Positions 1 to 63,609 are shown, numbered from the whole stretch's first letter. The stretch: DNA of 63,609 nucleotides, filler included, from Chthonomonadaceae bacterium (GCA_035650735.1; 5 parts of 5 records of this genome joined end to end with filler, not necessarily neighbours in it), one strand, 5' to 3'. A program made the numbers and translations. Notes: generated by a model not told the origin, from the letters alone.

Positions 1-121
1 CGGCAGGGTTACGGCCCCTGCCTCCGCCTTGCGACACCTAGCGACCCTCCCAGGGAAGGGAGTGATCCGGCTTCTGCTCTCCCCTCTCCCTGCAAGGGAG
101 AAGGGCCGGGGATGAGGGCGG

Positions 122-177
122 CCCTACCCCCTACACCCTACACCCTATACCCTACACCCTACACCCTATACCCTACA
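122..177. repeat. Heptamer tandem repeat, 8 x CCCTA(C/T)(A/C)
   Basis: Units read directly: ccctacc ccctaca ccctaca ccctata ccctaca ccctaca ccctata ccctaca; a 5-unit relative lies at 41250-41284. Confidence 0.95.
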
Positions 178-198
178 CAAGGGGCCGGGGGTGAGGGC

Positions 199-256
199 AG
201 TCGCCGTAGGGCGACTTCGTGCTTTTGTTGCCGCGAATTCATTCGCCCGCTACCGA
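199..256. repeat. REP-like palindromic repeat (GTAG type)
   Basis: tgttgccgcgaattcattcgcccgctaccga recurs inverted, nearly identical, from 33397; related hairpins near 26423-26510. Confidence 0.75.
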
Positions 257-285
257 AAGGGGAAGGAGTCTCTTGCCTCCGCAGG

Positions 286-2088
286 TCATCGGCCCGGCAT
301 TAAGAGCTGCGCCGCCTCTGCCCGCGTCCCCGTAAACGTGGCGGGACCGCGCCCGCCCGCCGCCTCTCGCCAGGCTCGCCAGTCCTCCGCCGCCACCGCC
401 TCTTCCGGATGGAATAAGAGATCGGACTCGCTGCCTGCCGCAACGCCCGTCAGTGCCAACTTCTGGACGGCCGCGAACGCCGGATGCTCCAGCGGCACAT
501 CCACAAACCAATAGAGCGGAATCCCCTCATCCAGCAGAAGACCCTGCAACTCGCGCTGCGCCGCCGCATCCCCATAAACCGCGCGCGGCATGCGGTCCGT
601 CCGCAGACAGAACGCCGCCAGCAGCCCCGCCGACTCGCCGATGTTCCACTCGATAGGATGCAGCCGGTACGCCCCATTGCTCAGGTGCGTCGTTCCCAGG
701 TTCTTGCAGGCCGGCAGCAAATTCTCCAGCCGCCTCGGAATCAGCGCCCCCAGCGGAATCTGGAACGGGCGCGTCGCCACGTAGGCATTCGGCTCCCCGT
801 GCCCGTTCGGGTGAATATCCAGCGCATAGTGTCCCACGCCCACCGAGTCCGGCATGAAAGCCGCCCGCGCCTGTTCGCCCCGGCACACATTGCCCCGAAA
901 ATCCCGCACGACTATCTCCTGCTCCAGAATGGGCCGCAGGGATCGTATGCGCCGCGATTCACGGATATAGGGCCGAATCGAGCAGCCGTCCGGCGTATCG
1001 AAGACATCGCGCCGCAGGCGAAACTCCGGGTAGCCGCGCCGCTGCCCGGTCGGATCGTCCTCGCGCGGACACTCCGTTTGCAGCCAGTACAGATACCCCA
1101 GCGACGCCCGCCGCGCCCGCGCCAGCGTCGCCGCCACCTGCTCCGGCCCCCCCGCGTCCGCGCCCAGGATATTTGCCCCGTAATAGTCGTTGCCCGCCGT
1201 ATTGATCATGGCCAGGTCGGAAGGGATGCGCGGATCGTCGAAATTCTCCGCCGCCAGCACCCGCCGATAGCGCCACCAGGGCATATTTCCCGCGAATAGC
1301 CCCGTAATCGCCCCGCAGAGCACACTGTAGTTCTGAAGCGCCTTCAGCTCCTCGTAATCCTCCGGCGGCGCGATCCTATTGGTATCCGCCGTCTCCGGCG
1401 ACCAGTCCAGCGCAAACGGAAACGTAAATGGCTGCACCCAGTCCGGACGCGCGGCCTCCGGCGCGTCCGGCTCGCTCGTCTCGGCCCAGCTCTCCGCCCC
1501 GACGACCCAATCCGCCCCTTCCGTCCCGCACAGCGCCAGCAGATCCCCTAAATCCGTCGCGTCCAGCACGTAGCGAGGCAGAAAGCGCCTCTCCGCGCCG
1601 TCCTCGCTGCGCGCCAGCACCGCCACGACCGTGTTGCCCGTCTCCGCATCCATCTCGCAGGCAACCGCTCGCGTCCGGTAGAAGATGCGCAGCCGCCCCG
1701 TCTCCTCCAGCGGCCGCACCATCTCCCGCAGAATCGCCATACCCACCTTGGGCTCAAAGCTCAGCCGGCTCACCCAGCAGTTGCCGGGATTAAGGTAAGG
1801 CCGCGCGGCAGCCTCTGGTGTCAGACGATAATGCGTCCGGTAGTAGCGGCGCACGGCCTGCCGAAACTGATAATAGCGGCGCGTTCCGCCAAACGTCTCG
1901 ATATACTGCTGCTCGTCCGGCGTACACACCCCCTGCGTGGTCAATTGCCCGCCAAGCCAGTCCGTCTCCTCCAGCAGGCAGACCTGCGCGCCCGCTTCTG
2001 CCGCCGCAAGGGCCGCCGCCGTGCCGCCCGTCCCGCCGCCCACAATCAGGATATCGCACGCTGCCTCTACGCCATTCACCTCTTGCAT
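286..2088 (-). CDS. FAD-dependent oxidoreductase
   Basis: N-terminal DILIVGGGTGG Rossmann motif, LGGQLT, YIRESRRI, YRLHPIEW; start placed at MQEVNG (2088). Confidence 0.85.
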   Translation of the reverse strand: MQEVNGVEAACDILIVGGGTGGTAAALAAAEAGAQVCLLEETDWLGGQLTTQGVCTPDEQQYIETFGGTRRYYQFRQAVRRYYRTHYRLTPEAAARPYLNPGNCWVSRLSFEPKVGMAILREMVRPLEETGRLRIFYRTRAVACEMDAETGNTVVAVLARSEDGAERRFLPRYVLDATDLGDLLALCGTEGADWVVGAESWAETSEPDAPEAARPDWVQPFTFPFALDWSPETADTNRIAPPEDYEELKALQNYSVLCGAITGLFAGNMPWWRYRRVLAAENFDDPRIPSDLAMINTAGNDYYGANILGADAGGPEQVAATLARARRASLGYLYWLQTECPREDDPTGQRRGYPEFRLRRDVFDTPDGCSIRPYIRESRRIRSLRPILEQEIVVRDFRGNVCRGEQARAAFMPDSVGVGHYALDIHPNGHGEPNAYVATRPFQIPLGALIPRRLENLLPACKNLGTTHLSNGAYRLHPIEWNIGESAGLLAAFCLRTDRMPRAVYGDAAAQRELQGLLLDEGIPLYWFVDVPLEHPAFAAVQKLALTGVAAGSESDLLFHPEEAVAAEDWRAWREAAGGRGPATFTGTRAEAAQLLMPGR

Positions 2089-2122
2089 TCCCGCTTTTTC
2101 CTGCCCTCCGTTCTTGCGGCAT

Positions 2123-2521
2123 CTACCTTCTTCTCTGCGGCCTGATGGTCCCCTCATGCCAGAACTCATGCCAGACATTCAGGGTTTGCTGCAAGGCCAT
2201 TTGCGGCGAATACCCTTCGGCACGATACGTCCGGTACAGCCTCTGAGGGGCCGAGAAGGGAGGCAGAAGATCATAGGCGTCATCATCGGTCATGAGCTCA
2301 CGCGGCTGTTTGAGCGTAGGCCCAAGGCCGTCCTCATTATCGCCCGGTGGCATTTCCATATCCTCAGCAGTAACAATAATCCGTGTGCGTCGTGGCCTGG
2401 GCTCCGGGCTATCAGATGCGACCGCCTGTTGCAGTTGATGAATCAGCCAGGCTGTCAGACGATGCGTCTGAAAGGCTCGGTGCAGGGCCATGTGACTCTC
2501 ATGCCGATACATCCGTGACAC
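2123..2521 (-). CDS. Hypothetical protein (132 aa)
   Basis: Protein-like ORF filling the gap, co-oriented with neighbours; no recognised motif. Confidence 0.5.
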   Translation of the reverse strand: MSRMYRHESHMALHRAFQTHRLTAWLIHQLQQAVASDSPEPRPRRTRIIVTAEDMEMPPGDNEDGLGPTLKQPRELMTDDDAYDLLPPFSAPQRLYRTYRAEGYSPQMALQQTLNVWHEFWHEGTIRPQRRR

Positions 2522-2651
2522 GAGAAATCCCCCTAAAGTAGGATGGATAAGGGACGCATCAAAACGCGGAAGGTTCCCCCAATAAATTGCCGCCGTGATA
2601 AATGGAGTGCAAAATGACTGAAACGACCGCTATAACCCGATCCAGCGCACC

Positions 2652-3392
2652 TCAATAGCCGGTTGACTCGCCAGGCGCCACGCTATAAGGCATGTTGGCT
2701 TGCCGCGCTTTAAACTCCTCCAAAATCTGCTGGGTGGCCGTAGCTCCCACGCGCGTGGCCCCAGCATCCAGCGCCGCCAGCAGAGCATCCAGCGTTCGGA
2801 TTCCACCCGCCGCCTTGACCTGCACGCGCGGCGAAACCGCCTGGCGCATCAGCTTCAGGTCGGGGATAGTCGCCCCGGAGGGCGCAAAGCCGGAGGAGGT
2901 CTTGATGAAATCAGCGTTGGCCGCCTCCACAATCCGGCACGCGCGCACCTTCTCCTCATCCGTCAGGTAGGCGTTCTCCAGGATGACCTTCACCAGCGCT
3001 TTGCCGGCAGCGGCCTCCACCACCGCCTGAATATCCTCCCGCACCCGGTCGTCCAAGCCCGAACGCAGCCAGCCGATGTTCAAGACCATATCCAGTTCCA
3101 CGGCGCCCTGCGCCATTGCCTGCTGCGCCTCAAACACCTTTGTGGCCGACGCCGAGCTGCCGTGCGGAAAGCTGATGACGGTGCCCACGGCGGCGTCTGA
3201 GCCGGCCAGAATGCGGGCGGCCAGCGGCACATCGCAAGGCTTGACACAGACCGAGGCCACCTGGTAACGCTGTGCCAGTTCACAGCTGGCAATCACCTCG
3301 CGTTCGGTGAGTTCGGGCCGTAATAGAGAGTGATCAATAGTTCGGGCTATCTCGGCAAAGGTGCGCCCTGCCACCGTCGGTTGTGAGTTCAT
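2652..3392 (-). CDS. deoC: Deoxyribose-phosphate aldolase
   Basis: IDHSLL, ELDMVLN, KVILE, FIKTSSGF, VKAAGGIR motifs; AGGAG RBS. Confidence 0.93.
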   Translation of the reverse strand: MNSQPTVAGRTFAEIARTIDHSLLRPELTEREVIASCELAQRYQVASVCVKPCDVPLAARILAGSDAAVGTVISFPHGSSASATKVFEAQQAMAQGAVELDMVLNIGWLRSGLDDRVREDIQAVVEAAAGKALVKVILENAYLTDEEKVRACRIVEAANADFIKTSSGFAPSGATIPDLKLMRQAVSPRVQVKAAGGIRTLDALLAALDAGATRVGATATQQILEEFKARQANMPYSVAPGESTGY

Positions 3393-3591
3393 TATCTTAC
3401 TCCTGGTAAAAATGGGGTTGCGTTCTCTCCAGCAACTCCGGCGGCTCAGGGGTGATTAGGCCGCCACTGCCGGAAGGCAATTCGACGGACAAGGGGGCGT
3501 TTTCCTGCGGGGGTTAGACCAAGAAGGGCCGGGGGTTAGGCCCGGCCCTGGAGAGAGGCTTGTATTGGGAGTGAGGGCGCTGCTATCTCTG

Positions 3592-4119
3592 TTAGTCCGG
3601 CAGGTCGGCAAAGACGGGCAGATAGTTGCGCCAGATCTCGTTCTTGCGACCCATGAGATATTTGGTCAGGCTGATATAGGGCACGTACCGCGGGCGGCGC
3701 GGCGTGCGGATTAGCTTCATGCCGACCTGGTGGGCCAGCTTGTCGCTCTTCTTCATGTTGCATTTGCGGCAGCAGCAGACGAGGTTCTCCCAGGCCGACT
3801 TCCCGCCATGCACCCTCGGGATGACGTGATCGATCGTCAGATCCTTGGTCGTAGAGCCGCAGTACTGGCACGTATAGTTGTCGCGGGCGAAAATGGTCCG
3901 CCGTGACAGCTTCAGTTCCGGCAGCGGTCGCTTGATGTGGTTGCGCAGCTTGACGACCGATGGGATCACGTAACGGCCATCCTGGTACACGGTCTCCATC
4001 TCTCCCTCTGCGTGCAGCACATCGGCCTTGCCTAGATAGACCAGCACGATGGCGCGACGCAGATTGCAGACATTGAGCGGTTCGTAGTCGGCGTTGAGGA
4101 CCAGCACTTCCTGGTTCAT
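3592..4119 (-). CDS. HNH endonuclease (McrA-like)
   Basis: VLVLNADYEPL N-terminus, RDNYTCQYCG, TIDHVIP, WENLVCCCRKCN; start MNQEV at 4119. Confidence 0.92.
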   Translation of the reverse strand: MNQEVLVLNADYEPLNVCNLRRAIVLVYLGKADVLHAEGEMETVYQDGRYVIPSVVKLRNHIKRPLPELKLSRRTIFARDNYTCQYCGSTTKDLTIDHVIPRVHGGKSAWENLVCCCRKCNMKKSDKLAHQVGMKLIRTPRRPRYVPYISLTKYLMGRKNEIWRNYLPVFADLPD

Positions 4120-4247
4120 GGTGGTCCAAATTCCCCTTTCCATCCAGATTTGCGTCCGCCTCCTTGAAAGGACGCTGCCGCGTCGGGGCGCTCCGGCGCA
4201 CTGACGAGTCGCCGCAGAGCCGCCACAAAGTAAATGCTTTAGGCTAT

Positions 4248-4287
4248 AAAACACAAAACCCGCTCTATGCCGGAGGCACAGAGCGGG
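4248..4287 (-). terminator. Intrinsic terminator upstream of the HNH gene
   Basis: Minus strand CCCGCTCTGTGCC-TCC-GGCATAGAGCGGG (13-bp stem, one G-U) followed by TTTTGTGTTTT. Confidence 0.85.
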
Positions 4288-4359
4288 CTATAGTGCACCT
4301 TTATGGTGGTAGAAGACGTGGTGCAGGTAATGGAGGTGGCTGAAGCTGTCCGGCAGCAT
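4288..4359 (-). CDS. Putative His-rich leader peptide MLPDSFSHLHYLHHVFYHHKGAL
   Basis: 6 His in 23 codons; stop codon abuts the terminator stem; weak GGAAG 6 nt upstream of ATG. Confidence 0.55.
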   Translation of the reverse strand: MLPDSFSHLHYLHHVFYHHKGAL

Positions 4360-4411
4360 GGGCAGCTTCCGGCACCCGCGCAGGCCCGCCTGTTGCAATC
4401 CCTGGGAAGGA

Positions 4412-4551
4412 ACCGCGTGCGTATGCCGCCGATATGCGCTTGTGGGTCGAGATGTCACCTTCACGGAAATATTCCCACCTAGAGTATGCGCAGGTACCTC
4501 AGAAACGTGCTCGCTTGGTTGTTTTTCAGAACCAGCACTCACCCGCACGGC
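4412..4551 (-). ncRNA. Candidate structured leader RNA (three-stem junction)
   Basis: Pairings 4544-4551/4412-4421, GTGCT..AGCAC plus GGTT..AACC (4507-4538), TGCGC/GCGCA and GTGGG/CCCAC (4435-4492); begins just after a promoter. Confidence 0.4.
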
Positions 4552-4562
4552 TATTCAACTTC

Positions 4563-4591
4563 AGTATAACAAAGCTTCCGTTTCCTGTCAA
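4563..4591 (-). promoter_or_regulatory. Sigma-70-type promoter
   Basis: Minus strand TTGACA-17 nt-TATACT. Confidence 0.85.
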
Positions 4592-4667
4592 GGCTTAGCC
4601 TCACTTCCGGCCCTACCTCCTTAAAAGGAGTATCGCGATGTGAGGTATACTTTCTCCAATATCGCCC

Positions 4668-5531
4668 GTGCCTCGGAGCCGCCCCATGCTTCTCAACCGC
4701 CAACAACTTGAGCAATACCACCGCGACGGTTACGTTATTATTGACGCTCCCTTCCCCAGGGCGCTCACCGAGGACTGCCTCGCCGCCGTCGCCGCCTACG
4801 GTTGCGACCCCAAAGAGGTCGCCGCTGTTGACACGAAACAGAACCACTTCACCCTGATGCCGGCTGTCCCCGGCAGCTATTTTTGCGCGCTGGACCATTC
4901 CCTGCCCTTCCTGCGCGTGGCGCTGCACCCTGAGATCGTCGAGATCGCCCGGCAACTCGAAGGTGCGGACGACCTCTACTTTCGGAATGGGGGTATCAAC
5001 GAGTTAGCGCCCGGGAGATCGACGGCCTGGCATTTCGACGCGGACATGGAGTATGTCGAGTTCATGCACTATTTCAGCGGCGCGCAGGTGGAAAACGGGT
5101 GTCTGCGGGTCATCCCCGGCAGCCACCGACCGCGTGCCGACCATCTCCAGGAACAGCTCCGCCAGGCCCGCCGCCGCAAGGGGCGCGCCGACATGGGCGC
5201 CTGGCTCAACGTTGCCGACGTGGAACTGCCCGGTGAGGTTCCGCTGGAGGTTGGCCCCGACAAGCTCATCATCCGCAGTTCACAGATATTCCATGCGACT
5301 CACCTCAACCGTTCGCCGCGCGGCAGGCTGATGCACCACTGGCTTTTCCGCAAGGTTCGTGACGGAGGCTTTCGCTTCCACTGGCCAGACTACCTCACGC
5401 CCGAGCTTATCACCGAACTCTCCCCCGAGCAGCGTGCCCTGCTGCGCCTGGGCCACGAAGACCCGATTGCCCCGCAATACCAGGAGGAAGTCGCCCGCGA
5501 ACGCGGGAAAGTATTCTGGTCGGTGGTATAG
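4668..5531 (+). CDS. Phytanoyl-CoA dioxygenase (PhyH) family protein
   Basis: QYHRDGYVII, WHFD, ENGCLRVIPGSH, FHATHLNRS. Confidence 0.85.
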   Translation: MPRSRPMLLNRQQLEQYHRDGYVIIDAPFPRALTEDCLAAVAAYGCDPKEVAAVDTKQNHFTLMPAVPGSYFCALDHSLPFLRVALHPEIVEIARQLEGADDLYFRNGGINELAPGRSTAWHFDADMEYVEFMHYFSGAQVENGCLRVIPGSHRPRADHLQEQLRQARRRKGRADMGAWLNVADVELPGEVPLEVGPDKLIIRSSQIFHATHLNRSPRGRLMHHWLFRKVRDGGFRFHWPDYLTPELITELSPEQRALLRLGHEDPIAPQYQEEVARERGKVFWSVV

Positions 5532-5636
5532 CTATGAGAAGAGGCGACGGGCGTTCTGGAACCTCCGCTTCCGTGTCCTTCTGAAAGCGTCCAATTCTTG
5601 CAAAATCTCATCCCTATTGAGATAAGGAGGCCATCC

Positions 5637-7109
5637 ATGCGGATTCTTACGGGCGGCGTTTTACACGAAAGTAGTACGTTCGCGGCCGGGAAAACCACCT
5701 TGGGCGATTTCGAGACCGGCAGGGGCCTGCTGCGCGGAGCCGCCATCCTGGATACGTTTCGCGGCGCCAACGTCTGCTGCGGCGGATTTCTGGACGGCGC
5801 GCAGAAGCATGGGTTCGAGCTGGTGCCGTTGCTGTGGACGTTCGCGACGCCCAGCGCCCTGGTGGAGCGTGCCAGTTACGAGGCGCTTAAAAACGAGTTT
5901 CTGGACGGCCTGCGGCGGGAGCGCGATCAGGGAATAGACGGCGTGCTGCTGGACCTGCACGGCGCGATGGTGGTCGAAGGCATCGAAGACGCCGACGCCG
6001 ATTTTATGGCTGCGGTACGCCAGATCGTCGGCCCGGACACGCCCGTTATCGTCACGACCGACCTGCACTCCAATCACAGCGCGGAACGCATTGCGGCCTG
6101 CACAGCCATTATCGGTTACGATACCTTTCCTCACGTGGACATGGCCGAGCGGGGCCGCGAGGCCGCCGACCTGATGGTACGTACTCTTCGGGGGGAAGTC
6201 CGGCCGGTGATGGCCCTGAGCAAGATTCCGCTGATCTGGAGCGCGGAGTGCCAGGTGACGGCGCACCTGCCGATGCAGGAGACGATGGAGCAGGTGTTCG
6301 CGGCGGAGAAGCAGCCCGGCATGTTGGCGGTGACGCTTGCGACGGGATTTCCATGGGCCGACGTACCCAATATGGGGCCTTCGGTCATTGCCATTGCCGA
6401 CGGAGATCCCGCCCTAGCGCAGCAGACCGCCGACGCGCTCCAGGAGTGGATCTGGGCGCGGCGCGGCCGCTGGTATCGGACGCCGTTAACAGTTGAGGAA
6501 GGTCTGACCGAGGGACAAAAGACCGGGCGTTACCCCATTCTTCTGGCGGACATGGCCGACAATACGGGCGGAGGCGCGCCCGGAGATTCGACGGCCGTGC
6601 TGCGCACGTTTGTAGAGCAGGACCTGGAGGATGCGCTCCTGCTCTATATGTTCGATCCGGAGGTCGCTCGGCAAGCCCACGCGGCGGGAGTGGGCGCAAA
6701 ACTGCGGGTGGGGATCGGCGGCAAATCCGATCCCCGGCAGGGCCTGCCCGTGCCGCTGGAGGTGGAAGTCGTGGCCCTCTCGGATGGCCGTTTCTGGTAC
6801 GATGGGCCGATGTATGCGGGGACGCAGGGCAACCTGGGCGCGTCGGCGTGGCTGCGGCATCGGGGGGTCAATATTGTGGTGACTAGCCTTCGGATGCAAC
6901 CGCTCGACCAGGCATTCGCTCGGTCGCTGGGCATAAATTGTGCGGCGATGAAGTATATCGCGGTCAAATCAGCCGCGCACTTCCGCTCTGGCTTCGAAGC
7001 GCTGGGCGGGCCGATCTTTAACGTCAACGCGCCGGCGATGCACTCTCACGACTACAAGCAGTTGACCTACCATCGCCGCCCGCCGATGTACCCGATTGAG
7101 TTGACATAA
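5637..7109 (+). CDS. M81 family metallopeptidase (MlrC-like)
   Basis: HESSTF, LDLHGAM, DLHSN, FPHVD, DNTGGGAPGD, VKSAAHFR; AAGGAGG RBS. Confidence 0.9.
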   Translation: MRILTGGVLHESSTFAAGKTTLGDFETGRGLLRGAAILDTFRGANVCCGGFLDGAQKHGFELVPLLWTFATPSALVERASYEALKNEFLDGLRRERDQGIDGVLLDLHGAMVVEGIEDADADFMAAVRQIVGPDTPVIVTTDLHSNHSAERIAACTAIIGYDTFPHVDMAERGREAADLMVRTLRGEVRPVMALSKIPLIWSAECQVTAHLPMQETMEQVFAAEKQPGMLAVTLATGFPWADVPNMGPSVIAIADGDPALAQQTADALQEWIWARRGRWYRTPLTVEEGLTEGQKTGRYPILLADMADNTGGGAPGDSTAVLRTFVEQDLEDALLLYMFDPEVARQAHAAGVGAKLRVGIGGKSDPRQGLPVPLEVEVVALSDGRFWYDGPMYAGTQGNLGASAWLRHRGVNIVVTSLRMQPLDQAFARSLGINCAAMKYIAVKSAAHFRSGFEALGGPIFNVNAPAMHSHDYKQLTYHRRPPMYPIELT

Positions 7110-7187
7110 AGCCGGGATCGCTCGACTATCCCTGTTAGAAGGCTCTGGTTCTTTCCTAACGGGTATCCTATCCACCCTGGAGGCCCT

Positions 7188-7820
7188 ATGACCGACATGA
7201 CCCTTGCCGAGGCCATCGAGGTTTTCGTGTCTGGCTTTAGCTTTACGCGCAGTTTCACCTTCCCTTATTATGCCGAGTTCTTCCATGAGCGCGTCTGGGT
7301 CCTGCGGGACGCTCCGCGCACGCGCGGCGACTACCGCACCGAAGAGTTTGTCGGACATGGCCTGGAGCCGGCCACACTCGACGCCATCGCTAAGGAGCAT
7401 ACTCGTGGACACTACCGGCTCTGTGTGCTTCGCGCCGTGGAGGAGAGCGACGCGCCCCTGCGCACCGGGTTCAAGGCGCTGGGCTACCGGTTGATGGGCA
7501 CCGAAGCGTTCATGGTCCATAGGCTCGCGCAGATCCAGAGCGTACCGGAACCCGTATCCATTGTGCGCGTCACGACGCGGGAGATGGCCGAGGCGCTGGC
7601 AAAGGCGGCCGGCCGCCGCCAGATTCTGCCGGAGCATCTGGAGGCACAGCCGGCGCCCATGCGCCAGTATGCGGCCCTGGATGGAGAGAAGTTTGTCGGC
7701 TGGGTGGGCAGCGTGAGCGCGGCCTGCTGCGCCTGGTGCACGAATATGTTCGTTACTCCAGCGTATCGCCGGCGTGGGATCGCCCGGGCCTTGCTGACAC
7801 GGATGCTCCAGGAGGACCGC
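7188..7820 (+). pseudogene. GNAT acetyltransferase truncated at its 3' end
   Basis: VTPAYRRRGIARALL motif A, then an abrupt switch into ISL3 sequence at about 7821; final GNAT strands missing. Confidence 0.75.
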
Positions 7821-8766
7821 CCCGCCAGCACAAGAGCCGGATGCGCCGGTTCCTGTCGCAGGCAAGGTCCTCTCGACCCCGGCGACGCGGGCCCAGCAAG
7901 AGCGCCGAGCACGGCACGAGCGGCGCAAAGCCCGCTACGAGCAGGTTCGGCAGTGGCATCAGCAAGGCGTGTCCATCCAGCAGATCGCGCGCAACCTGAA
8001 GATGCACCGGCGCACCGTTCGCCAGTTCTTGCGGGCCACCGAGTTTCCGGAGCGTGCTCCCCCGCGTCGGCGTCCCAGCCAGCACACTCCGTTCCACGAC
8101 TACCTACGAGAGCGCTGGGAGCAAGGTTGCCACAACGCGGCCCAACTCTATCGGGAGGTGCTGGCCAAAGGCTTTCCTGGTTCGGCCTCCGCACTGCGCC
8201 AATATCTGCGCGCCTGGCGGACACAGTTGCCCGAAACCTTGCGCGACCGCCGAGGGCAGAAAGCTGGGACGGCCCCGCCCGTGATTACTTTCTCATTACG
8301 AACGACCGCCTGGTTGCTGTTGGGCTATGCCAAAAGCAAAGAGAGCCGACAGCAGACCGTCAATGAGGCGTTCCTGGACCAACTGAAAACCCTCTGCCCG
8401 GCTATCGTACAGGCGCAGGCGTTGGCAACCGCCTTCTTGGATCTGGGGCGACAACGCCAGGGCGATGCTCTAAAGGCTTGGATCGAGCAGCTCTGCCAGA
8501 GTGAGTTGGCCGAATTGATTAGTTTGGATCGCGGTCTGACGGACGATTACGAGGCGGTATTGGCGGGCATATCCAGTGCGTGGTCCAACGGTCAGACCGA
8601 GGGGCAGGTTAACCGACTGAAGTTAATCAAGCGCTCGATGTATGGTCGGGCCAAGTTCGACCTGCTCAAAGCGCGCGTACTGCCGAGGGGACAGGCCGCT
8701 TGACAAAGAAATGGCAGCCTGCCTAAAGAGAGCCTGCCTGCTTGTCACCAAAAGGCCGGGAGAGCC
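7821..8766 (+). mobile_element. 3' half of an ISL3-family IS
   Basis: Transposase C-terminus (WSNGQTEGQVNRLKLIKRSMYGRAKFDLLKARVL, stop 8703) and right end TCACCAAAAGGCCGGGAGAGCC; left half absent. Confidence 0.88.
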
Positions 8767-9594
8767 CACAGCAGAATAGCAAACTCACCATGCCGATCTG
8801 CCGCAATTCGCCGCGCTGCTCAATGCCCTGGATCGCCGGGAACAGCAGCGCGTCCATTGCCCGGTACTCGGCTTGCAGGCCGCGGTCTGTCTCCTTGCGT
8901 TCCAGCGCCCAGGCGACTTTGCCCTTGTGCTTCTGCGGCGTCCTGTCCTCCTGCTTTTCGGGGTCGTAGTAAACTCCCGTGACGCCGGCATCGGTCAGGG
9001 CGTCATTGACCAGCGCAAAATATTCCCGCCGCAGCGCCATCAGTTCCGGGTTGTCTTTTCCCTTCCCCGGTGCATCCAGCGTCCTGTACCGCTTGCTCTC
9101 GAAACCGTTGCGAGCCACCCGACGCATCGGAACCAGAAAATGGAAGTGCGGGTTTTTGCCGCCGTCCGAAGCGTCGGTTTCATGGAAGGCGACCGCGACG
9201 GCCAGCCCTCTGGCGTTGAGTTTGCGGGCGAACTGTTCGGCAACCGCCCAATTCTGCGCGGCTGTCAGTTCACGCGGAGCCGCCGCCGGAAAGTCTTTTG
9301 CCAGCAGCGCCGAAGCCCGCCGATTATGGCCGTCCTCAACGGCCTCGATTTCATTGCCGAAGCGTTCCCAGGCCCGCGCCTGATCGTCATCCTGCATCCA
9401 GCCAGGCGCAGTTCCCGGAGCGAAGATCGCCGTCTGAATGACCCCGCTGCGCCCGGCGTAGCGATGCACTTCCCCGGTTTTGGCATCGGTCAGGTTCAGA
9501 CCGCTTCGATAAGCGCAGGCTTTCACGGCATTGTCGGGACGGGCTTTGTTGCGGTGATGTTGGCAACCCCGAAGTGCAGCGTTTTGGTCAGCAC
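8767..9594 (-). pseudogene. MobA/MobL (MOBQ) relaxase, frameshifted and truncated
   Basis: AVKACAYRSG, ALPRELT-like AAPRELT, FH...NPHFHFL HUH motif; N-terminus LHFGVANIT lies in another frame; 3' end cut at the ISL3 end. Confidence 0.85.
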
Positions 9595-9637
9595 TCTGCC
9601 CCCGTGTTTCTCCCTTCAAACAAAACTGCGCGAGCGA

Positions 9638-9695
9638 TTAGCGAAGCGACTAAAACCTCTTAGCGACCGAAGGGAGACTAAGAGCGCAATATAGC
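9638..9695. other. Putative MOBQ-type oriT
   Basis: AGAGCGCAATATA (9681-9693) resembles the AGGGCGCAA(T)TATA nic region; inverted repeat CTCTTAG/CTAAGAG; directly upstream of the relaxase. Confidence 0.6.
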
Positions 9696-9789
9696 ATTGT
9701 GAAGTGAACCCCAAAAACTGGACACAGAGGAAACCAACACCGCAATTGCGAATAGCGCGATTGCGAACCAGTCCAGAAAAGGGGTTCCC

Positions 9790-10098
9790 ATGTCCAGACA
9801 ACGCCTCAGTTTTACACCGGCTTTCAAAGCCCAGGTCGCACTCCAAGCCCTGTGCGGGGAGAAAAGTCAGGCCGCGCTGTGCCGCGAACACAATCTCAGT
9901 CCTGATCTGGTCTGCCGCTGGAAGCAGACACTCCAAGAACAAGCCCACGAACTGTTCGCCACTGCCGCCCGTTCCGATGCCCACGAAGAACGCCTTGCCG
10001 AACTCGAACGGCTCGTGGGACAATTGACCGTGGAGTTGTCGGCGGCAAAAAAACTTTCCAGCATCTTGCCCTTGCGCTCCCACAAAAACGGGAGGTAA
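9790..10098 (+). CDS. IS3 OrfA (HTH)
   Basis: FTPAFKAQVAL, LCREHNL, leucine-zipper-like tail. Confidence 0.88.
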   Translation: MSRQRLSFTPAFKAQVALQALCGEKSQAALCREHNLSPDLVCRWKQTLQEQAHELFATAARSDAHEERLAELERLVGQLTVELSAAKKLSSILPLRSHKNGR

Positions 10099-10103
10099 TC
10101 GGG

Positions 10104-10925
10104 ATGCTGGCCCACGAATATCCGGTGGAGATGCTCTGCGGACTGCTCGCCTGTTCCCGCAGTTCCTACTATTATAAGCAAGCCTCCGAGGATGCTTGTG
10201 TGCGCGATGCTATCGAGCAAATCGCCGTCCAGTTTTCACGCTACGGCTATCGGCGCATCACGGCACAACTTTGTCGGCGCGGCCTGCAGGTCAATCATAA
10301 GCGCGTCCTTCGGATCATGCACGAGGAAAGCCTGTTGGTGGCGGTTAAGCGGTATGTCCACCCCGCCTCCAAACGTCATGACCTGCCGCGCTATCCCAAC
10401 CTGGTGCGTAACGTGACGATTGAGTACGCCGACCAAGTTTGGGCCAGCGACTTCACCTACATTGGCCTACGGCAAGAATGGGTGTACCTGGCGGTCATTC
10501 TCGACCTGTTCACCCGTGCGATCCGGGGCTGGCATCTGGGGCGGGACCTGACCGAACACCTGGTCACGACCGCGCTTGAAAATGCGTTGGCCTCGCACGC
10601 CGCGCCCACGATCCACCATTCGGATCAGGGCGTCCAATATTGTGCCATCGGGTACGTGACCCGCTTGCAACAGGCGGGCGTTGCCGTCAGTATGTCGGCA
10701 GCAGGACGCCCGACAGAAAACGCTTTCGTCGAGCGGGTTATTCGCACTCTCAAAGACGAGGAAGTCTCGCTCAACGAGTATGCCGACTTCGCCGATGCCC
10801 AGCAGCGTATCGGACAGTTCCTCGACGACGTGTACAACACCAAGCCCGTGCATTCCGCGCTCGGCTACCGAACGCCCGCCGAGTATGAGGCGCACCTGCG
10901 TTCACGACAAACAGACGGTTCGTAA
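10104..10925 (+). CDS. IS3 OrfB (DDE core)
   Basis: YGYRRI, WASDFTYI, HHSDQGVQY, ENAFVER, HSALGYRTP. Confidence 0.9.
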   Translation: MLAHEYPVEMLCGLLACSRSSYYYKQASEDACVRDAIEQIAVQFSRYGYRRITAQLCRRGLQVNHKRVLRIMHEESLLVAVKRYVHPASKRHDLPRYPNLVRNVTIEYADQVWASDFTYIGLRQEWVYLAVILDLFTRAIRGWHLGRDLTEHLVTTALENALASHAAPTIHHSDQGVQYCAIGYVTRLQQAGVAVSMSAAGRPTENAFVERVIRTLKDEEVSLNEYADFADAQQRIGQFLDDVYNTKPVHSALGYRTPAEYEAHLRSRQTDGS

Positions 10926-11104
10926 GCCGTCCAACGAGCGTATTGGTAAGAAACGCTCAAATCGTGTCCAGTTTTTGGGGTGCAGTACAAAAGCCAATAC
11001 TGTTCTCCCTGGATATAGGGCGTTTCGGTTCGTGCATCGCAAGGGATGTGGTAAAGACTTTACGGCCAGAGGATTATTGGTCGCCTGTCCCCCTAACCGG
11101 ACGA

Positions 11105-12296
11105 TTCACTACCGTACACTTTTTGAATAGAGGCTGTCGCCTGGGGTACTCTTGTGCTTACCACAGTCACAGGAGCACCTGCCATGAGCGACAACCTCAC
11201 CCGTTATTGTGCCATCCGAGACGCCTTAAAGCGCCTACGTCAAACCGAACCCAAGGGCAATCTGGCCCGGCATTTGCAGACCACTGCCCATCTGGTCAGC
11301 AGCATCGTCGGCAGTAAGAAATGTCATCTGCCTGCCATTGCCAGCAAAGCCCCCGATGGACGCCGCCACGAAACGCGGATCATGGGCTTTCGACGCGGGC
11401 TGGCAAACGAGCGTATTGACCAGGCGACCTATTATCTGCCGTATATTGCGAATTTTCTCGCCCATCTGCCCCAAGCCCCGCTGGTGCTGGTTATCGACAC
11501 CAGTCAGGTCGGGCGCGGTTGTCTGGCTCTGGTGGTGAGTGTTCTCTACCAAAAACGGGCGATCCCGCTGTGTTGGACGGTCGTGCGTGGAAAGATTGCC
11601 GCCACCTGCCGGAACAGACCCACCTGGCTTTGCTTCAACAAGCCGCCCAGGTAATCCCCACAGAACGCCCGGTCATCTTTCTGGGGAACGGCGAGTTCAA
11701 CGGGGTGGACTTGCGCGATCAGATCGCCCGGTTGGGCTGGCATTTTGTTTGTCGGGTTCCCAAAAACACGGTCTTTGCCGACGCGGCAGACTGGTACTCG
11801 CTGTCCCGGTTTCCCCTCCAACCCGGCGACCGCTTCGAATTGGAAGACGTCTTCTATACCGAGCGGGGTTTTGGCCCACTTCTCTTGGTAGCGGTCTGGC
11901 CCGAAGGGCAAAAAGAGCCTTTGTGTCTGGTGAGCAACCTGGAGTTCTTGGACGAAGCCCTGCTCTGGTATAAACGTCGCTTTACCATCGAGACGTTGTT
12001 TTCGGATCAGAAGAGCCGAGGGTTCCATCTGGGTCATAGTCATCTGGGCGATCCGCAACGGCTAGAACGCTTGTTGTTAGCCTGCTGTCTGGCGTCTCTG
12101 TGGATGGTGTGTCTGGGAGCGTGCGTCGTTCTCAACGGAGGCAAAGCGTGCATCCATCGTTCGGATCGTTGCGATCTGAGCTTGTTTCAGATCGGTTTAC
12201 TCTGGATCGAGTATTGCCTCAACGAAGGCTTACCGGTTCCGGTGCCACTCTGGATCAGACGGTTCTGTCCCGACAGGAAAAGTGTACGGTAGTGAA
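11105..12296 (+). mobile_element. IS4-like element with frameshifted transposase
   Basis: Perfect 19-bp IRs TTCACTACCGTACACTTTT (11105-11123, 12278-12296); transposase 11184-12292 split near 11595; YKRRFTIETLFSDQKSRGF. Confidence 0.88.
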
Positions 12297-12396
12297 NNNN
12301 NNNNNNNNNNNNNNNNNNNNNNNNNNNNNNNNNNNNNNNNTTAATTAATTAANNNNNNNNNNNNNNNNNNNNNNNNNNNNNNNNNNNNNNNNNNNN
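12297..12396. other. Artificial contig linker
   Basis: N44-TTAATTAATTAA-N44. Confidence 0.98.
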
Positions 12397-12555
12397 TGGG
12401 ATGCACTTGGGTCCTCTTGAGGAGATAGGCCAGCCGCTCATTAGAGGCTTGGTGCTCGCTTTCTAGCGAGCACCAAGCGGTCATCAGCCTCCAAGTCCTC
12501 TCTCGAAGCAGGCAAAAAAGGGCATAACACCCTCTAAGGAAAGGCCAGAGCCGCT

Positions 12556-13251
12556 ATGCCGGAAGCGCGTTTCGATCTGCATCTGCATACCGAGTTCTCG
12601 CCGGACTGCGATACGCCGCTGGAGTCTATCGAAGCCCACTGTCTGGCACTGGGCCTGACGGGCATCGCCGTCACCGACCACGACAGCATCGAGGGAGCGC
12701 TGCGTCTGCGCGAGAGAGTCAAAACGCTGCGCGTTATCGTCGGCCAGGAGGTGACGACGCGCGATGGGGATGTCATCGGCCTTTTTATCAAGGAGCGTGT
12801 TGCGCGCGGGCTGTCTGCTGCCGACACGATGACGGCCATTCACGCGCAGGGCGGGCTTGTCTACCTGCCGCATCCGTTCGACCGGCACAAGGCGCGACGC
12901 AGCCGAGGCGCCTCGTTAGCCTCCGTGTTAGCGCAGGTGGATATTATGGAAGCATTCAATGGCAAGGTAGGCCGGCCTATCTATAATACGATGGCGGCGG
13001 AGTTCGCGCTGCAGCATGGCAAGATACCGGCTGGCGGCAGCGACGCCCACTCCCTCCGGGCTATCGGCACCGTCTATAATGCGTTCGCGCTACCGGAAGG
13101 CTGGGATAATGATCCGCAGGCGTTCCTGGCGGCCCTGGCAGAGGCGCAGATCGTGGGAAAGCGGCGCAGCCCGATTGGCGGCTGGCTGGTTTTCGGCAGG
13201 CGCCCGCTCAGCATGGCCTGGCGGCGGCTGCACCAGAGACACAAGAGATAG
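12556..13251 (+). CDS. PHP domain phosphoesterase
   Basis: DLHLHT, AVTDHD, PHPF, GGSDAH. Confidence 0.9.
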   Translation: MPEARFDLHLHTEFSPDCDTPLESIEAHCLALGLTGIAVTDHDSIEGALRLRERVKTLRVIVGQEVTTRDGDVIGLFIKERVARGLSAADTMTAIHAQGGLVYLPHPFDRHKARRSRGASLASVLAQVDIMEAFNGKVGRPIYNTMAAEFALQHGKIPAGGSDAHSLRAIGTVYNAFALPEGWDNDPQAFLAALAEAQIVGKRRSPIGGWLVFGRRPLSMAWRRLHQRHKR

Positions 13252-13297
13252 AAACGGCACATTATCCTTAAGCGAAATTGCGTTCTTGCAGCTAGAA

Positions 13298-14287
13298 ATG
13301 ACAATCGCGATTCCAAAAACAGGACATTGGCCGCAGCGGCGGCCTCAAGCAGCCATTCTGATCTATGCAAATCCCAGGGCGGGCGGAATGTCGGCGCTGT
13401 CCAGCACTTACCCGATGGCCTTGAGAATGCCTTCTGCGCCAGCGATTGCGGCGGACTGCCTCCAATACCTGCAAGCCGCTGTGGAGCGGGTTGGCCTGAA
13501 CGCGCAGGTGCAGGCCGTGCCGCCGCCAGAGGCACTTCCTGCCGCGATCCGGGCAGGGCAGCGGGCCGGCTACGATACGATTGTGGCAGCAGGCGGGGAC
13601 GGCACTGTGCGCACGGTAGCGCAGGGTCTCGTCGGCACGCCACTGCGGCTGGGCATCCTGCCGATGGGCACGGACAATAACTTCGCGCGGGCGCTGGGGC
13701 TGCCGTTCGCGCTGGAGGAGGCGCTGCGCGTCGTGGCGGAGGGCCGTGAGCGGCGTGTGGATGTGGGGCGCATCGGCGGTGAGTACTTCCTGGAGGCGGC
13801 GGGCGTGGGGCTGTTTGCGGATGCGATTCAGGCGTTCGGCCCGCGTGAGCCGCGCCGCTATGAGGTGCTGCGCGTGGTGAAGGTACTGGCGCCGCTCTAC
13901 TGGTGCCTGCGTGCGCGCCGTCTGGTGTTGACCCTGGATGGGGTGCGTCAGGAAGAAGAGGCCGTTATGGTGACGGCAGCCAACTCCGCCTACCTGGGCG
14001 CGGGGATGGCCCTGGCTCCGGGCGCCAGCCTCAGCGACGGCTTGCTGGATGTGGTGATCCTCGGCGCCTTATGCCGGTGGGAACTGCTGCGCTTTGGCCG
14101 CGCGCTGCTGCGCGGGTCGCACCTGGAGCTGCCGAAGGTGCGCCGTGTGCAGGCTAAAACCGTTGAGATACGCTCCAAATGGCGGCTCGGACGGCCACTT
14201 CCCGTCCACGCCGATGACCATATCGCCGGACACACGCCGGCCCGCCTGGAGGTCGTCCCGCAAGCGCTGCGCGTCCTCGTCCCTTAA
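13298..14287 (+). CDS. Diacylglycerol kinase family lipid kinase
   Basis: NPRAG, AAGGDGT, LPMGTDNNFARALG; start uncertain. Confidence 0.85.
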   Translation: MTIAIPKTGHWPQRRPQAAILIYANPRAGGMSALSSTYPMALRMPSAPAIAADCLQYLQAAVERVGLNAQVQAVPPPEALPAAIRAGQRAGYDTIVAAGGDGTVRTVAQGLVGTPLRLGILPMGTDNNFARALGLPFALEEALRVVAEGRERRVDVGRIGGEYFLEAAGVGLFADAIQAFGPREPRRYEVLRVVKVLAPLYWCLRARRLVLTLDGVRQEEEAVMVTAANSAYLGAGMALAPGASLSDGLLDVVILGALCRWELLRFGRALLRGSHLELPKVRRVQAKTVEIRSKWRLGRPLPVHADDHIAGHTPARLEVVPQALRVLVP

Positions 14288-14293
14288 AAGACC

Positions 14294-14425
14294 TCAACAG
14301 GATGAACCGGATTCCTAAAACCCCACCAGCCGAGTCCTTATGCCTCTGGACTTCAAGCGGACTGGAAGGCTTCTGTCTTTGGTTTTAATTCTGTAAATCC
14401 TGCAAAATCCTGTGCATCCTGTTGA
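14294..14425. repeat. Palindromic intergenic element built from 9-mer units
   Basis: Arms TCAACAGGATG / CATCCTGTTGA with repeated ATCCTG units; between convergent genes. Confidence 0.7.
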
Positions 14426-14434
14426 AAGGGCTTT

Positions 14435-15055
14435 CTAGCGGCCGCTGGTGAGCAGGCGCAGCGCCTCGCTGATGAGAGCGCCGGTGTTGGTACGGTCGGC
14501 GGCATTGGCAAAGACGCGGTCGGCAGCGCGGCGCGAGTCGGGGCGGCTGAAGCCCAGGTTCACCAGCGCCTCGACTGTCTCTTCATAGGAGGCGTTCTCG
14601 GCCTCGGTCTGGTGGCCCGCCGCCGCGCGTTCGGCGCGCTGCTCGAAGGCGAACGCGGCCATCTTATCGCCCAGTTCCAGGCAGAGCCGCTGCGCCAGCT
14701 TCGGGCCGACGCCGGGGACTTTGGTGATGACGCGCGTATCGTTGGTGGAGAGGGCACGGGCCAAGTCGGAGACATCCATCGCCGAGAGCAGGGCCAGGGC
14801 TACCTTCGGCCCCACGCCGGAGACGCCCAGCAATATCTTGAACGCATGCAGTTCCGTGGCGCTGGCGAAGCCGTAGAGCGTCATCTCATCCTCGCGCACG
14901 ACCATATGCGTGACCACCGTATATTTGCCGCCGACATCCGGCAGCGCCGAAAGCACCGTCACCGGCACGAATACCTGATAGCCCACGCCCCCGACATCCA
15001 GGATGACGCTGTTGCCTTCAACGCGCGCCACCACCCCCGTTAACTGCGCGATCAT
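14435..15055 (-). CDS. ruvA: Holliday junction branch migration protein RuvA
   Basis: MIAQLTG, DVGGVGY, VREDEMTLYGF, VSGVGPK, VPGVGPK, ALVNLGF. Confidence 0.96.
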   Translation of the reverse strand: MIAQLTGVVARVEGNSVILDVGGVGYQVFVPVTVLSALPDVGGKYTVVTHMVVREDEMTLYGFASATELHAFKILLGVSGVGPKVALALLSAMDVSDLARALSTNDTRVITKVPGVGPKLAQRLCLELGDKMAAFAFEQRAERAAAGHQTEAENASYEETVEALVNLGFSRPDSRRAADRVFANAADRTNTGALISEALRLLTSGR

Positions 15056-15097
15056 GCGCCAAAGCCTCCGTCCGTCCTCTGCCCCCGCATGGAGGCG

Positions 15098-15925
15098 CTA
15101 TGGTTTTCTCGCTGCCGCCTTCTCCGCGACGACCGCCTCCACCAGGTCGAGGAAGCGATAGACGGAAGGTATGGCCTCCCAGGGCATACTGCCGCCGCGC
15201 GCTGCCACCTGCGGCATCAACGCTTCCATCTGCGCGCCCAGTTCCCGCAAAGCCTGCACTCGCTCCGTCGGCTCGGAAGGCAGCCCTTCCTCAAGTGACG
15301 CGCGCCCCCCGCTTCCTACAAAGCGCCCTACGGCCTCCAGCGAGCCGCACGCCCACCGCAGCAAACCGCCATGATCTCCCCAGGGCGAACGGGCCACATA
15401 TTTCGCCGTGATAAGCAGCGCGGCCCAGAAACTGTTGACCGCCTGAGTCGCGGCCTCAACAGGCGCTCGTTCCGGGACAGATTGATAATCGAAGCGCGTC
15501 GGCGCATCCAGGCGCGGCAGGCCGACCCGATCCAGCAGCACGCGGGCATCCTGCGGAATGCGGGCGAGGGACTGCGGCTGCCAGTACCAGTCTACCGCGT
15601 GCGCTCCGGTCTGGCCGTCATACAGGGCCATCAGGTAGGCCCCGCCCGGCGGCGCGTTCTGCGGAGCCTCCAGACGCAGCGCCGGCGTTCCGATCCGGCC
15701 GACAAATTCCTGCCGCCCCGCGCAAATCTCCGCGATGGCCTCCTCCGCCACGACAACGAAGAGATCCAGGTCGCTCAGGGCGTCCTGATCCCCGCGCCCC
15801 GACGACCCGAACAGCCAGGCGGCGCGCACGCGCGGGTCCGCTTGCAGCGTTGCGAGGGCGCGCTGCAACAGGGCCTCACGTTCGGCGGCGCGCTGGCTCA
15901 GCAGCTTGGCGGCGGACATATCCAT
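15098..15925 (-). CDS. Pol-beta-type nucleotidyltransferase
   Basis: WLFGSSGRGDQDALSDLDL motif plus helical C-terminal domain. Confidence 0.8.
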   Translation of the reverse strand: MDMSAAKLLSQRAAEREALLQRALATLQADPRVRAAWLFGSSGRGDQDALSDLDLFVVVAEEAIAEICAGRQEFVGRIGTPALRLEAPQNAPPGGAYLMALYDGQTGAHAVDWYWQPQSLARIPQDARVLLDRVGLPRLDAPTRFDYQSVPERAPVEAATQAVNSFWAALLITAKYVARSPWGDHGGLLRWACGSLEAVGRFVGSGGRASLEEGLPSEPTERVQALRELGAQMEALMPQVAARGGSMPWEAIPSVYRFLDLVEAVVAEKAAARKP

Positions 15926-16049
15926 CCAGGCTCCCAGAGAGAAAGAGATTGTGGGTCAGCCTCCCACGCCCCTTCGGACACCCTCTCGCATGAGAATACC
16001 TCTCCCCTCTCCCGCAGCGTGGGAGAGGGGAAGGGGGTGAGGGCTTCCG

Positions 16050-16940
16050 TTAATAGATAACCTTGTTGAGCGGGTATTCGACGATGCCCTCCGCGCCGGC
16101 GCGCTTGAGTTGGGGCAGCAAGTCGCGCACCGTGCTCTCCGCGACGATGATCTCCAGGGCCACCCAGTTCTCGTTGGAGAGCGGCGAAATCGTCGGGTTC
16201 TTCAGTGCAGGCAGCAGCGCCGTCACCGCATCCAGGTCTGCGCGGGCCACGTTCATCTTCAGGCCGACCATCTGCTCGGCGTTGAGCGCGCCGCGCAGCA
16301 GCATGGTGATGTTCTCCACCTTCGCCCGCTTCCATTCATCGGCCCAGGAGCGATGGTTGACGATAAAGCGCGTGGTGGAGGTGAGCAGGGTATCCACGAC
16401 CTTGAGGTCATGCGCGCGCAGGCTGCTGCCCGTCTCCGTGTTGACCACGATGGCATCCACCAGGTCGGGAACTTTGACCTCGCACGCACCCCAGGAGAAC
16501 TCTACCTCCGCCTGGACGCCGTGCTTTTCCAGGTAGCGCTGCGTCAGGCGCACGTACTCGGTGGCGATGCGCTTGCCTTCCAGGTCCTTCACCGACTGAA
16601 TCTCCGAGCCGTTGGGCGCGGCCAGCACCACGCGGATCGGGTTCAGGGTTGCCTTCGAGTAGATGAACTCGGCCACCTCGGCCACGTCCGAGCCGTTATC
16701 CTCGATCCAGTCCTTGCCGGTCAGCCCCGCATCCAGGATGCCCTGCTCGACATAGCGCGGGATCTCCTGCGGACGGATAAGCATCGGCTCCAGTTCCGGG
16801 TCATCCCCGCTCGGATGATACGAGCGCCCGCTGCTCATACGAAATTCAAATCCGGCCTTCTTAAAGAGCGTGAAGGTCGCCTCTTGCAGGCTGCCTTTGG
16901 GAATTCCAATTTTCAATTTACGTTCCAACGTCGTCCTCAT
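16050..16940 (-). CDS. hisG: ATP phosphoribosyltransferase (long form)
   Basis: IPKGSL, RPQEIP, GLTGKD, RIATEY, ETGSSL, PTISPL. Confidence 0.95.
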
Positions 16941-16943
16941 TTT

Positions 16944-17924
16944 TCATCGGGCGGCGCGGCTACGCGCCGCCGGGATACTCTGCCCCTCATTATACCTGCC
17001 TGGAGCGCCCGGCGCGATCACCTCTATTGCCCGTGGCGTGAGCGTGAACTCGGCGGGCGTTGTGCCAACCACCTCGCCATCTACCAGCGCCGGCAGGGGC
17101 GGGTCGCATTCGATATGAATATGGCGGGCGCGCAGCATGGTCACTTTGGGATGGGTCACGTGCGTTCCCCGGAAAACGCGCGGAAAGGCCAGCAGAAGCT
17201 CGATCCGGCCCGCATCCGCTAACAGGCAGATGTCGAACAGGCCGTCGTCAATCTGCGCTTCCGGCGCGATCCGCATCCCGCCGCCATAGGTCGGCGCGTT
17301 GGCCACCGTGCACATCATGGCGCGCAGTTCGTGAGTCTGGCCGTCTGCTGTCAGCCGCATCGCCGCAGGTCGAAACGTAAGCAGGGATTGGAGCACAGCG
17401 GCGATGTAGGCGGGCGTTCCGCGCAGGCTGCGAAAGCCCCGGTTCACCCGTTCCGCCACAGCCGCATCGAAGCCGCACCCGGCCACGTTGATAAACCACC
17501 GTCCCTGCGTCCGGCCCAGATCCACCGATCGGGCCGAGCCGAAAAAGAGCGCATGGACGGCCTCGCGCAGGTCGGTTCCCAGGCCGAGGCTGCGGGCGAA
17601 ATCGTTGCCCGTGCCCATCGGCAACACGCCTAGCCGCGCGCCGGTTCCCGCCAACCCGTTGACCACCTCGCCCAGCGTCCCGTCGCCCCCGGCAGCAGCG
17701 ATCACCTCCGCGCCCTGAGCGGCGGCTTCGGCAGCGAGCGCGCTCGCATGCCCCGGCGCCTGCGTCGGGATCAGGCTCCATTCCACCGAGGAATTGGCCG
17801 CGATCTCGATGAGCAGACGTTCCAGTTCGGCGCGGCGCCGCGCGCCCTGGCCCCGCCCGGCTACGGGGTTGAGGATGATGACGGCACGCCGAATAGGCGC
17901 GGCGCCGGCCTGGCTGGCATCCAT
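16944..17924 (-). CDS. YegS/BmrU-type lipid kinase
   Basis: NPVAGRG, AAGGDGT, GTGNDFAR, YGGGM, DGE. Confidence 0.9.
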   Translation of the reverse strand: MDASQAGAAPIRRAVIILNPVAGRGQGARRRAELERLLIEIAANSSVEWSLIPTQAPGHASALAAEAAAQGAEVIAAAGGDGTLGEVVNGLAGTGARLGVLPMGTGNDFARSLGLGTDLREAVHALFFGSARSVDLGRTQGRWFINVAGCGFDAAVAERVNRGFRSLRGTPAYIAAVLQSLLTFRPAAMRLTADGQTHELRAMMCTVANAPTYGGGMRIAPEAQIDDGLFDICLLADAGRIELLLAFPRVFRGTHVTHPKVTMLRARHIHIECDPPLPALVDGEVVGTTPAEFTLTPRAIEVIAPGAPGRYNEGQSIPAARSRAAR

Positions 17925-17981
17925 AAAACGACTCCTATATGGCGCTCAGGTTCCTTGCGTTCTGGCCCCCACCCCCAACCT

Positions 17982-18090
17982 ACTGCCAGGGTCGGGCCTG
18001 CCATGGTTGGGCCCCTGCTCGGGTCGGCGCGGCAATGGCTCGCGCCTCCGCCTAGCCACACCTGGCCACAGCCCTCCGCCTGACGATCCC
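17982..18090. repeat. Modular intergenic repeat, copy A
   Basis: 109 bp; reverse complement of 26544-26652 with 3 mismatches. Confidence 0.9.
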
Positions 18091-18286
18091 CAAGAACAGG
18101 GGAGGGGAGCCTCGACTTCTCGGTTCCCCCTCTCCTGTTCTTGGGAGAGGGGGACGGGGGTGAGGGCTTGAGCCGCCCGAAAAGAAGGCGCGAGCAGGAA
18201 AGCCGGGCCGGTTCCGCGAATTCTGCGTTAAACTTCACCGAATGCGGTACCCGGCGAGAGTACCTGCCAGGAAGGAGCGCGCTGCT

Positions 18287-18667
18287 ATGTCCGATCAAAT
18301 GGTAACTCGAGGTCAGGATGTTCTGGTCACGACGACGTTTGACCTGCCGGGCTATGAAGTCGTGCGGTATCTGGGCATTGTGCGCGGCATCACCGTCCGC
18401 ACGCGCGGCCTCGTGCCCCAGATCGCTGCCGGATTGCAGGTGCTTGTCGGCGGGCAGGTCTCGCCTTACGTCTCTATGTGCGAGTATGCCCGCGAAGAGG
18501 CGCTGCAATACCTGCTCACCCACGCCCGCGAACGCGGCGCCAACGCAGTCCTCGGTATGCGCTACGATGCCACCGAGCTCGGTAAAGGCATCACCGAAGT
18601 GCTGGCCTACGGCACCGCCGTCATCGTCCAGCCCATTGCCCAGGCGGGAGGCGGTTTTTCGCGTTAG
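18287..18667 (+). CDS. YbjQ/UPF0145 family protein
   Basis: TTTFDLPGY, LGIVRG, GANAVLGMRYD, AYGTAV. Confidence 0.9.
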   Translation: MSDQMVTRGQDVLVTTTFDLPGYEVVRYLGIVRGITVRTRGLVPQIAAGLQVLVGGQVSPYVSMCEYAREEALQYLLTHARERGANAVLGMRYDATELGKGITEVLAYGTAVIVQPIAQAGGGFSR

Positions 18668-18773
18668 CTTTTGCGTTTCAGGTTCGGGAACCGCCGCACC
18701 GTAGAGCCGTCTATTGCGTGACCATGCAGCACCTGACACAAATGAAAGAGTATTACCGTTGGGCTTCTATTCA

Positions 18774-19580
18774 ATGAACTCAGAGGATAGCCTTTCGCCC
18801 GCTCCCGGTGGCGAGTCCGCCGATGACGACCAGGCCGCCTTCGTCGCCGTCGCTCCTTACTATGACATCCTGATGACCGGCGTGCCCTATCGCGATTGGG
18901 TGCGCTACCTGCATACGCTGCTGGATCTGCGCCAGGCCCGCCCCCGACAGATTCTCGACCTGGCCTGCGGCACCGGCAACGTCTCGGAGCTGCTGGCCGC
19001 CGAAGGCTATCCCGTGACGGGCGTGGACATCGCCCCACACATGATCGCTGAAGCCCAGCGCAAGGCTGCCAGGAAGGGCCTACCCATCGCCTACTTCGTC
19101 CAGGACGCCGCCGAGCTAGACCTGCCCGGACGCCGGTTTGACCTGTGCATCAGCCTGTTCGACAGCCTCAACTATATCACCGCCCCTGGGCGTCTGGCCC
19201 AGGCGATGGAGCGCGTCGCCGCACACCTGACCCGCAACGGCCTGTTCATTTTCGACCTCAACACCGAGTTCGCCCTGCGCAACAAGTTCTTCGATCAGGA
19301 CAACCTCGGCAGCGCCGAGCGCCTGCACTACGACTGGGACAGCGACTATTTTCCCGAAACCCGGCTCTGCCGCGTGCGCATGCAGTTCTGGTACCGCCAG
19401 GACAACGGCCAGGAACGCTACTTTGAGGAAGTTCACTGGCAGTACGCCTATCGTACGGACGAGATTTTAGACATGCTGCGCGCCGCCGGGTTTGACGACA
19501 TCGCTACCTACCAGGCGTATACGCTCCGCCCCCCTACCCACACCTCCGACCGTATCTTCTACGTCGCCCGCAAGGTCTGA
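18774..19580 (+). CDS. Class I SAM-dependent methyltransferase
   Basis: ILDLACGTG, GVDI, FDSLNY, GLFIFDLNT. Confidence 0.9.
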   Translation: MNSEDSLSPAPGGESADDDQAAFVAVAPYYDILMTGVPYRDWVRYLHTLLDLRQARPRQILDLACGTGNVSELLAAEGYPVTGVDIAPHMIAEAQRKAARKGLPIAYFVQDAAELDLPGRRFDLCISLFDSLNYITAPGRLAQAMERVAAHLTRNGLFIFDLNTEFALRNKFFDQDNLGSAERLHYDWDSDYFPETRLCRVRMQFWYRQDNGQERYFEEVHWQYAYRTDEILDMLRAAGFDDIATYQAYTLRPPTHTSDRIFYVARKV

Positions 19581-19871
19581 AGGGTCCCTGCCGGCGCTTT
19601 CCCGTATTCTTCTGCGGAAGCGCCGGCAGGATTTCTTAGCTCAAACGGCCAATAGTTCGAGCGCACAACGCCCCTCGCCTCTTGCCCTTCACTGCCGGGA
19701 GAGCGCGATGTCTGCGCCCGTATCCAGGTTCCGCGCAGTTCGTTTGCACCCTGGGCAATCTGCCTTCCCGCCGCGCTGTCTGGCATAGAGAGGTCAGGAG
19801 GTATAATAGAGGGAAGTTTGCCTGCATTCCTGTAGCATTATACTCGCTACGCTCCCATAAGGAAGATTCTC

Positions 19872-20867
19872 ATGCTCTGCCCGAAATGCGGTCAAAACAA
19901 TGCGGATGCGGCTCTATTCTGCGCCACCTGTGGGGAGAAGCTGACTCCCGCAGTGGTCTCCGGGCCTCAGAATGCGCCCTCCGGCCCCTCCGCTATTTCC
20001 ATGAACCCGCTGGTGCCCGGCGCAAACCGCCCGATGCCTGGCGGACCGCCTCCGATGCCGGGGAATGCGCCGCCGGTCGTGCCGGGACTCGGCCAGCCGC
20101 AAGCCTACATGCCGCCGCCGGGCAGGCCGCAGCCTCTGGATGGCAGCCAGCCTCCGGCCTATTCCCCCTACGGTCAGCCGCAGCCGCCGCAGGCTTACCA
20201 GCCCTATAGCCCGCCGCCCGGAGCGCCCCAGCCGCTTAACGGGCCGCAGCCGGGCTTGCCGCCGCAGCCCTCGCCCTACGGCAGCCCTCCCGGTTATGGA
20301 GCGGCCCCAGCCCAAGCGGCCCTATGTCGCGTCTGCGGCAACGCGCTCACGCCACGGGACTATCAGTGCCCACGCTGCGGCGCCCCCGTGGGAACCGTCG
20401 CCAATCCCAACGACCCTACCTCTTCGACGTACATGCCCATCGGCGGCTACCGACAGATCGAGAACACCTCCGGGCAAAAGAGCAGCGTGCCGATGGAATT
20501 ACAGGGGGGTTGGAACTGGGGGGCAGCGTTTCTTACCCTCTTCTGGGTCATCGCGCATAAAGTGTGGTGGGTTTTAGGAATCCTTGTCGCAGAATATTTC
20601 CTGAGTGGCCTCACCGCGGCCCTGGGCAACTCCGATGCCTCTACGGTCCTTTCGACTATCACGGGCATAGGAAATCTCATCTTGTTCATCTACATGGGTG
20701 TACGCGGAAACGCCCTTGCCTGGCAGTACCGTCATTTTGATAGCGTGGAACATTGCCGGACGGTGCAGCGGACATGGGCGCGATGGGTGCTCATCCTTTG
20801 CCTGATCATCCCGGCTAGCCTTGTCCTGCTCTTGATGCTCGTGGTCATGCTGAGTCGTACATCATGA
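19872..20867 (+). CDS. Zinc-ribbon, Pro-rich membrane protein
   Basis: Two CxxC..CxxC pairs, Pro/Gln-rich linker, GWNWGAAF and C-terminal hydrophobic helices. Confidence 0.75.
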   Translation: MLCPKCGQNNADAALFCATCGEKLTPAVVSGPQNAPSGPSAISMNPLVPGANRPMPGGPPPMPGNAPPVVPGLGQPQAYMPPPGRPQPLDGSQPPAYSPYGQPQPPQAYQPYSPPPGAPQPLNGPQPGLPPQPSPYGSPPGYGAAPAQAALCRVCGNALTPRDYQCPRCGAPVGTVANPNDPTSSTYMPIGGYRQIENTSGQKSSVPMELQGGWNWGAAFLTLFWVIAHKVWWVLGILVAEYFLSGLTAALGNSDASTVLSTITGIGNLILFIYMGVRGNALAWQYRHFDSVEHCRTVQRTWARWVLILCLIIPASLVLLLMLVVMLSRTS

Positions 20868-20975
20868 GAGGACAACAAAGCTCTGGCAGAGGAGGCCGCT
20901 TCCGGTTACGTTTAAACCTGAGGACCTGGCTATCCGGAAGTTTGAGGGAATCAACTTGCATTAGAGAGGAAGTTT

Positions 20976-22175
20976 GTGATGAGCCTTTCACAACGGGCGC
21001 GGAATACGGCCCCGTCCCCTACTCTGGGCATCACCGCCAAGATCAAAGCCCTGCGCGCGCAGGGCGTGGACGTCGTCGGCTTTGGCGCGGGCGAGCCCGA
21101 TTTCGATACGCCCGCCTACATCAAGCAGGCCGCCGTAGACGCTTTAAACGCCGGCTACACCAAATACACGCCCAGCAGCGGGGATGTGGACCTCAAAGAC
21201 GCTATCGTCGCCAAGCTCGCCCGTGATAACAACCTGCACTACAAGCGCGAGAACGTGATCGTCTCCTGCGGAGCCAAGCACTCGCTCTATAATCTCATGC
21301 AGGCCCTGCTCGATCCCGGCGACGAGATCCTTATTCCCGCGCCTTACTGGGTCACCTACCCGGAACAGGTGCGCCTGGCGGACGGCAAGCCCGTCTGCGT
21401 GGAGACTCGGCCCGAAAACGACTTCATGCCCACCATCGAGGCCGTGCGCGCCGCCCTCACTCCGCGCACGAAGGGCCTGATCCTCAACTCGCCCTCCAAC
21501 CCGACCGGCGGCGTCGCCTCGCGCCAGACGGTTGAGGCGCTGGCCGCGCTAGCCGTGGAGCATAACTTCTACCTCATCAGCGACGAAATTTACGAGAAGC
21601 TACTCTACGATGGACGCCAGCACATCAGCCCCGCCGCGCTTGGCCCGGAGGTCTTCCAGCGCACCGTCACCATCAACGGCTGCTCCAAAGCCTACTCCAT
21701 GACCGGCTGGCGCATCGGCTATGCTGCGGCCGCGGATACCGAGCTCATCGCGGCCATGGGCCGTCTGCAGGATCAGTCCACTTCCAACCCGACCTCCATC
21801 GCCCAGAAGGCCGCCGTCGCCGCCCTCAACGGCCCGCAGGACGCCGTCGAAGAGATGCGCCAGGCCTTCGAGGAGCGGCGCAACCTGATCGTCGAAAAGC
21901 TCAACGCTATTCCCGGTGTCGCCTGCCGCCTGCCCGGCGGCGCGTTCTACGCCTTCGCCGACATCGCCTCCACCCGTGGCAAGCGCGCGGGCGAGCGCGT
22001 CATCGGCGGCTCGGACGACCTGGCCGATTACCTGCTGTCGGAGTTCCAGGTCGGCGTCATTCCCGGCTCCGGCTTCGGCGCGGACAACTATATCCGCCTG
22101 TCCTATGCGACTTCCAAAGAGAACATTCTCAAAGGGCTGGAGCGCCTAGACGCTGGCATCCGCAAACTGGAATAA
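20976..22175 (+). CDS. aspC: PLP-dependent class I aminotransferase (aspartate aminotransferase)
   Basis: GAGEPDF, NSPSNPTG, SDEIYE, SKAYSMTGWRIGY, IRLSYA. Confidence 0.88.
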   Translation: MMSLSQRARNTAPSPTLGITAKIKALRAQGVDVVGFGAGEPDFDTPAYIKQAAVDALNAGYTKYTPSSGDVDLKDAIVAKLARDNNLHYKRENVIVSCGAKHSLYNLMQALLDPGDEILIPAPYWVTYPEQVRLADGKPVCVETRPENDFMPTIEAVRAALTPRTKGLILNSPSNPTGGVASRQTVEALAALAVEHNFYLISDEIYEKLLYDGRQHISPAALGPEVFQRTVTINGCSKAYSMTGWRIGYAAAADTELIAAMGRLQDQSTSNPTSIAQKAAVAALNGPQDAVEEMRQAFEERRNLIVEKLNAIPGVACRLPGGAFYAFADIASTRGKRAGERVIGGSDDLADYLLSEFQVGVIPGSGFGADNYIRLSYATSKENILKGLERLDAGIRKLE

Positions 22176-22183
22176 GAGGATTA

Positions 22184-22401
22184 AACCACCCGCTGCGCTA
22201 GAGCCACGGAGACACGGAGGAAAAGCCGCACGGAGAGAAAACAAAAGCCTTTGGACAGGATTAACAGGATTACGGAGAGAGAGAAGCCTTGCTTCTCTGT
22301 GTAGTTGAAATCCAGTTAATCCCGTAAATCCTGTCTAAAAATCTGGTCTTATCTCTTTATTTTTCCTCTGTGTCTCTGTGCCTCTAGCGCAGCGGGTGGT
22401 T
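22184..22401. repeat. Nested palindromic MITE-like element, copy 1
   Basis: Terminal IR AACCACCCGCTGCGCTAGAG / CTCTAGCGCAGCGGGTGGTT; second copy at 36610-36857. Confidence 0.9.
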
Positions 22402-22415
22402 CTATCGTTTCGTCT

Positions 22416-23126
22416 ATGGATGAGGATGGCCTGGATAAACTGCAAGCGCGATTGGGCGTGCGGTTTAAGGATCTCGCGCTCCTGCAACGCGCCCTGACCC
22501 ACCGCTCGGCGGCTGCCGACAATCCTCTTGGGAGCAACGAGCGCCTGGAGTTTCTCGGCGACTCGGTGGTGGGGCTGGTCGTCAGCGAGAACCTGATCAA
22601 GCTGTTTCCAGACTACAGTGAGGGCGACCTGGCCAAGTCGAAAGCCTACATCGTCAGCGAGCCGGCGCTTGCCAACGCTGCCGCGGAATTGGGCCTGGAG
22701 GAGTTTGTCGTCATGAGCGCGGGCGAGGCGGCCTCCGGCGGGCGGCGGCGCCGCTCCCTCCTAGCCGATGCCTTCGAGGCCGTGATCGCCGCCGTCTATC
22801 TGGATCGGGGGATTCGCGCCGCCCGCCGCATCGTCCGCGACTCGCTGATGCCCGCCATTCGCGAGGTCGCCGCCGATCAGCATCGCCGGGATTATAAGTC
22901 GTCCTTGCAGGAGTTCGTCCAGGCGCGCGCGCGGAAAGCCCCCTTCTACCGCATCGTCGGCGAGGAGGGCCGCGAGCATGAGAAGACGTTCACGGCCCAG
23001 GCGGTCGTGGGCGAGATGGTCATCGGGGAGGGCATAGGCAGCAGCAAGAAAGAGGCCGAGCAAGCCGCCGCGCAAGATGCGCTGGAAAAGCTTCCCCTCC
23101 ACTTTCCGGATGAGGACGAAAAATAA
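22416..23126 (+). CDS. rnc: Ribonuclease III
   Basis: ALTHRS, NERLEFLGD, ADAFEA, dsRBD DYKSSLQE..SKKEAEQ. Confidence 0.97.
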   Translation: MDEDGLDKLQARLGVRFKDLALLQRALTHRSAAADNPLGSNERLEFLGDSVVGLVVSENLIKLFPDYSEGDLAKSKAYIVSEPALANAAAELGLEEFVVMSAGEAASGGRRRRSLLADAFEAVIAAVYLDRGIRAARRIVRDSLMPAIREVAADQHRRDYKSSLQEFVQARARKAPFYRIVGEEGREHEKTFTAQAVVGEMVIGEGIGSSKKEAEQAAAQDALEKLPLHFPDEDEK

Positions 23127-23143
23127 AGGAGTACACTCGCAAG

Positions 23144-23962
23144 ATGCCAGGTACCGATACCCCTGCCGCCGACATCGGCGTCTTCGGCGGGAGCGGATTC
23201 TATTCTCTGTTGGACAACGTGCGTGAAGTTCGACTGGATACGCCCTATGGGGCGCCCAGCGATAGCGTGTTCCTGGCCGAAGTGGCCGGCAAGCGCGTGG
23301 CCTTCCTGCCCCGGCATGGTCGGCACCATACCATCCCGCCGCACCGAATCAACTACCGGGCCAACCTCTGGGCCATGAAGGAACTGGGCGTGCGCTTCCT
23401 GATCAGCCCGTGCGCCGCCGGAAGCCTCCAGCCCCACGTCAAGCCGGAGCATTTCGTCGTCTGTGACCAGTATGTGGATCGCACGCGCGGGCGCGAAGAT
23501 ACCTTCTACGACGGCCCCAACGTCTACCACGTCAGCAGCGCTGAACCTTATTGCCCGGAGCTGCGCCGCCTCGCCATTGAGGTCATCCGGGAGCAGGGCA
23601 TTACGGTGCATGAGCGGGGTACCGTCGTCGTCGTGCAGGGGCCGCGCTTCTCCACCAAGGCGGAAAGCCAGTGGTACACCAAGGCCGGTTGGGAGGTCAT
23701 CAATATGACCCAGTATCCGGAAGCCTATCTGGCGCTGGAGCTGGCCATCGCCGTCGTCAATATCTCGCTCATTACGGACTACGATTCGGGCCTGGTCGTG
23801 GAGGGCGGCGTTGCTCCCGTGACGCAGGAGGAGATCTTTACCGTCTTCAAGAAAAATGCAGAACGGATCAAAACGGTGGTGCTTGAGCTGATCCGGCGCA
23901 TTCCTCTCGACCTGGATAGCCCCTGCCATCACGCCCTGGATCATGCCAAAGTGGGCGGATAA
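23144..23962 (+). CDS. mtnP: 5'-methylthioadenosine phosphorylase
   Basis: GVFGGSG, PRHG, INYRAN, GPRFST, INMT, ITDYD. Confidence 0.92.
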   Translation: MPGTDTPAADIGVFGGSGFYSLLDNVREVRLDTPYGAPSDSVFLAEVAGKRVAFLPRHGRHHTIPPHRINYRANLWAMKELGVRFLISPCAAGSLQPHVKPEHFVVCDQYVDRTRGREDTFYDGPNVYHVSSAEPYCPELRRLAIEVIREQGITVHERGTVVVVQGPRFSTKAESQWYTKAGWEVINMTQYPEAYLALELAIAVVNISLITDYDSGLVVEGGVAPVTQEEIFTVFKKNAERIKTVVLELIRRIPLDLDSPCHHALDHAKVGG

Positions 23963-24093
23963 GTTTGCCCCCTTTAATCGAACCAGTGTGGAATTGCAAA
24001 GGAGAACGTAATTGGCGGTGGGGAAAGGCTGGCCTGACTAAGGTCGGCTGTCTGGCCCCTGTTTTCGGCTGTTAAGGAGGGTTGGAAAACGAG

Positions 24094-25182
24094 ATGCGGA
24101 TAGGTATGCAAGACAAGCCGCTGCAAACGGTCGCGTGGCAGAACGGCAAGGTACGCCTGATCGACCAGACGGCGCTGCCCGAACGGCTGCAATACGTGGA
24201 GCTATCGGACTGGCGCGAGGTGGCGGAGGCCATCCGCACGATGGTCGTGCGCGGGGCCCCGGCCATCGGCTGCACCGCCGCGCTGGGCCTGGCGCTTGGG
24301 GCTCGCGGCATCATCGCCGAAAACCGCGAGGCGTTCCTGCGCCGCGTCGCCGGCATTGCCGAAACCTTCCGCGCCGCCCGCCCCACCGCCGTCAATCTCT
24401 TCTGGGCTGTAGATCGCATCTTTGGCGTGGCCCAAAACACCGAGGGCAATCCGGTTGACCTTAAAGACGCTATGCTGCACGAAGCCCTCCGCATGCTCGA
24501 CGAGGACATCGAGGCCAACCGCCGCCTGGGTGAGTACGGCGCCGCCCTGCTCTCCGATAACAGCAACGTCCTGACCCATTGCAACGCCGGCGCGCTCGCC
24601 ACCGTCGGCTATGGCACGGCGCTGGGCGTCATTCGTGCCGCCGCCGAATCCGGCAAGCGCATCCATGTCTATGCGGACGAGACGCGCCCGCGCCTGCAGG
24701 GCATGCGGCTGACCGCCTGGGAGCTGATGCAGGATAACATCCCCGTCACCGTCATCGCCGATAACATGGCCGCCAGCCTCATGCGCCAGGGCAAGGTAGA
24801 TTGCGTCATCGTCGGCGCGGATCGCATCGCCTCCAACGGGGATACCGCCAACAAGATCGGCACCTATGGCGTGGCCATCCTGGCCAAGCATCACAACATT
24901 CCGTTCTATGTTGCCGCGCCGTTCTCTACCATTGACATGAAGCTGGCGAGCGGGGTTCAGATCCCCATCGAGCAACGGGAGACGGTAGAAATGACGCATA
25001 TCGAGGGCATTCGTGTCGCGCCCGAAGGCGTGGAGGTTGTGAACCCGGCCTTCGATATTACGCCCGGCGAGCTGGTCACCGCCTTCATCACCGAGCGTGG
25101 CGTCATCGAGCCGCCCTACACGACAACCTTGGCCCAGCATGCGCCGCCGCCGGATCGGGAGGTCGTCAGCGCCGCCCGTTAG
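24094..25182 (+). CDS. mtnA: Methylthioribose-1-phosphate isomerase
   Basis: MVVRGAPAIG, RPTAVNL, THCNAGALAT, DETRP, GDTANKIGTY; start 24094 or 24106. Confidence 0.95.
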   Translation: MRIGMQDKPLQTVAWQNGKVRLIDQTALPERLQYVELSDWREVAEAIRTMVVRGAPAIGCTAALGLALGARGIIAENREAFLRRVAGIAETFRAARPTAVNLFWAVDRIFGVAQNTEGNPVDLKDAMLHEALRMLDEDIEANRRLGEYGAALLSDNSNVLTHCNAGALATVGYGTALGVIRAAAESGKRIHVYADETRPRLQGMRLTAWELMQDNIPVTVIADNMAASLMRQGKVDCVIVGADRIASNGDTANKIGTYGVAILAKHHNIPFYVAAPFSTIDMKLASGVQIPIEQRETVEMTHIEGIRVAPEGVEVVNPAFDITPGELVTAFITERGVIEPPYTTTLAQHAPPPDREVVSAAR

Positions 25183-25217
25183 TTGCTCTTACCCAATCGA
25201 AAGCGAGGAGGGGTTGG

Positions 25218-25742
25218 ATGGATAAGCTATTGGCCGAGAGCCTGGTGCGTGACGTGCCGGACTTTCCCAAGCCAGGCATTCTTTTCAAAGATATCACGCC
25301 GGTCATGCAAAACCATGCCGCGTTGAAGGAAGTTACGGACCGGCTGGCCGCGTGGGGACGCGACCGGCAGGCAGATGCGGTCGTCGGCATTGAGGCGCGC
25401 GGCTTCGTCTTTGGCGCGCTGGTTGCCCAGGCGCTTGGCGTGGGATTCATCCCCGTCCGCAAGCTTGGCAAGCTGCCCTACAATACCATCTCGGAAGAGT
25501 ACGCGCTGGAATACGGCACGAACACGGTGGAGATGCACGCCGATTCCGTTCAGCCGGGTCAGCGCGTGCTCATCATTGACGACGTGCTGGCCACAGGGGG
25601 CACGGCGGCAGCGGCGGCGCGGCTGGTGGAAAAGCTAGGAGGCAAGGTCGCCGGGCTTGGCTTTCTCATCGAACTGGGCTTTCTGGAGGGCCGCAAAGTC
25701 CTGAGCGCCTATGATGTCTACGCGCTCCTTCGCTATGATTGA
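25218..25742 (+). CDS. apt: Adenine phosphoribosyltransferase
   Basis: PDFPKPGILFKDIT, EARGF, RKLGKLP, DDVLATGGT. Confidence 0.96.
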   Translation: MDKLLAESLVRDVPDFPKPGILFKDITPVMQNHAALKEVTDRLAAWGRDRQADAVVGIEARGFVFGALVAQALGVGFIPVRKLGKLPYNTISEEYALEYGTNTVEMHADSVQPGQRVLIIDDVLATGGTAAAAARLVEKLGGKVAGLGFLIELGFLEGRKVLSAYDVYALLRYD

Positions 25743-25870
25743 GGCTTCCAACCGCCCAGGGAGCCGAGGTCAGGAGGTTCACGCGAGGTTCTTAGCAGCC
25801 AGGAGAGCTTTCCGCCGGGTCGTTTTTCTCGGTACGGCGGATAGTACAGAGGACGCCCGCCGAGGCGAGC

Positions 25871-26113
25871 CTATCCCATCTCCTCCGCAATAGGAACCGC
25901 CTCCAGTTCGGCGATGAACGCCCGCTGCTTCTCCTCCGTCCAGGCCGCCCAGGCTTCCTTATAGAGGCAGTGGAGCCTATCGACGCGCACGGCGCGCTCA
26001 TACATCTCTCTATCTACCCTGGCGGCAAACTCGGCCAGCTCCCGGCGCGCTTTGTGGTATTCATCCCGAGCCCGTTGCATGGCTATGTACAGTTCATCTT
26101 CCCGCAAAGCCAT
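25871..26113 (-). CDS. Small helical hypothetical protein (80 aa)
   Basis: Purine-rich RBS, own promoter, helical composition. Confidence 0.6.
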   Translation of the reverse strand: MALREDELYIAMQRARDEYHKARRELAEFAARVDREMYERAVRVDRLHCLYKEAWAAWTEEKQRAFIAELEAVPIAEEMG

Positions 26114-26197
26114 TTCCTGCTCTCCTCTATCTCGCGCTCATCCAGAAGAACCCATAATGCCGAGGGCAGATTTGCCTGCGGCGATGCGCGCTCCTCT

Positions 26198-26226
26198 ATT
26201 CTAGCGCACTTGCGCAAAAAATACAA
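26198..26226 (-). promoter_or_regulatory. Putative sigma-70 promoter
   Basis: Minus strand TTGTAT-17 nt-TAGAAT. Confidence 0.55.
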
Positions 26227-26543
26227 ATGTGGATAGCACAGCGTTATAAAACCGGTAACAATCGGGGCAAGGCAGATCGAATGAAGCCGGGGAACTCCGG
26301 GATTCCCTGGCGCCAGGAAGGTAAGGCAAAGGAGTATTCAGGCGGCAAGGCTAAGAGTGCCTGATAGGACCTGGCCGTAAGACGCTACCTCATTCCGGCC
26401 CTCTTCATTGCAGCTCAGAGGGGTAGGTATGCCCGTTGGCTCCTTCGGCCACAAGGGAATAAATTCCCTCGCTCGGTGGCCTACGACCCAGTGTCCGCCT
26501 ACGCGGACACGTACAGGTAGGCGACTGGTTGAGTGTCCCCGTA

Positions 26544-26677
26544 GGGGTCGCCAGGCGGAGGGCTGTGGCCAGGTGTGGCTAGGCGGAGGCGCGAACCATT
26601 GCCGCGCCGACCCGAGCAGGGGCCCAACCATGGCAGGCCCGACCCTGGCAGTCCGTTGTAGGCCCGACCCTGGCAGT
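26544..26677. repeat. Modular intergenic repeat, copy B
   Basis: Inverted copy of 17982-18090 plus an extra CCGACCCTGGCAGT module. Confidence 0.9.
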
Positions 26678-26795
26678 CACTGAGCCGAAGGCTATAAAGC
26701 GAAGGGCTTTAGCCCGTCGTCAAAGATAGAACGGGCGAGCTTCCCTACCCCTCTCAACCCTTGCAGGAAGAGGGAGAACGGGTTTGTTAGGCGCT

Positions 26796-28067
26796 CTAAA
26801 TTCGGTACTGGCGGACGCGTCCGGCCAGGTCACGGGTGATACGCGCCGCGACGTAAATACCGTCTTGCTTGTAGTCGGCTTTCAGGACGCGGCCGTACTC
26901 GTAGCACTGGGCCACGAGGTCGCTGCGGTCATAGGGAATGCGCAGGCACACATCCTCCAGCAGGCTGGAAAGCGTATGCACCACGCGCTCCATTAGCTGC
27001 GGCATGCCCTCGGCGGTCCTGGCAGAGATGGCCACAGCATTCGGCGTATCGGCTACCATTTCCTGCAAGAAGAACTTATCCCAGACTAGATCGGCCTTAT
27101 TAAAGACCGTGATGATCGGCTTATTTCCTGCGCCCAGCGACTCCAGCACCTCCTGGACGGCCTGCTGCTGCACCTGGCGGTGCGGATGGCTGGCATCCAC
27201 AACATGGATAAGAAAATCGGCTTCGATGGTCTCTTCCAGCGTGGCGCGGAAGGCGGCGACCAGGTGCATGGGCAGGTTGCGGATAAACCCTACCGTATCG
27301 GTGAGCAGGATGGCCCATCCGTCCGGCAGCACCACGCGCCGGGTGGTCGGGTCCAGCGTCGCAAACAGTTTCGGGTCGGCGTAGATCTCGCTGCCGGAGA
27401 GCGTGTTGAGCAGCGTGGATTTGCCCGCGCTGGTATAGCCAACGAGCGCCGCCGTCGGGAACGGCAGGCGGCGGCGATGGGCGCGCTGCTGCTGGCGGGT
27501 ACTGCGGACCTCGGCCAGCTGGGCCTCCAGGTCGCTGATGGTTTCGCGGACCTTGCGCCGGTCGGTATCCAGCTTGGTTTCGCCCGCGCCGCTCCGGACG
27601 CCGATGCCGCCCTGCTGGCGCTCAAACTTAGTATAGAGGCTGGACAGGCGCGGCAGCAGATAGGTTAGCTGCGCCAACTCCACCTGCAGCTTACCTTCCC
27701 GCGTGTGCGCGCGCTGGGCAAAGATATCCAGAATGAGCTGCGTGCGATCAATCACGCGGCACTTGACGGCCTCCTCCAGGTTGCGCACCTGCACCGGCGA
27801 GAGCTCGCTATCGACGATGACGAGGTTGGCTTTGCTATCCAGCACGCCCGCGAAGAGCTCCTGGGTTTTGCCGGGGCCGATAAAGAAGGCCGGGTCCGGC
27901 CGGTCACGTCGCTGATAGAACTCGCCCACGACTTCCGCGCCGGCGGTCTGGGCCAGGGCGGTCAACTCTTCGAGGGCATAGGGGCGCAGCTCTTCGTTCG
28001 GCTCGACCGAGACCAGGACGGCGCGCTCCCGATCATTGATTTCATAGAGTACAGGCGTTTTAGGCAT
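26796..28067 (-). CDS. hflX: GTPase HflX
   Basis: ILDIFAQRA, GYTSAGKS, LFATLDPT, DTVGFI, NKAD. Confidence 0.96.
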   Translation of the reverse strand: MPKTPVLYEINDRERAVLVSVEPNEELRPYALEELTALAQTAGAEVVGEFYQRRDRPDPAFFIGPGKTQELFAGVLDSKANLVIVDSELSPVQVRNLEEAVKCRVIDRTQLILDIFAQRAHTREGKLQVELAQLTYLLPRLSSLYTKFERQQGGIGVRSGAGETKLDTDRRKVRETISDLEAQLAEVRSTRQQQRAHRRRLPFPTAALVGYTSAGKSTLLNTLSGSEIYADPKLFATLDPTTRRVVLPDGWAILLTDTVGFIRNLPMHLVAAFRATLEETIEADFLIHVVDASHPHRQVQQQAVQEVLESLGAGNKPIITVFNKADLVWDKFFLQEMVADTPNAVAISARTAEGMPQLMERVVHTLSSLLEDVCLRIPYDRSDLVAQCYEYGRVLKADYKQDGIYVAARITRDLAGRVRQYRI

Positions 28068-28292
28068 ACTCTAGTTTCCCACATGGGAAGCGGCTTGTCA
28101 AGCAATTTTAGTCAAAAAGACCGGAGACGTGGCGCCTGTCCCGCAGCGTGTAGAGGGATCTTCCGCCATGCCGGATACGCCGCAGAAGTAAAGTAAAAAG
28201 AGCGCGGCGCTATTTCAGAGCGTGCATAATGCGCCCCAACGGTCGCGGCGGAGAATGCAGCGCCGGCAGGAGAGAACAATACGGATAACCTT

Positions 28293-28893
28293 ATGTGTAT
28301 TTTAATTGCCGAAGACAATGCGATCCAGCGTCAATACCTGACGCAGCTTTATGCGGCCCGCTTCCCCGATCATGGGCCCATCGAGGCGGTGGCGGACGGC
28401 GTCGCCGCCGTCGAACTGGCCAACAAGCTTCGGCCAGATCTCCTCATTCTCGACATCCAGATGCCCGGTAAGAACGGAATTCAGGCGGCGCGCGAGATCT
28501 GGGCGGCGGAGCCGCACGCCCGGATTCTGTTCTGGTCGCAGTTCAAGGATGAAATCTACCTGCGGGAGCTGGGGCGGATCGTGCCGCCGGAAACCGTCTA
28601 TGGCTATCTGCTCAAGACGGCCACCGAGGAGCAACTGGTCTCGGCGGCGCGGGCGGTGCTGATTGACGAGCAGTGCTGGATCGATCGTGAGGTGCGCGGA
28701 CTGACCTCGCGCGCGGCTAATCCCGCCACCGGACTGACCGATGCCGAATACGAGGCCCTCATTGACATCGCGCTTGGCCTGACCGATAACACCATCGCGC
28801 GCCGCCGATTCCTCTCCCGCCGAGGCGTCCAGAACCGCCTGAGCGCCCTCTACACCAAGCTCGGCATTGACCAGGAAGAGGAAGAGGGCGCGA
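28293..28893 (+). CDS. NarL/LuxR-type response regulator (cut by contig end)
   Basis: IAEDN, LDIQMP receiver domain; LTDAEYE.. HTH. Confidence 0.85.
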
Positions 28894-28993
28894 NNNNNNN
28901 NNNNNNNNNNNNNNNNNNNNNNNNNNNNNNNNNNNNNTTAATTAATTAANNNNNNNNNNNNNNNNNNNNNNNNNNNNNNNNNNNNNNNNNNNN
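28894..28993. other. Artificial contig linker
   Basis: N44-TTAATTAATTAA-N44. Confidence 0.98.
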
Positions 28994-30352
28994 GCCCGCT
29001 ACTTCCTGCACGACGCCATGCGCGGCATAGACTACCTGCGCAGCCGTCCTGAGATAGACCCCGACCGCATCGGCGTGACCGGCAACTCCGGCGGCGGCAC
29101 GCAGACCTGCTTGATGATGCTGGCCGACCCGCGCATCGCCGCTGCCGCTCCCGGCACCTTTATCATGAACCGCGAGACCTATCTGCTTGCGGGCGGCGCG
29201 CAGGACGCCGAGCAGATCTGGCCCGGCTTTACCGCCGCAGGCTACGACCACGAGGACGTGCTGCTGGCGATGGTGCCGCGTCCGGTGCGCGTGCTGGCGG
29301 TGACCGGCGACTTCTTCCCCATTGAAGGCACGCGCCGCACGGTCGAGCGCAGCAAGCGGTTCTGGAAGCTCTATGGCAAGGAAGGCGACCTGGACCTGGT
29401 CGAAGATACCAGCACGCACCGCTACACGGAGAAGCTGGCCCGCGCCGCCGGAGAGTTCTTCGCCCGTCATCTGCTGGGCAAAGAAGCCTCCTTCGACGAT
29501 GCTAAGATCGCTCCCTTTGAGCCGTCGCGCCTCTGGTGTACGGCCTCCGGCCAGGTGCGCGGCGAGATCAAGGACGCCCTCACCGTGTTTGAGACTAACC
29601 GCGAGCGGGCACAGGCTCTGGCGCAGGAGCGTCACGCGCTGCCTGCCGCCGAGCAGCGGGAACGGGCCGTGCGGTGGCTGCGCGAGCGCGTGACCCGCCA
29701 CCGCAAGCCCTGCGACCTCAATCCCCGCTTCTATCACGCCGACCGCCTGGAGGAGATGACCGTCCAGATCGCGCTCTGGTGGGCGCAGGAGGGCCTGTTC
29801 AATCACGGCTACCTCTTCCGCCATTTCCAGCACGCCGACCGCGACCTGCCGGTGACGCTGGCGCTCTGGGAGGATGGCACGAACTCACTCTACCCGCACC
29901 TCGCATGGCTGCGGCGTACCTGTGAGCAGGGCCGCGCCGTCCTGGTGCTCGACGTCTCCGGCGCCGGCCCCCTGGCTCCGCGCCCCATCACCGCCGGCGA
30001 CCCGAAAGCGTTCTACGGCGTGATCCATAAGCTGGCTGACGACCTGATCTGGCTGGACGACGACCTGGCCTCCCTCCGAACCTATGACGTGTTGCGCGCT
30101 CTGGATATGGTCGCGCAGTGGCCGGGACTGGATGCCACGGACATCCAGGTCTACGCGTACGGTCGGCCAGGCATCTACGGGCGACTGGCGGCGGCGCTGG
30201 ATGCGCGTATCCGCAAGGTGGAGGTGGCGGAGGGCATTCGCAGCTACGCGGAGTGGGTGGAGGCGCGGCACTACGATGCGTACAATATCTACAGCATCCT
30301 CCTGCCCGGTATGCTGCGCTACTTCGACCTGCCAGAGCTCGAAAAACAATAA
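28994..30352 (+). CDS. Alpha/beta hydrolase, acetylxylan-esterase-like (5' partial)
   Basis: RGIDYLRSRPEIDPDRIGVTGNSGGG; second degenerate hydrolase domain. Confidence 0.8.
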   Translation, partial: ARYFLHDAMRGIDYLRSRPEIDPDRIGVTGNSGGGTQTCLMMLADPRIAAAAPGTFIMNRETYLLAGGAQDAEQIWPGFTAAGYDHEDVLLAMVPRPVRVLAVTGDFFPIEGTRRTVERSKRFWKLYGKEGDLDLVEDTSTHRYTEKLARAAGEFFARHLLGKEASFDDAKIAPFEPSRLWCTASGQVRGEIKDALTVFETNRERAQALAQERHALPAAEQRERAVRWLRERVTRHRKPCDLNPRFYHADRLEEMTVQIALWWAQEGLFNHGYLFRHFQHADRDLPVTLALWEDGTNSLYPHLAWLRRTCEQGRAVLVLDVSGAGPLAPRPITAGDPKAFYGVIHKLADDLIWLDDDLASLRTYDVLRALDMVAQWPGLDATDIQVYAYGRPGIYGRLAAALDARIRKVEVAEGIRSYAEWVEARHYDAYNIYSILLPGMLRYFDLPELEKQ

Positions 30353-30514
30353 TCCACAGATTACACAGATTAAAACCAAAGAAGAACACGGATGAGACGG
30401 ATTGGACGGATAACACGGATATGCAAGCCTCTTATCTGTTGCATCCGTGTCATCCGTTCAATCCGTGTTTAAGTTCTGGTTCTAATCTGTGGTAATCGGT
30501 GTAATCTGTGGATT
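30351..30514. repeat. Nested palindrome of 9-mer tandem units
   Basis: Outer AATCCACAGATTACAC / GTGTAATCTGTGGATT; inner ACGGAT units facing ATCCGT units. Confidence 0.85.
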
Positions 30515-30519
30515 CTTAA

Positions 30520-31452
30520 TCAGTTTGTCGTGGCGTGGAGGAAGCTCTTCAGGTCGCTCTCGCTGATGTAGGGCTCGCCGGGGGCGACGTTGTTGAGCTT
30601 GCCCTGGCGCATCCACTGCTCCAACTGGCCCACCAGAGCGAACAGGTGATCGAAAGAGTCCACGATGAACAGCAATGGCTGGTAGTGGTCTATCTCGAAG
30701 TACTGGTTGATCACCCACTCTAGCTGGATCGGGTAGCGCTGGACTTCCGGCGACTCGATGGCGTGCTCGATCTCGCCGTGGGAGCTAAGGAGGCCGCTGC
30801 CGTAGATCTTCAGCCCGTCCTGGCTGCGCATCAGGCCGAACTCGATGGTGAACCAGAAGAAGCGGGCCATCGCCTTAAAGATGCTGGACATGCGGTGGGT
30901 CTTCTCCTCCTCATCCTTCAGGCCCGCCATGATCTCAACTGCTGTGTGGGCGCAGTCGCCAAATCGGACCAGCGTATCGGCAAAGGCCGGGTCGGTGTGC
31001 ATCGGCACATGTCCGGCGATGTCGTGGAAAATATCCGGCTCCGGCAGGTAGTCTAGGTGGTTGACATCGCGAATGGTGATGGTGGTTGGGAACTCGCGAT
31101 TGCGCAGGCAGTCGAAGAAGATAAACGCGGGCACGTAGCCGCTGACGGCTTTGGCCTTGAAGCCCGTTAGCGGGCTGAGAAACCGATTAACATCCTCCAG
31201 GCGCGGCACGCGCTGCGGGTCCAGGCACAGACAGCTAATCCCGCGCAGAAAGTGCTCGTTGGCGTACTTTTGCCAGTGATCTTCCATGCGCGCGTAGAGC
31301 CGCCGCCATGCCTCGTGGTTCTCCTCCGAGTAGAGCTCGTAAGGCTGGTGGATATAGAGTTGCCCGTGACTGCGGGCCTCCTCGATAAAGGGCGCCTTTG
31401 TCGTGGTCAGACCGGCTGGCGCAGCGGTCTTTTCTGCGGTTACCTGTGCCAT
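30520..31452 (-). CDS. phhA: Phenylalanine 4-monooxygenase (biopterin-dependent aromatic amino acid hydroxylase)
   Basis: YLPEPDIFHDIAGHVP, WFTIEFGL, YGSGLLSS, YQP. Confidence 0.88.
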   Translation of the reverse strand: MAQVTAEKTAAPAGLTTTKAPFIEEARSHGQLYIHQPYELYSEENHEAWRRLYARMEDHWQKYANEHFLRGISCLCLDPQRVPRLEDVNRFLSPLTGFKAKAVSGYVPAFIFFDCLRNREFPTTITIRDVNHLDYLPEPDIFHDIAGHVPMHTDPAFADTLVRFGDCAHTAVEIMAGLKDEEEKTHRMSSIFKAMARFFWFTIEFGLMRSQDGLKIYGSGLLSSHGEIEHAIESPEVQRYPIQLEWVINQYFEIDHYQPLLFIVDSFDHLFALVGQLEQWMRQGKLNNVAPGEPYISESDLKSFLHATTN

Positions 31453-31464
31453 GTTACGCGCTCC

Positions 31465-33171
31465 TCATTTCTCTCGGAACTGCGTCCCCTTCCAGGCCGC
31501 AAAGAGCGGCTTGAGCTTGTTGCGCTGATACTTGCCCGTCGAAGTGACCGGGAAACTCTCTCCGAAGAGGACGACCTTCGGGCTTTTGGCGAACGGCAGC
31601 TTTTCCCGGCAGGCGCGCAGGATATGCTCCTCCGTCAGGTTCGCGTCCGCTTCCAACTGCACGTAGGCCCCGATCTCCTCGCCGTAAAAGTCATTTTCAA
31701 ATCCGACGGCCATCGCCGCCTTGACGCCGGGTATCGCGTTTAGGACCTCATCAATGTCGAAGGGCGCGTAGTTGATGCCGCCCCGGATGATCAGCTCCTT
31801 GATGCGCCCGGTAATGAAAAAGTAGGGCCGCCCGTCCTCTCCGGTGCGATAGAACCCCTCGTCGCCGGAGCGGAACCAGCCGTGCGCGAAGGTATCGCAG
31901 TTCGCGTCGGGCCGCTTGAAATAGTACTTCATCACGTTCTGGCCGCGAACGACGATCTCACCGCGCGCATCCTCCGGCAGCGGGTTGCCCTGCGCGTCGT
32001 GGATCGCCATCTCGTTGCAGGAGATGGGGCAGCCGATGGACGGAAAGCCGCATTCAAACATCCAGTGGCGGTAGGCCGCCTCGTCCTGATCGATAGGCAG
32101 GAAGCAGGAGTAGCAGGTCGTCTCCGACAGGCCGTAGCCGTGGACGATGCGCACGCCGAACATCTCGTAGAAGCGGCGGGCCAGCTCCACCGTCAGCGGC
32201 CCCGCCCCGCAGATGATATGCCGGAAGCGAGAGAGGTCCCACTGCGATAGGTCGTCGTGCCGCTCGCACAGGAACGCCAGCACCGTCGGCACGACGCTGA
32301 CCCAGGTACAGCCCTCTTCGGCCAGCGTCGGCCAGAACGCCTGCGCCCGGAACCGGCGGTTTAAGACCACGCTCCCGCCCGAATAGAGCGGCGTGACCAG
32401 CGTGACCACCGTGCCGTTGACGTGGTGGATGGGCAGCACGCACATCGCGCGGTCGTCCGGCCCGAAGCGATGCCATGCGGCGATGCTGTGCGCGTCCGCC
32501 AGCAAATTGGCTTGCTCCAGTACGACGCCCTTCGGCGCGCCCGTCGTTCCCGAAGTGTAGACGATCAGGCATTCCGTATCCGGCGAAAGGTCGGACGGCG
32601 GATCGAGCGGCGACTGCCGCGCCATCTCTGCCGCGAAATCCAGAAAGCCTGCGCGCGCCTGCCCGCCGACCTGCACGACCGCCATCTTCCGGGGCAATGC
32701 AGAGGCAATCGCCGCATAACGTTCCGCCTGCTCGTCCAGCACAAAGACGGCCTTCGCCTCCGAGTTGTTCAGGATATAGCCGATGCGCTCGTCGTCCTCG
32801 CCGATGTTGATGGGCACGACCGTCGCGCCCAGCAGCCACGCGCCGAAGTAGATGAGCACGGTGCGCGCGTCGTTGACCATCAGCGTCGCCACCCGGTCGC
32901 CCGTTTGCAGCCCCAGCGGCCCGGCCAGCAGCGCGGCGACACGGCAGGTCGCGTCGTAGAACTCAGCGTAGCTGTAGGCGCAGGCGCGTCCGTTCTCGTC
33001 GTAGAAGGTCAGAAAGTTCTTGTCCGGCGTATCCTGGGCGCGCTCGGCCAACAGCGCGCCGATATTGGCGTACAGAAACAGCCGATCTTCCCAGCGGCGG
33101 TCGGAAAGGCAGCGTGCGTGGTAGATGTTCGGCACGGTCTCCGGTGTGACGTTCTCAGCCATCTCGTTCAT
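31465..33171 (-). CDS. Acyl-CoA synthetase (AMP-forming)
   Basis: YTSGTTGAPKG, HGYGLSET, WFRSGD, TSTGKYQR; start MNEMAE after GGAGG. Confidence 0.9.
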   Translation of the reverse strand: MNEMAENVTPETVPNIYHARCLSDRRWEDRLFLYANIGALLAERAQDTPDKNFLTFYDENGRACAYSYAEFYDATCRVAALLAGPLGLQTGDRVATLMVNDARTVLIYFGAWLLGATVVPINIGEDDERIGYILNNSEAKAVFVLDEQAERYAAIASALPRKMAVVQVGGQARAGFLDFAAEMARQSPLDPPSDLSPDTECLIVYTSGTTGAPKGVVLEQANLLADAHSIAAWHRFGPDDRAMCVLPIHHVNGTVVTLVTPLYSGGSVVLNRRFRAQAFWPTLAEEGCTWVSVVPTVLAFLCERHDDLSQWDLSRFRHIICGAGPLTVELARRFYEMFGVRIVHGYGLSETTCYSCFLPIDQDEAAYRHWMFECGFPSIGCPISCNEMAIHDAQGNPLPEDARGEIVVRGQNVMKYYFKRPDANCDTFAHGWFRSGDEGFYRTGEDGRPYFFITGRIKELIIRGGINYAPFDIDEVLNAIPGVKAAMAVGFENDFYGEEIGAYVQLEADANLTEEHILRACREKLPFAKSPKVVLFGESFPVTSTGKYQRNKLKPLFAAWKGTQFREK

Positions 33172-33396
33172 CACAGCGCCTCCCCTCCAGGCAATATCTG
33201 AACGGTTTATTCCCTCTCTTGCAATGCTCTCCTGCTTTTCTATACGTGAGCAGAGGCGCGGAAATGCCATCCTTCAAAAGATGCCCTTCCTTCCCTGGCG
33301 AAAACCGGGCAAATCGCGGGAAGAAAAGGCGATAACGCTGCGTATTAGTAGGTAAGAAACGTTTTGATCAGGCAGGCCCGCAGGGTTCTTCCGCTC

Positions 33397-33513
33397 TCGG
33401 TAGCGGGCGAATAAATTCGCGGCAACAAAGGCACAAAACCCGCCTGCGCGGGTTCAGGTTTAGTCGGCGTAGGCCGACTTTGTGCCCTGGTTGCTGCGGC
33501 TTTAGCCGCCCGG
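33397..33513. repeat. REP-like doublet (GTAG type)
   Basis: GTAGCGGGCGAATAAATTCGC, AACCCGCCTGCGCGGGTT and AGTCGGCGTAGGCCGACT hairpins. Confidence 0.75.
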
Positions 33514-33561
33514 AAAGAAAAAGGACCCTGGCAAGCCCGGAAGCCTGCCGGGAGGTTGGAG

Positions 33562-34668
33562 ATGCCAGGGGATGCCTTGCCGCTTCGCCGCATTGACCAC
33601 GTCCGCTTCTTCGTCGGCAACGCGCGCCAATCGGCCTATTTCTATCGCAATGCATATGGGTTTGATGTCGTCGGCTATGCGGGCCTGGAGACGGGACTGC
33701 GCAATGAGGCAGGCTATGTGCTGCGCCAGGGAGACATCACCTTCGTACTCGTCTCGCCCCTGCGCGCCGACCATCCTGAGAACCGGCGGCTCGCCATTCA
33801 CGGCGACGGCGTGCAGGATATCGCGTTAGAAGTGGACGATGTTGCCAGGGCCTATGAGGTGACGACTGCGCGCGGAGCCGTCGGCGTCACGCCGCCCACC
33901 TGCCAGGAAGACGAGTACGGCGTCTACGAGTTCGCTACCATTCGCGCCTACGGCGACACGACTCATAGCTTTGTCAACCGCGACCGCTACAAAGGCGTCT
34001 TTGCCCCCGGCTACAAGCCCATCGAGCCTGACCGCTACAGCCCACGCACCTTCCATCCCGCCGGATTGGTCTCCATTGATCACATCGTCGCCAACGTGGA
34101 AGAGGGCAAGATGGAGGAATGGGTCCGCTTCTACGAGCGCGTCATGGGCTTTTCGCAGCTTGTCCACTTCGACGACAAGGACATCAGCACGGAGTACAGC
34201 GCCCTGATGTCGAAGGTGATGCAGGATGGGCAGGGGCGCATCAAGTTCCCCATCAACGAGCCAGCGCATGGACGGAGGAAGTCGCAGATCGAGGAGTACC
34301 TGGAGTTCTACGGCGGGCCGGGCGTGCAGCATATCGCCCTATCCACCAACCACATCATCGAGACGGTCACAGCGCTCCGCCACAACGACGTCTCGTTCCT
34401 GACGGTTCCGCCGACTTATTACGAGATGCTGCCGGAGCGGGTCGGCCAGATCGAGGAAGACCTGCACGAACTGGCCGAGTTGGGTATCCTGGTAGACCGC
34501 GACGACGAGGGCTACCTGCTGCAAATCTTCACCAAGCCCGTCGAGGATCGGCCTACCCTGTTCTTCGAGATCATCGAGCGGCACGGCTCCCGCAGCTTCG
34601 GCAAGGGCAACTTCAAGGCCCTCTTTGAGGCCATCGAGCGCGAACAGGCCCGCCGGGGAACGCTGTAG
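33562..34668 (+). CDS. hppD: 4-hydroxyphenylpyruvate dioxygenase
   Basis: IDHIV, GVQHIAL, LLQIFT, FFEII, FGKGNFKALF. Confidence 0.95.
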   Translation: MPGDALPLRRIDHVRFFVGNARQSAYFYRNAYGFDVVGYAGLETGLRNEAGYVLRQGDITFVLVSPLRADHPENRRLAIHGDGVQDIALEVDDVARAYEVTTARGAVGVTPPTCQEDEYGVYEFATIRAYGDTTHSFVNRDRYKGVFAPGYKPIEPDRYSPRTFHPAGLVSIDHIVANVEEGKMEEWVRFYERVMGFSQLVHFDDKDISTEYSALMSKVMQDGQGRIKFPINEPAHGRRKSQIEEYLEFYGGPGVQHIALSTNHIIETVTALRHNDVSFLTVPPTYYEMLPERVGQIEEDLHELAELGILVDRDDEGYLLQIFTKPVEDRPTLFFEIIERHGSRSFGKGNFKALFEAIEREQARRGTL

Positions 34669-34725
34669 CCGGGCATCGAGATACCCGTCTGGTCAGCATC
34701 CAGACGGGCCGGGATTGTAGCCAAG

Positions 34726-35445
34726 ATGAAGCTGGCACTGCCGACACATATCCCCTCGTTCCGGGATTTCTACGCCTTCGAGCAGCACGTGCGCAACGCA
34801 CGGAAGCGGCGTGGGCTGGAGATGGTTCCCGAATGGTACGATGCGCCCGCGTTCTACTTCTCCAATACGGCCTGCATCGTCGGGCCGAACGCGCCGATAC
34901 GCAAGCCGCCGGAGACAAACGAGCTAGATTATGAGTTAGAAATTGCGGTCGTCATCGGGAAGGAGGGCGGCGATATTCCGGTCTCCGAAGCCGACTCCTA
35001 TATCGCCGGATTCACCATCCTCAACGACTGGAGCGCGCGGGACCTCCAGCGGCGGGAGATGAAAGTCGGCCTCGGCCCGGCCAAAGGCAAGGACTTCGCC
35101 ACCAGCATCGGCCCCTATCTGGTGACGCCGGAGGAACTGGAAGATCGCCTGCTGCCCGACCGCAGCCGGGGCAATCGCTACGACCTGACCATGACAGCCC
35201 ATGTCAACGGGCGGGAGTATTCGCGCGGCAACGCGAAGGACATGCACTGGACGTTTGCCGAAATGATTTCCTACGCCTCCCGCAATACGGTGCTAAAACC
35301 CGGCGACCTGATCGGCTCCGGCACGGTCGGCACGGGCTGCATTACCGAGTTCCCGGAAGGCACGTATCCCTGGCTGCGGCCCGGCGATATGGTGCGGCTC
35401 GAAATTGAAAAGCTGGGCGCGCTGGAAAATCCCGTCGTGGAGTAG
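34726..35445 (+). CDS. Fumarylacetoacetate hydrolase family protein
   Basis: SFRDFYAFEQH, LDYELE, NDWSARDLQ, KGKDF, IGSGT. Confidence 0.9.
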   Translation: MKLALPTHIPSFRDFYAFEQHVRNARKRRGLEMVPEWYDAPAFYFSNTACIVGPNAPIRKPPETNELDYELEIAVVIGKEGGDIPVSEADSYIAGFTILNDWSARDLQRREMKVGLGPAKGKDFATSIGPYLVTPEELEDRLLPDRSRGNRYDLTMTAHVNGREYSRGNAKDMHWTFAEMISYASRNTVLKPGDLIGSGTVGTGCITEFPEGTYPWLRPGDMVRLEIEKLGALENPVVE

Positions 35446-35455
35446 GAGGGCAAAG

Positions 35456-36610
35456 ATGCCACGCTATGTAAAGTTGGGACAGGTTCCCCCCAAGCGGCAC
35501 ACGCAGTTTCGCAAGCCGGACGGCGCGCTCTACGCCGAGCAGGTCTTCGGGACGCGCGGCTTTTCCGGCATCGCGTCCATCCTGTACCACTGCCACCTGC
35601 CCACGCAGGTTGCGGAGTTCGAGTTTCTTGGAGAGGCGCGACCGGAACTGGCGCCCGAAGAGCCGCTGCGCCACCATCACCTCAAGACGCAGAAGATGAC
35701 GCCCTGCGGCGACCCGATCACCGGGCGCGTGCCGCTACTGGTCAATGAGGATGTCTCTTTCGGCCTCTGCTGCCCCGCCGAGACGATGAGCTACTACTAC
35801 AAGAACGCCGACGGCGACGATCTGCTGTTCGTCCACGAAGGGCGCGGGCGGCTGGAGACGATGTTCGGCACGCTGCCCTACCATGAGGGCGACTACCTGG
35901 TGATTCCGCGCGGCACGATCTACCGGGTCGTGGCCGAGTCGCCGGCAACCCGGATGCTGATTATCGAATCGGCCAGCGCCATTGAGGTGCCGCGCCGCTA
36001 CCGCAATGAGTACGGCCAGTTGCTCGAACATGCGCCCTACTACGAGCGCGACATTCGCGTACCGGAGTCGCTGGAGACGCACGACGAGCCGGGCCGCTTC
36101 GAGGTACGCATCAAGGCCAGGCAGCGCCTCACCGCCTACTTCTATGACTTCCATCCTCTGGATGTCGTCGGCTGGGACGGCTACCTCTATCCCTGGGCGT
36201 TCAACATCGGCGACTTCGAGCCGGTCACGGGCAGCATTCACCAGCCGCCGCCCTCGCATCAGACGTTTGAGGCGCATAACTTCGTCGTCTGCTCGTTTGT
36301 GCCCCGCCTGCTCGACTACCACCCGCAGGCCGTGCCTATCCCCTACAATCACAGCAACCTGGAGAGCGACGAGGTACTCTACTACGTCAACGGCAACTTC
36401 GCCAGCCGCCGGGGCATCGAGCAAGGCTCCATTACGCTGCATCCCTCCGGCCTGCCGCATGGCCCGCAGCCCGGCGCGGTGGAGGCCAGCTTGGGCCAGA
36501 CGCGCACCGAAGAACTGGCGGTGATGGTGGATACCTTCCGGCCCCTGCGCCTGACCCGCGCTGCCGTCGCCCTCGAAGACGGGCAGTACCCGTTCAGTTG
36601 GAAGAAATAA
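35456..36610 (+). CDS. hmgA: Homogentisate 1,2-dioxygenase
   Basis: NADGDD, HPLDVVGWDG, HQPP, PYNHSN, LHPSGLPHGPQPG. Confidence 0.92.
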   Translation: MPRYVKLGQVPPKRHTQFRKPDGALYAEQVFGTRGFSGIASILYHCHLPTQVAEFEFLGEARPELAPEEPLRHHHLKTQKMTPCGDPITGRVPLLVNEDVSFGLCCPAETMSYYYKNADGDDLLFVHEGRGRLETMFGTLPYHEGDYLVIPRGTIYRVVAESPATRMLIIESASAIEVPRRYRNEYGQLLEHAPYYERDIRVPESLETHDEPGRFEVRIKARQRLTAYFYDFHPLDVVGWDGYLYPWAFNIGDFEPVTGSIHQPPPSHQTFEAHNFVVCSFVPRLLDYHPQAVPIPYNHSNLESDEVLYYVNGNFASRRGIEQGSITLHPSGLPHGPQPGAVEASLGQTRTEELAVMVDTFRPLRLTRAAVALEDGQYPFSWKK

Positions 36611-36857
36611 ACCACCCGCTGCGCTAGAGGCACGGAGACACGGAGGAAAAGCCACACGGAGAAAGACAAAGACAAAAGCCTTTGGACAGGATGAACGGGA
36701 TTAACTGGATTTCAATCACACAGAGAAGCAAGGCTTGTCTGTCTTTCCCTAATCCCGTAAATCCTGTTAATCCTGTCTCCTTTTGCTTTTCTCTTTCTCT
36801 TTTTATTTTTCTCCGTGTGTCCTCCGTGTCTCCGTGCCTCTAGCGCAGCGGGTGGTT
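36610..36857. repeat. Nested palindromic MITE-like element, copy 2
   Basis: Same 20-bp terminal IR and left arm as 22184-22401. Confidence 0.9.
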
Positions 36858-36881
36858 CCTATCGCCTTGAGGAGGCGTTTC

Positions 36882-37544
36882 TTGTCCGCAGATGACTTTC
36901 TCGGCATTGACCCGGCGGAACTCTCCCGCGCCGACGCGCACCGGCTGCTGCTGCACTGCGTCGCGCCGCGCCCCATCGCCTTTACCTCAACGCTGTCGCT
37001 AGAGGGCGTGCCCAACCTGTCGCCGTTCAGCTACTTTATCGCGGGCGGCGCCAACCCGCCCTCGGTCGCCATCTCCCCGCTGACCGACCGCACCGGCCAA
37101 CCGAAGGACACGCTGCGGAACATCCAGGCGACGGGCGAGTACGTCATCAATGTCGTAACTTATGGTATGCGGGAGAAGATGAACCACGCCTCCGCCGAAT
37201 TTCCCTATGGCGTCAATGAGTGGGAGGAGGTCGGCTTCACGCCTGCACCGACGGTGAAAGTCAAGCCTGCCCGCGTGCTGGAAAGCCCGCTGGCGATAGA
37301 GTGCCGCCTGTATCAAATCGTCCCGCACGGCAGCGGGCCGCTCGCTGCCAACTACGTCATCGGCGAGGTCGTCTATTTTCACGTCTCCAGGCAGCTTTTG
37401 GAGGGGGAGAAGCTCGACGCCCGCCGCGTGGACTACATCGCCCGCATGGGCGCGGATTGGTACGCCCGCGTTACCCCGGAGGTAATGTTTGAGATGCCTC
37501 GCCCGCCGAGGATTGAGAAGTATCCGCCAGAAAGCGGGCAATGA
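36882..37544 (+). CDS. Flavin reductase-like (DIM6/NTAB-type) protein
   Basis: VAPRPIAF, NLSPFSYF, KDTLRNI, IARMG; TTG start after GAGGAGG. Confidence 0.85.
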   Translation: MSADDFLGIDPAELSRADAHRLLLHCVAPRPIAFTSTLSLEGVPNLSPFSYFIAGGANPPSVAISPLTDRTGQPKDTLRNIQATGEYVINVVTYGMREKMNHASAEFPYGVNEWEEVGFTPAPTVKVKPARVLESPLAIECRLYQIVPHGSGPLAANYVIGEVVYFHVSRQLLEGEKLDARRVDYIARMGADWYARVTPEVMFEMPRPPRIEKYPPESGQ

Positions 37545-37605
37545 GTAAACGGGGACATGAGTTCATGGGTTAATCCCTGCCCCGTTTGTTTATCGTCCCA
37601 TTGAT

Positions 37606-38979
37606 CTATATTCGCTCGAAATGCGCGGTGAAGTGGCGGAGGAAGGGAGCCTGATAGACGATGCGCAGGCCGCGAAGGGTGTCCCGGCGGGCAAAAGTCT
37701 CCAGAATCACTTCGCCCAGGTAGTCCACATGGCTCTGCGTGTAGACGCGGCGCGGGATGGCGAGACGCACCAGGTCCATTGAGGGGAAGATTTCGGCGCC
37801 GGTTTCCGGGTCGGGCTTGCCAAACATCACCCCGCCGATCTCCACGCCGCGCACGCCGCCGATCTCGTAGAGGGCGCAGACCAATGCCTGCCCCGGATAC
37901 TGCTCGATGGGGATGTGGGGCAGGAAGGCGCGGGCGTCTATGTAGATGGCGTGCCCGCCGGGCGGCTCGACGATCTTGACGCCGCCCTCCCGCAGTTCCC
38001 GCGCAAAGTACTCGATGCAGGCGTGCCGGTACTCTAAGTAGCGCTCGTCCAGCACCTCGTTCAGGCCGACCGCCAGCGCCTCCAGGTCGCGCGCCGCCAG
38101 CCCGCCGTAGGTCGGGAAGCCCTCCGTCAGGATGAGCAGGTTGCGCGCCTGCTCCGCCAGCTTGCCGTCGTTCATGGCGAGGAAGCCGCCGATGTTGGAC
38201 AGCCCGTCCTTCTTGCCGGAGAAGGTCGCCCCGTCACAGTAGGAAAACATCTCTTGAGCGATCTCGCGCGGCGTCTTATCGGCATAGCCCGGCTCGCGCA
38301 TCTTGATGAAATAGGCGTTCTCGGCGAAGCGGCAGGCATCCAGGAAGAAAGGAATGCCGTGCCGGTGCAGCGTCTCGCTGACATCGCGGATATTGGCCAT
38401 CGAGACTGGCTGCCCGCCGCCCGTATTGTTGGTCACCGTTAACATGCCGAGCGGGATATGCTCCGCGCCCATGCGCGCAATTAATGCCTCTAGTTTGGCT
38501 ACGTCCAGGTTGCCCTTGAACGGGTGCTGCGCCGACGGGATTTTGCCCTCGTCAATGACGAGGTCCAGCGCCTCCGCGCCGGAGTACTCGATGTTGGCGC
38601 GCGTGGTATCGAAGTGGTTGTTGCTCGGCACGACCCTGCCCGCCCCGCCGACCAATTCGAATAGGATACGCTCCGCCGCGCGCCCCTGATGCGTCGGGAT
38701 GATATGCGTGAATCCCGTTAGCTGCTGCACGACCCGCTCAAACTTGAAGAAACTGCGGCTGCACGCATAGCTCTCATCGGCGACCATCATCGCGCTCCAC
38801 TGCGCCGCCGACATCGCCGCCGTGCCGCTGTCGGTTAGCAGGTCAATGAGGACGTCCTCGGCGTGGATGAGGAAGGGGTTGTAGTGGGCGCGGCGCAGTA
38901 TCTCCGCCCGCTCCTCCGGCGTGGTGAAGCGGATCGGCTCGACCATTTTGATCTTGAACGGCTCGATGATGGTTCGCAT
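37606..38979 (-). CDS. tnaA: Tryptophanase
   Basis: DLLTDSG, HQGRAAE, SGKKD (PLP lysine), RLAIPRRVYT; HFDTT, VEIG and LRHFT match tryptophanase rather than tyrosine phenol-lyase. Confidence 0.85.
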   Translation of the reverse strand: MRTIIEPFKIKMVEPIRFTTPEERAEILRRAHYNPFLIHAEDVLIDLLTDSGTAAMSAAQWSAMMVADESYACSRSFFKFERVVQQLTGFTHIIPTHQGRAAERILFELVGGAGRVVPSNNHFDTTRANIEYSGAEALDLVIDEGKIPSAQHPFKGNLDVAKLEALIARMGAEHIPLGMLTVTNNTGGGQPVSMANIRDVSETLHRHGIPFFLDACRFAENAYFIKMREPGYADKTPREIAQEMFSYCDGATFSGKKDGLSNIGGFLAMNDGKLAEQARNLLILTEGFPTYGGLAARDLEALAVGLNEVLDERYLEYRHACIEYFARELREGGVKIVEPPGGHAIYIDARAFLPHIPIEQYPGQALVCALYEIGGVRGVEIGGVMFGKPDPETGAEIFPSMDLVRLAIPRRVYTQSHVDYLGEVILETFARRDTLRGLRIVYQAPFLRHFTAHFERI

Positions 38980-39246
38980 TCCAGTTCCTCCCTTCCCTCC
39001 GTTTGATCATGGCCCTTTTGTACTGGCCCCCACCCCTTCATCCCCTCCCCCAACAACAGGGGAGGGGAGAGTTCACGCCTGGCTTGACCGTTCCCCCTCT
39101 CCTAAAATTGGGGGTCGCAAGGCGGAGGCCCGAACCATTGCAGGGCCGACCCTAGCAGTCCGTTGTAGCCCCGACCCTGGCAGTGGGATGAAGGGGTGGG
39201 GGCTTCTCCCCTCTCCTTGAGAAGGAGAGGGGACGGGGGTGAGGGC

Positions 39247-40182
39247 CTACCCCTTGAGCGCGCCGACGGTGATGCCGCGCGTCAGGCGCTCTTGCAGGAA
39301 GATGTAGACCAGCAGCGTGGGCAGCATGGCGATGACCAGGCCCGCAAACAGCAGGCCGAAGTCGCTCTTGTACTGCGCCTGCATACTGATGCTGGCCAGG
39401 CCGAGCGGCAGCGTTTTTAGTTCGTCGCTGTTGAGGAAGACCAGCCCGAACAGGTACTCGTTCCAGAGGCCGAGGAAGTTAAAGATGGCGACCGTCACCA
39501 GGCCGGGCTTGCCAAGCGGCATCATCACCGAGAAGAAGATGCGGTACTCGCTCGCCCCGTCCAGCATGGCCGCTTCCCGGACCTCGTTGGGCAGCGTGCG
39601 GAAGAAGGCGGTCAGCACAAAGACCGTGAACGGCAGGCTGGCGGCCACGTAGATAAGGATTAATCCGGCGTGCGTGTCGTGGAGGGAGAAGACCGCGCGG
39701 CCCAGATGCAGAGATTGCGTTACCGGGCTGAACGCCTTCGTCAGCCACTCGCTCATGTCGGAATACTGGAAGAAGAGCGGGATAAGGATAAGCTGCATCG
39801 GGATGAGCAGGCCGCTCAGAAACAGAGTGGAGATGAAGCCGCGCCCGAAGAATTCGAAGCGGGCCAGCACGTAGGCGGCCATGCTCCCGAAGAGCAGGAT
39901 CAGCGCCAGGCTGATGCCGACGACCTTGAGGCTGTTGAGGAAGTAGCGGCTGAAGTGGCTCCCGATCCAGGCTTTGTTATAGTTCTTGGCGAGCGTCTGC
40001 GCGCTCTGCCGGTTGGGTGCGGTGATGACCTTCGGCAAGCCGAACGGGTTCTGGTAGATCTCCTGCGTGCTTTTGGCGCTCGTGTAGACGACCCACAGCA
40101 TCGGCAGGACGACGGCGGCCAGGTATGCCACCAGCAGGGCATATTTGAAGCCGGAACCGATTCGGTGCAGCGCGTCGGTCAT
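39247..40182 (-). CDS. Carbohydrate ABC transporter permease
   Basis: EAAMLDGAS EAA loop, WNEY, GALKG end. Confidence 0.92.
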   Translation of the reverse strand: MTDALHRIGSGFKYALLVAYLAAVVLPMLWVVYTSAKSTQEIYQNPFGLPKVITAPNRQSAQTLAKNYNKAWIGSHFSRYFLNSLKVVGISLALILLFGSMAAYVLARFEFFGRGFISTLFLSGLLIPMQLILIPLFFQYSDMSEWLTKAFSPVTQSLHLGRAVFSLHDTHAGLILIYVAASLPFTVFVLTAFFRTLPNEVREAAMLDGASEYRIFFSVMMPLGKPGLVTVAIFNFLGLWNEYLFGLVFLNSDELKTLPLGLASISMQAQYKSDFGLLFAGLVIAMLPTLLVYIFLQERLTRGITVGALKG

Positions 40183-41063
40183 CAGTACTCCAGCCTTTCG
40201 CGGGTCAGCAGGCGGCGGCTGATCAGAGTCGCCAGCAGCACCAGGAGAAACAGCAGCACGGCGATGGCCGTCCCGTAGCCGATGTTGTACTCCTCAAAGA
40301 CTTTGGAGTACATCAGCGTGGACATCGTGTGCGTGTTGGGAGAGGGACGCCCGTTCTCCATGACCCAGATCGCGTCGAAGAACTTCAGCCCGCCGATGAT
40401 GAGGAAGATGATGCCCGTCGTCAGCACATCCCACATCAGCGGCAGCGTGATATGGCGGAACAGCCCCGCCGAACTCGCCCCATCCAGCCGTGCCGCCTCG
40501 TAGAACGACTCCGGGATGTTCTCCATCGCCGCCAGGAACAGCACCAGATAGAATCCCGTCGCGCTCCAGACGATCATCGGCACCAGCGCCCAGAGCAGGT
40601 GGCTGCTCTCCGCAAAGGCGATAGGCTGCGTCCGGTGGAACCATGATTTCAGCAGGTTGTTGAGCAAGCCCGCTCCGCCGGGGCTGTAGATGAGAATCCA
40701 GAGCAGCGCGATGGCGACGGAACTGATGATATTGGGGAAGAAGAAGGCGATGCGGAACAGACGTGCGCCCTTGATGCGCTGATGGATGACGTAGGCGAAA
40801 AACAGGGCCAGAACCAGGATGATGGAACCGGGCACGACCGTCAGGAAGGCGTTATGATAGAGCGCGGGCAGGAAGTCAGAGCCGCGCGCCAGGATTTTCT
40901 GAAAGTTGGCCAGGCCGATCCAGGTCGGCTTGCCCAACCCGTCCCAGCGCAGCAGGCTGTAGCGGAAGGCGTTAAAGGCCGGGATCAGCACAAAGACGGC
41001 GTACAGCGCCAGCGGCGGGCCGAGGAAGGTGGCGATAAACAGTTTTTGGTCGCGCCGTCTCAT
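40182..41063 (-). CDS. Carbohydrate ABC transporter permease
   Basis: GLANF, EAARLDGAS, HITLPL, GYGTAIA. Confidence 0.92.
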   Translation of the reverse strand: MRRRDQKLFIATFLGPPLALYAVFVLIPAFNAFRYSLLRWDGLGKPTWIGLANFQKILARGSDFLPALYHNAFLTVVPGSIILVLALFFAYVIHQRIKGARLFRIAFFFPNIISSVAIALLWILIYSPGGAGLLNNLLKSWFHRTQPIAFAESSHLLWALVPMIVWSATGFYLVLFLAAMENIPESFYEAARLDGASSAGLFRHITLPLMWDVLTTGIIFLIIGGLKFFDAIWVMENGRPSPNTHTMSTLMYSKVFEEYNIGYGTAIAVLLFLLVLLATLISRRLLTRERLEY

Positions 41064-41080
41064 CTCAATTGGGCACTCCT

Positions 41081-41304
41081 TATGACCTCACCCCCTCTCG
41101 CGGCAGGGTTTAGCCTGCCGCTGTGGGGCCTACGGCCCCCTGCCCGCCTGCACGGGCAGAAGACCTGGGGAGAGCAGAAGCCCTCTCTCCAGGTCTTCTG
41201 CTCTCCCCTCTCCCGCAACGTGGGAGAGGAGGTTAGGGGGTGAGGACGCCTCTACTCCCTACCCCCTATACCCTACCCCCTGCACGAGGAGCCGGGGTGA
41301 GGTT
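41081..41304. repeat. Composite intergenic repeat flanked by 14-bp direct repeats
   Basis: AATTGGGCACTCCT at 41067-41080 and 41305-41318; interior holds hairpins and a heptamer array. Confidence 0.8.
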
Positions 41305-42619
41305 AATTGGGCACTCCTCGCTTCGGCGGCTTGTAGATTTCCGGGTCGCGCCGTATCTCGTCCGCCGCCGCTTCCAATCGCTGAGCGAACTGTTCCGGAG
41401 TCGTCTTGGCGGAGAGCAGATCGGCGAGGGCGTCCTGCAAGGTGGCTTTGGTAAAGGTCAGGTACAGCCCGCTCAGGCGGTCGGAGAAGATGCGTGAACG
41501 GCGTTCCATGATGTCCACCGCGCTTTGCAGATCGGGCGAGATCGGGATGCCTTTGACCGAGTTGCGCACGGGCGAGAGGGTATCGAGCCGCTGGATATAG
41601 GAGTGCGCGCTCTCCAGGCTCGTCATGTACTTGAGGAAGTCCAGCGCCTCCCTGGGGTGCTTGGCTTCCGAGAAGACAAAGAAGTTCTCGCCGCCTCCGG
41701 CGAAGATGGCGCGCGGGTCGCCCTTGCCGCCCTCCACCGTCGGCATGGCGAAGCAGGCCATCTCGAAGCCCGGCGGAATCGTGTTCTTCTGCTCGTTCTT
41801 CAGCCACAGCCCGCACCAGACCAGGGCCGCCCGCCCGTTGACCCATTCTAGCTGGCTCTCCGTGTGGGTCATCGCCATCGCGCCGGGCTGGAAGTACTTC
41901 GTGGACATCTCCTGCAAGAGCCGCGCCGCATGGACGAACTCCGGGTCCAGAAACGCGCCCGGCTCAAGGTCCTGCATCGCGTACCACCGCTCGAACGGTA
42001 CGAGCCGCTGGTAGATGCTCAGCAGCGTCGGCCAGGCGTAGGTGGGATACTTGCCCTGGAAGGCTAGCGGCGCGACCCCTGCCGCCTTGATCTGCTCGCA
42101 CAGGCGCATATACTCCGACCAGGTTTTGGGCACTTTCCAGCCGTGCTCACGAAACTGCCGTTTGTCGTACCAGCAGACCCAGGCGCTCAGGTTCGTGGGC
42201 ATGGCGTAGGACTTGCCCTGATACTGGTAGTCGGAGAGGACGCCGCGCTCCAGCGAGTCACGCCAGGAGATTTGCTGGCCGTAGGCGGGCGTATCCAGGG
42301 CCTCATCCAGCGGATAGAGCTTCCCGGCCACGATGAGCTTCCAGACGGGCAGCGTGCAGTTGGCGAGGTCGGGCGGGTTGCGGCGCAGGATACGCGGCTT
42401 GAGTTTCTCATCCACGCGCGGATCGCCCCAGAGGTTGATGCGAATGTTGGGGTGCAGTTTCTCGTACTGGCGGGCAACGCTCTTGTGCCAGTCAATGCCG
42501 TAGCCGCCCTCAAAGACGGCGACTTCGAGGGTGATCTGCGCGCCGGGTTCGTCGCGCTCCAGAGAGCAGCCCGCACAGAGCAAGCCGATCAGCCCGATTA
42601 TCAGAGCGGTCTTGCGCAT
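41303..42619 (-). CDS. Sugar ABC transporter solute-binding lipoprotein
   Basis: Lipobox LCAGC, FEGGYG, PKTWSE, CGLWLKNE (NgcE-like). Confidence 0.88.
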   Translation of the reverse strand: MRKTALIIGLIGLLCAGCSLERDEPGAQITLEVAVFEGGYGIDWHKSVARQYEKLHPNIRINLWGDPRVDEKLKPRILRRNPPDLANCTLPVWKLIVAGKLYPLDEALDTPAYGQQISWRDSLERGVLSDYQYQGKSYAMPTNLSAWVCWYDKRQFREHGWKVPKTWSEYMRLCEQIKAAGVAPLAFQGKYPTYAWPTLLSIYQRLVPFERWYAMQDLEPGAFLDPEFVHAARLLQEMSTKYFQPGAMAMTHTESQLEWVNGRAALVWCGLWLKNEQKNTIPPGFEMACFAMPTVEGGKGDPRAIFAGGGENFFVFSEAKHPREALDFLKYMTSLESAHSYIQRLDTLSPVRNSVKGIPISPDLQSAVDIMERRSRIFSDRLSGLYLTFTKATLQDALADLLSAKTTPEQFAQRLEAAADEIRRDPEIYKPPKRGVPN

Positions 42620-42625
42620 GGCTGT

Positions 42626-43381
42626 CTATTCGCCATGCAGCGGGAACTCTCCTGTTATCCCGCAACCCAGCATCCGATGCAGGATAGGGTGCTTTTCTTC
42701 GGGGATGCAGGCGAGCCATTCCTGCCAGGTCTGGCATTGAATAATATGGCATATCGCTTCCCAACCAACTAGATTCTAGCTCGTCGCCAAGACAGGCCAC
42801 GCTTGCGCCAAACCCCTCAGGGTAAGCCACTCCACCAAAAACCATGGCAATGCGCCTGGTTCGCGCTTTCTTCAACCTGGAAATATCCAGCTTGGGCTGA
42901 CTGTTTCGGTGCGCGCGTATTCTAAGATGGGCATATTCCGTCAGACCTTGCTCCACAAGTACGTGCTGAGAGGCGAGAAAGGCCAGCATCTCATCCACCC
43001 ATAGCTGTTGCCTTAGTCCCTTTCTGCGCACCGTCACGCGATGGCACATCTCATGCGCAAGGGAAGCTTTCTTCTGCTCGGCCTTCTGCCCGGCACAGCG
43101 GTAACTTCTCAGTATGACAATGTCGTATTCTCGCAGCAAGCGATTTCGAGTACAGGCATTGCGAGCTGGAACAATCTCTGCACGACACTGGCCTCCTATA
43201 AAAATGAAGCTCGCAGCAAGCGATTTCGAGTACAGGCATTGCGAGGGCCATTGAGAAGTATATAGGGCCAACTTGCATCCTCAGGGACGCCAAACCACTG
43301 AACGCATAGCTCATAGGCCCGGTGGCCAAAGATTTCTAACTTCCTATCCTCAATGGGCGAGTGAGGCCAGTTGAACGCCAT
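42626..43381 (-). pseudogene. HEXXH-motif protein interrupted by an 80-bp insertion and a probable second frameshift
   Basis: MAFNWP start after GAGGAAAAG; LAHEMCH..VDEM; frame restored by removing 43130-43209; probable further shift near 42772. Confidence 0.7.
43130..43245. CRISPR. Two identical 36-bp repeats with a 44-bp spacer (CRISPR-like mini-array, no cas genes in window)
   Basis: CTCGCAGCAAGCGATTTCGAGTACAGGCATTGCGAG at 43130-43165 and 43210-43245; the repeat is certain, the CRISPR origin is inferred. Confidence 0.45.
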
Positions 43382-43447
43382 CTTTTCCTCAAAAAAACTG
43401 CAAGTATCGTTAGCCAACCGGACGACAGGCACGTCGCATCGTCCCGA

Positions 43448-43558
43448 TACGGCAGAAAGGAAGCATTCGGCAGCCGAGAGATTGTCTTTGGCAATATAGG
43501 TGGCGTGATTGTAGAGGTCGGTCTGGGCCTCTTCCCGACGATGAATGCTGCGCGCCAT
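43448..43558 (-). pseudogene. ParE/RelE toxin N-terminal fragment
   Basis: AQTDLYNHATYIAKDNLSAAECFLSAV then loss of similarity; directly after an antitoxin. Confidence 0.7.
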
Positions 43559-43561
43559 GCG

Positions 43562-43855
43562 TCAGGCTTTCTGGCCTGCGGCCTCACGCGCCGCCTGATG
43601 CAGAGCGGCCCAATCCTGCTTGGTCATCTCACGCTTAGGCGAGTTCAGGCCGGCAAGGAGGAGTTCTTCGAGGTGATCCTGGTCGCGTATCTCGCTTGGC
43701 CGCTCCGGAGCAGCCCCCTTGAGCGTCTCTTCGTCGGGAGAGAGATCGTTTAAGATGAGCTTGGCAAGCCGCAAGCGCTCTTCGGCAGGCAAAGGCTTAA
43801 TCGTCTGGTCATAGAGTTCGTAGACAGTCATCTTCTGGGTTACCTCCGCGTCCAT
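43562..43855 (-). CDS. ParD-like antitoxin
   Basis: C-terminal LEELLLAGLNS..EMTKQDW; upstream of the ParE fragment. Confidence 0.65.
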   Translation of the reverse strand: MDAEVTQKMTVYELYDQTIKPLPAEERLRLAKLILNDLSPDEETLKGAAPERPSEIRDQDHLEELLLAGLNSPKREMTKQDWAALHQAAREAAGQKA

Positions 43856-43914
43856 TCAACCTAAATTATAACATAGGAGGCTTGAGCCTGAATCCTAGGC
43901 GTACCGCCTGCTTG

Positions 43915-45261
43915 TCAGCCGCCAGCGTCGGAGGAAGGCGAGGCGAGGAGAGCGTCGCGCTCGTCTATCGAGACGGCGGCCTGGTCAGAGAGAGGCTCGC
44001 GCCGCACGATGAGGGCCAGCAGCCCTCCCAGGAAGATCGTTCCCGCCAGGGCCAGCAGTCCGACGGCGAAGCTGTGCGTGGTGTCCCTGAGCCAGCCCAT
44101 CACGTAAGGCCCGACGAAGCCGCCCAGGTTGCCCACCGAGTTGATGAGCGCAATGCCTCCGGCGGCGGCGGCGCTGCCCAGAAAGGCGGTCGTCAGTCCC
44201 CAGAAGGGGCCGAGCATTCCCCAGACGCCGAGCGTTGCCACCGTAAAGGCTAACAGAATGGGCACCGGGCTATGGAGCAAGGCGCTGAGCACCAGTCCCA
44301 CGCAGGCGGTGAGGGCGGAGAGGGTAACGTGCCAGCGCCTCTCGCGCGTGCGGTCCGAGTGCATCCCGATAAGCACCATGCCGACGGTGGCGGCGATATA
44401 CGGGATCGCCGCCAGCCAGCCGACCTGCGCCGTCTGTTCTTTGCCCAGGTGGAAGGCTTTCTGGATGATCTGCGGCAGCCAGAAGGTGATGCCGTAGGAG
44501 GTCAGGGCGAGCGTGAAGTAGAGCAGGCAGAAGAGCCAGACCGCCGGATGGGTGAACGCTTCCCGCAGGGTAAAGTGGCGCTGTATCCGGCTCTGGCGCT
44601 CGGCCTCCAGCCGCCCGAGTATCCAGGCTTTCTCGTCGGCAGACAGCCAGCGCGCCGTCTGCGGGCCATCCGGCAGGTAGGCCAGCACGACAAAGCCCAG
44701 CAGCACAGCCGGTAAGCCCTCCAGCAGAAAGAGCCACTGCCAGCCTGCCAGCCCATGCCCGTTTACGGTGAGCAGCAGGCCGGAAAGCGGGCTGCCGATG
44801 ACCTGCGAGATGGTTCCCGCCGTCATAAACAGGGCCACAACCCGCGCCCGCTCCGCCGCCGTGAACCAGTAGGTCAGATAGAGGATGATGCCGGGAAAGA
44901 AGCCCGCCTCGGCCAGCCCCAGCAGGAAGCGCAGCCCATAGAAGCTGGCCTTATCGCGCGTGAAGAGCATGGCCATTGCGATCAGGCCCCACGAGATCAT
45001 GATGCGCGCGATCCAGCGCCGCGCCCCCACGCGCTCTAAAATCAGGTTGCTGGGCACTTCAAACAGGAAATAGCCGAGGAAAAAGATGCCCATGCCCGCG
45101 CCAAAGACGGTATCGCTGAGGTGCAGGGCTCTGCCCATCTGGAGCTTGGCGAAGCCGACGTTGACGCGATCCAGATAGGCAACGACATAGAGGATAAACA
45201 GAAACGGGATCAGTCGCCGGGTGGCCTTACCAAGAACGACACGTTCGGAAATCGCATTCAA
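43915..45261 (-). CDS. MFS transporter, ACS family
   Basis: YLDRVNVGFA, FEVPSN, GARRWIARI, EAGFFPG, INSVGNLGGF. Confidence 0.93.
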   Translation of the reverse strand: MNAISERVVLGKATRRLIPFLFILYVVAYLDRVNVGFAKLQMGRALHLSDTVFGAGMGIFFLGYFLFEVPSNLILERVGARRWIARIMISWGLIAMAMLFTRDKASFYGLRFLLGLAEAGFFPGIILYLTYWFTAAERARVVALFMTAGTISQVIGSPLSGLLLTVNGHGLAGWQWLFLLEGLPAVLLGFVVLAYLPDGPQTARWLSADEKAWILGRLEAERQSRIQRHFTLREAFTHPAVWLFCLLYFTLALTSYGITFWLPQIIQKAFHLGKEQTAQVGWLAAIPYIAATVGMVLIGMHSDRTRERRWHVTLSALTACVGLVLSALLHSPVPILLAFTVATLGVWGMLGPFWGLTTAFLGSAAAAGGIALINSVGNLGGFVGPYVMGWLRDTTHSFAVGLLALAGTIFLGGLLALIVRREPLSDQAAVSIDERDALLASPSSDAGG

Positions 45262-45480
45262 AGCTTATGTCCCCCTTTTCGCCTGTCACACCGACTCCGG
45301 ACCTCAACCCCGTCTCCTCTCCCAATTCACCTAACCCCCCGTCCCCCTTCCCTACAAGGGAAGGGAGGGACACGACCTGAGACGGTTGTAGCCCTCATCC
45401 CCGGCCCTTCTCCCTGCAAGGGAGAAGGGGGAAGAGAAGCCAGCATGACCTCTGCCCACGCAGGTGGGCAGCGGGCCTCG

Positions 45481-45699
45481 CTAGGTGTCGCAAGGCGGAG
45501 GGCTGTGGCAAGGCAGAGGCAGGGGCCGTAACCCTGCCGACCCTGGCAGTCCGTTGAGCGGCGTCCCTTGCAGTCAGCGGGCCTGGCTAGGCGGAGATCG
45601 CCAGGCAGAGCCGCGAACCGTTGAGCGGCGTCCCTGGCAGTCGAGCGTGCGCAGTTCCGACCCTGGCAGCGCCCCACAGCGGCAGGGTTTAGCCTGCCG
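45481..45699. repeat. Long mosaic of the modular repeat family
   Basis: Modules shared with 1-46, 26544-26677, 39111-39184, 41101-41130. Confidence 0.8.
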
Positions 45700-45941
45700 G
45701 ACGAACGGCCCCCAGAGGCCGCACGCCCCGCACCATCAGTCCCGCACGGCCCAGCGCGTAGCCGCCAATCTGCTTGTTCAGTGGGTCGCGGTAGCCGGCG
45801 CGCACCAGCCTCCGCCACCTATCCGTCCGGTTGATCTCCGAGCCGTGCACCGTGTAGATGCTGAAGGCCACCACGTCCCCAGCTTTCGCCGGACAGGAAA
45901 CGGCATCCTGCAAGCGGTACTTGTCGGTGGGCAGATGGGGC
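45689..45941 (-). CDS. PhyH-family dioxygenase, C-terminal part
   Basis: AKAGDVVAFSIYTVHGSEINRT; cut by contig end. Confidence 0.7.
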
Positions 45942-46041
45942 NNNNNNNNNNNNNNNNNNNNNNNNNNNNNNNNNNNNNNNNNNNNTTAATTAATTAANNN
46001 NNNNNNNNNNNNNNNNNNNNNNNNNNNNNNNNNNNNNNNNN
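45942..46041. other. Artificial contig linker
   Basis: N44-TTAATTAATTAA-N44. Confidence 0.98.
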
Positions 46042-47433
46042 CTGATCCATGCGGCGACGATGGTGGCGGCGGGCGTCTATATGGTGGCAAGGCTGTTCGT
46101 CCTCTTCGCGCCCTCCGGCATCGCCACCAATACCGTCCTGCTCATCGGCGCTTTCACGGCTCTCCTCGCGGCGACCATCGCGCTCGTGCAGTTCGACATC
46201 AAGAGGGTGATGGCCTATTCGACCATCAGCCAGTTGGGTTACATGATGCTCGGCCTCGGCGCCATCGGCCACGCCTACGGCAATGGGACGGTGCGGCAGG
46301 CGGGCCTGCCCTCGGAACCTGTCTTTACGGCGGGGCAGGTCGCCGCAATGTTCCACCTGACCACGCACGCGATGTTTAAGGCGCTGCTGTTCCTGACCGC
46401 CGGTTCCGTGATCCATGCGCTGCACCATGCCGAGGAACCCAACAACCTGCGCCGCATGGGTGGGCTGCTGCAACGGATGCCGGTTACCGCCTGGACGTGC
46501 CTGATCGGCGTGCTGGCCCTGGCGGGCCTGTTTCCCTTCGCCGGTTTCTGGAGCAAAGACGCCATTCTGGGGGTCGCGCTGGAGAGCGGACGGCAGAGCG
46601 CCCTGGCGATGGTTGCGCTGTCCGTTGGAATCCTCGTTGCGGGGCTGACGGCCTTCTACGGGATGCGGATGTGGATGCTGGCCTTTGCAGGCACGCCGCG
46701 CTCCGAGGACGCCGCCCACGCCCGCGAATCGCCGCTGGTGATGACCGTTCCCCTCGTCCTCCTCGCGATTCCGTCCGTCGTGCTCGGCTGGCAACTACAC
46801 CAGGGGCATCATTTCGCGGCCTTCCTGGTTGGCGAGGGACACGCGACTGCCGAGCCGATGAACCCGGTACTGGTGGCATTGACAACGGTTCTGGCGCTGT
46901 GCGGCCTGGGGCTGGCCTGGCGGCTCTACCGCGCGCCAAGCGTGGCGGGCGATCCGGTGGAACGGCTGCCCGGTTACGCTTTTCTCGCCAACCTCTGGTA
47001 CATAGACGCCTTCTGGAACGCGGTTGGGGCGCGCGGCACGCTGGCGCTGGGCCGGGCGGTCGCCTGGTTCGACCGCAACGTCGTGGACGGCCTGGTGAAC
47101 GGGGTGGGAATGGCCTGCCGGATAGGCGGACGGGAACTGCGCCGCGCCACGAACGGGCAGGCGCAGACCTATACCGCCGCTGCCCTGGCCGCGCTGGTCC
47201 TGGCGGTCATAGCGCTCGCCCTGTATCAGAGTTGGGCGACGCCCGCCCACAACGCTGCCTCCCCGCGCCCGGTAGTCAACGCCGTCGGGCGGGCTGCGCC
47301 GGAGCCGTGGCAAGGGAAAGAGGGCTTGAAAGCTGAAGGGTTGCCAGCTCCCTCCAAACAGGGCATCTTCTTTGTAGAAACAACCCGCGAAGGAGAAACC
47401 CGTGCAAATCCGAATTCAGAAATGGGGTCGTAG
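46042..47433 (+). CDS. nuoL: NADH-quinone oxidoreductase subunit L (5' partial)
   Basis: IHAATMVAAG, AYSTISQLGYM, THAMFKALLFL, GFWSKD. Confidence 0.93.
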   Translation: MIHAATMVAAGVYMVARLFVLFAPSGIATNTVLLIGAFTALLAATIALVQFDIKRVMAYSTISQLGYMMLGLGAIGHAYGNGTVRQAGLPSEPVFTAGQVAAMFHLTTHAMFKALLFLTAGSVIHALHHAEEPNNLRRMGGLLQRMPVTAWTCLIGVLALAGLFPFAGFWSKDAILGVALESGRQSALAMVALSVGILVAGLTAFYGMRMWMLAFAGTPRSEDAAHARESPLVMTVPLVLLAIPSVVLGWQLHQGHHFAAFLVGEGHATAEPMNPVLVALTTVLALCGLGLAWRLYRAPSVAGDPVERLPGYAFLANLWYIDAFWNAVGARGTLALGRAVAWFDRNVVDGLVNGVGMACRIGGRELRRATNGQAQTYTAAALAALVLAVIALALYQSWATPAHNAASPRPVVNAVGRAAPEPWQGKEGLKAEGLPAPSKQGIFFVETTREGETRANPNSEMGS

Positions 47434-47644
47434 CCTTGCCGTGCGTATCCCTAAGTCCTTCGCCGCCGAAATTGGGCTGGAACAGGATACACCGGTTGAC
47501 ATTGCCGTGCAGGGCGATAGCCTGGTCGTGTCTCCGGTTCGTCCCGCCTATACGCTCGAACAACTGCTGGCCCAGGTAACGGATCAAAACCGGCACTCGG
47601 AACAGGAGAGCGGGCCTGCCGTCGGTCGGGAAGAGTGGTGCTGA
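47402..47644 (+). CDS. MazE/AbrB-type antitoxin
   Basis: IQKWGRSLAVRIP, YTLEQLL, GPAVGRE; AAGGAG RBS. Confidence 0.88.
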   Translation: MQIRIQKWGRSLAVRIPKSFAAEIGLEQDTPVDIAVQGDSLVVSPVRPAYTLEQLLAQVTDQNRHSEQESGPAVGREEWC

Positions 47645-47695
47645 CGCTGCTTGGCTGAGGCAGGAAGTGAAACCTTCCGGTGAAGAGGAAGCCTG

Positions 47696-48225
47696 ATGAG
47701 TCATTCCATCCCTGTCTATTCGATCTCGCTGCCGGAGTATCGGATCGAACCGGAGACGGACTGGCTGGCCGTCGGCAGGAAACTCGATAGGCTGATCGAG
47801 ACCAACTTTCCAGAGAGAAAGCTCGCGATCCGGTGCATCGGGCTGGTAGACCATCCGGGCTTGTCCCGGGAAGAACTCGTCTCTATCATCGTGGAGACTG
47901 GAACGGATAGATACGATCCGCGACGGGAAGGCGTCCACGCTGATTTTTACCAGGACGTTAACGACATCTTTGCCGGCCCGGCCATCGTAACCAAAGATGG
48001 GCTGAAGACGCTGCGCGTAGGGCGTAAACCCATCCCTTCCGTGATGGCGAGGTTGTAGGACTCTTCTACGATGGGGCGCTTGCAGACAGAGGCTATTCCA
48101 TACGGCTGGACATCCTAATGATCTACGATCTCGATCAGTTGGAGGGAGAAGATGTCCTGTACACGTTCAAACATCCTGATCGGAAACAGGAAGCGTTGCT
48201 AGGAGTTATCAAAATTCTGAGGTAA
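47696..48225 (+). pseudogene. Hypothetical protein with a frameshift near 48047
   Basis: ORF stops at 48058 but a protein-like frame (FYDGALADRGYSIRLDILMIYD..) continues to TAA 48225. Confidence 0.6.
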
Positions 48226-48249
48226 CGTCACAGGAAAGGAACGACGAGG

Positions 48250-49089
48250 ATGGACTTTCCACGCACAATGGTCGGGGGCATTTCGATGCCCCGCCTGATC
48301 TGCGGCACGAACTGGATGTTGGGCTACTCACACACCAGCGCCGCCAAAGACCGCTTCATCCGCGAACAGTTCGACACGCCGCAGAAAATGGCGAAGCTCA
48401 TGGAAGTGTTCGCCCGCGCGGGCTGCAACGCCGTGATGGCTCCGCTCCATGATTTCATCGCGCAGGCCGTCCGGGAAGTGGAGCAGCGCGTCGGAACACC
48501 CATGATCTGGGTCTCCACGCCCGCCTATGCAGAGCACGGCAACCCGGACACCTGGAAGGCGAGCGTAGACCGCGCCCGTGAGATGGGCGCGACGTTCTGC
48601 TTCCCCCATCAGTGCGTGACCGATCCGCGCATTGATCGCGTCCGTCACCGCCTCGACCCGCAGCTTATAGAGCATCTGCGCGTCGTGCGGGAGGCCGGCA
48701 TGATCCCCGGCCTGAGCAGCCATATGCCGGAAGCGATTACCTGCTCGGATGCGTGCGGGGCGGACGTGGAGACCTATATCCAACCCTATAATGCGGCGGG
48801 ATTTCTCTGCCAGGTGGAGACGGACTGGCTGCAGCGGATCATCCATAACGCAAAGAAGCCGGTGATGACGATCAAGCCGCTGGCGGCGGGACGTCTGCTG
48901 CCGCCGACCGGGCTGACCTTCGTCTGGAACACCCTGCGCGACTGCGATATGGTGACCATCGGCACGTTGTGTACCTACGAGGCGGAGGAGGTCATCGAGA
49001 TCAGCCGCGCCTGCCTGGAAAAGCGCAAGCCGGAAGTGACGCTCCAATTCACGCGCAGCAAGGCCAGCCTGGTCGCCACCGGAACCTGA
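48250..49089 (+). CDS. Aldo/keto-reductase-like protein
   Basis: PRLICGTN, IPGLSSH, MTIKPLAAGR. Confidence 0.65.
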   Translation: MDFPRTMVGGISMPRLICGTNWMLGYSHTSAAKDRFIREQFDTPQKMAKLMEVFARAGCNAVMAPLHDFIAQAVREVEQRVGTPMIWVSTPAYAEHGNPDTWKASVDRAREMGATFCFPHQCVTDPRIDRVRHRLDPQLIEHLRVVREAGMIPGLSSHMPEAITCSDACGADVETYIQPYNAAGFLCQVETDWLQRIIHNAKKPVMTIKPLAAGRLLPPTGLTFVWNTLRDCDMVTIGTLCTYEAEEVIEISRACLEKRKPEVTLQFTRSKASLVATGT

Positions 49090-49093
49090 GAGC

Positions 49094-50245
49094 ATGGCCC
49101 TGAGCACAGAAAAGTGGCGCGAAGACCTGCGCTTTTTTGTCAGGGAACTGACCCACAGACACAGGAACCCCTATCATCTGGTGTCGAAGGAAGCGTTTGA
49201 AAAGGCGGTCGCCGCGCTGGAGGCGCGCATTCCCGCACTTCAGGAGTATGAGGTGGTCGTCGGGATGCAGAGCCTCGCCGCCATGATCGGAGACGGTCAC
49301 ACTTTTCTTGGCACCGGGAATCTATATCGCTTCTTTCCGTTTGAGGCGTTCTGGTTCGGCAACGAGCTGCGCGTCGTGCGTACTATCCCGGCTTACCGGC
49401 AGGCGCTTGGCGCTCGGATCGTCCAAATCGGAGACTGTAGCACCAACGACGTTCAGAAGCGGCTACAGGCCCTCATTCCGCAGGGAGAGAACGAGTGGTA
49501 CGTTCTGAACCAGAGCGCCTATCATATCGTGCGCGTGGAACCGCTCGCGGCCCTGGGCGTTCTGCCCGACGTAAGCAGCGCCCCTTTCACGTTCGAGGAC
49601 GACACCGGCAAGCGGTTTGTGCTTGAGGTCGCGCCTGTCCTGCCCAACACTTCCTTAGATTGGGTGGATGCGATTACGCAAAAGCCGCTCTACTTACAGA
49701 AGCGGGAGGAGGCGTTCTGGTTCACCTATCTGCCCGACGCGCAGACCGCTTATGTCCAGTTCCGACGCTACACGGACCTGGACAAGAACGCTGAGAGACT
49801 GTTCGCGTTCGTGGAGAGCCATGCGCCGAAGCGTCTGGTTATAGATATGCGCCAGAATGGAGGCGGTAACTATACTCAGGCGCGGGAGCATTTGATCTAC
49901 AAGCTACAGATGCTCCCCTCTATCAACCGTCAGGGGCGTCTGTTCGTCGTCATCGGACGGGGGACCTTCTCCGCCGCCATGACCAACGCGACGGATTTCC
50001 GCCGAGAGACTGAAGCCATTCTGGTCGGAGAGCCAACGGGAGCGCGCCCGAACGGCTATCAGGAACTCTCTCCTTTCACCCTGCCAAACTCGAAACTGAA
50101 AGCCTGTTGCTCGATTCTGCGCTACCGATTTCAAGATCAGGATACGCCAGCCGTCCTGCCGGATAAGCGGATAGACCCGGATTGGACAGCTTACAAGGCG
50201 GGCCGCGATCCCGTGATGGAATGGATACTGGCGCAGCCTAAATAG
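49094..50245 (+). CDS. S41-like peptidase
   Basis: DGHT, IDMRQNGGGN, TFSAA, VGEPTG. Confidence 0.8.
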   Translation: MALSTEKWREDLRFFVRELTHRHRNPYHLVSKEAFEKAVAALEARIPALQEYEVVVGMQSLAAMIGDGHTFLGTGNLYRFFPFEAFWFGNELRVVRTIPAYRQALGARIVQIGDCSTNDVQKRLQALIPQGENEWYVLNQSAYHIVRVEPLAALGVLPDVSSAPFTFEDDTGKRFVLEVAPVLPNTSLDWVDAITQKPLYLQKREEAFWFTYLPDAQTAYVQFRRYTDLDKNAERLFAFVESHAPKRLVIDMRQNGGGNYTQAREHLIYKLQMLPSINRQGRLFVVIGRGTFSAAMTNATDFRRETEAILVGEPTGARPNGYQELSPFTLPNSKLKACCSILRYRFQDQDTPAVLPDKRIDPDWTAYKAGRDPVMEWILAQPK

Positions 50246-50348
50246 GCGCTCCTCCGTTCTTGCGCTCTCTGCCGCTGCTTTCGAGATAGGGAGGCTGCAA
50301 AGACTTTGGAGGAGCTACTTGTAAGCTTTTGAAACCTCAGGGACACCG

Positions 50349-51902
50349 ATGACCGACTACCTGCTGACCTTCATTATCCTCTCTCCCCTGATCGCGGCGG
50401 CGGTTCTGCTCCTACTGCCGGAATCGCGCGGGCTGCTGATCCGTCTGGTTGCGCTGGCGGGGGCGGGCCTGACGCTGCCGGCCTCCGTATGGCTCTGCCT
50501 GGCCTACGACCGAACGCGGGGCGGGTTTCAATTCACCCACGATGTCCCCTGGGTGCCGAGCCTGGGCATCCGCTATCATGTCGCCGCCGACGGCATCAGC
50601 CTGACGCTGATCCTGCTCACGGCCATTATCATCACGGGCGGCGTCTTCGCCTCCTGGACCCGGCCCGACCGGACGAAGGAGTTCCTGGCGCTGCTCCTGC
50701 TGCTCGTCAGCGGCGTCTTTGGCGTCTTCGCCGCGCGCGACCTGTTCTTCCTGTTCCTCTTCTACGAGATCGCCGTCCTGCCGATGTACCTCTTGATCGG
50801 CGTCTGGGGAACCAGCACGAAGGAGCGGACGAAAGAGTACTCGGCCATGAAACTGACGCTGATGCTGCTGGGCGGCAGCGCCTTCATCCTGGTCGCCATT
50901 CTCGCGCTCTACTTCCAGCACGCGCCCTACTCTTTCGATATGGACGATCTGGCAAAGGGAACCTATGGCGCGGCGTTCCAGCGGTGGGTGTTTCTCGCCC
51001 TCTATGTCGGCTTCGGCATCCTGGCGGGCATCTGGCCGCTGCATACCTGGTCGCCGGACGGCCACGCCTCCGCGCCGACGGCGGTCTCCATGCTGCACGC
51101 GGGGGTGCTGATGAAGCTGGGCGCGTACGGCGTGCTGCGCGTGGGCATAGGGCTGCTGCCGCAGGGCGCAGAGATGTGGTCGTTCCTGATGGCCTTCATC
51201 GCCGCGATCAACATCCTCTACGGCGCGTTCTCGGCGATGGGACAGACCGACTTCAAGTACATCATCGCCTATTCCAGTGTGTCGCACATGGGCGTGGTGA
51301 TGCTGGGCCTGGCCTCGCTGAACCCCATCGGCATGAACGGCGCCGTATTGCAGATGTTCTCACACGGCATCATGACCGGCCTGTTCTTTGCGGTGGTCGG
51401 CCTGGTCTATGAGAAGTCGCATACCCGCCTTCTCGCGGCGATGGGCGGCTTTGCGCGGCGAATGCCCGGTATTGCCGTCTGCATGACGATTGGCGGCCTG
51501 GCCTCCTTCGGCCTGCCCGCAACAAGCGGCTTCATTGCCGAGTTCCTCTGCTTCTACGGGATGTGGCTGAAGTATCCGGTTCTGGCGCTGGTCTCGGTCG
51601 TCGGGATCGTGCTGACGGCTATCTATGTGCTGCGAATGCTTCAGCAGATATTTCTTGGCCCGTTCCGAGAGGACGCCTATCCGCACCTTTCGGATGCCCG
51701 CACGACGGAGTGGGTCGCCATTACGGGGCTGGCGGCGCTGCTGCTCGTTGTGGGCCTCTATCCCCGTCCACTCGTAGACCTGATTCAGATCGGACTGCGC
51801 ACCCTGCCCGGCCCACAACTGGCGCCCGCCCTCGAATTCCGGCATATCACTCCACCGCAGGCCACCGTGCTGCCGCCGCGCTTCCGAGGGCTAAGGCCAT
51901 GA
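50349..51902 (+). CDS. nuoM: NADH-quinone oxidoreductase subunit M
   Basis: DGIS, FYE, PLHTWSPDGH, LMKLGAYG, AYSSVSHMG. Confidence 0.94.
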   Translation: MTDYLLTFIILSPLIAAAVLLLLPESRGLLIRLVALAGAGLTLPASVWLCLAYDRTRGGFQFTHDVPWVPSLGIRYHVAADGISLTLILLTAIIITGGVFASWTRPDRTKEFLALLLLLVSGVFGVFAARDLFFLFLFYEIAVLPMYLLIGVWGTSTKERTKEYSAMKLTLMLLGGSAFILVAILALYFQHAPYSFDMDDLAKGTYGAAFQRWVFLALYVGFGILAGIWPLHTWSPDGHASAPTAVSMLHAGVLMKLGAYGVLRVGIGLLPQGAEMWSFLMAFIAAINILYGAFSAMGQTDFKYIIAYSSVSHMGVVMLGLASLNPIGMNGAVLQMFSHGIMTGLFFAVVGLVYEKSHTRLLAAMGGFARRMPGIAVCMTIGGLASFGLPATSGFIAEFLCFYGMWLKYPVLALVSVVGIVLTAIYVLRMLQQIFLGPFREDAYPHLSDARTTEWVAITGLAALLLVVGLYPRPLVDLIQIGLRTLPGPQLAPALEFRHITPPQATVLPPRFRGLRP

Positions 51903-53374
51903 TTCCCACGTACCAACCGCTCCTTCCTTACGCAATTCTCACGGCGCTTGCGGTCGTGGTTGTGCTGCTGGACACGCTGCCCGCCGTCCGGCGCTCTGCC
52001 TGGCTGGGCTGGCTGACGGCGCTCGGCGCGCTGGCGGCGCTGGCGCTGGATGCTCTGGGGCCGGAGAGCGCGCCCTGGCAGGGAATGCTCCGGTTCGACG
52101 GCTACGCCCGCGCCTTTAACGCCGTCTTTCTGCTCACGCTGGCGGTCGTAGCGGTCGGTTCAACGGCTGAGGAGCGGAAAATGGGGTTCGCCGGGGAGTA
52201 CTACGCGCTGCTGATCCTGAGCGCGCTCGGCCTGATGCTGATGGGATCGGCGGGTGGGCTGCTGGCGCTGTATCTGGGGCTGGAGCTTTCCACGATCTGC
52301 CTGTTCACGCTGGTCGGGTTCGCCAAGCGGGAGCCGCGCTCGGCGGAAGCCGCGCTGAAGCTGCTGGTCATCGGCGCGGTCGCCTCTGCCGTCGTGCTCT
52401 ACGGCATCAGCATTCTCTACGGCGTGCTGGGCAGCACGCAGTTCGACCAGATGGCGGCGGCGCTGGCGACCCAATCGGGCGGTACGACGCCGGCGCTCTG
52501 GCTGGGACTGGCCTTCGTAATCGGCGGGCTGGCCTTCAAGATCGCCGCCGCGCCGTTCCACCTCTGGGCGCCGGACGTGTATGAGGGCGCACCGGCGACG
52601 GTGGCCGCCTACCTCTCGACGGCCTCCAAAGCGGGCGGCTTCGCGGCGCTGCTGCGCTTCCTGCTGCTGGGCCTGGGCGGCGTCAGCGGCTCGTGGCAGC
52701 TGCTGGTCGTCGCGCTGGCCGTGCTTTCGATGGTGATCGGCAACCTGGTGGCGCTGGTGCAGAGCAATCTCAAGCGGCTGCTGGCCTATTCGGGGATCGC
52801 TCAGGCGGGCTATGTCCTGGTGGCCGTCGCGGGGGCACCGGGAACCGGGCAGGGAATGAGCGTCGGGGCGGCGCTGATGTACCTGTTCCTCTATGCGTTT
52901 ACCAATGTCGGCGGCTTTCTGCTGGCGCAGGCGATCGCCGATGCGACCGGCTCCGACGAGATCGCGGCCCTGCGTGGACTGCACCGCCGTTCGCCGTCGC
53001 TGGCCTTCGCCGCGCTGGTCGTGCTTTTCTCGCTCGGCGGCATCCCGCCGCTGGCAGGATTCGTCGGCAAAGTCTACCTGTTTGCGGCGGGCTGGCAGGG
53101 CGGTCAGCAGGCGCTGGTGCTGCTCGGCGCGCTGACCAGCGTGATCGCGCTCTACTACTACCTGATGGTAGCGCGGCAGGTCTATATCTGCGACCCGGAG
53201 GACGACCGCCGCCTGCCGGTCGCACGCCCGCTTGGCCTGGCAATTGCCGTCTGCGTTGTCGGGACGCTGGGTATCGGCATCTATCCCCGGCCCTGGGTCG
53301 CGCTCGGTGAGCGGGCGGCGCTGGCTCTGCGCCCCGCGTCGTCCGGGCAGGCAGTGGCTCGTCTTCCCCACTAA
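51899..53374 (+). CDS. nuoN: NADH-quinone oxidoreductase subunit N
   Basis: GEYY, FKIAAAPFHLWAPDVYEGAP, KRLLAYS, GIPPLAGF; ATGA overlap with nuoM. Confidence 0.94.
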   Translation: MIPTYQPLLPYAILTALAVVVVLLDTLPAVRRSAWLGWLTALGALAALALDALGPESAPWQGMLRFDGYARAFNAVFLLTLAVVAVGSTAEERKMGFAGEYYALLILSALGLMLMGSAGGLLALYLGLELSTICLFTLVGFAKREPRSAEAALKLLVIGAVASAVVLYGISILYGVLGSTQFDQMAAALATQSGGTTPALWLGLAFVIGGLAFKIAAAPFHLWAPDVYEGAPATVAAYLSTASKAGGFAALLRFLLLGLGGVSGSWQLLVVALAVLSMVIGNLVALVQSNLKRLLAYSGIAQAGYVLVAVAGAPGTGQGMSVGAALMYLFLYAFTNVGGFLLAQAIADATGSDEIAALRGLHRRSPSLAFAALVVLFSLGGIPPLAGFVGKVYLFAAGWQGGQQALVLLGALTSVIALYYYLMVARQVYICDPEDDRRLPVARPLGLAIAVCVVGTLGIGIYPRPWVALGERAALALRPASSGQAVARLPH

Positions 53375-53518
53375 ATTGTATCCAGAGCTTGCTTTCTCAT
53401 TGGTTAGAGAGGAAGGAATGGCGAAATAGCGCAATAATGGTCTATTGGCATGTAGGGCCTCTTTCCTTCATTATACTGTAGCCGCCTGCTACTGTACCGC
53501 ATCCTCTGGAGGGCGAAA

Positions 53519-53734
53519 ATGATACGTACTTATGAAGCCCTCTATGAAAATGGGGTGATTCGACTTGCGGATGACGTTCGGCTGCCGGAGCATACCAAGG
53601 TTTATGTAGTGGTACCGGAAGCGGTCGAGGAATCAGATTACCGTATCAATAGCCCGCGTCTCGTTCATCCCCACCAGGCCGCCGACTTTGTGAAAGAGGT
53701 TGTCGAAGAGGACTCCGATGTCTCGCCACGATGA
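53519..53734 (+). CDS. DUF104/AF2212-like putative antitoxin
   Basis: EALYENGVIRL..LPEHTKV. Confidence 0.7.
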   Translation: MIRTYEALYENGVIRLADDVRLPEHTKVYVVVPEAVEESDYRINSPRLVHPHQAADFVKEVVEEDSDVSPR

Positions 53735-54095
53735 TAGCCACTTCTCACCGGCCGCTCCGATCGCCAAAGTCACGCTTCGTTCCCCTAAAAGCAACGCCTC
53801 CTTGACCGACGTGCCCATATTGATCGACTCTGGCGCGGATGTTACCCTGCTACCCCAGGCTTCGGTTGACTTCCTAGGTATTGAAGCCAGCGCGGACGAA
53901 GCCTATCAATTGGCAGGATTTGACGGCAGTATCAGCATCTCCCAAGCCGTGCATGTGGATTTGATATTCGGGCGCCAAACGTTCAAAGGACGGTTCTTGC
54001 TGATCGAACAAGCGTGGGGTATTCTGGGCCGAGACGTACTAAATCACCTTTGTCTGCTCCTAGACGGGCCGCAACAGGTGTGGGAGGAGCGTTAG
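53718..54095 (+). CDS. Retropepsin-like aspartic protease
   Basis: LIDSGADVT and ILGRDVL. Confidence 0.82.
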   Translation: MSRHDDSHFSPAAPIAKVTLRSPKSNASLTDVPILIDSGADVTLLPQASVDFLGIEASADEAYQLAGFDGSISISQAVHVDLIFGRQTFKGRFLLIEQAWGILGRDVLNHLCLLLDGPQQVWEER

Positions 54096-54176
54096 AGCAT
54101 AATCAGGCGTCGTCCGGGCAGTCGGTGGCGCACCTTCAGCACGCATCTAAAACAAGTTAGCAAAGGTCTAGTACTG

Positions 54177-55400
54177 ATGTTACCAAAAACAGTTCGCGTT
54201 CCCTTATCGAGTTTTTGGGCTGGGTTTACTCCAAACATATTAATAACGCTTCTTGTTGCAAGTTGCCTGATCAATCCTAGTGCTGAAGCTAGCCCTGTCC
54301 ATCGTTCTACCTCCGCATACTTGAAGCTGATAGGAATGCCATCATGGGCGTTCGGGGATAAATCTCTCCTCGTATTGGCGGCCAATTTGGAAGCACGCAA
54401 AGAATATGCTCTCGTCTTACAGCGGAGCCGTACGGGCTTTGTGATTCAACATCGAGTTGCCGAACCGTTCGGAACGCGATCTGCCCAATGGGTCGGACAA
54501 ACGAACAGGGCAGTACTCGAAGTAAGGGTAGGCAGAGGAAAACCCAACCAGTTATTACTTCTCTATCTTAAGACTGCACGACGAACTCCTTTAGGAACCG
54601 GATTTGAGCCTATAATCAAGTCCTGATGGAACACGGATGATCTTGGCAGACGCAAATATGCAACTTTGGGTTCTCGATTTGGAACATCTCAAGCAGAAAC
54701 CCATAAAGAATGTGGGACCGGCCCGACGCGGGGCTTGGTCAGCGGACGGGCGCGCTTATGCCTTTATGCGTATGGGTGGACGGTCCTACCAGCTCGTTGT
54801 AGTTATACTTGGCAGTAACAATTTGCAGCCGAGCGTTCTTGTTCCTAGTTTTGTTGGGACCTGTGCGAGTTTCGGCAACGGATGGATGAATAACCGTGTT
54901 CTCTTTGGCAGGTATGGAAACTTGGCTCCTCAAGGGCAAAACTCTTTTGCCATCTATTCAGTAGCCGCCATGGGTGGCCCTGTCAGATTGGAAGTTCCAC
55001 CCGGAGTCGCGCCTCCGCCAGTCGGCGAGGCAATGTGGCTTAATCAAGGGGAGGTGGGATATCCTACGGTACAGAACGGTAGCCAATACGCCATCGTGGA
55101 CGTTCATTCAAAGAAGCCACGAACCATTACCATAAAGGCGGCTCAAAAATTTTAACCTATTCGTTTTCCCAGAATGCCAGGTGGTTAGCCGTAGCAGACG
55201 CGCAACAAGGTAATCTATTGATTTGTGATTGCAGGTAGACACTCCCAGCCGTGTGGATCAATCTCACGCAGCCTGCTGCTGAGGAGATACGTCCACACCG
55301 TTGGGAGCGATTACCTGATTGCAAAACGGGGCATATAACAAAGCTACGCATTCCCGCATAGGAAGGAGGACTTACACAGCGGATACGCGGGTGAACTTTG
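54177..55400 (+). pseudogene. Degenerate TolB/WD40-like beta-propeller gene in a lower-GC segment
   Basis: SPDGTR, WSADGR and SQNARWLA motifs lie in different frames with stops between. Confidence 0.5.
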
Positions 55401-55498
55401 GGAAGCGAATTACGTCTAGGAGAGTGAGAAACGTTTCTGCTGCGCCGAGGTTAAGAAGCGCGAAGCCTAGATGCAATTGGGAGCTACCGGAGCCAGAT

Positions 55499-55793
55499 AT
55501 GTTGTTTGCAGGGACCGCAACGATGCACGCCGATAAGGCGCTGGTTCGCCGCGCCCAGGCCAACGACCGGGCGGCGTTCAACGAGATCGTGCTGCGCTAT
55601 AAGCAGAAGGTATATAACTACATCTACCGCATGGTCCATAGCGCTCCGGAGGCCGAAGACCTGACCCAGGAGACGTTCGTGCGCGCCTATACCAGCATTC
55701 ATTCATTCGAAAGCCGCGCCAGCCTGAATACCTGGCTGTTTCGCATCGCCACGAACCTCTGTATAGATTACAGTCGGAAACAGAAGAAGGTTA
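55499..55793 (+). CDS. ECF sigma factor (3' partial)
   Basis: AEDLTQETFVRAY, TWLFRIATNLCID. Confidence 0.88.
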
Positions 55794-55893
55794 NNNNNNN
55801 NNNNNNNNNNNNNNNNNNNNNNNNNNNNNNNNNNNNNTTAATTAATTAANNNNNNNNNNNNNNNNNNNNNNNNNNNNNNNNNNNNNNNNNNNN
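55794..55893. other. Artificial contig linker
   Basis: N44-TTAATTAATTAA-N44. Confidence 0.98.
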
Positions 55894-56057
55894 GCGATGC
55901 GGTGATAGTCCCATTCGGGATCGCTGCGATCCACTTGCTCAGGGCCAGCGGGGAGAGCATTCGGCGGCAACACGACGCCCTGCTCGGCAAGCTGGCATAA
56001 CCGGAGTTGCCATAGGGAGCGCCAATGTTTCCACTGGAAAGGTTCAATGCATAACAT
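55894..56057 (-). CDS. Hypothetical protein N-terminus, possibly GNAT (cut by contig end)
   Basis: ATG after AAGGTGAG, co-oriented with the SDR gene. Confidence 0.45.
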
Positions 56058-56088
56058 TGCTCACCTTGCTTACCCTCGCGCCTTAAAT

Positions 56089-56814
56089 TTACATCGGATC
56101 GGCATCAAAGCGGCGCAGGATGATCTCGTCGGCGGTGATGTTGCGGGGCATGGTGAGCAGATAGAGAATGGCTTCGGCGACGTCTGCGGGTTGAATCCAG
56201 CCGGTCTTGTCACGGTGGGGGTGAATGTCGGCGGCAAGCTGCGTGTCCACCCCGCCGGGGCAGATCGTATGCACCCGAATACCGTAGGGCCGCAGTTCCA
56301 GGGCCAGCACCTTCGACAGGCCCACCAGACCAAACTTGGAGGCGCAATAGGCGCCTTGCAGCGGGTAGGGCTTTTTGCCGGAGGAGGAGGAGACGGTGAC
56401 AATGGAACCGGTTCGGCGGGGGATCATGCGTCGGGCGGCGGCGCGACAGCAGAAGAAGGCGCCGCGCAGGTTCACGTTCAGGGTGCGGTCGAATTGATCG
56501 GTGGTCATCTCGGCCAGGTGCGCAAAGGCCGCCGTCCCGGCGTTGGCGATCAGGATGTCCACCTCGCCGAACTCCGCATCCGCCCGGGCGAACAGCCGTT
56601 CGACTTCCGTCTCGTCCGCCACATCGGTCGGCACGATCAGGCACGGCTGGCCGAGCGCGCGCACCTGCGCCGCCGTCTCCGCCAGTTCCCGCTCCGAGCG
56701 CGCCGCCGCCACGACCTTCACGCCGGCCTGCGCCAGCCGCAGCGCCGTCGCCCGCCCGATACCGCGTCCCGCGCCCGTGATGACGGCGACCTGACCGGCG
56801 ATGTCAATGCTCAC
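56089..56814 (-). CDS. SDR family oxidoreductase
   Basis: TGAGRGIG, ANAG, YCASK, ICPG. Confidence 0.93.
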   Translation of the reverse strand: MSIDIAGQVAVITGAGRGIGRATALRLAQAGVKVVAAARSERELAETAAQVRALGQPCLIVPTDVADETEVERLFARADAEFGEVDILIANAGTAAFAHLAEMTTDQFDRTLNVNLRGAFFCCRAAARRMIPRRTGSIVTVSSSSGKKPYPLQGAYCASKFGLVGLSKVLALELRPYGIRVHTICPGGVDTQLAADIHPHRDKTGWIQPADVAEAILYLLTMPRNITADEIILRRFDADPM

Positions 56815-56841
56815 GCCCGTCTCCCCGCCGGATGCGGCCTC

Positions 56842-57153
56842 TCAAAACTTATCCGTCTCCACCTGCAAGCGGATCTGGCGCAGGATGCGGGCGGCGCGCT
56901 CGCAGTTAGTCTGGCTGCCGGTATAGGCGATAGCGCGGCCCCGCGTGTGCGCTTCCAGCATGATGTGAATGCAGCGGTCTATGTCGTAGCCGGTCGCTTT
57001 TTGCAACTGGACGACAACCTCATCCATGCTGTGATAGTCGTCGTTATAGAGGATGACCACGTAAGGGCCGTCGTCGCCAAGATCGGCCTCTTCCTCCTGG
57101 CGCGGCAGCGTACGCTCCTCGGTTTGTGGTTGCGCGACTTCTGCTCCGGGCAT
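56842..57153 (-). CDS. clpS: Clp protease adaptor ClpS
   Basis: YVVILYNDDYHSMDEVV, MLEAHTRGRA; AGGAGG RBS. Confidence 0.85.
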   Translation of the reverse strand: MPGAEVAQPQTEERTLPRQEEEADLGDDGPYVVILYNDDYHSMDEVVVQLQKATGYDIDRCIHIMLEAHTRGRAIAYTGSQTNCERAARILRQIRLQVETDKF

Positions 57154-57417
57154 GGCTTTGTTCCTCCTTTTCCGCAGTGCCGGGCGTAGCATCCAGCCGG
57201 GCAAGGAATGACCCGCCGTTATAATAGGCGCAAGCTTCGCGTGCAACATCAGGCGAGTTGAATTGTCCTAACTGTTGCGTAGCGTCACAGCAACGTCAAC
57301 GGCCCGAAATTGAGGCAGTTCCCTCCGCCGTGCGGCTCTCTCTCCACAGGCGATTGCCGATGAGAGGCGCCATCCCGGTTGGGAGGGATCACGGAGATTG
57401 GAGTAGGGAGGAGAAAC

Positions 57418-58473
57418 ATGGCAGACAACAACGCGCTCCCGCAGGAAACGTGCCCGGAATGCGAGGGTCTGAGCCGCCGCGAATTCCTGCAAACGGTCGG
57501 CAAGGCGGTTGGCGGCGTAGCGCTGGCGGGAGCGGCGGCCTGGACGCTTCCGGCGGCGGCTCAGAGCGTTGCCAGGCCGCATGCCGCGCCCGTCGGCAAG
57601 CCGGCTAAAGCCGAAACCCTGGTCAAGACGCTCTATGACAGCCTGACGCCCAGGCAGCGCGAGATCGTCTGCATGCCCTGGACGCATCCCAAGCGCAGCA
57701 TGGTGCAGGCCAACTGGGCCATCGTCGAGCCTACCCTCGGCGACCTGTTCAACCGTGATCAGCAGGAGATGATCCGGGGCATCCTGCGCGGGATCACTAC
57801 CGACGCGTGGTATCCCAAAATCCTCAAGCAGATGCAGAACGATTCGGGCGGCCTGGAGACCTATCACGTCGCTCTCTTCGGCGATCCCGACGGCGGCAAG
57901 TTCGAGTGGGTTCTTACCGGGCGGCACGTCACCCTCCGCGCCGACGGCCACTCCAACGCCAACGCCGCCTTTGGCGGCCCCATCTTCTACGGCCACGCGC
58001 CCAAATTCAACGAAGACCCCGACCATCCCGGCAACATCTACTGGCATCAGGCGCAGAAGGCCAACGCGGTCTTTGCCGCGCTCGACGGCAAGCAGCGCGC
58101 CATCGCTCTCCTCGACCAGCCGCCGAGCGAAGCCAAGATCCAGCTGCAAGGCGCACATGGCGAGTTTCCCGGCATCGCCATCGGAGAGCTCTCCCGCGAC
58201 CAGAAGCAACTCGTTCAGGGCGTGATGCGCGACCTGCTCGCGCCGTATCGCCCTTCCGACGCCGACGAGGTGATGCGCGACATCGCCGCCAACGGCGGCC
58301 TGGATCAGATCCATCTTTCCTTCTACAAGCAAGAGGATCTGGGCAACGACGGCATCTGGGATATCTGGCGGCTGGAAGGCCCGGCGCTCGTATGGCACTT
58401 CCGGGGCGCTCCGCATATCCACACCTGGGTCAACGTCGTCAAGAATTCCGCCGTTGCCGACGCGCACACTTAA
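57418..58473 (+). CDS. Tat-exported protein, DUF3500-like
   Basis: SRREFL Tat motif, LFGDP, GRHVT, FRGAPHIHTW. Confidence 0.7.
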   Translation: MADNNALPQETCPECEGLSRREFLQTVGKAVGGVALAGAAAWTLPAAAQSVARPHAAPVGKPAKAETLVKTLYDSLTPRQREIVCMPWTHPKRSMVQANWAIVEPTLGDLFNRDQQEMIRGILRGITTDAWYPKILKQMQNDSGGLETYHVALFGDPDGGKFEWVLTGRHVTLRADGHSNANAAFGGPIFYGHAPKFNEDPDHPGNIYWHQAQKANAVFAALDGKQRAIALLDQPPSEAKIQLQGAHGEFPGIAIGELSRDQKQLVQGVMRDLLAPYRPSDADEVMRDIAANGGLDQIHLSFYKQEDLGNDGIWDIWRLEGPALVWHFRGAPHIHTWVNVVKNSAVADAHT

Positions 58474-58529
58474 TTAACCTGGTTATCGTGTGCTTGCGTT
58501 CTCTCTTATCTACCCTCATCGCCGGTGGA

Positions 58530-58997
58530 CCTAACCCCCCGGCCCCCTTCCCTACTCGCTCGTACCTCGCTAGGGAAGGGAGGGACCCAACCTGGGATGG
58601 TTGCGGCCCTCACTCGCACCAGACCTCACCCCCGGCCCCTCTCCTTCACAAGGAGAGGGGAGCGGAGAAGCCGGGTCACGCCCTTCCCTGTGAGCGAAGC
58701 GAACGCAGTAGGGAAGGGGGCCGGGGGGTTAGGTGAAACACGAGGGAGGGGAGAGCAGAAGTCAGGGCTTGCCTCTGCCCGCGTAGGCAGGCAGCGGGCC
58801 GTTAGGCCCCACAGCGACAGGGTTCAGCCTGCCGGGAGAGCAGAAGCCAAGTCTCCCCTCTCCCGCAGCGTGGGAGAGGGGAAGGGGTGAGGGCCATTAG
58901 GGCCGGGGGGTTAGGTCAACCAACACCGCCGATGAACGCGGAGACAGGCCGATCATTTTGGAGTTTATCGGCGCCTCTCCGCGCGCATCGGCGGTTG
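58530..58997. repeat. Cluster of palindromic intergenic repeats
   Basis: Several CCCTCTCC/GGAGAGGG-type hairpins, modular repeat pieces and a 9-mer palindrome (58921-58997); the same hairpins occur near 81, 16004, 18126, 39208, 41205, 45330. Confidence 0.8.
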
Positions 58998-59030
58998 CTT
59001 TACAATGCAGGCTAGGTTGAGGATAGCGCG

Positions 59031-59741
59031 CTAGCGCATCGTTCTTGGGATAGAGGGCGACGGTGGAGCTTTGAGCGGCGCAGAGGTGACAAAAGCGGTG
59101 ACCGCATTATTATAAGGTATAGCAGAGGTTGTGTAGGTGATGGGCAGCAATTTGAGCAGGGAACTGTGTTTGTGGTTATTAGTATACTGAGTGGGGGAGG
59201 GGGATGCGGCTGCCACACTCATGCGCCCGTGCGCGTAACCCAGGCGGTAGCTGGACCATAACAGGCTGAAAAACGCAATAATCCCTGCAAGCCCCGTCGA
59301 AAAACGCATCCAGCGCCCGCGCGAATGCACCCGTTTGGGCGCAAAAGTCGGCGTCTCGGCGGGCGTCGGAGGCAGCGCTGCCATAATATTATCTAGCGGG
59401 TTTTTGTGCTCCAACGACGACGGGAGTGGCGCACACTCCCGCCACTCCCGTTCCAATAACGAATCGACTCTTTGCAGGGCCTCCAGACCGGCGGCGCACT
59501 CTGGGCACTTTGCCAGATGCGCCTCGATCTTTTGCCGCTGATCCGGGTCCAACTCATTGTCTTGATAGGCGCTGAGATTGGCCTGGACCAGGCGGCAAGC
59601 GTCATCGCCGCCGCCGTTCCTGCCGACGGCGATATCGGTCGGGGGCACGACGGCAAAGGTGACGGAGGGGAGGCCGGGAAGGGAGGGGTTCCCGGCGTCC
59701 TCTGATGTGGCTGTATTGTCAAGGTTCGGGCGGTTTAGCAT
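59031..59741 (-). CDS. Zinc-finger anti-sigma factor
   Basis: LSAYQDNEL..HLAKCPEC (HxxxCxxC) and one TM helix; overlaps the sigma stop. Confidence 0.85.
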   Translation of the reverse strand: MLNRPNLDNTATSEDAGNPSLPGLPSVTFAVVPPTDIAVGRNGGGDDACRLVQANLSAYQDNELDPDQRQKIEAHLAKCPECAAGLEALQRVDSLLEREWRECAPLPSSLEHKNPLDNIMAALPPTPAETPTFAPKRVHSRGRWMRFSTGLAGIIAFFSLLWSSYRLGYAHGRMSVAAASPSPTQYTNNHKHSSLLKLLPITYTTSAIPYNNAVTAFVTSAPLKAPPSPSIPRTMR

Positions 59742-60304
59742 CCTACTACCTCTTCTAACGCCTCGCGTAAGCGCGCCCGTCCCCGGTGCAGCCACGACCG
59801 CACGCTATTGACCGGCACGCCCATCATTTCGGCGATCTCTTCATAAGATAGTCCTTCCAGGAGCCGCAACCCAAGCGCGGCCCGCTGCTGCGGCGGCAGA
59901 AACTCCAACTCTGTCTGAATGCGCGCCCGCTCTTCGGCCCTCCAGAAGCGCGCTTCCGGGTCATCCTCACCGGCAGCCGGGAGGGTATCGGCCAGCAGGT
60001 CGAGCGAGTAGGAGCGCGCAGCCATCTGCGCCGAGGTCTTCTGCGCGCGATTCAGGCAGTGGTTGACCGTCAGGCGGCGCAGCCACGCACCGAACGCGCC
60101 GCGCCCCGCAAACTGACCCAGCGCCTCGTACACCCGCACGAACACTTCCTGCGTGGCGTCCTCGGCGTCCTCTGGATGTCGCAAAATGCTCCGGCACAGG
60201 CGAAACACGGCGTTGTAGTGCCGCTCCACCAGCGCCCGGAAAGCATTCCTATCGCCCGCAAGCGTGCGTGCGACCAGCATTTCGTCCGTTGGGATCCGTT
60301 GCAT
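59735..60304 (-). CDS. ECF sigma factor
   Basis: DAEDATQEVF, WLRRL, LSYEEIAE, VRSWLHRGR. Confidence 0.92.
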   Translation of the reverse strand: MQRIPTDEMLVARTLAGDRNAFRALVERHYNAVFRLCRSILRHPEDAEDATQEVFVRVYEALGQFAGRGAFGAWLRRLTVNHCLNRAQKTSAQMAARSYSLDLLADTLPAAGEDDPEARFWRAEERARIQTELEFLPPQQRAALGLRLLEGLSYEEIAEMMGVPVNSVRSWLHRGRARLREALEEVVGC

Positions 60305-60550
60305 CGTCGTTTCGCCTGCCTCTTCTAGGCGGTCAGAGACGTTATCGCGCGGCTGTATAGAGCCTACTGATACCGCCGCCTTCAATACAGACAGGAAGTC
60401 GCAGCCAAAAGTTACACCGCGCCGCAAAAAAGTCCCGGATTTTTTGCTGGCCCCTTCCATCAAGGAGGAAGGATGAAGAAAAGCCTTGTTCTTTTCATCC
60501 TTCCTCCTTCCGCCTTTAAGCGGGTACTAGCTCCTTGAGAGGATCGCTTG

Positions 60551-61531
60551 CTATCCCCGCTTGCGCGCTCGCGGCTCAGAGAGATAGATCTGCCCGGCGC
60601 TATAGGAGATAAAGAGGATACGGTCGCGCAGCATATCCAATCCGAGGAGCATGGCGGGCCGGTCCCGAAGGCCGAGGTCGGAGAAAACAGGCAGATCCGC
60701 GCCATAGACAACAGCCGAGAAGGGGCGGAGGCGACCAAGCTGAACTTGCCGGAAGACGTAGGGGGTGACGGGAACAACATGCCGGTCGAAACCGCTAAAC
60801 GTGTGGAGTTTGACCGGCCCTCTATCCCTTCCCGGCTTTGCGCCGATCAGGTTCAGCGCCGCTCTGTTTAGCACGCTGTTGAGCGCCCCGGTATCCAGCA
60901 GGGCGGTGATAGGCTGACCGTTAACCTGGACGGGCAAGAATATCTTGCCGCCCACCCGCGTCTTGAACGGCATGGAGGTCATCGGGATCGCGCCGGTTGG
61001 CCTGGCCTTACCGCCTCTGGGAAAGAGGCGTAAGGTGGCGGCAGGCAGGTTGAGCTCCAGATCGAAATTCTGGAGGACGCCATTGCCGATGATGCCGGCA
61101 ATGGGAGGATGGGGCTCGGGCGTCAATCCTTGCAGGTCGATCACCGTCACCAGGCCCCCGAGCGGATATTTGCCGAGGACAAACACGGAGCTAAATTTCA
61201 TGCGCTTGATCGGCAGCATCCCGGAAGCGCCATATCCTCGCACCGTGATGCCGTCGCGGGCCGTATACCCGAGAGCGTCACGGGTGGCCGGGGTGATGCT
61301 AAGCCCTCCACCGGCGGTATCCAGCATAAACGGATAGGCGGTGCCGCTGATGAAAACGGGCACCAGGAGATGGCCGTCCGGGGAAAGGCGAAGCGGAATC
61401 GCGGCGCCCGTGCTCTTCCGGGCGATCATCGGGGGACCGGGAGGCGCGCTTGGGGGAAGAGGGCGGGCGGGCCTCTTCCCGCTGAACGCACCCAGAAGTC
61501 CAATCCAGACCAGACTGGCAACTGCAAACAT
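60551..61531 (-). CDS. Secreted aspartyl protease with two retropepsin domains
   Basis: FMLDTAG..GIIG and ALLDTGA..LLGLD; hydrophobic N-terminus. Confidence 0.82.
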   Translation of the reverse strand: MFAVASLVWIGLLGAFSGKRPARPLPPSAPPGPPMIARKSTGAAIPLRLSPDGHLLVPVFISGTAYPFMLDTAGGGLSITPATRDALGYTARDGITVRGYGASGMLPIKRMKFSSVFVLGKYPLGGLVTVIDLQGLTPEPHPPIAGIIGNGVLQNFDLELNLPAATLRLFPRGGKARPTGAIPMTSMPFKTRVGGKIFLPVQVNGQPITALLDTGALNSVLNRAALNLIGAKPGRDRGPVKLHTFSGFDRHVVPVTPYVFRQVQLGRLRPFSAVVYGADLPVFSDLGLRDRPAMLLGLDMLRDRILFISYSAGQIYLSEPRARKRG

Positions 61532-61753
61532 GTTCGCTCTCCTTTAGCCTTAAGCGGCCTCTTTGCAAGATACGGCTGCGCTGCCGCTCAAGTTGCACCG
61601 TCTTACCTTCCGCAGATCCTCGGCTGCCTCGGGCAGAACTGCATTGGGGCGAGCCTATTTGCATCTACTTTCATTTCCCCGCGCGCCTAAAATCCCGGCC
61701 TCTGGCGGGCAGAAAAAGAGTTGGAATGTCTGTCAACGTCTGCGAACTTCGCG

Positions 61754-61782
61754 TTGCAAAACGACTACCCGTATGGTATACT
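61754..61782 (+). promoter_or_regulatory. Sigma-70 promoter of ilvE
   Basis: TTGCAA-17 nt-TATACT with extended -10 TG. Confidence 0.75.
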
Positions 61783-61867
61783 GAATTCGCGACACACTAG
61801 ACGCGATTACGGAAGCCTGGTTCCTATCTCATTTTAACAGATAGACGGGCGTTTGTGGGGGCAATGC

Positions 61868-62782
61868 ATGGGGGCGCAGCACGGAAACAGCGGCGGAGCG
61901 GGGCAAGGCGAGCAGTGGGTGCATCTCAACGGCAAACTCGTGCCGAAGGCGGAGGCCCACATCTCGATCTATGACCACGGTTTCCTGTATGGCGACGGAG
62001 CCTTCGAGGGCATCCGCGTCTACAGCCGCAACATCTTCCAGTTGGAGCCCCACCTGGCGCGTTTGTACCGTTCCGTACACGCGCTGGGCTTTGAGCTCTG
62101 CATGGACAAAGCAGCGTTACAGAATGCCATCGTGGAAACGGTGCGCGCCAACAACCTGGAATCGGGCTATATCCGTGTGACCGTCTCGCGCGGGGTTGGC
62201 TTAGGTTTAGATCCTAAGCATATTCACCGGGAATCTACCATCGTCATTTCCACCGAGCAGCTACGTCTTTATCCTCAGGAGATGTATGAGCGCGGCCTGG
62301 AGGTCATCACAGCTTCCACCCGCGTGCCGCCTGCCGTCTGTATCGATCCACAGATCAAATCGCTGGGCCGCTATGTCAATAATATCAACGCCAAAATGGA
62401 AGCCAATCGCGTCGGCGCGGGCGAGGCCCTGATGCTCAACCTGGAGGGCAACGTGGCCGAGGCTACCGGAGACAACATCTTCCTCGTCAAGGACGGGGAG
62501 CTGAGCACGCCTCCGACGAGCCAGGGCGCGCTGCCGGGGATCACACGCGGGGTCGTGATGGACCTGGCAAAAGAATTGGGTATCCCCTGCCGACAATCAG
62601 TAATGACTCTTTATGATGTCTATAATGCCGACGAGGCGTTCCTGACCGGCACTGCCGCCGAAGTCATCCCCATGGTGCTCTGTGACGGGCGCATCATTGG
62701 AGAGGGGAAGCCCGGCCCGACGACAGAACGCATTATTCGGGCTTTTCGGCAGATTACGGCTCACGATGGCGTGAAGGTCTGA
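61868..62782 (+). CDS. ilvE: Branched-chain amino acid aminotransferase
   Basis: YGDGAFEGIR, HLARL, LPGITR, ADEAFLTGTAAE. Confidence 0.92.
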   Translation: MGAQHGNSGGAGQGEQWVHLNGKLVPKAEAHISIYDHGFLYGDGAFEGIRVYSRNIFQLEPHLARLYRSVHALGFELCMDKAALQNAIVETVRANNLESGYIRVTVSRGVGLGLDPKHIHRESTIVISTEQLRLYPQEMYERGLEVITASTRVPPAVCIDPQIKSLGRYVNNINAKMEANRVGAGEALMLNLEGNVAEATGDNIFLVKDGELSTPPTSQGALPGITRGVVMDLAKELGIPCRQSVMTLYDVYNADEAFLTGTAAEVIPMVLCDGRIIGEGKPGPTTERIIRAFRQITAHDGVKV

Positions 62783-63459
62783 GGTCGGTCACGGCAAGCC
62801 GGCCCCATTCGACACCAGCGCGGCGCCAGCGCCTACGGTTCCCTCCATTCGGAACCGGGGGTGCGCGGGAGACTTGCCAACAAGTTTCCAACCCCTGGAA
62901 CTTTTCCACGTTCCATCATACTAAAATAAGATAACAGCACGAGACGGTTTTTCACAAAAAAACTCTCTCGCTGCTTTTCCGGAGTCCGGTCAAGGAGCGG
63001 CAAAGCGACTCCGCAACGGGCTTACGGCCTGCCGGCGCTGGGATCAAGCCACGGCACAAAACGGCACGGATTCTGCAATTCCCTCACTAAGAGAACAGGG
63101 CGTGCCGGCAACCAGGGCGGATAAGCAGAAAATAGCGTGTCGCAGAGCGCGCAAGCCGCGCGCCAGCATAGAGCACAGAGTAAGAGCTCCTGACAAAACT
63201 CCGGAACCCCCTTGCTTTCGCGAGGAACAAGGCCGGTTGGGTATTCTTAGTATCCCATAAGAGTATCGCCCTGCGGGCGTGGAGACAACCTCCAACACGG
63301 CGCCGGGCGTGTTGTACAAATAGCATTGCATGAGAGCATCGCCCTGCGGGGGGTGTGCGATAGGAGAGAATTCTGGCCGCCAGCGTCTGAAGGGAACGCG
63401 GAACGAAGTTTCGGCGTCTGATATTCAGGCAGAACGGGCAGAAGGAAGGACGAAGAACC

Positions 63460-63609
63460 ATGTGGCAACGATTTACCGAGCGGGCAAGGCGCGTTGTGTT
63501 CTTCGCTCAGGAAGAGGCCGGACGTCTCGGCGAGAACTATGTTTCCACCGAACACCTGCTGCTGGGCCTGGTGCGCGAGAACGATAGTGTGGCCGCCCGC
63601 ATCCTCGAT
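63460..63609 (+). CDS. clpC: Clp ATPase N-terminus (partial; not in ORF track)
   Basis: MWQRFTERARRVVFFAQEEAGRLGENYVSTEHLLLGL. Confidence 0.85.
   Translation, partial: MWQRFTERARRVVFFAQEEAGRLGENYVSTEHLLLGLVRENDSVAARILD

Follow-up and report, generated by a model that had tools for sequence, protein, structure and literature searches.

The closest described counterpart of the locus reported here is off-target spacer integration by the type I-E system of Escherichia coli, which gives rise to 'neo-CRISPR' loci (Nivala, Shipman and Church 2018, as described in 10.1101/148544, PMC7054753 and PMC6698737). As summarised in papers that cite this work, the events required over-produced Cas1-Cas2, and the resulting loci have been proposed as a route by which new arrays start. 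In vitro, Cas1-Cas2 from Pyrococcus furiosus is described as carrying out full-site integration at non-CRISPR sites with G or C 30 bp apart (Grainy et al. 2019, PMC6698737), the conserved inner positions of which include G1, T2, A6 and A12. Off-target acquisition is also named among the proposed origins of isolated, or orphan, arrays (10.64898/2026.04.27.721218, its reference 24).

Off-target integration is known from over-expression and test-tube work, and its natural frequency and cost are largely unknown; in the main text of the open-access papers and preprints that we searched, no report emerged of single-spacer ectopic units occurring by the dozen in a natural genome. Isolated arrays carry repeats that resemble cas-adjacent ones, and the target duplications of insertion sequences and transposons are usually 2-15 bp long and surround an element that brings ends and genes of its own.

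A repeat-insert-repeat unit within a putative peptidase gene

The DNA analysed, referred to here as the window, is a 63,609-nucleotide stretch from a soil-dwelling Chthonomonadaceae bacterium (GCA_035650735.1) that consists of five contig pieces joined by runs of N, with contig C163 occupying positions 28994-45941. An initial annotation had drawn attention to two exact 36-bp copies around 44 unrelated bp, and both copies were found where it had placed them, at 43130-43165 and 43210-43245, separated by a 44-bp insert (43166-43209) with a G+C content of 45.5%. No third copy of the 36-mer is present in the window at up to three mismatches, two matches arose in none of 100 dinucleotide shuffles, and the whole 6.52-Mb genome contains the same two copies and no more; the rest of the window holds no further unit of this repeat-insert-repeat kind. 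The 6-bp inverted ends reported for the 36-mer (CTCGCA/TGCGAG) and its terminal ATTGCGAG can both be read directly from the sequence, whereas the two ends of the insert carry no inverted repeat. A second copy of the insert was found neither in the contig, where local matches reach 11 nt at best, nor in the genome (best match 15 nt), such that a template switch from adjacent DNA, a possibility raised at the outset, is left with no local origin. Tandem duplication or slippage was rejected on the same grounds, as the insert is not homologous to its flanks.

The unit lies within a gene on the minus strand that can be followed in three pieces. The N-terminal coding part (43246-43381, ATG at 43379-43381) reads MAFNWP...LLNGP and aligns with the N-termini of six homologues, and the copy that comes first in gene orientation (43210-43245) ends this piece with the residues RNACTRNRLLR, after which the spacer-like insert shifts the frame and a TAG at 43198-43196 enters the upstream frame. 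The second copy (43130-43165) starts the middle piece with the same residues, and is followed by EYDIV...LGDEL (42786-43129) in a frame that differs from that of the N-terminal part, with HEMCH at 43041-43055. A second frame break falls at approximately 42776-42785, where the homologous C-terminus switches frame, and homologue alignment delineates a C-terminal part in a third frame (NLVGWEAICH...PLHGE, 42626-42775, stop at 42626-42628) that ends 6 nt before the start (42619) of a solute-binding-protein gene. The present N-terminal and C-terminal frames of the gene coincide by chance. In agreement with the initial annotation, RNACTRNRLLR is encoded in both open reading frames (ORFs), as the minus-strand translations of 43245-43210 and 43165-43130 are the same: the upstream ORF (43558-43196) contains the first copy and then meets its TAG stop within the insert, while the downstream ORF (43271-42510) encodes these 11 residues from the second copy in the other frame. 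The upstream ORF begins 59 codons ahead of the homologue-supported start, and neither those 59 residues nor a 97-residue ORF at 43562-43855 belongs to a Pfam or NCBIfam family.

A word-index protein search returned no relatives of the interrupted gene; HMMER, run in full against 1.84 billion representatives, did recover the family, with 103 relatives at E ≤0.001, the best of which is 59% identical. The family, which carries an HExxH motif, has no relative in Pfam, NCBIfam or PDB, some of its longer members contain TPR repeats, and we refer to the interrupted gene as a putative peptidase gene. A search with the downstream piece among 68 genomes of the same order gave matches in 14, the present genome (G000) included, and each of the seven homologous loci that we read comprises a single gapless ORF with the pattern ...WFGxPxDxxWPY..G-xxxCxRNxLLR-xYxIVI...HExxH.... 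The six aligned library homologues are all continuous over the site as well, and when aligned with them the three pieces from the window tile the full protein, the first two overlapping solely in the duplicated residues. Removal of 80 bp, one copy plus the insert, had been predicted to rejoin MAFNWP..LLNGP-RNACTRNRLLR-EYDIV..LAHEMCH in one frame, and these comparisons bear this out. The continuity of the homologues, together with the overlap of the pieces in RNACTRNRLLR, shows that the 80 bp is a derived insertion, accompanied by duplication of a 36-bp target, into a gene that had once been continuous, and that the single 36-mer is ancestral coding sequence. A search of genome_contigs for the 36-mer did not recover a single-copy (empty) allele at the DNA level.

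The insertion adds 80 nt, a two-base shift, and brings in the premature TAG, which is as far as the earlier claim of a gene knockout holds. Because the gene contains a second frameshift, the insertion is no more than a candidate cause of its death. None of the 103 library matches to the middle-frame piece extends beyond query residue 163, and most stop near residue 132. The broken gene is contained in a stretch of low G+C content (42620-43560, 49-56% compared with 63% for the genome) for which no DNA-level match was found among 40 related genomes; DNA-level sharing with related genomes is limited to the neighbouring transporter gene.

The junctions in public sequencing runs

The locus was compared with Logan contigs, which are built from 31-letter words, from four public runs belonging to four studies. 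In the two runs that are possible source samples, X2 and X4, a 104-nt piece that reads from within one copy, through the insert, into the other has a depth of 10.2 and 8.99, respectively, its flanks have depths of 9.95 and 7.41 in X2 and 10.4 and 15 in X4, and the 36-nt piece has approximately double the depth (22.8 in X2 and 17.2 in X4). Contigs from two further studies, neither of them flagged as a possible source, cover 43152-43329 (X7), and 43130-43239 and 43023-43159 (X8), with no differences from the window. As 31-letter words are shorter than the 36-bp copy, Logan contigs can neither show nor exclude an uninterrupted allele. The unit is thus present in real reads, insertion and duplication included, and at the second frame break the contigs of X2 and X4 are also identical to the window.

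An assembly artefact might be suspected in a genome assembled in 224 contigs with a contamination of 3.36%. However, the same junctions occur in the k=31 contigs of all four runs, two of them not flagged as sources, and a 77-kb JGI contig matches the locus at 100% identity across 3032 bp, although it is possibly from the same sample and so may not be independent. That independent contigs share these junctions makes an artefact very unlikely, and it is the explanation to which we give the least credence of all those considered here.

Resident CRISPR equipment compared with the unit

The initial annotation attributed the insertion to host adaptation machinery, and adaptation genes are indeed present in this genome, which is rated 97.64% complete. 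The sole cas1 and cas2 found lie at C93:7957-9416, where cas1 matches TIGR03641 (type I-B) at 431 bits and cas2 matches TIGR01573. The gene order on this contig is cas2, cas1, a putative CRISPR-associated protein (TIGR02619), csm4, csm3, a partial cas10, cas3, cas5b, cas7b, an ORF without assignment, and cas6. The cas-adjacent array comprises 80 identical 29-nt repeats and 79 native spacers of 32-41 nt, of which 34 are 36 nt, 24 are 37 nt and 14 are 38 nt long. A search of five relatives for a second cas1 yielded no lead: one possesses a cas1, and the same-genus genome has none.

Neither length of the unit matches this array. The 36-bp duplication differs from the resident repeat (29 nt in 80 of 80) and from the 28-30-nt repeats of mini-arrays, and the 44-bp insert is longer than every native spacer. 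Over its whole length, the 36-mer is also no closer to the repeats of this genome than a random sequence, since the 13 matches that it shares with resident repeats are at the level of chance (95th percentile of random 36-mers, 14).

Several other CRISPR-like loci were observed. Type I-E-like palindromic mini-arrays, in which repeats measure 28-29 nt and spacers 32-33 nt, are located at C109:6231-6370, C126:9900-10024, C1:10060-10193 and C135:1248-1383, and there are further small arrays with 30-nt repeats; both kinds are unaccompanied by cas genes, and searches of the genome returned no type I-E cas1. Two decayed arrays, with two and three copies (C119:60732-60843 and C59:13744-13932), have repeats of 36-38 nt that end in ATTGAAAC or CTGAAAC and are not accompanied by cas genes. 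They may be what remains of a further CRISPR system, or else off-target units that arose where the sequence resembled a repeat.

The layout of the unit and the ATTG-type 3' end of the 36-mer would also suit a working orphan mini-array, in which a single spacer lying between two genuine repeats yields a guide or regulatory RNA, as the initial annotation had offered by way of alternative. This is difficult to reconcile with a 36-mer that is ancestral coding sequence, conserved at the protein level in homologues, that is unlike the resident repeats and that has no Rfam family at E up to 5, or with the position of the unit inside a gene, and we consider such a mini-array highly improbable, ahead only of the assembly artefact. 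Nor was there any sign of growth into an array, contrary to the proposal that the insertion had seeded one.

A genome-wide population of units

Exact direct repeats of at least 24 bp form 99 pairs at start-to-start spacings of 60-79 bp, compared with 1-11 such pairs per 10-bp bin elsewhere up to 400 bp. We defined a unit set as exact repeats of at least 27 bp at spacings of 57-85 bp, which gave 89 pairs; these counts hinge on the exact-repeat thresholds, and a mismatch-tolerant scan recovers more, older units but repeat families too. In 73 of the 89 pairs, spread on 61 contigs, the repeat is found just twice in the genome, and the remaining 16 pairs lie within multi-copy elements, two three-repeat mini-arrays, or a coding tandem repeat. 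The units fall into three size classes: repeats of 28 bp enclosing 33 bp; repeats of 29-33 bp (mode 30) enclosing 35-39 bp, hereafter the 30-bp class; and repeats of 35-40 bp enclosing 33-40 bp, a class of 17 pairs that includes the present unit with its insert of 44 bp. Inserts of 44 bp occur in 4 of the 89 pairs, and that of the present unit is the longest in its class. In their geometry, the two smaller classes correspond to array types present in the genome itself. A control stretch of 400 kb from a same-family genome (G016) contained no pairs, where 5.5 would be expected at the density of the present genome, and 188 kb of the same-genus genome contained one doubtful pair.

A multi-copy element with an imperfect 40-nt direct repeat at 73-nt spacing has an identical 33-nt filler in every copy (C40:5610, C131:39082, C138:15800, C187:4221, C194:15420, C195:17215, C206:65662 and others), and could represent an integration scar that a mobile element went on to spread. 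Several integration sites lie within a short dispersed repeat family, GGTCGGGCCTGCAATGG-like (e.g. C38:32120, C120:27850 and C28:62651), and some inserts copy another repeat family, TAGGGTGTAGGGG-like.

Open flanks of at least 70 codons in the same frame on both sides are found at 18 of the 89 units and at 1989 of 3000 random sites. Reading-frame-like sites are therefore under-represented threefold among the units, by selection or by site choice. Genes have nonetheless been split elsewhere: Pfam searches identified a divided DUF2961 gene, one piece of which spans profile positions 1-144 and the other 119-235, and a divided zinc alcohol dehydrogenase gene. Five units keep the frame, adding a multiple of three bases and no stop (L072:2001-2096, L075:2001-2098, L078:2001-2113, L080:2001-2099 and L083:2001-2095); the ORFs around them stay open over 271-620 codons, and three of these ORFs contain Pfam domains (HINT/intein, glyoxalase and glycosyl hydrolase 20).

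The remnant of a mobile element that made a long target duplication and was later almost wholly deleted might leave a similar structure, and a few insertion-sequence groups are known to make unusually long, variable target duplications. In common with transposon target duplications, the unit has a direct duplication of the kind left by staggered cuts, but it consists of 36 bp around 44 bp that are unique in the genome and lack inverted repeats at their ends. Since the inserts also differ in all 73 two-copy units, we judge a mobile-element remnant to be quite improbable, if somewhat less so than a mini-array.

Target-site motifs

The 114 ends of the 30-bp class share a motif of 2.06 bits, compared with 0.32 ± 0.06 for random sets. 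G is found at position -3 in 60 and at -2 in 69 of these ends, G or C at +1 in 89, and A at +12 in 67, whereas T at +1 is rare (6 of 114). The 34 ends of the 35-40-bp class likewise reach 2.05 bits, compared with 1.08 ± 0.22 and a maximum of 1.96 in 500 random sets, with a different motif that approximates C|CTTGCAAC when read inward from either end. Permutation tests detected no strand asymmetry of the ends in the 30-bp class (p 0.18) or the 35-40-bp class (p 0.82), and dyad-symmetric motifs of this kind are as a two-fold symmetric integrase would give. A single shared orientation of the units, considered because six CCG flanks all lie on the left, was rejected on these p values and again by leave-one-out analysis, in which 26 of 56 favoured the + orientation.

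To score the present unit, a motif was built from the other 16 units of the 35-40-bp class. Its ends, CTCGCAGC and the opposite-strand CTCGCAAT, reach 3.05 and 5.84 bits, values attained by 1.7% and 0.04% of random ends, respectively, and the summed end score is equalled by 1 in 8000 random 36-bp sites. From this fit it follows that the 6-bp inverted ends of the 36-mer are two inverted copies of the class target motif, and that the present unit belongs to a 17-unit class with a shared target-end motif. On the earlier notion of a repeat-mimicking target, the results point both ways: likeness over the whole length is at chance, and what the site has is the end motif common to the 35-40-bp units.

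Two further explanations for features of the 35-40-bp class were rejected. A fixed total length, with the duplication compensating for the insert, is not indicated (r -0.27, p 0.29, n=17); in the 30-bp class, duplication and insert lengths have an r of -0.39, as chance extension of the exact repeat would give. Import of the units with foreign DNA is similarly disfavoured, as their flanks have a G+C content of 60.0%, compared with 63.1 ± 3.4 at random sites, and fall under the 5th percentile at the present unit (55.9%) and three others alone. This mostly normal composition indicates that the 35-40-bp units arose in the lineage.

The class also bears on the possibility that the insert is break-repair filler or the product of a template switch, with the duplication arising as long overhangs were filled in, or by slippage involving the 6-bp inverted ends. 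The inverted ends of the 36-mer are in keeping with such a process, as is a gene that is in decay, with its second frameshift. On the other hand, the insert has no local template, its best matches being 11 nt in the contig and 15 nt in the genome, and repair filler would leave 17 like-sized units with a common end motif unexplained. We regard this explanation as improbable, although it ranks above the mobile-element remnant.

Sources of the inserts

Full-length copies elsewhere in the genome were found for 8 of the 89 inserts, six belonging to the 30-bp class and two to the type I-E-like class. CCG stands directly 5' of the source copy in four of the eight (P ~6e-5 for a CCG frequency of 0.031), and overlaps it by one base in two more. 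Among the 79 native spacers none matches the genome, apart from one 19-nt hit. Self-copies would be lethal in a working array and presumably harmless at a site that is never processed, which fits these counts.

Four of the eight source copies are on contig C15 (L023-L025: 2024, 4215, 17136 and 32865), a 43.5-kb contig that encodes DNA polymerase III alpha, metabolic genes and two restriction-modification systems (EcoRV-like and BsoBI-like). This gene content rules out a mobile element and is that of ordinary chromosome, and the inserts therefore include the cell's own DNA; C15 may be a hot spot for spacer capture.

No full-length copy at another genomic position was found for any of the 17 inserts in the 35-40-bp class. 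The 44-mer of the present unit has no source in phage records (best E 1 to 4) or plasmid records and no exact match in IMG/VR, its 32-nt core is absent from genome_contigs, and it is absent at up to three mismatches from 67 other genomes of the order; the one metagenome match is the same locus, in the JGI contig. Exact matches in IMG/VR were also lacking for four other inserts, two each from the 35-40-bp and 30-bp classes. The protospacer envisaged for the 44-mer was thus not recovered from host, phage, plasmid or IMG/VR sequences, and with no source found, a PAM cannot be read for the present unit.

Discussion

Dozens of units in this genome have a geometry, PAM-flanked sources and site motifs that fit CRISPR adaptation, and we consider the present unit to be probably the result of ectopic spacer integration of the Cas1-Cas2 type. 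Under this model, a CRISPR-type spacer integrase, whether Cas1-Cas2 or a close functional equivalent, would have made two staggered attacks on opposite strands, 36 bp apart, at a chromosomal site outside any CRISPR array; a 44-bp prespacer would have been joined at the site, and gap repair would then have duplicated the 36-bp target. Because no insert of the 35-40-bp class could be traced, the CRISPR nature of this class rests on analogy with the other classes, by which we infer a Cas1-Cas2 origin for the class and hence for the unit.

The main rival is an as yet undescribed non-Cas process, namely another staggered-cut integrase or a repair pathway that adds approximately 70-80 nt, in which case the 35-40-bp class would be merely CRISPR-like. 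Such a process would account for the failure to find a second cas1, the poor fit of 36/44 to the resident array, the lack of a traceable source for any of the 17 class inserts, and an end motif that differs from that of the 30-bp class. However, the architecture of the class is identical to that of the two classes bearing CRISPR signatures, its insert lengths (33-40, with one of 44) overlap those of native spacers, duplication length does not trade off significantly against insert length, its inserts do not copy DNA of the genome itself, and the genome has decayed arrays with 36-38-nt repeats. On balance, a non-Cas process seems unlikely, though less so than the other rivals weighed above.

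If ectopic spacer integration is the correct reading, the question of which enzyme was responsible follows. Candidates could include a second system with 36-38-nt repeats that has been lost or was not assembled, or the resident type I-B system using a different ruler. A motif and spacing unlike those of the 30-bp class argue for a different enzyme, whereas the presence of one cas1 alone in a 97.64%-complete genome argues against it. The type I-E-like arrays that lack a type I-E cas1, together with the decayed 36-38-nt arrays, make a lost or unassembled second system plausible. It is possible, albeit doubtful, that the 35-40-bp class derives from a non-resident integrase, be it an extinct CRISPR adaptation module that survives in its scars alone, or an enzyme akin to spacer integrases but outside the known cas1 family, with specificity for inverted CTTGCAAC-like ends; if so, the genome would preserve a datable trace of no fewer than three separate integrases, each a natural insertional mutagen. 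The attribution to host adaptation machinery made by the initial annotation is accordingly upheld in part: the insertion, the cas1-cas2 pair, the 89 pairs of CRISPR geometry and the CCG-flanked sources favour it, while sizes of 36/44 that are unlike the 29/32-41 array, and a 44-mer with no source, do not.

The genome provides a natural sample of 73-89 events, with dyad-symmetric end motifs that differ between size classes, and shows that fragments of the cell's own chromosome, picked beside CCG, get integrated. With at least three split genes and a threefold deficit of reading-frame-like sites, CRISPR adaptation would appear to be a measurable insertional mutagen in this organism, and its scars may record adaptation modules since lost from the lineage. 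The present unit is a clean test case in this respect, being a single well-defined site whose empty state is known.

Compared with the systems described to date, the unit has most in common with the neo-CRISPR loci of E. coli. As those loci are portrayed in the citing papers, both involve a spacer-sized insert outside arrays and a repeat-length duplication, with Cas1-Cas2 as the proposed agent; in contrast to them, the events reported here are natural, occur in every run examined, number 73-89 and fall into three size classes, and the present unit has a duplication that differs in length from the resident repeat and lies inside a gene. Relative to the P. furiosus off-target sites set out in PMC6698737, the 30-bp class similarly favours G or C at position 1 (89 of its 114 ends) and A at position 12 (67 ends), whereas the present unit has a 36-bp spacing and a C|CTTGCAAC-like end motif, and is a natural chromosomal event rather than the outcome of a plasmid assay. 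Finally, like the isolated arrays discussed in 10.64898/2026.04.27.721218, for which off-target acquisition is a proposed origin, these units lie away from cas genes. Unlike isolated arrays, each has as its repeat a unique host sequence, which in 73 of the 89 pairs is found nowhere else in the genome.
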